In this document: positions 1 through 24,148 of the stretch, piece by piece
Position numbering within the stretch: the first letter of the stretch is position 1
Layout: each line of letters starts with the position of its first letter
Origin: Perkinsela sp. CCAP 1560/9
Lineage: Eukaryota > Protista > Euglenozoa: Kinetoplastea
Reading direction: 5' to 3'
DNA length: 24,148 nt
NCBI GenBank assembly: GCA_965644495.1
Contig: CBFFSA010000078.1
Span: 1 to 24,148, forward strand
Notes under the pieces: model-generated
What the model was told of the DNA's origin: nothing
Databases searched by the model: none
What the model saw: only the letters and a program-made list of their open reading frames with translations
Program-made: the position numbers and the translations under genes

Positions 1-2
1 AA

Positions 3-1982
3 GTTCGAAGAGCTTTTGATATTGGGTCTGGTTCCATCAAGTGCCAGGTTGCTCGTGTCGATCTCGAACAAAATGTGATTGAAGAAAACCTCTTCTCCAA
101 ATCTTCACAAGTTCTCTTTCTTGAGAAAGTTTCTCAACAAAATAATTTCATTTCAAAAGAGAAACAAGAGGAGGGCCTTCGAAGTCTTCAAGATTTACTG
201 TCCTCCTGTCCTGGAGAGATTCATAACACAAGAGCGATTGCCACAGAAATCTTCCGTAAGTCTCAGAACGGCTCTGAAGTGATCGATTATTTCGAGAAGC
301 AAACTGGTCTTCAAATCTCCATCCTCCCTCCACACGAGGAAGCTTTACTCGGGTTTCGGAGTGCGAATGCTCTCACCACTCACCCAAAGAAGGGATTGAT
401 TTCATGGGACTGCGGAGCGGGATCCTTTCAATTTTCTTCTGATTCGGAAACCCATAGCGATTCTCTCGGTTCCGGAACTGCCTTAAAAGAGGCCCTTAGT
501 TTCTCAAAACAAGACAAGACTCCAAACCCATTCACACCAAATTCACTCCATCAACTCTTGAAGAGGTTATCGAACATCCTCAAACCTATCCCCGCATGGG
601 TGAACTCACCCACTTCGAATATTGTGGCGATTGGATCATCTCAATCCATTTTCAACCAACAGACCTTCTTAAGTGGACAAAACGTCATTACCATCCCAAA
701 GATCAAAGACATCCTCTCTCGATTGATGAACCTGACTGACAAAGAGATTTTTCTCCTTGAAAAAGAAATGTATGAACAACATTCCACATCTTCTTACATT
801 CTCAAAGAAGAAAATGCACCTTATGTCATCCCTAAACTTGCTCTCTTGCTGGCCGTGATGGAAAGCGCTTCCATTGAACAATTGGAGTTTTTTCTCACGA
901 ATGGGCACTGTGCTGCTATCCTTACGTCGCCTGACCTCTGGTCAGGTTCGTCTCCTTCTACAACAAACCCTTCCCCAACTAAAACAATTCGCACATCGTC
1001 ATCTAACCAGAGAAACGCCATCCCAGCAAATCAAAACAGATCATTCTCATCATCAGCAACCTCCACAATATCTTCTTGTGTTTCCCCAGACCAAACCCAG
1101 AAAAGACCTCTTTTTCAGCAAACAGAACAGCTCCCTACTCTTCTTACAGTGAACTGGCACGTCCAAAAAACTTGCAACTACAAATGCATCTTCTGCTATG
1201 CCCATTTTGAAGATTCCAAAGGGAATCTTCCCCCAAAGGATGGAATGGATATGTTGAATGCGCTCCGGCAAGTTGGTTTCTATAAAGTGAACTTTGCAGG
1301 AGGTGAGCCATTGATGAATAAACACCTCGGAGCGTACTTGCAATATGCGAAGAAAATTGGTCTTAAAACCTCGATCATCACCAATGCGAGTCTACTGACT
1401 GTCACCTGGCTTGAAACCTTCGGACCCTTTATTGACCAGATTGGAATTAGTTGCGATAGTCTGAACGATACTCTCAACAAGTCTCTTGGAAGAGGGTATG
1501 GCGCTCACGTAAAAATCACGCGCCGTGCACTCGAGAGGGTTCAACGGGTGAACGAGAAGTTTGACCTCAACATCAGGGTGAAGCTCAATACAGTTGTTAT
1601 GCGGCAGAATGCCAATGAAAATTTTACAAACTTTCTTTTGCAATCTGGGGTAGAGCGATGGAAAATCTTCAAAGTCTTGCCAATTGAGGGAGAGAATGAC
1701 CATGTTTACGATGAGATTTCAGTGTCAGAATCTGACTTCCAAAGCTTTGTGGATCGCCACCAGCACTTAAGTTCAACGGGGATTGCCATTGTACCTGAAA
1801 ATAATGAGGACATGACCGAGAGCTATCTGATGATCTCTCCTGATGGGAGGTTTTATCAGAATACCAATGGCGCCTATGAGTACTCTTCTTCTATTATTGA
1901 GAATGGGGTTGAAAAAGCTCTGAAAGAGATTGGGTTTCAGTACTCTAAATATTGTGTGAGAGGTGGCAACTATTCTTTGTGA
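3..1982 (+). CDS. RSAD2: Ppx/GppA-family phosphatase domain fused to a viperin (RSAD2-like radical SAM) domain; 5'-partial
   Basis: Frame 3 is open from nt 3 (VRRAFDIGSGSIKCQVARVD), so the true start lies upstream of the window. Ppx/GppA motifs: DIGSGS, AIATEIFRKSQNG, EEALLGF, WDCGAGSFQ. A Ser/Thr/Pro linker (~942-1148) follows. Viperin motifs: VNWH-x4-CNYKCIFCY (CxxxCxxC at 1173-1196), KVNFAGGEP, SIITNAS, GISCDS, KLNTVV, RWKIFKVLPIEGEN, ENNEDMTESYLMISPDGRF, C-terminal RGGNY. Confidence 0.92.
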   Translation, partial: VRRAFDIGSGSIKCQVARVDLEQNVIEENLFSKSSQVLFLEKVSQQNNFISKEKQEEGLRSLQDLLSSCPGEIHNTRAIATEIFRKSQNGSEVIDYFEKQTGLQISILPPHEEALLGFRSANALTTHPKKGLISWDCGAGSFQFSSDSETHSDSLGSGTALKEALSFSKQDKTPNPFTPNSLHQLLKRLSNILKPIPAWVNSPTSNIVAIGSSQSIFNQQTFLSGQNVITIPKIKDILSRLMNLTDKEIFLLEKEMYEQHSTSSYILKEENAPYVIPKLALLLAVMESASIEQLEFFLTNGHCAAILTSPDLWSGSSPSTTNPSPTKTIRTSSSNQRNAIPANQNRSFSSSATSTISSCVSPDQTQKRPLFQQTEQLPTLLTVNWHVQKTCNYKCIFCYAHFEDSKGNLPPKDGMDMLNALRQVGFYKVNFAGGEPLMNKHLGAYLQYAKKIGLKTSIITNASLLTVTWLETFGPFIDQIGISCDSLNDTLNKSLGRGYGAHVKITRRALERVQRVNEKFDLNIRVKLNTVVMRQNANENFTNFLLQSGVERWKIFKVLPIEGENDHVYDEISVSESDFQSFVDRHQHLSSTGIAIVPENNEDMTESYLMISPDGRFYQNTNGAYEYSSSIIENGVEKALKEIGFQYSKYCVRGGNYSL

Positions 1983-2325
1983 ACAAGAATCCTCTCTCAA
2001 ATCAGTCTTTCTCCGGCTCTTTCTCCAACATATTCCTGATGGATCCAATGATATTTTATTAATGATCAAAAATTCGAGAGTGTTTCTGCCCAGAAAGAGG
2101 GAGAGAATGACATCGAAAAAATGGGGATGAGATTCTTTTGGTTCGTCGAGTGGCTCGAGATCGATTCTGTGCAATAATTAAAACAAAGACCAGAAAAGAA
2201 AGAAATAAATAAACAGCAAAAAAAAAAATGAAATAATTTAAAGAATGCCCCTTCCAATAATAACCCAATAATAAAAAACAAAAAACAAATCAAAAAAATA
2301 ACAAAGTTCCAAACCACCTCCCAAT

Positions 2326-4452
2326 TTAGTTCCACAATTCAATGGATCTTTTCTCCCAATCCGAAACGAGAATTGAACCAGAAGGATCAACAACAACCCC
2401 ACGAGGTTTCCTCATGCGACCTTTACCAAATGAAAAAAGAAATGTTCCATCTTTCTCAAATACACTCACTCGTTCATTTCCCAATTCCGACACAACAATC
2501 CGACCTTCCCCATCCACATCAACACCTCTCGGATCCCCTAATTGAGATTCACCTGGACCTTCCGTCCCAAAACATCGAATAAAATTCCCTTCAATATCTA
2601 CCACTTTAATTCGATGATTCAAACCATCACAAATAACAATATTTCCCTCTCCATCAACCGTGACCCTGTAAGGTTTGTTCAACTGATCTTCCGAAGAACC
2701 AAACGAACCAAACGAACGAACAAAAGAGCCATCATTATCAAACACTTGAATTCGATGATTGTAAGTGTCACCAACGATAATGTTACCTTCTCTATCCACA
2801 TCGATTCCAAAAGGTTGGGCAAATTGACCAGGTTCAGAACCTCTTGAGCCAAATGATTTTATCAATTCTCCTTTTTTGTTTAATACGACAACTCGAAAAC
2901 GCTCTCGATACCAATCAAGAAGAACAATTTGATCATTTAATCCAATTGAAACATCAATAGGTTCCAAATGAAGTGATTCAATTGCTGTCTGAATTGGTTG
3001 AACGACATTTCCTTCTTTGTCTGTCACTCTCAACCCACCCTTCAATTCACTAATAAAAATATTCCCATCACTGTTCACACCCACTCCATAAGGTCCTTTT
3101 ATCGAAGAAACATAACGAAATCGATCACTCCCATCACAACAAATCGCTCCTTTCTTTGGTTTTGATAATAAGAGGGCTTCAACTTCCTCAGAAACAATAT
3201 CATTTGCAGTTTGAAGAAGAGTTGAAAAAAGTTGATCATCAAAAAGAGAAATATCAGTTGGCGTGTTGGATAATCGGATGATGGAATCTTGTCTGATTCT
3301 CAAATCTTCTTTCTCCAATTCGATTTCTTTCTTTTCAACTCTCTTCCTTTCTAACGTCTCTTCCAATTCTTTCATTTCTTCTTCAATTTTTTTTTTCTTC
3401 TTTTCAATAAAAATCAATCTTCTCTTGAATCTATCCCCAATCTTCACTACTTCATTCCTTTTCTTTAAAACACTTTCTTCAATCGATTTAACTTTCTCAT
3501 CGTGTATAGCATGCGTATCAAGAACACATCGAACACAAACAAAAAGAGAACATTCAAAACAATATCCACAAACCAACTCAGACGGGTGGTTTGAACATTC
3601 TTTCTTCTTCTTCTTCTTCTTCAATTTCCCATCATCACTCCCATCATCACTATCCCTCAAAACATTGGTGTTATTTCGTTGTTCACGTTTGTGATTTCGA
3701 GAGAAAAGAGTTGAAGTGTGAGATGGATCACAAGAATCACAAATGAACATTTGACAATTGGGACAGAACATTCTTGTTCGCTCTCCACACAATTCAAAAT
3801 TCGCACATTCCATTTCACCATCTATTTTTGGATGTTTTTCAAAAAAATAATTTCCAAACAAAACAAATTTGAGAAAAAAAAATTGAGAACAAAGAAAAAA
3901 GAGAAAAAGAAATCAAAATAAAGAAAAACCGGAGCAGTTGGAGAAAGAATGTGAAAAAGGATTTGATGAAGAAGAAAGAAGAATATCAATCGTTTCTGGG
4001 ATCAAATAATTCATTTCAAGGAGTTCAATTGTTTCGCATTCATTCACTTTTCTACACACTGGACATTTCACTCCTTTCTTTTCGGATAAAGAAGGTAAAG
4101 AAGAAGAAGAAGAAGAAGAAGTTGATGGATTTTGAAGGGAAGAGGGGGAAGAAGAAGGATTTTGAAGAAGAAAGAGTTTGTTGAGACAAGGGGAACAAAA
4201 AGAAAGACCACAGCAAGGTAACATCCTTGGTTCTTTCTCCCAATTCATCAACTCAAAACAAACCCCACATTCAAACCTCTTCTTCTTGTCTTCTTCTTTT
4301 TCGCTCTCGCTTCTGTTCACCACTTGTTCTTGTTCTTGTTCCTCTTCTTCTCTCTTTCCATCATCATCACAAACATCACGATAAACATCCAAATCTCTTT
4401 CCTCCTTCTTTCTTCCTCTTTCCTCCACTCCTCTCTTTCTCTTTCTATCCAT
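2326..4452 (-). CDS. TRIM-NHL protein (RING, B-box x2, coiled coil, NHL beta-propeller), ~672 aa; exons 4452-3930 and 3821-2326
   Basis: ORFs 3913-4452 and 2326-3861 join in frame through a 108-nt GT..AG intron (3929-3822, split codon G|AT = Asp). RING: CGVC..PCCGLSFCSPC..CPVC. B-boxes: CANFELC..FCPNC..ICDSC..H and CSNH..YCFEC..VCVRC..HAIH. An E/K-rich coiled coil follows, then NHL repeats such as FAQPFGIDVDREGNIIVGDTYNHRIQVF. Confidence 0.88.
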
Positions 4453-5226
4453 TTCACTTGAAAAAGAAAATAAAATTAGAAAATCCTAACAAAGAAAACA
4501 CACAAAAAAAAAACAAAAGAAAGAAGAAAAAAGAAATGAACCAACATTTCCTTCCAAAGAAAAGAGAAAGAACAAAAAAAAATAAAAAAGAGAGGAAATT
4601 CCAAAAAAAAAAAACGTCAAAAAACATCTTTATTTTGCAAAAAGAGAAAAGAGAAAGTCTTTCTTCTTCTCTTTTGTTTGCGAAAAAGAGTGTCGATTTT
4701 TCAAAAAGGGGTTCCGAAACTTTCAAAGCATTTAGTTTTGCAAACTCTGGCTGCCCTCCAGAACTTTTACTTTGTTCTCACAGCCACATTCACACTTCCT
4801 TCATCGTTTGAGGAATCAATTTCAAACGTCAACGCCATCATCTCCCAAAAGAGGAGGAGATGAGTTAGTTCTTCCTGGAAGAGAGTGAGAGGTTTGTCTC
4901 GCAAAACAAAAAAACAGTTTTGTTTTGTGTGTTTTTTACCTTTTGTTTGGAACAAAAGAGAGAATGTTCATTCACTTTTCAAAAAGAGGAATGTTGTGCT
5001 TTCGCTGAAGTGGTTTCTTTTCGGCCGCCTTTGCAAAAGAAAGACTTTTCTTTCTCGTTCTCAGAAAACTTTGCGGGGATTCTGTTTTGGAAGAATGTTT
5101 TCAGCGCAAAGTGGGGCCCTTCAGCAAGAAGGATAGAAACGAACACGTGTTCATCCAACACTCAATCGAGTTTGATGTCCTGACACAAAAAGATAAAACC
5201 CAAAAAGATAAAATTGAAATCAAAGA

Positions 5227-6501
5227 ATGGATCCTTCAACAGAACCAAATGAGATGTTATTACGCGCTCTCCAACACCATGGTTGCCCAGAAGCTTCTTT
5301 ATCTGAGTCTTCTCGTTGGATCGAAGTGCCAGGCCATCCCCCAGCGAATGCAGAAATTTTCTTTCGAAACACTGGAAGTGAAGATCACTTTCAACTTCAA
5401 TTAAATGCTCGGTTTGCTCTTGATGATGGGAGAGTGATCTGTGAGTCTGTGGTTGGACTGAGCGGCAGCAAAGAAGAAGCAATCTTGAAGGCTTTTCAAT
5501 CTTTTGGGATCAACTCTCTCCACACAATCCTTTGCGCGCTTTACGGTTACCCTTGTGATGACCAAGTTTCAATCGAGGTGATCGAATTTGAAGGCGAAAA
5601 CTGGGAAGTGATATTTGGTCCAATGGCAACCAACCGAGACCATAGTGTGATTCCAAAAGACTTTTCTGCCTTTGTAACTGATCAGATTTCCAAGAAGAAG
5701 AATGTTTCCCCCCACCATCTTCATTGGGCCAGGTTCTATTGGGGGCAACAAAATGGCGAATGTCTTGCTTCAGAAGCGTTATGGGATAATGAACCTTGGG
5801 AAGAAGCTCAAGAGGACATTAAAACTCTTGATTGGCCACAAGTGGATGGGTTCTATCAGGTTCGACAGTTTCTCATTCTTCGCAAACAAGGGGCTCCGGA
5901 ACAAGAAGGATCGTCCAATGCTCCAGTCATTGAGAAAGCCTTGAATACTCTTCTCTCTCTTATCGAAGAGAATCGGCAAATCAAAGATGAAGAAATTCGA
6001 GTCCGTCTTCGTCAAAGTGGGGTCTCTCCCTATTTGTCTTCCCAAATTGTTTTATTTGGACCAATGTGTGCTTCCTCTGTCCTTCTCCCTCGCTTAGGTT
6101 GCCCCTCCTATCCCACTCATTATCGTCTCCTGAAAGGCCCCTCTCCCCCCTCTGAAGAAGAATTCGAAAAAGAAGATAATCTTCTCTCTTTTAATGACAA
6201 TCCTGTGTTTTGTGTTGGGACACAATGGGCTTTTGGAGTGTCAGAAAAAGAATCTTTTTGGGATTTGGCTTCAAGATGTGCAATTTTTAGGGCTGTGAGT
6301 TCTCTTGTGTCGAAACAAACAGAGAAAGATTTATCATGTCTTGAATTTGGTATCCCAGTAGTTGTGGATGGTTCTTCTTCTCCTTCACAACAAGAAGAAA
6401 CCCAGGAGGTGGGAGACAGTGAGAATCCCGGCTCATCTTTTCTCTCTGTTACTAAAGACAAGGAGGTGGCAGACAAGGAGGACTCCTGCTCAATTCAGTA
6501 A
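5227..6501 (+). CDS. DUF6348-like protein with a C-terminal extension (424 aa, intronless)
   Basis: Clean ATG-to-stop ORF. The first ~220 aa resemble the bacterial DUF6348 family as recalled (DGRVICESVVG..AFQSF..SLHTIL..DQV..LHWARFY..EALWDNEPW..WP...GFYQVRQFLILR). Not searched. Confidence 0.65.
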   Translation: MDPSTEPNEMLLRALQHHGCPEASLSESSRWIEVPGHPPANAEIFFRNTGSEDHFQLQLNARFALDDGRVICESVVGLSGSKEEAILKAFQSFGINSLHTILCALYGYPCDDQVSIEVIEFEGENWEVIFGPMATNRDHSVIPKDFSAFVTDQISKKKNVSPHHLHWARFYWGQQNGECLASEALWDNEPWEEAQEDIKTLDWPQVDGFYQVRQFLILRKQGAPEQEGSSNAPVIEKALNTLLSLIEENRQIKDEEIRVRLRQSGVSPYLSSQIVLFGPMCASSVLLPRLGCPSYPTHYRLLKGPSPPSEEEFEKEDNLLSFNDNPVFCVGTQWAFGVSEKESFWDLASRCAIFRAVSSLVSKQTEKDLSCLEFGIPVVVDGSSSPSQQEETQEVGDSENPGSSFLSVTKDKEVADKEDSCSIQ

Positions 6502-6735
6502 CATCAAAATAAAAAGAAATAAAGAAATTTATTATTAATTAGGTTTTAAAATATGAGAATGTGTTCTGAGTTCTTTCTCTCTCTTTCTTTTCTCTTTCTT
6601 TCTCTCTTCTCAAACAAAATTGGGAGACAAAGTTCCGAAAATCAAGAGGAATAAAGCAAAGATTAAAAAAAAAATTAAATTAAAATAATAAAAAAAGAAA
6701 ATCAATAAAAAAAATGTGCCACTCTTCACCCTTGT

Positions 6736-9700
6736 TCACTTCACTTGTGAAGTTGTTAAAAATTCAAACAAAGCTTGGCCATGTCGCACTTCAAAAAGCT
6801 GAGCAGGAAAATTTTCATCAAACCAAACATAATCATCATCATCATCAATTTTCAACTCCAACATATCCTTCAAATCCAACCCAGGATCGATTTCATTTTC
6901 AACTCCCTTTCCTGAAAGTTGAGTCTGCAACAAATCTCGTAAAACTGGAAGGACAATCCGATGATATTTTCCCTTGTGGCCATCAAAATGTTTTTGAAGT
7001 TCTTCTTTGTGAGAAGGAAGGAGGTCTTCTGTGTAATTCGACAAAACATCATTCACCCCAATTTTCTCAACCAAATGTCGAAGATGGCAAAGTCGGATGT
7101 GTTCATTGACACTCGGAGGCGACACCTCATCCCAGTCACCCAGAGGGATCTCCAACACCTCAATAGCATAGTCTCTTAATAAAGCCTTCTCAAGTCCCAG
7201 TCTTTTGGCTGGAAATCCTCCAACAGTAAAAAAATCCGTGACAATCTTGATCTTCAACAGCAAAGCAACGATACGAGACTGGGTATTCACTTCAGCAAAA
7301 ATAAGATGCATGATGAAGTCGCTGACCGGAACTTGAGGAATTTGGGCACTAATATCAGTCACTCCCGCAACCTCACAAATGTCTCCTTTGTATTGATAGT
7401 ATTTGATGGATAATTCATTGCTCTGTTTGCCACCAAACACCCCAGAACGTAAAGAGTTTTCAATCGCCGAAAAATCATATTGAAAAGTGGAGTCCTTGCA
7501 AGAACTGAAAGCGGTGAGAAGAGGAATGAAGTCTTGTTGGCGGTTGTAAAAGATTAACTTTTGGCGAAGAGCGTGGGTTGGTGTTTCACATGAGATAATA
7601 GGTAAAATCGCGTTGTGGCCAGCAGCAGGAGGATCTCTCTGCTGTGGTTGTTCGTTTCTGTCGAGCCCAATCGCTCCCTCATGGATACGATGAAGATACA
7701 AAAGAAGTTGAACTGTACAATGGCCTTGGGCATCAATCTCTTTCCCTACTCTTGTGGCATTCGGAAGAGAAAAGAAGATGGGAGTGTCAGGGGTCATGGG
7801 ATTCGATTCCCCGGTCATTTTAAGATCCACCTGGCCATCTTCTGTTAAGAAGAAATTCTTGTTGCACTCGAATATGAGATCAACAATTGGGAAAGACTGA
7901 TTAAAGGCATCGCAGAAGCTACGGAGTACCCTTTGTCCTCTCTCTCGTTCATCCTGTGTAGGCAACGCCGAGAGAATATCAGCATTGGTAATTTTTTGGG
8001 CTTGAGCACGAGTGAGCTGATTGTCTTGGAAAACAGAGAAAAGAAGGTTGTGCCATTCTAAAATTGGTACAATACATCGAACCAACTCTAATCGATTTTC
8101 ATTTTCCAAGAACCCGTTGATCAACGGGTACTTCTCCTCAAAGGAGGGAACTGCGGTGGTTAACATGGTAAAGTGTTCCAGACTGACTGACGGGGAGAAC
8201 CTCCACATTTGGGATGGGGGCAAGAATGATTCCAAAAGTCCATCCCACATTTGTTGGCCCAAACATCGCTGCAAGATCAATTCGCGCTGGGACGTTTGCC
8301 AAGAAGAATCCACTCGATGCTTGATGGTGTTCTGGATATCATTCATTACAGAACGAACCGATGTATTTGCTGTAGTTTCGAGTTCTTGAATTGGTTGTTT
8401 GGAACTCAAAGTACTTCCATGAATCCAGAAAGGGTCTTTGTCAATCAACAAACAGAGAGAAGCATTCAACAAAACACCGTTGAGTAAGCTATCCAACCGA
8501 TTCCGATGAATAAGGTCATCAAAATCACGACCAACAAGAAACATAATTTCGTCTCGCAATTTTTCATCGTTAGGATAACGAACAAGTTTTGAAACACCAT
8601 CTGGGGAACCATTCGGGATCGTAAGAGATGTAAATAGACAAGTGTTCACAAGTAAGCGAATAAAATTGGTGGTATAGTGCTCTATGCGTCTGATGTTTTC
8701 TCCGTGAACATATTGATAGCCTAGATGTGATGAGAGTTCCATCAATGGGTTGACTTTGGCCTCTTTGACTCCAGCAACGCTTCGATGATTTTGACCTCCA
8801 ATATCCGCACCACAAGTAGGACACTTTCCCCTTTGCATTGGCATACCACACTCTCCAACACAGTAAGGATGACCATTTGGACACTCAAACCTAAAAGATA
8901 TTTGTTAGAAGAGATAAAGAAACAAACAAAAACAAAAAAAACAAACCATCGGAGACCGACAAGAATAGGATCGAATTTTGATGCTGGCAAGTAACGATCT
9001 GTAAATTTGCTAGGCTCAACTAAAAGACAAGCTAACCAAGAAGAAGGATTCGCAGATGCTCCAATGAGAATGCGAAGTTGGACCTGCAAGAGAATCTTCG
9101 CCTTATTTCCAAGAGGTTGTCCCTCCTCTGTAGTTGCTGCAACGATATTTCGTGGGAGGGAGGGAGAATCAAGCTCTGGGAAACTTGAGAGAAGAATAAT
9201 GTTGATTGCAAAAGGGAGAATTGCAGACAAGAATTGGAAGGATGGCTTTACCCTCAATCCTTCTGACAAACTCTTGCCAAGAGCATTCGCTCGTTTCAAA
9301 ATTCGTTCCTTATTTTTCCTCTCAACCGAAGCCAGATTCTTGATTTGGTAATGCAAAGCAGGGATCAACAACTTCTCGGGGTGTTTCACATCAAGGATCA
9401 TCAAAACTTTTTTCTCATTTAGAATATCATCTTGAAGGCACTCTTTAATTAGGGTTTCTAATTCTTGGAGTTCAGAACCACGATTAGACTTCGCAACAAG
9501 AGGACCAAATGGGCAATCTTCGACAACAATCTGTAAAGCACTTTGATCATAGCGAACCCAATCACACATTTTATCCTCCTGCATAAACAAAAAGCAGAGA
9601 ATACAATCAAGACCCGCCATATCTTTCATTGCCTTGAACACAAACACACGAAAGTTCTCTGCTTGATCAGGAGAAAGAAGCTTGTTGAAGTACGCCGAAA

Positions 9701-11594
9701 ATCTTTTAAAAACGGGGTGTGCCAAAAGGGATTCTGATGGAAAATTCTCAGAACCAATGAACCGACCATACCGACGAAGGATGACCTGAAGACGTGCCAA
9801 GGAATCCAATCTTGCCCTTTTCGTTGGTTCGTCCTGAACATCAAAATCTTCATCCAATTTCTCCCAATTAACTCCAATATCGAGATCTTCAGGACGTGCA
9901 TAATTAATGAGCTTCTCCAAGGAAGCTGGATCCTCGTTGAGAATTCCCAATGTTTCTTCAAATTCATTCAATTTAATTGCAAGATAGAGGCGCTTTCCAA
10001 GAGAACTCGTAATTCGATAAAAGACTTCATCTTTCCCGATGGGGTTTTGCTCTTGTGACCTTTCACTCCTCAGGAGCACATTCAGTAAAGCAACCCGTGT
10101 TGATGGTTTTGGGTCAAAGAATAGAAGGATCTCTTGATCTTCAGTCTGTGGTTTATCAGTAATTGGAAGACGGAACGATTCTGAGTTTGTAATCTCCGAG
10201 AGATGAAACACCAACAAACGATCGACTTGTTGAAAATCTTTTGAAGTGAGACCAATTGGGAAAAGGATTTCCTCCAGGTAACGAACTAATAAGTTCTCAA
10301 TCAAACGCCTGGATCCAAACTTAGTTCTCTGAAATTTCCACTTGTCGGGAACAGACCCCTCATTCTCCCACGAAAAGAGAGAAAGATGATCTTTTTTTCC
10401 ACCAAAAACATTCCCCTCTTCTTGTTCTTCTTCCCCAGCACGAAAAGATGCTGAGTTTACTTTGGGTTTTGATTTCTCTCCAAAATTGCGTTTCGAGGGA
10501 GGAGCCAAAAAATCATTCCAAAACTCCTGTGGTAACGCCAACTTTTCTGAAGAATTCGAATCTTTAACAACCACTTTCAGAGATTGACAAGAAGTACAAA
10601 GAGATCTAATCTTTCGATGTTGATCCTTGAAGTGGCCAATGATCATTCCACAATCAAGACAACAAGAGAATTGGGAGTAAAAATCACCGACAGCCAGACA
10701 AAATTGGTCATAAAAGCTTGCAGAATAAACATCAGAAGATTTTAACAATTGTAAGATACTCCTGCCAGATTCTCCAACACCCCAATCACATCCATCACCT
10801 TGTAAAAGAGCCTCAAAGAAAATCTTCAAGAGTACAACAGAACTCCATTGAGTCTTCAAAGAGGGCAGTCCTCCACGTTCGCGTTTTGGACTTTGATTCC
10901 AATCGTTTATAAGATCAGCAATCTCTGAATTGAGAGACGAAATGAGAGAGAGAAAAGACGATAAGTGTTCTGTGGTAGGGGGTGGAACATTTTCTCCTGC
11001 AGACATCTTGATAAAAGGGAGATTCTCTGCTTTGCTCCAAATAAAAGAAAGTATTCCATCAAATACAGCCTCGAAGAGATGCGACATACGCAGGGCAGTC
11101 TCAGAACCGTTCATCGCCTTGTACATCGAAACCAGTGTGTCATTTCGAGCGGAAGAAGAGGAAGGAAGGGTAGATAAAATACGTTGGATCATTTGGAGGC
11201 GGATTTCGTTTTGAGAGAAAGAGACATGAATCGATGCGGGCGACTGGAGAGAATCAGGGTGAAAAGAGAGGAGAACAGTTTTGTGAATGAATAAAATCTC
11301 TTCAAAAACAAGGCCTTTGAAAGAGGAAGCGTTGGTAGAGAGAAAATCATGAAGAAAACCGAATTTTTTTTGGCCATTTCGATTCCCCACCTTGACAAGA
11401 TCAGAACCCCTCTGGCCCAACGAACTCAAAAAGAGTTTCTTCTTTTTTTCAACATCAAGTTCAAACTGTTTGGCTCCAATCTTTCTTGCAGGTGGCGCGC
11501 TCTCATTTGTTTCTTCTTCTCGGGAATTCTCTCTTCCAATCCATTCCACTTTTCTTCTTTTTTTTGTGGGAGACAGATGCTGATGGGTTGTCAT
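6736..11594 (-). CDS. RNF213-like protein (E3 module, RZ zinc finger, C-terminal domain), ~1600 aa; exons 11594-8947 and 8890-6736
   Basis: A 56-nt intron (8946-8891, GTTTGT..TTTTAG, split codon TG|G) joins the two long ORFs and rebuilds WFECPNGHPYCVGECGMPMQRGKCPTCGADIGGQNH, the RNF213/ZNFX1 RZ finger. Downstream segments (IVPILEWHNLL, GHCTVQLLLYLHRIH, YDFSAIENSL, IPQVP) resemble the RNF213 C-terminal domain. First ATG is at 11594. Confidence 0.82.
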
Positions 11595-11879
11595 AAACAA
11601 ACAAAATCGTGCAAACAAGAAAACAAAAAATCAGCATGGGATCTTCCTGCTGATTCACCGAAGTTCATTGTTCTTCTGAACATCACCGAAAAAAATCAAA
11701 ATTGGCAATTTTAGTGACGTGTTATTTTTTAAAAAGTTATCGTTTTTCCTCCAAATCAAAAAATGCTTCCAAAGAATTGGGGTCAAACGACGTCAAGTCC
11801 CATTTGAAAAATCTTCGAATTTTCTTCGGGAGAAAAAAAAATGGAAAGACAAAAAGAGAGAGTATTTTTATGAGTTTCC

Positions 11880-12587
11880 TCAAAATGGGGAGTCAGATTG
11901 TGGTAACTGCCAAATCTGATGATTCAAACCAAACCGTTCAAAGATCTCTTTTGCCTCTTTGTTTGTCCATTTCTTCCATTCGGGGTTGAGATGAGAGCCA
12001 TACCAAACTTTCGCGAAATCCCAAATACTTTGGATTGGTCGAACATCTCCTTTCTCCACCCGGTGTTGTTCGCACCAACGATCAACATCTTCTTCATCTT
12101 TAAACAAAAGCATCACACCACAAGTGTAGATCACATTGTCCCATGCATTTGTCATTGGGACTGGAAAATGAACGACATAATCTTTTTCGAGAAGTTGACC
12201 ATCTTTGATGTGGAGTTCAACTTGTTGCCGATCTGCGCCGAGAGATGCCACAATGGTCACATCCTGTTTCAGCAAATTCGCAAGCCCCAACGAACACCAA
12301 GCACAAGTGCCCCACCATTCTCTTGTCCGTTTCGTTCCCTCTTCTGGATCGAGACGAACAACAAAGTTGGTGGGCGCAAGAGAAATAGGGTGGATAACCC
12401 AGATCTCATCACTGTTGGGATGCAAGACAACACCATGGTCATCTTGCAAAGATTTTAATCCAATCGACAACTCTTCTTGAGAAACGGTCAGAATCGAGGC
12501 GAGTTGGTCTGGTTTTGGCGCATATCCATGATCGATGATGTATTTCAGAATGGTATAGTGTAACTTCGCATGCGTTAAAGTTGCCAT
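11880..12587 (-). CDS. merB: Alkylmercury lyase (MerB)-family protein, 235 aa, intronless
   Basis: N-terminal winged-helix-like segment, HPISLAPTNFVV, WWGTCAWCSLG and VVHFPVPMTNAWDNVIYTCGVMLLF..VDRWC match MerB-family motifs. Confidence 0.75.
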   Translation of the reverse strand: MATLTHAKLHYTILKYIIDHGYAPKPDQLASILTVSQEELSIGLKSLQDDHGVVLHPNSDEIWVIHPISLAPTNFVVRLDPEEGTKRTREWWGTCAWCSLGLANLLKQDVTIVASLGADRQQVELHIKDGQLLEKDYVVHFPVPMTNAWDNVIYTCGVMLLFKDEEDVDRWCEQHRVEKGDVRPIQSIWDFAKVWYGSHLNPEWKKWTNKEAKEIFERFGLNHQIWQLPQSDSPF

Positions 12588-13141
12588 CGAAATGTCAAAC
12601 CAAACAAGGAGACAAGAGAGAAAAAAGAGTTATGGACGAAAAGAAGGTTTGCGGCCCGTGAGTCTCCGAGAAAACGTGGACAGAATTTTTTTCTTTCTGT
12701 GTTTTTCTCACAAGAAAATAATTTTTCCAAAAATCATGCCTTTTTCCAAGAAAAACTCTTCGCTGAAGACAAAATTCGCTTTTGTTCTTCTGCCGACATG
12801 GGAAAAAACCGACCCTTCCTGTTTCGAAGAAGACTTAAAACAGAAGATATGTTGTTGCTTCTCGACCAGAGAGTATCTGGAAAACAAAGGAAAAAGAGAG
12901 GAAGATTCTGGATGGAAAGACATCCAGGGACGCAACAAAAAGAGGAAAAAGGGGATGAAAAAGAGAAAAAAAAGCTTGATTTTTTGAAAATAGATCCCTT
13001 TTTATTCTCTTTTGCTTTTTCTTTCCGCTTTTCTTTCCGAGAATGACCCGAAAATCTGATGCTTCTTTCCTCATCTTTTTCTCTCCTTTTTCCTTGGATT
13101 GGATTGTTGATACGTTTTTTTAAAAAAATCTAAAACTTGGA

Positions 13142-16091
13142 ATGGAAAGTAGTTGCGAAATAATGGAAGAGAAGAAAGAGAAAGAAGAAGAGAAGAAAGA
13201 GAAAGAAGAAGAGAAGGAAGAAAAAGAAGAAGAGAAGAAAGAGAAAGAAGAAGAGAAGAAAGAGAAAGAAGAACAGAAGGAGGGGGGTGGCGATACTTCT
13301 CTTTTTATGGTTGCTCAAAGTGGATCGAATGAGATTGTTCAATTTTTGTTGGACCAAGGAGCAAATCTCAATCTCCCAACTGAGGTTAAATCTTTTTTTT
13401 TTTTTTGAATTTCTCTCTTCTTTTCTTTCGGATTCATTTTTCTTTTCTTTTCTTTTGAAATCTCTCATTTTCTTATTTTCTCTTCTTTCCTCTCTTTGTT
13501 TTTTTTTTTTTAAATCAAAAGAATGGACAAACTCCTCTTTTTATTGCCGCTCAAAATGGACATGAACAAACTGTTCAAATTTTATTAAAAAAAGGAGCGA
13601 TTGTTGATCTTCCAACAGAGGTTTAGATTTTCTATTATAAAAATATGATTTTCTGTAAAAGAACATTATTAAATTCAGAGAAAAGGAAGAGAACTTCTTT
13701 TCATGTTCATTTGGAGTGTTTTTCATTTTTTTTTTTTTCAAAGGATGGGATGTCCCCTCTTCATGGTGCTGCTCAAAATGGACATGAACAAATTGTTGAC
13801 ATTTTATTGAAACATGGAGCAAATGTTCATCTTTTAAGAGAGGTTTTCATATTTTTAAATTAATTTTTAAAATTTGATGACTGAAAAATCGCCCATATTT
13901 TTTTTCTTTTGACATAGAAGAGTGGATCGACCTCTCTATTTGTTGCTGCTGAAAATGGACATGATCATATTGTTGACATTTTATTGGAAAAAGGAGCAAT
14001 TGTTGATCTTCAAGAAAAGGTGAAAAAACAGTTTTCTCTTTTTAATTATCACTTTATTTTGTATTATTTTGGAAATTTTTGAAAAAAAATCTCATTTTTA
14101 AAAATATTTTTGAAGGAAGAGACTCTTGGACATCACCAAATTGTCCAACTTTTATTGAAATTAAAAAGAGCAAATGTGAATCATCAACAAAAGGTTTTCT
14201 TTTTTCTTGAATTTCTGAGCGTGAAAATTGGTTTTTGTGATGAAATATCAATTATTTTTTCTTTTGATTCAATAAAAGGATGGAAAAACTCCTCTTTATA
14301 TTGCTGCTCAAAATGGACATGAACAAACTGTTCAATTTTTATTGGAGAATGAAGCAAATGTTGATCTTCCAAATCAGGTTTTTTGATGATTTTGATTTCA
14401 TTTTTTTTGATTCTTTTAATATTTTTATTATTCTTTTTTTTTTTTTTTTAAATCTCTTGAAATTGTTTATTTTATTTATCCTGCTTTTTTGATTAATTTT
14501 TTTAAATCAAAAGAATGGGAGAACTCCTCTTTTTGTTGCAGCTCAAAATGGACACAAACAAACTGTTCAAATTTTATTAGAAAAAGGGGGAGCAAATGGT
14601 GATTTTTTCGATGAGGTTCTGCTCCTTTAATCTTTATTTTCTCTCTCTCTCTCTCTCTCTTCTCTCTTTTAAAATTTCTAATTTTCTCATTCTCTTTTAT
14701 CAACAGAGTGGATTTAGCCCTCTTCTTGTTGCTGTTCAAAATGAACATGAACAAACCGTGGAAATTTTATTGGAAAAAAAAGTACTTGCGAATATACATG
14801 AAGAGGTAATTTATTTATTGACTGTTTATTTTGATTTTTCAGAATATTCTTTTTGAAGTCTCATATTTTTTTCAAGGATTTAGGACAAACCCCTCTTGGT
14901 GCTGCTGCTTTCCAGGGAAATTTTCAAATTGTTCAACTTTTGTTGGAAAAAGGAAAAGCAAAAGCGGATTCTCGAAGATTGGTCCTCTTTTTTTTGGGAC
15001 AATGTTTTCTTAAATTCTCAAGGGGGGAGTAAAAATTGAGAGTCTCAATTTTTTTTTTGGTGAAATATTGATCTTTTTTTCTTAGAAGGATGGAGCGACT
15101 CCTCTTTTTCTTGCTACTTTTGGAGGACACGAACAAATTGTTCGAATTTTATTGGAACATGGAGCAGATGTTCATCTTGAAAGAGGGGTTTTAACAATTT
15201 TTGTTGATTGTTTTTGATGTTTTATTCCCATTTTCTCAATTATTATTTTTTTTCTACTTATTATTATTAAGGATGGTGTATCTCCTCTTTACGTTGCTGT
15301 TCATCGTGGACATGAACAAATTGTTCAAATTTTATTGGAACATGGAGCAGATGCTAATATTCCAAGATTGGTTTCATTTTTATTTCTTTTTCTTTTTCTT
15401 TTTCTTTTTCTTTTTCTTCTTTTTTTTTTTTTGTATCAATTTTCTTTTCATTTCCTTATTTTTTTTGGATCTAAAGAAGGGAACAACTCCTCTTTTTGTT
15501 GCTGCTCAAAAAGGAGATGAACAAATTGTTCAAATTTTATTGGAAAAAGGAGGAGCAATTGTTAATTTGATTGAACAGGTTCTCTTCACATTTGATTTGT
15601 TAAATTGGCACATTTAGATTTTTTTTTTTTTTTTTTTTCGCTTTCAAATTTTCTTATTGATCAAAAGAATGGGTGTACTCCTCTTTATGTTGCTGCTCTA
15701 AATGGACATGAACACACAGCTCAAATTTTATTGGAAAAAGGGGCAGATTTGGTGATTTTCTTTTTTGTGTTGATTGAACTTGCAAAATGTCTTTTTTTTT
15801 TTTAAATTTTTGATTTAAAGGATGAAGATTTTTTTTTTGCTGCTTGTAATGGAGCTGAACAAGCTGTTCAAATTTTATCAGCAAAAGGAGCAAATGTTAA
15901 TCATGAAAATAAGGTTTTTTTTTTGATAATAAGATTGAAAAATACTTTTTTATTCTTTTTTCTCATTTTAATTTTTTTTTTAAAACAAGGATAATGGATT
16001 GACCCCTCTATTATTTTGTGCAAGAAATGGTTCAGAACAAATGGTTCAAATTTTGTTGGACAAAGGAGCAAATGTTGAGTTTCAAGAAAAA
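13142..16091 (+). CDS. Ankyrin-repeat protein, 15 exons with about one repeat each; 3' end probably lost
   Basis: Exons: 13142-13384, 13522-13620, 13744-13842, 13921-14019, 14116-14193, 14279-14377, 14514-14615, 14707-14805, 14877-14981, 15089-15187, 15272-15370, 15477-15578, 15668-15751, 15821-15913, 15990-16091. All introns are GT..AG, phase 0, 69-137 nt. The spliced frame is open for 534 codons with consensus xGxTPLxxAAQNGHEQIVQILLEKGANV. Confidence 0.88.
13165..13279 (+). repeat. Purine-rich ~21-nt tandem repeat encoding (EEEKKEK)n in ankyrin exon 1
   Basis: About five GAAGAAGAGAAGAAAGAGAAA-like units are visible. Confidence 0.8.
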
Positions 16092-16133
16092 GTTTATTTT
16101 TAATTTATTTAAATTTCTGTGAATAATTTATTC

Positions 16134-16643
16134 TGTTGAAAAAAAATAATGGCAACACTCGTACAAAGAATGTGCGGTGTAAGCACAAGATAAATTGTAA
16201 GAGGAAAAGGTGAAAAAGACTTGCTTTGGAGTGTGACTCAACTGTTCACTAATTCACTGAAAACGGCTGATGAAATTTCTCATTCTGAGAAAGTTTCTAC
16301 AATTCAGCGAAATGGTGAAGTTAGTGAAAGGTGGGTCCGACATTCCAAAGCTAGCTCCATATTTCCAAATATGGAAGAAACACACAAAGGTGAAAGCGCT
16401 CAGAGGCGAAGGGTTCACACGAGGTGAAACGCACAGAGGCAGATGGTTCACACAAAGTGAAAGCACATAAAAGTGATAGGGTTCACACAGGGTGAAAATA
16501 GAATTGGCCAATAGTAGTTTATAGTCTATTTAGACATTTCATAGTTTATTGTCTATTCAGACGATCATAGTTTATAGTCTATGCAGACATATCAAGTAAA
16601 TAATAAACAGTGTGAAATGTGATAGTGGAGTTGAGTTCCAACA
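16134..16643 (-). repeat. Copia 3' LTR (510 bp)
   Basis: Bounded by TGTTG...CAACA and directly preceded on the minus strand by the purine-rich GTGCGGGAGGTG. The partner LTR is absent, so the boundaries rest on the termini and the PPT only. Confidence 0.8.
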
Positions 16644-16655
16644 CACCTCCCGCAC
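16644..16655 (-). promoter_or_regulatory. Copia polypurine tract
   Basis: Minus-strand GTGCGGGAGGTG abuts the TGTTGG LTR start. Confidence 0.7.
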
Positions 16656-16791
16656 TAGAACATTCTCACAATAAATAACAATTTTTACAGTAGATAAATA
16701 CACAAATACATAGACGACAAGAAACAGTAACAAATACAGTTAACAAACAGTAATCTCGCCAATCATCAGTAATCACAGGATCGCATCACTA

Positions 16792-17230
16792 TTAGAGGAC
16801 ACCCAGACTCTCGACTAGTTCTCCGAATTTGGGATTTGCAAGTGCTTTAGTGAAGATGTCCGCAAGTTGTTGTGTTGAGGAGACTCTCTTGATCCGCAAT
16901 AACTCTTTCCGAACCATCTCTCGAACATAGTAATATTTGGGTCGGATATGTTGATTCCGATCAGTAACTTGAGTTCCTTCAGCCATTCCTCTTGCAGGAT
17001 CATTGTCACAGTATAATTCAATGATTGGCATCCCCTTTTTGTCGAAAGTGAATTCCAACACATCACGCATCCAAATCGCACAGCAGGCCAGCTTGTTGAG
17101 CGCAATGAACTCTGCTTCCATAATGGATTGAGCCACAGTAGATGGGAGTTTTGATTTCCAGCTGATGAGGTACTTTTCTAAGAAGAGTCCAAATCCAATT
17201 GTAGATCTTCCTTCATTTACATCATCATTG
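16792..17230 (-). pseudogene. Copia pol C-terminal fragment (RNase H)
   Basis: NDDVNEGRSTIG..ISWKSK..TVAQSIMEAEFIAL..LYCDN..HIRPKYYYVRE..QLADIFTKAL. Confidence 0.92.
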
Positions 17231-17235
17231 TAACT

Positions 17236-17542
17236 AGTTGAGTCCTCTACGGAATAGTATGGAGATAGAGACAAGAACAGAGAACAAGAACAAAGAACAA
17301 AGAAAGAACAAGCTTGGTTCAATGTCTTTTATCAAATGCGTTCCAAAAGCCAAAAAGAACAAAAGAAAGTTTACGCTCTTTCGCCCACAAATGGGTCCAA
17401 AGAACAAAACCTCTTTTGTACAAAAAAGGGCAACAAATAATTTACAATTATTCACAATCGGAAAACACACACAAAACAGTTCAGTGTTTCCGCTCACCAA
17501 CAAAACGACAAAGTCAACAAAACCAACTATGACAACCCAACA
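17236..17542 (-). repeat. Gypsy 3' LTR
   Basis: Direct repeat of 22496-22802; no mismatch seen on reading. Confidence 0.95.
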
Positions 17543-17649
17543 CCCCCCGCAAGTGCACTTGCTCGCAATTCACGACACACAATAAAAACAAAACAAAACA
17601 AAAAGAACAAAACAACCAACACAACAAGCATCACAACAGAAATAGTTCC

Positions 17650-20600
17650 TCATTTCTTCTTTACACGCCGTGTCGATTTTCTCCGCTTTGCGTTGTATTC
17701 TCGAATCGCATCATCTGCCAAAAAATCACTCGCAGGTTGCCAAGATGTCTCATCATAATATTTCCATTTGACAAGGTACTCCTTCTCGCCATCTTTGCCC
17801 CGATCATCCAAAATTTTCTCAAATTCATAGATATCAGATAAATTCGTTTCTCCTGGAATCACTTTCAATCGTGCAATAGGAACTTCTGCTTCAAGAACTT
17901 TCCCATCAATACATTCCAGCGAATAACCTTTCGTCTCATTGTTATATTTAGCAATACGAAAAGGGCCTTCCCAGCGTTGCTGCCATTTTGTAGTTCTTTT
18001 ATCCACTTCTTTCATAACTGAAGTGCCAATCGCCAGAGGTTTAGGTCGCAAAGATCTTTTTTTCCGTCTCATTTCATTCGCATCATCACAGCCTTTCTTA
18101 CCCGCTTCTTTGGATAATTTTGCAAGTGCTGGATAAACCGAATAGACCATTTTCCGATTTCTCTCTAACAATTTTTCAGGAGTTGCAACTTCCAATTCCA
18201 ACCCCTCATAATTTGCTGCTTGGTTCCTCTCTCTCGCGAACATCACCGCAAAGGGAGTAGACTTATGTCTCGAGATATAGCGATCATTCAATGACATTTG
18301 AACAACTGGCAAAAATTTCACCCAATTTGTCATATCTCCTTCCAGCAATTTTACAACCAAACCCGAAACTTCTCTCACGTATCTCTCAACTGCACCATTT
18401 TGAGCAGGGTAATATCTCATCACCTTTCTCGATTTTGCAGTCGAAGCATTACGAAAAGCCTCCATAACTTTGTTGAAAAACGATGGGTCTTGATCACTTT
18501 GAATCTCCTTCGGGACACCAAAATTCGCAAAAACAGATAGCAAAGCTTCCGCAACTGACTCCGCTTCCTTGGAGATTAATTTACACAGTATCACGAAACG
18601 ACTTGCAATATCTATTACAATAAGGACAATTGTATAGCCCTCATTTGACTCAGGCAACCCACAAATAAAATCCATACCAATTATATCCATAGGCAGCGCT
18701 GAAGTAACTGGGGTAATCGGATGAAATCCAATTCTCCCATGATTGTATTTCAGACACACCACACAACCTCGACAGACCGTAATTACCATCCTTCTCATTG
18801 ATGGCCAGTAGTAGCCTGCACGAAATAGTTTCCGAACTGTTCCTGAAACACCAGCATGACTTTCCTCATGCTTTTCTTTCACCAAAGGCAGTTTCTCTTC
18901 TTCCTCTGGTTCTTTCTTACCAAGTACATTCCCAATAAACTCTTCGAGATATCTCTTAGTTCCTTCAACAGGCTCATCCTCACACTCAAGCACAGCAACA
19001 TCGCAAGTATTAATTGCTGGTTCAGTAGAATCGTCTGTAACTGGGTATTTTTCTTGATACAATCGAGAGAGATAGTCTGGTAAAACATTATGGATCCCTT
19101 TTTGGTAAACAATGTAGAAGTTGTAATCCAATAGAAAATCCAACCAGTCCAAAATCATAAACTTTGTACTTGAATTCAAATACACAAGCGCCTTATGATC
19201 CGTCTCCACTCTAAACTTCCGCCCAAAAACATATGAACGGAACTTCCTAATCGCAAAAATAATTGCCAAAAGTTCCCTCTTCGGTGCAGGATAATTTCGT
19301 TGCCCCGCTTGAAGAGTTTTCGATGCAAATACAATATAACGTTTCTTGTCATTTGCATCAACTTGGTACAATACCGCACCAACTGCATATTGTGAAGCAT
19401 CAGTTGCAATACGAAATTCTCGATCCCAATCTGGCTGAGACAACACCGGAGCATTCGAGATAACCTCTTTGAAAAAATCAAAAGACTTGTCTTGCTCCTC
19501 GCCCCACGCCTTACCAAGACGCCTCATCTTTCGCAACTTGTCCAACGGAGCCGCAATAGTCGCATAATTTGGGACAAAATCCCTCAAAAAATTCAGAAAA
19601 CCAAGAAGACTTTCAACTTGCTTTCCAGTCTGAGGTTTCACCATCTTCTGAGCCATTTCTTTCTTGAATGAATCGATCTCTCGAGTAAAACCATCAATCA
19701 AATGACCCATGAATTGAATCCTCTTCATGCAGAATTTTGATTTCTTCATCTTAATCCGAAATCCTGCTCTCGTCAACTTTCGGATGACTCTGTGAGCTTC
19801 ATTAGAATGATTTTCCAGCTCTTTAGAAAAAACTAGAAAATTATCCAAATAACTTGCAGCTTCATCTGAAACACCGATAACTCGTTCTCCTTGGACTTGA
19901 AAATGCGTAACCGCACCTTTCGGCCCAAATGACATCCTCACATACACATACTGACTCTTATCAGGTGCCAGAAAACCCAACAATGGCTGACTCTTTTCTG
20001 ACACCACAATATGATGATAAGCCTCCGTGAGATCGATTTCGGTAAAATATTTCGCACCCCGAACACGTTCAAACAATTCCGCAGGAGATGGCAAAATATT
20101 ACTTGGATCCTTTGTTAAAGCATTTACCGCTCTCAAATCCAAACAAACTCTGATATCATCAGGATCCACCCGACCACCAGACTTCTTAGGGACCGCTAAA
20201 AGAGGGGAATTCCACAAGTTCTTCTCGTCCTTGTCCCACTTCTTAACAAATCCTTTTTTCACCCACTCGTTCACTCGCTCCATAACCTTTCCTTTCAATT
20301 TCTCAGGGATTGGATACTGTGGCACAAACTTCGGAGTGTCTTCTTTCAAAGAAATTTTAAACTCAGAACCTGGGAGCACACAATGAGAATTTTCCTGCAG
20401 TCTCTGGTTTTCCTTCAAAGCATCATCAATACTCTGAATAAACAACTTGACTGACTCATCATCCCATTGCTCCTCTTGACTCTGATCCTCATTATCATCC
20501 AACCACTGCCGATCATCGACTTGGACTTGACGAGCAATACTTGGGAAGACCGCTTCGATTCCTTGAACAGTCACCCCCAACCGCTTTGCATCTTCATGAT

Positions 20601-22419
20601 GAATCAACAAATGATTACCAGTCAAGGCTGGATTTCTCCAAACCTTAACTACAGTTGCATAAAACAAAGTATACGCAGCAACCATCTTAAAACGAGTAAG
20701 TGTCTGTACTGCAGCACCAATGCCACCAGACCGATGCTTCCCTTGACCTTCTTCACCTTCCAACTGATCCCATAATCTTGAATCAGCCATCGTCACCGTA
20801 ACTGCTGAATCATGGATAGTCCAAATATTCAGCGATTTCGAATCACCCCACGTAATCGGAACATACAATTTCGTCGAATCTGGAGGTGGTGAAATTGGGC
20901 CAAGAGCATTCTCCTCACTCACACTGAGAGGTGAATTAACATCTCTCAAAAATTGTTTATACATCTTGTCTTCTTCCATTAAAGATGAAGCACTGGCATC
21001 AGCACTGGCTCCTTCCTCCGGTAGCAGAAAACAACCATCTTTGGGAGTCGAGCGTTCAGGACAGTCTTTCTTCTTGTGACCAGGTTGCAAACATTTGATA
21101 CACAAATTTTTTCCTTTGATCTCTTTCCAAGAAATTTTTTTCTCCTTCGCACTCTCGTTCCCATTCTCGTTCGAAGACGTCGATGAAGGCGGTGGTTTCT
21201 TCTTGTAACACTGACTTTCCGAATGGCCAGTTTTCTTACAAAATGCACAAGTTGCCTTTTTCTTTAGCACCTTTGCATCCTCCTTCAACAAAACAAACTG
21301 GTCTGTGTCTTCGACCTCAAAGGCATGGTCCACTAAAACTCTCCAATGAACCTCCTGGTCACGCTCAAACGCTTGACCAAAATTCCTCGCCCAAAGTAAT
21401 TCATATTCTGTGCGAGAATTCTCTCGGAGCTTTAATTTTGCTTCTTTCGAATTCAAATCCAACCGAAGCTCCAACAGAAACCAAGAGAGTCGCTCTGCAA
21501 ATTTCTTTATACATTCTGACTCCTCCTGAACCACCAAACCCAAGAGTCCCTCCACCTTCTGACTGAAGTTGGCTCCCAAATTCGATTTTTTTAAAAACTT
21601 AAACATCTGGTTCACCGTCCAATCCGAGGTATCTGACTGTACAAAATCAGACTTCGTTGTTCCAGATACTGCCCGCAAGAGATACTTCTTCTGCACCCCC
21701 TCTTGCAAACCTTCAGCCTTCATCAAAATCTTAAACGAAAACTGAAACTCAAGGACTTTCGCAACGTCCTTCGTTAGGGTTTTTAATTTTGGTAGATTGT
21801 CAAGTTTCTTTAACCAATCTCCCGAGCCCGTGGATGATTCAAACAAACCAACTGAAGGATTAGCTACTCCCCTTGGTATTCTGGCTCGCCTCCTTGAATC
21901 ACTCCCACTCGAGGAAGAACAATCTGACACAGACTGCTCCCTCTTCATCACGTGATAATTTGATTCCGACTCAGTTGAAGAAGTGGCTTCCTTCTCTTCC
22001 AACTTTGTCATTCTTCTTCCAGGAATTCTCAAATTCCCTGGAACACCTGAAGGTCCTACTCGACTTCTTATGTCTGAGTACTCAGGTTCCGATGTCTCGA
22101 ATTTTGTCTCACGAGCCAATGTTTGTTTCAAGAGCTTCAACGTAACTTGGATCGTAGAAATTCGCTTCTGCAAACTCGCAATGGCCTCTTCATGAAACTC
22201 ACCCTCATCTAGATTGAGATTAATCACCTGATCCATTAATGTGAGTTCAAGTTTCCTCAGTTTGTCATAACGCTGGACAACTTCAGACTCCAGTGACCCT
22301 GACAAGACTGATAATGACAACTCAGACGACGACATCCGTTCAATTTCACTTTCTGCATCTTGATCCTCTTGTTCCAAACTAAGGGGCGTCTCATGGGCCT
22401 CCTCCTTTGCTGACTCCAT
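17650..22419 (-). CDS. Gag-Pol polyprotein (2 CCHC knuckles, protease, RT, RNase H, integrase, chromodomain)
   Basis: CAFCKKTGHSESQC and CIKCLQPGHKKKDC; protease-like HDSA; RT with IDLTEAYHHI, MSFG and YLDN; RNase H TDASQYAVGAVL; integrase HHCC plus D-D-E (MDF, SDQD, AVER); GPF motif; chromodomain YEFEKILD..EYLVKWKYYDETSWQP. First ATG is at 22419; the track start at 22437 is TTG. Confidence 0.95.
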   Translation of the reverse strand: MESAKEEAHETPLSLEQEDQDAESEIERMSSSELSLSVLSGSLESEVVQRYDKLRKLELTLMDQVINLNLDEGEFHEEAIASLQKRISTIQVTLKLLKQTLARETKFETSEPEYSDIRSRVGPSGVPGNLRIPGRRMTKLEEKEATSSTESESNYHVMKREQSVSDCSSSSGSDSRRRARIPRGVANPSVGLFESSTGSGDWLKKLDNLPKLKTLTKDVAKVLEFQFSFKILMKAEGLQEGVQKKYLLRAVSGTTKSDFVQSDTSDWTVNQMFKFLKKSNLGANFSQKVEGLLGLVVQEESECIKKFAERLSWFLLELRLDLNSKEAKLKLRENSRTEYELLWARNFGQAFERDQEVHWRVLVDHAFEVEDTDQFVLLKEDAKVLKKKATCAFCKKTGHSESQCYKKKPPPSSTSSNENGNESAKEKKISWKEIKGKNLCIKCLQPGHKKKDCPERSTPKDGCFLLPEEGASADASASSLMEEDKMYKQFLRDVNSPLSVSEENALGPISPPPDSTKLYVPITWGDSKSLNIWTIHDSAVTVTMADSRLWDQLEGEEGQGKHRSGGIGAAVQTLTRFKMVAAYTLFYATVVKVWRNPALTGNHLLIHHEDAKRLGVTVQGIEAVFPSIARQVQVDDRQWLDDNEDQSQEEQWDDESVKLFIQSIDDALKENQRLQENSHCVLPGSEFKISLKEDTPKFVPQYPIPEKLKGKVMERVNEWVKKGFVKKWDKDEKNLWNSPLLAVPKKSGGRVDPDDIRVCLDLRAVNALTKDPSNILPSPAELFERVRGAKYFTEIDLTEAYHHIVVSEKSQPLLGFLAPDKSQYVYVRMSFGPKGAVTHFQVQGERVIGVSDEAASYLDNFLVFSKELENHSNEAHRVIRKLTRAGFRIKMKKSKFCMKRIQFMGHLIDGFTREIDSFKKEMAQKMVKPQTGKQVESLLGFLNFLRDFVPNYATIAAPLDKLRKMRRLGKAWGEEQDKSFDFFKEVISNAPVLSQPDWDREFRIATDASQYAVGAVLYQVDANDKKRYIVFASKTLQAGQRNYPAPKRELLAIIFAIRKFRSYVFGRKFRVETDHKALVYLNSSTKFMILDWLDFLLDYNFYIVYQKGIHNVLPDYLSRLYQEKYPVTDDSTEPAINTCDVAVLECEDEPVEGTKRYLEEFIGNVLGKKEPEEEEKLPLVKEKHEESHAGVSGTVRKLFRAGYYWPSMRRMVITVCRGCVVCLKYNHGRIGFHPITPVTSALPMDIIGMDFICGLPESNEGYTIVLIVIDIASRFVILCKLISKEAESVAEALLSVFANFGVPKEIQSDQDPSFFNKVMEAFRNASTAKSRKVMRYYPAQNGAVERYVREVSGLVVKLLEGDMTNWVKFLPVVQMSLNDRYISRHKSTPFAVMFARERNQAANYEGLELEVATPEKLLERNRKMVYSVYPALAKLSKEAGKKGCDDANEMRRKKRSLRPKPLAIGTSVMKEVDKRTTKWQQRWEGPFRIAKYNNETKGYSLECIDGKVLEAEVPIARLKVIPGETNLSDIYEFEKILDDRGKDGEKEYLVKWKYYDETSWQPASDFLADDAIREYNAKRRKSTRRVKKK

Positions 22420-22495
22420 GGAGAAAAAGTTTTCCAAAAAAAAATGGATTTACAACCGATTAAACTCGACGCACACGAGGAAAAGACCAAAAAAA

Positions 22496-22802
22496 AGTTG
22501 AGTCCTCTACGGAATAGTATGGAGATAGAGACAAGAACAGAGAACAAGAACAAAGAACAAAGAAAGAACAAGCTTGGTTCAATGTCTTTTATCAAATGCG
22601 TTCCAAAAGCCAAAAAGAACAAAAGAAAGTTTACGCTCTTTCGCCCACAAATGGGTCCAAAGAACAAAACCTCTTTTGTACAAAAAAGGGCAACAAATAA
22701 TTTACAATTATTCACAATCGGAAAACACACACAAAACAGTTCAGTGTTTCCGCTCACCAACAAAACGACAAAGTCAACAAAACCAACTATGACAACCCAA
22801 CA
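22496..22802 (-). repeat. Gypsy 5' LTR
   Basis: Direct repeat of 17236-17542. Minus-strand termini are TGTTG...CAACT. Confidence 0.95.
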
Positions 22803-23497
22803 TAACTCGCATCGGAGTAACCTCTCGGGATAGGAATCAAAACTTGGTCTTGAGAAGCTCCAGAGTTCCACCAGTAGTGTAAACCTTTCTCCTTGGTTCC
22901 CTTGAGATACTCAATAACTTGCACAATAGCCTTCCAATGTTCTGGTCCAGGGTTGGATACAAAGCGTGCGAGAGAACAGACAGCATACATAACGTCAGGA
23001 CGGGTACAGGCAGCAACATAAAGCAATGAACCAATGGCTTCACGGTAAGGAAATTTTTCATTTCTATCCTTCCCCTCCAGTGAATTTGCGGCGAGATGTG
23101 TACCTTTCTGCATTGGTATGCGACGTATTCTCTTTCCTTCTGCGTCATACTTCTTTGCAATCTTCTCAATATAATTTGTTTGGGTCATGTGACAGCCATG
23201 CTCATCCCATCTGAATCGAATTCCAAGAGCATAATCCAAAACTCCAAGCAATTTTGTTTGGAACGACTTTGTAAGTTCACCCTCTATTCTTACCCTCTCA
23301 CTCTCAGAATTCCCAGTGTAGAATAGATCATCCACGTAGATGGCAAAGATGGTAATGAACCGTCCTTCGATTTTTCGGTATACACACGGTTCTTTCTCAC
23401 AATTTTGGTAGCCTTGCTTGATGAAGAAAATATGTAGAACCACGTTCCAGTTTTTTCCAGCATCAGGCGCACCATACAAGGATTTTTCAAGGATTGC
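22803..23497 (-). pseudogene. Copia pol fragment (C-terminal part of RT up to the start of RNase H)
   Basis: AILEKSLYGAPDAGKNW..EPCVY..AIYVDDLFYTG..GYSDASY. It has no start codon and is cut by telomere repeats. Confidence 0.92.
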
Positions 23498-24142
23498 AGG
23501 GTTTAGGGTTTAGGGTTTAGGGTTTAGGGTTTAGGGTTTAGGGTTTAGGGTTTAGGGTTTAGGGTTTAGGGTTTAGGGTTTAGGGTTTAGGGTTTAGGGT
23601 TTAGGGTTTAGGGTTTAGGGTTTAGGGTTTAGGGTTTAGGGTTTAGGGTTTAGGGTTTAGGGTTTAGGGTTTAGGGTTTAGGGTTTAGGGTTTAGGGTTT
23701 AGGGTTTAGGGTTTAGGGTTTAGGGTTTAGGGTTTAGGGTTTAGGGTTTAGGGTTTAGGGTTTAGGGTTTAGGGTTTAGGGTTTAGGGTTTAGGGTTTAG
23801 GGTTTAGGGTTTAGGGTTTAGGGTTTAGGGTTTAGGGTTTAGGGTTTAGGGTTTAGGGTTTAGGGTTTAGGGTTTAGGGTTTAGGGTTTAGGGTTTAGGG
23901 TTTAGGGTTTAGGGTTTAGGGTTTAGGGTTTAGGGTTTAGGGTTTAGGGTTTAGGGTTTAGGGTTTAGGGTTTAGGGTTTAGGGTTTAGGGTTTAGGGTT
24001 TAGGGTTTAGGGTTTAGGGTTTAGGGTTTAGGGTTTAGGGTTTAGGGTTTAGGGTTAGGGTTTAGGGTTTAGGGTTTAGGTTTAGGGTTTAGGGTTAGGG
24101 GTTTAGGGGTTAGGGTTTAGGTTTAGGGTTTAGGGTTTAGGG
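23498..24142 (+). repeat. Telomeric array (TTTAGGG)n, about 92 units
   Basis: The G-rich strand runs 5'->3' toward the window end. There are occasional TTTAGGGG units and, distally, TTAGGG and TTTAGG variants. Confidence 0.98.
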
Positions 24143-24148
24143 TTATTT

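What the first reader, a model, noticed from the sequence alone, without database searches (positions are those of the whole stretch)
3..1982. Viperin fused to a Ppx/GppA-type phosphatase domain
Seen: one uninterrupted frame carries a set of Ppx/GppA (ASKHA) motifs, a ~70-aa S/T/P linker with no Met, and an intact viperin domain. The viperin part therefore has no start codon of its own. Established: viperins convert NTPs into antiviral ddhNTP chain terminators, and their known partner enzymes are nucleotide kinases (CMPK2 in vertebrates, kinases next to or fused with prokaryotic viperins). Ppx/GppA enzymes remove terminal phosphates from polyphosphate or pppGpp. Inference: I know of no described viperin-Ppx/GppA fusion. 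The extra domain might generate the substrate (e.g. trimming a polyphosphorylated nucleotide), trim or detoxify the ddhNTP product, or act as a sensor. Any of these would be a new antiviral nucleotide pathway.
Basis: partly seen in the sequence, partly recalled or inferred. Interest (0 to 1): 0.9.

Follow-up and report, generated by a model that had tools for sequence, protein, structure and literature searches.

The report
Viperin fused to nucleotide-phosphatase partner
This amoeba gene joins the antiviral enzyme viperin to a phosphatase-like enzyme that, in many unrelated protists, is almost always fused to or placed beside a viperin gene and appears addressed to mitochondria, which points to an unstudied step that trims or controls viperin's antiviral nucleotides.

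Summary
The fusion is real. One intron-less frame, cut by the contig's 5' edge, holds a Ppx/GppA-fold domain, a disordered linker and an intact viperin with the Asn (promiscuous) pocket. About 34 full-length homologs, roughly 14 distinct lineages, share the architecture at 42-47% identity; some come from transcriptomes.

New here: (1) The N-domain forms its own clade (100/100). Five of six stand-alone members with usable flanks sit next to a different, animal-like viperin, and they nest among fused copies (AU p=0.009). One probable fusion locus also has a VakA-like kinase beside it. (2) Complete homologs start with mitochondrial-presequence-like peptides (9/14 vs 3/86 outgroup). (3) The catalytic Asp/Arg/Glu/Asp are kept, but the second Ppx Glu is Gln and the polyP-binding residues are gone, which suggests a nucleotide rather than polyP hydrolase. 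(4) The closest stand-alone viperins lie on giant-virus contigs.

Best guess (about 40%): the domain dephosphorylates ddhNTPs in mitochondria and so protects the T7-like mitochondrial RNA polymerase. No activity was tested. Members sit undiscussed in Shomar et al.'s supplementary tables. The scan had noted this only on the same DNA.

The parts
3..1982 (+). Ppx/GppA-like + viperin fusion ORF, 5'-truncated by the contig edge; single copy and the only viperin found in the assembly
3..944 (+). ASKHA-fold Ppx/GppA-like phosphohydrolase domain (aa 1-314) of the viperin-partner clade with the WDCGAGSFQ motif
   Evidence: Pfam PF02541; AF2 pLDDT 91; best fold Aquifex Ppx/GppA Z 26.5, Legionella NTPDase1 Z 20.0; clade support 100/100
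18..35 (+). First phosphate loop DIGSGS (D6 = DrPPX D7; the polyP-contacting Asn is Gly here)
   Evidence: residue roles from PMC11234463
240..257 (+). ATExFR motif, R85 (= DrPPX R86), invariant
339..341 (+). E113, general-base Glu (= DrPPX E114), invariant
408..431 (+). Second phosphate loop DCGAGSFQ: D136 and S141 kept; Q143 replaces the Ppx Glu (DrPPX E143)
   Evidence: (Q in 190 of 193 subfamily motifs)
948..1136 (+). Disordered S/T/P-rich linker, very variable in length among homologs
1137..1982 (+). Viperin radical-SAM domain
   Evidence: NF038283 288.7 bits; mouse viperin E 5e-48
1173..1196 (+). CxxxCxxC [4Fe-4S] motif (C391, C395, C398)
1299..1307 (+). GGE SAM-binding motif
1860..1877 (+). 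beta-8 loop pocket: N620 at mouse C314 and Y625 at mouse K319, i.e. the Asn/promiscuous type, invariant in the family
   Evidence: alignment to 6Q2P; classification from Shomar et al.
23498..24144 (.). Telomeric 7-mer array (93 copies); the gene lies about 21.5 kb from a chromosome end

Best explanation
The gene encodes an antiviral viperin carrying a dedicated partner enzyme. Shown by sequence: intact viperin with the promiscuous pocket, and a Ppx/GppA-fold domain whose clade is almost always fused to or next to a viperin gene. Inferred step 1: a cleavable presequence, lost here at the contig edge, imports the protein, or in the split form only the hydrolase, into the mitochondrial matrix. 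Inferred step 2: the ASKHA domain is a Mg-dependent nucleoside tri/diphosphate phosphohydrolase, NTPDase-like at the active site, not a polyP exopolyphosphatase. Inferred step 3: it removes terminal phosphates from ddhNTPs. This caps ddhNTP in the matrix and protects the T7-like mitochondrial RNA polymerase from chain termination, so it acts as an off-switch or antidote, the mirror image of the CMPK2/Vak kinases. In the fused form, matrix-made ddhNTP would be trimmed to lower phosphates or kept to a short pulse.
For: Fusion conserved at 42-47% identity over the full length in about 14 distinct lineages. Named members: diatom-culture transcriptome, Picozoa, Pseudopedinella, centrohelids, Scyphosphaera (partial). 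Stand-alone members lie next to animal-like viperins in L068, L070/L071, L076, L077 and L078 (Incisomonas marina, 1.7-Mb contig) in two orientations, although the hydrolases are only 36-58% identical to each other. They nest inside the fused copies (97/88; AU p=0.009). L079 has a VakA-like kinase head-to-head (PADLOC E 1e-18). Presequence-like N-termini occur in 9/14 vs 3/86, and an R-x-[FYLW]-[SA]-[STA] cleavage-type motif in 8/14. In the split form the viperin has a hydrophobic N-tail while the hydrolase keeps the presequence. Catalytic D6/R85/E113/D136/S141 are invariant. ddhCTP poisons POLRMT (PMC11982959). Ppx-family proteins can be ATPases/GTPases without polyP activity (PMC3411833).
Against: No enzymatic or localisation data. 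The presequence test is my own compositional rule on related sequences, not TargetP or MitoFates, and this copy's N-terminus is missing. In the fusion the hydrolase would sit beside its own ddhNTP source and could also destroy the NTP substrate, which an antidote model explains poorly. The Gln in the NTPDase ACR4 motif is from my own knowledge and was not confirmed residue by residue here. The viperin half of a family member (EukVip35) gave no anti-T7 activity in E. coli. L067 has no viperin on its 4.2-kb contig. Neighbourhood controls for the outgroup subfamily were only three bacterial loci.
Confidence: 0.4

Rival explanations
1. Second antiviral arm: the domain hydrolyses natural NTPs (like SAMHD1 or dGTPase defences). 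This starves viral polymerases and raises the ddhNTP:NTP ratio, so chain termination becomes more efficient.
For: NTPDase-like fold and intact catalytic core; strict linkage to viperins; giant-virus viperins from the same clade lack the domain.
Against: It would consume the viperin's own substrate. A mitochondrial location fits depletion of cytosolic or viral-factory pools poorly.
Confidence: 0.2
2. Substrate supply or a changed product: the domain trims a hyperphosphorylated nucleotide, or NTP to NDP, to feed this viperin, or the pair makes ddhNDP/ddhNMP as the real effector or as an exported form that a kinase re-phosphorylates.
For: The viperin half alone (EukVip35) was inactive in E. coli; a kinase is adjacent at L079; covalent fusion is ancestral in the clade.
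Against: 14 of 25 eukaryotic viperins failed in that assay anyway. The model shows no fixed inter-domain interface (pTM 0.51). The hydrolase also partners a pyrimidine-type Asn/Lys viperin that seems to sit in another compartment.
Confidence: 0.15
3. Catalytically weak nucleotide sensor or regulator (Rtg2-like) that switches viperin on when mitochondrial nucleotide status changes.
For: Glu-to-Gln at a residue whose loss cuts DrPPX activity about 25-fold; Rtg2 is a regulatory ASKHA protein.
Against: All other catalytic residues are invariant. The Gln is shared by hundreds of stand-alone relatives, many with signal-peptide-like N-termini. The split form cannot regulate in cis.
Confidence: 0.12
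4. True mitochondrial exopolyphosphatase (polyP, or pppGpp) co-regulated with viperin during infection.
For: Best sequence and structure matches are short Ppx/GppA enzymes.
Against: Far below the TIGR03706 cut-off (67 vs 307 bits). The Asn11, basic K35/R37-region and REG-Arg polyP contacts of DrPPX appear absent (positions matched by motif).
Confidence: 0.1
5. Chance fusion or assembly artefact with no functional link.
For: The ORF touches the contig edge and no reads could be laid.
Against: About 34 full-length homologs, transcriptome-derived copies, intron-bearing genomic copies (L058, L069) and retained adjacency after fission.
Confidence: 0.02

Closest known systems
Viperin/RSAD2 and prokaryotic viperins (pVip; NF038283), Asn-pocket promiscuous type of Shomar et al. 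(10.1101/2023.09.13.557418)
   Same: CxxxCxxC, GGE and barrel residues intact; Asn at mouse C314; groups with bacterial-type viperins (Leptospira-like ones closest).
   Different: Preceded by a 314-aa ASKHA domain; family has a mitochondrial-type presequence instead of an ER/lipid-droplet helix; closest stand-alone kin are on NCLDV contigs.
Viperin-kinase partnership (CMPK2, VakA, pVip-kinase fusions)
   Same: A nucleotide-metabolising partner kept by fusion or head-to-head/tail-to-tail linkage; CMPK2 is also mitochondrial; L079 appears to have both partners.
   Different: The partner is a predicted phosphohydrolase (ASKHA fold), not a P-loop kinase, so the predicted direction is opposite.
Viperin-CYTH (triphosphatase/cyclase) fusions noted by Shomar et al.
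   Same: Viperin fused to a predicted phosphate-removing domain; function untested.
   Different: Unrelated fold (CYTH tunnel vs ASKHA).
Short Ppx/GppA phosphatases (Aquifex 1T6C/2J4R, E. coli GppA N-domain)
   Same: Best structural match (Z 26.5); D, R, E, D, S catalytic residues kept.
   Different: Second Glu is Gln; polyP-contacting Asn and REG Arg missing; about 18% structural identity; no C-terminal HD-like domains.
NTPDases/apyrases (GDA1_CD39; Legionella NTPDase1)
   Same: Same fold (Z 18-20); DxG...DxG pair; Gln ending the second loop (NTPDase ACR4, from own knowledge).
   Different: No Pfam GDA1_CD39 hit; only weak profile matches (E 0.07); lower structural score than Ppx.

Membership tests
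Viperin (NF038283) | Score above curated cut-off | tested here: met
   288.7 vs 180 bits
Viperin (NF038283) | CxxxCxxC, GGE and triphosphate/nucleobase-pocket residues | tested here: met
Viperin (NF038283) | Makes ddhNTP and inhibits viral polymerases | not testable with these tools
   A relative's viperin half (EukVip35) was negative against T7 in E. coli
Animal-type viperin (TIGR04278, CTP-selective) | Cut-off 450 bits; Cys314/Lys319 pocket | tested here: not met
   178 bits; Asn/Tyr at those positions
Ppx/GppA family (PF02541) | Pfam gathering score and ASKHA Ppx fold | tested here: met
   52.6-55.2 vs 27 bits; 17/17 members hit; Z 26.5
Exopolyphosphatase proper (TIGR03706, PRK10854) | Curated cut-off | tested here: not met
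   67 vs 307 bits; 20 vs 864 bits
Exopolyphosphatase proper (TIGR03706, PRK10854) | Second catalytic Glu (DrPPX E143), Asn11 and REG-Arg polyP contacts | tested here: not met
   Q143, G10, and TNGH/TNGN in place of REG
NTPDase / GDA1_CD39 | Pfam PF01150 match | tested here: not met
   No hit in 17 members at E<=1
NTPDase / GDA1_CD39 | ACR4 Gln equivalence with Q143 | tested here: inconclusive
   The profile matches NTPDases over this stretch at E 0.07-2.3 but no residue-level alignment was shown; the motif is recalled from own knowledge
Mitochondrial matrix proteins (MPP-cleaved presequence) | Basic, acid-free, S/T-rich N-terminal extension with an R-3 cleavage motif | tested here: inconclusive
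   Met in homologs (9/14 vs 3/86; motif in 8/14) but the N-terminus of this copy is off the contig and no dedicated predictor was available
pVip-kinase systems (PADLOC) | Fused or adjacent nucleotide kinase | tested here: not met
   No kinase domain in the ORF or next to it in the window; only the homolog locus L079 has one

The most novel reading that the evidence does not exclude
A protist-wide, mitochondrion-based viperin module: a promiscuous viperin imported into the matrix with a dedicated ddhNTP phosphatase, which would be the first known enzyme evolved to remove viperin's antiviral nucleotides (a self-protection antidote). It was later split off and re-paired with the animal-like viperin lineage, while giant viruses captured the viperin half without it.
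Probability: 0.3. Interest if true: 0.92.

Novelty: new variant of a known kind. Interest (0 to 1): 0.8.

Why it matters
How cells that make ddhNTPs avoid poisoning their own T7-like mitochondrial RNA polymerase, and how ddhNTPs are turned over, are open questions (POLRMT sensitivity: PMC11982959). This family gives a concrete, testable candidate enzyme, supported by fusion, by gene adjacency retained after fission, and by predicted mitochondrial targeting. It adds a third class of viperin partner (after kinases and CYTH or E3 fusions) to protist immunity. It also gives a biochemical handle on a large uncharacterised Gln-type Ppx-like subfamily, and shows giant viruses carrying viperins of this very lineage.

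Tried and rejected
Artefact or two separate genes: rejected. Recovering the missing 5' end from another contig: no overlap found. Bacterial origin of the fusion: long Ppx-like hits P0164, P0165, P0200, P0231 and P0303 are tandem Ppx or other fusions, not viperin fusions, and no bacterial fusion was seen. IMG/VR and phage searches found only distant radical-SAM genes. The ESM Atlas has no cluster for the fusion. The genome's own NTPDase was not found, so no direct motif comparison was possible (uninformative search), and fragment searches against PDB did not display NTPDase alignments. AU test of fused + linked viperins as one clade was not rejected (p=0.12): the linked viperins sit on a very long branch whose attachment is unresolved, so their different origin rests on similarity to animal-type viperins. 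NCLDV nesting within fused viperins is borderline (p=0.047). Paper searches for viperin with Ppx or exopolyphosphatase found nothing relevant. Linked viperin genes are spliced; their exons were examined separately and the joined step was left out.

Full report
Observation. Window 3-1982 (+) is one open frame of 659 codons. The window is contig G000:C78 in full, and the frame runs off its 5' end; no other contig overlaps it. The assembly (21 Mb, 110 contigs) holds two eukaryotic 18S genes. By eye one is amoebozoan and the other kinetoplastid-like, which fits a Paramoeba-type amoeba with a Perkinsela-like symbiont; this is my reading of the sequence, not a database match. The contig ends in a 7-mer telomeric array. 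Pfam gives Ppx-GppA on residues 30-257 and Radical_SAM on 387-536. NCBIfam NF038283 viperin passes its cut-off, while the animal viperin and exopolyphosphatase models do not. It is the only viperin found in the assembly. AF2 folds two independent domains joined by a disordered linker, residues 316-378.

The fusion is a family. A full-length search returned about 34 proteins of 593-753 aa at 42-47% identity, nearly all over the whole query and nearly all with both Pfam domains. Many are near-copies of one organism's gene with a repeat-expanded linker, leaving about 14 distinct lineages. Their contigs are eukaryotic, with TOR-like kinase, FG-nucleoporin and Rrp15 neighbours, and GC ranges from 22 to 64%; some AT-rich copies are broken into pieces as by introns. 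Named members are an Aulacoseira-culture transcriptome (possible contaminant, not tested) and Picozoa COSAG02. The supplements of Shomar et al. (10.1101/2023.09.13.557418) add Pseudopedinella and partial centrohelid and Scyphosphaera transcripts. That study's raw HHpred table gives EP00590_11675 a GppA hit, but its text names only kinase, E3, CYTH-type and reverse-transcriptase fusions. The journal version was not available. So the sequence is in a published dataset but the fusion appears undescribed.

Viperin domain. C391/C395/C398, GGE and the barrel residues are invariant. Aligned to mouse 6Q2P, N620 sits at Cys314 and Y625 at Lys319. This is the Asn, promiscuous pocket of Shomar et al.. 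The closest stand-alone viperins (52-54% identity) include genes near NCLDV major capsid genes on AT-rich contigs. Fused and NCLDV-type viperins group together (99 SH-aLRT with a few unassigned rows; 81/98 in the careful tree). Nesting of the viral ones within the fused ones is borderline (AU p=0.047). The viperin half of one family member, EukVip35, was tested alone against T7 in E. coli and scored NO, as did 14 of 25 eukaryotic viperins.

N-terminal domain. The model (pLDDT 91) matches Aquifex Ppx/GppA best (Z 26.5), then E. coli GppA (25.8); NTPDases follow (Legionella NTPDase1 Z 20.0). Against the DrPPX mutagenesis map (PMC11234463), D6, R85, E113, D136 and S141 are invariant. The second Glu (E143) is Gln, Asn11 is Gly, and the REG motif is replaced. 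The Gln is a subfamily trait, in 190 of 193 motifs, across hundreds of stand-alone protist and bacterial proteins, many with hydrophobic signal-like leaders. NTPDases carry Gln at this place in ACR4 (own knowledge; not confirmed residue by residue). Ppx-family proteins can be NTPases without polyP or pppGpp activity (PMC3411833). I infer a nucleotide phosphohydrolase.

A dedicated viperin partner. Within that subfamily, a long-stem clade with the WDCGAGSFQ motif (100/100) contains all the fused copies. Its stand-alone members lie next to a viperin gene at L068, L070/L071, L077 and L078 (tail-to-tail) and at L076 (head-to-head). L078 is Incisomonas marina. These neighbours are animal-like viperins: TIGR04278 295-317 bits on the first exon alone, with N-terminal tails and an Asn/Lys pocket in the second exon. 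They are only 30-35% identical to the query's viperin and group with a main-clade viperin. The stand-alone hydrolases are 36-58% identical to each other and have different flanking genes, so adjacency has survived deep divergence and an inversion. They nest inside the fused copies (97/88; monophyly of fused copies rejected, AU p=0.009). The simplest history is fusion first, then fission and re-pairing with another viperin type. The five loci form one clade, so this counts as one event with long retention, not five. L067 is an exception on a short contig. Three bacterial outgroup loci have no viperin. At L079 a hydrolase frame that runs into the start of a viperin and then breaks lies head-to-head with a thymidylate-kinase-like gene matching PADLOC VakA.

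Localisation. Complete homologs have 11-47-residue extensions that are Arg/Ser/Thr-rich and nearly acid-free. My compositional rule presequence-like, against 3/86 in the outgroup, and 8/14 carry an R-x-[FYLW]-[SA]-[STA] motif just before the domain. The sequences are related, so the Fisher p of 2e-7 overstates the case. Stand-alone linked hydrolases mostly keep such leaders; NCLDV-type viperins have none. This copy's leader is off the contig.

Mechanism. ddhCTP terminates transcription by the mitochondrial RNA polymerase (PMC11982959), and protists induce viperin during giant-virus infection (10.64898/2026.10.11.758280). A matrix hydrolase that is always paired with viperin, and that stays mitochondrial when its viperin partner is membrane-tailed, is most simply an off-switch that dephosphorylates ddhNTP (about 40%). 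NTP depletion (20%), substrate supply or an altered product (15%), a sensor (12%) and a true polyPase (10%) remain open. That the domain is a functional viperin partner I put at about 90%. All biochemical steps are inferred.

Verdict. Real, conserved, apparently undescribed. A new variant of the viperin-plus-partner theme with a new partner class and a predicted mitochondrial location; directly testable. Interest 0.8.

Noticed in passing
L011:8001-8855, L016:10001-10858 and proteins P0073-P0099: A clade of about 25 stand-alone viperins, at least two lineages of them on AT-rich contigs near NCLDV major capsid genes, is the closest kin of the fused viperin; giant-virus viperins were not found described in the searched papers.
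   Followed up: partly
L079:905-3628: VakA-like thymidylate kinase + DUF3293 gene head-to-head with a hydrolase-viperin frame that breaks just after the first viperin Cys: a possible three-enzyme viperin locus.
   Followed up: partly
window 2326-4452 (-): TRIM-like RING / B-box / coiled-coil / NHL gene tail-to-tail with the viperin fusion (Pfam hits).
   Followed up: no
window 6736-11618 (-): Large gene in two frames with an RZ-type zinc finger (RNF213-like E3 region); no PADLOC hit.
   Followed up: partly
window 5227-6501 (+) and 11880-12587 (-): Intron-less bacterial-type genes: DUF6348 (single copy in the assembly) and MerB-like alkylmercury lyase.
   Followed up: partly
window 16792-23479 (-): A 1595-aa Ty3/gypsy-like polyprotein ORF lies between two copia-like RT/RNase H fragments just inside the telomere (read from the translations only).
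   Followed up: no
L027:1327-2634 (G000:C2): A degenerate member of the Ppx-like subfamily with a presequence-like N-terminus and eroded catalytic motifs, with no viperin nearby.
   Followed up: partly
P0005-P0025 family, e.g. L005:7439-9484: The linker of one organism's fusion is a 9-residue repeat that varies from 1 to about 13 copies between assemblies.
   Followed up: no
P0164, P0165, P0200, P0231: The Gln-type Ppx-like subfamily also occurs as tandem duplicates and fused to a histidine-phosphatase or aldose-epimerase domain; many members have signal-peptide-like leaders.
   Followed up: partly
L024 and L025: Two distinct eukaryotic 18S genes in the assembly (amoebozoan-like and kinetoplastid-like): a host plus symbiont co-assembly.
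   Followed up: partly
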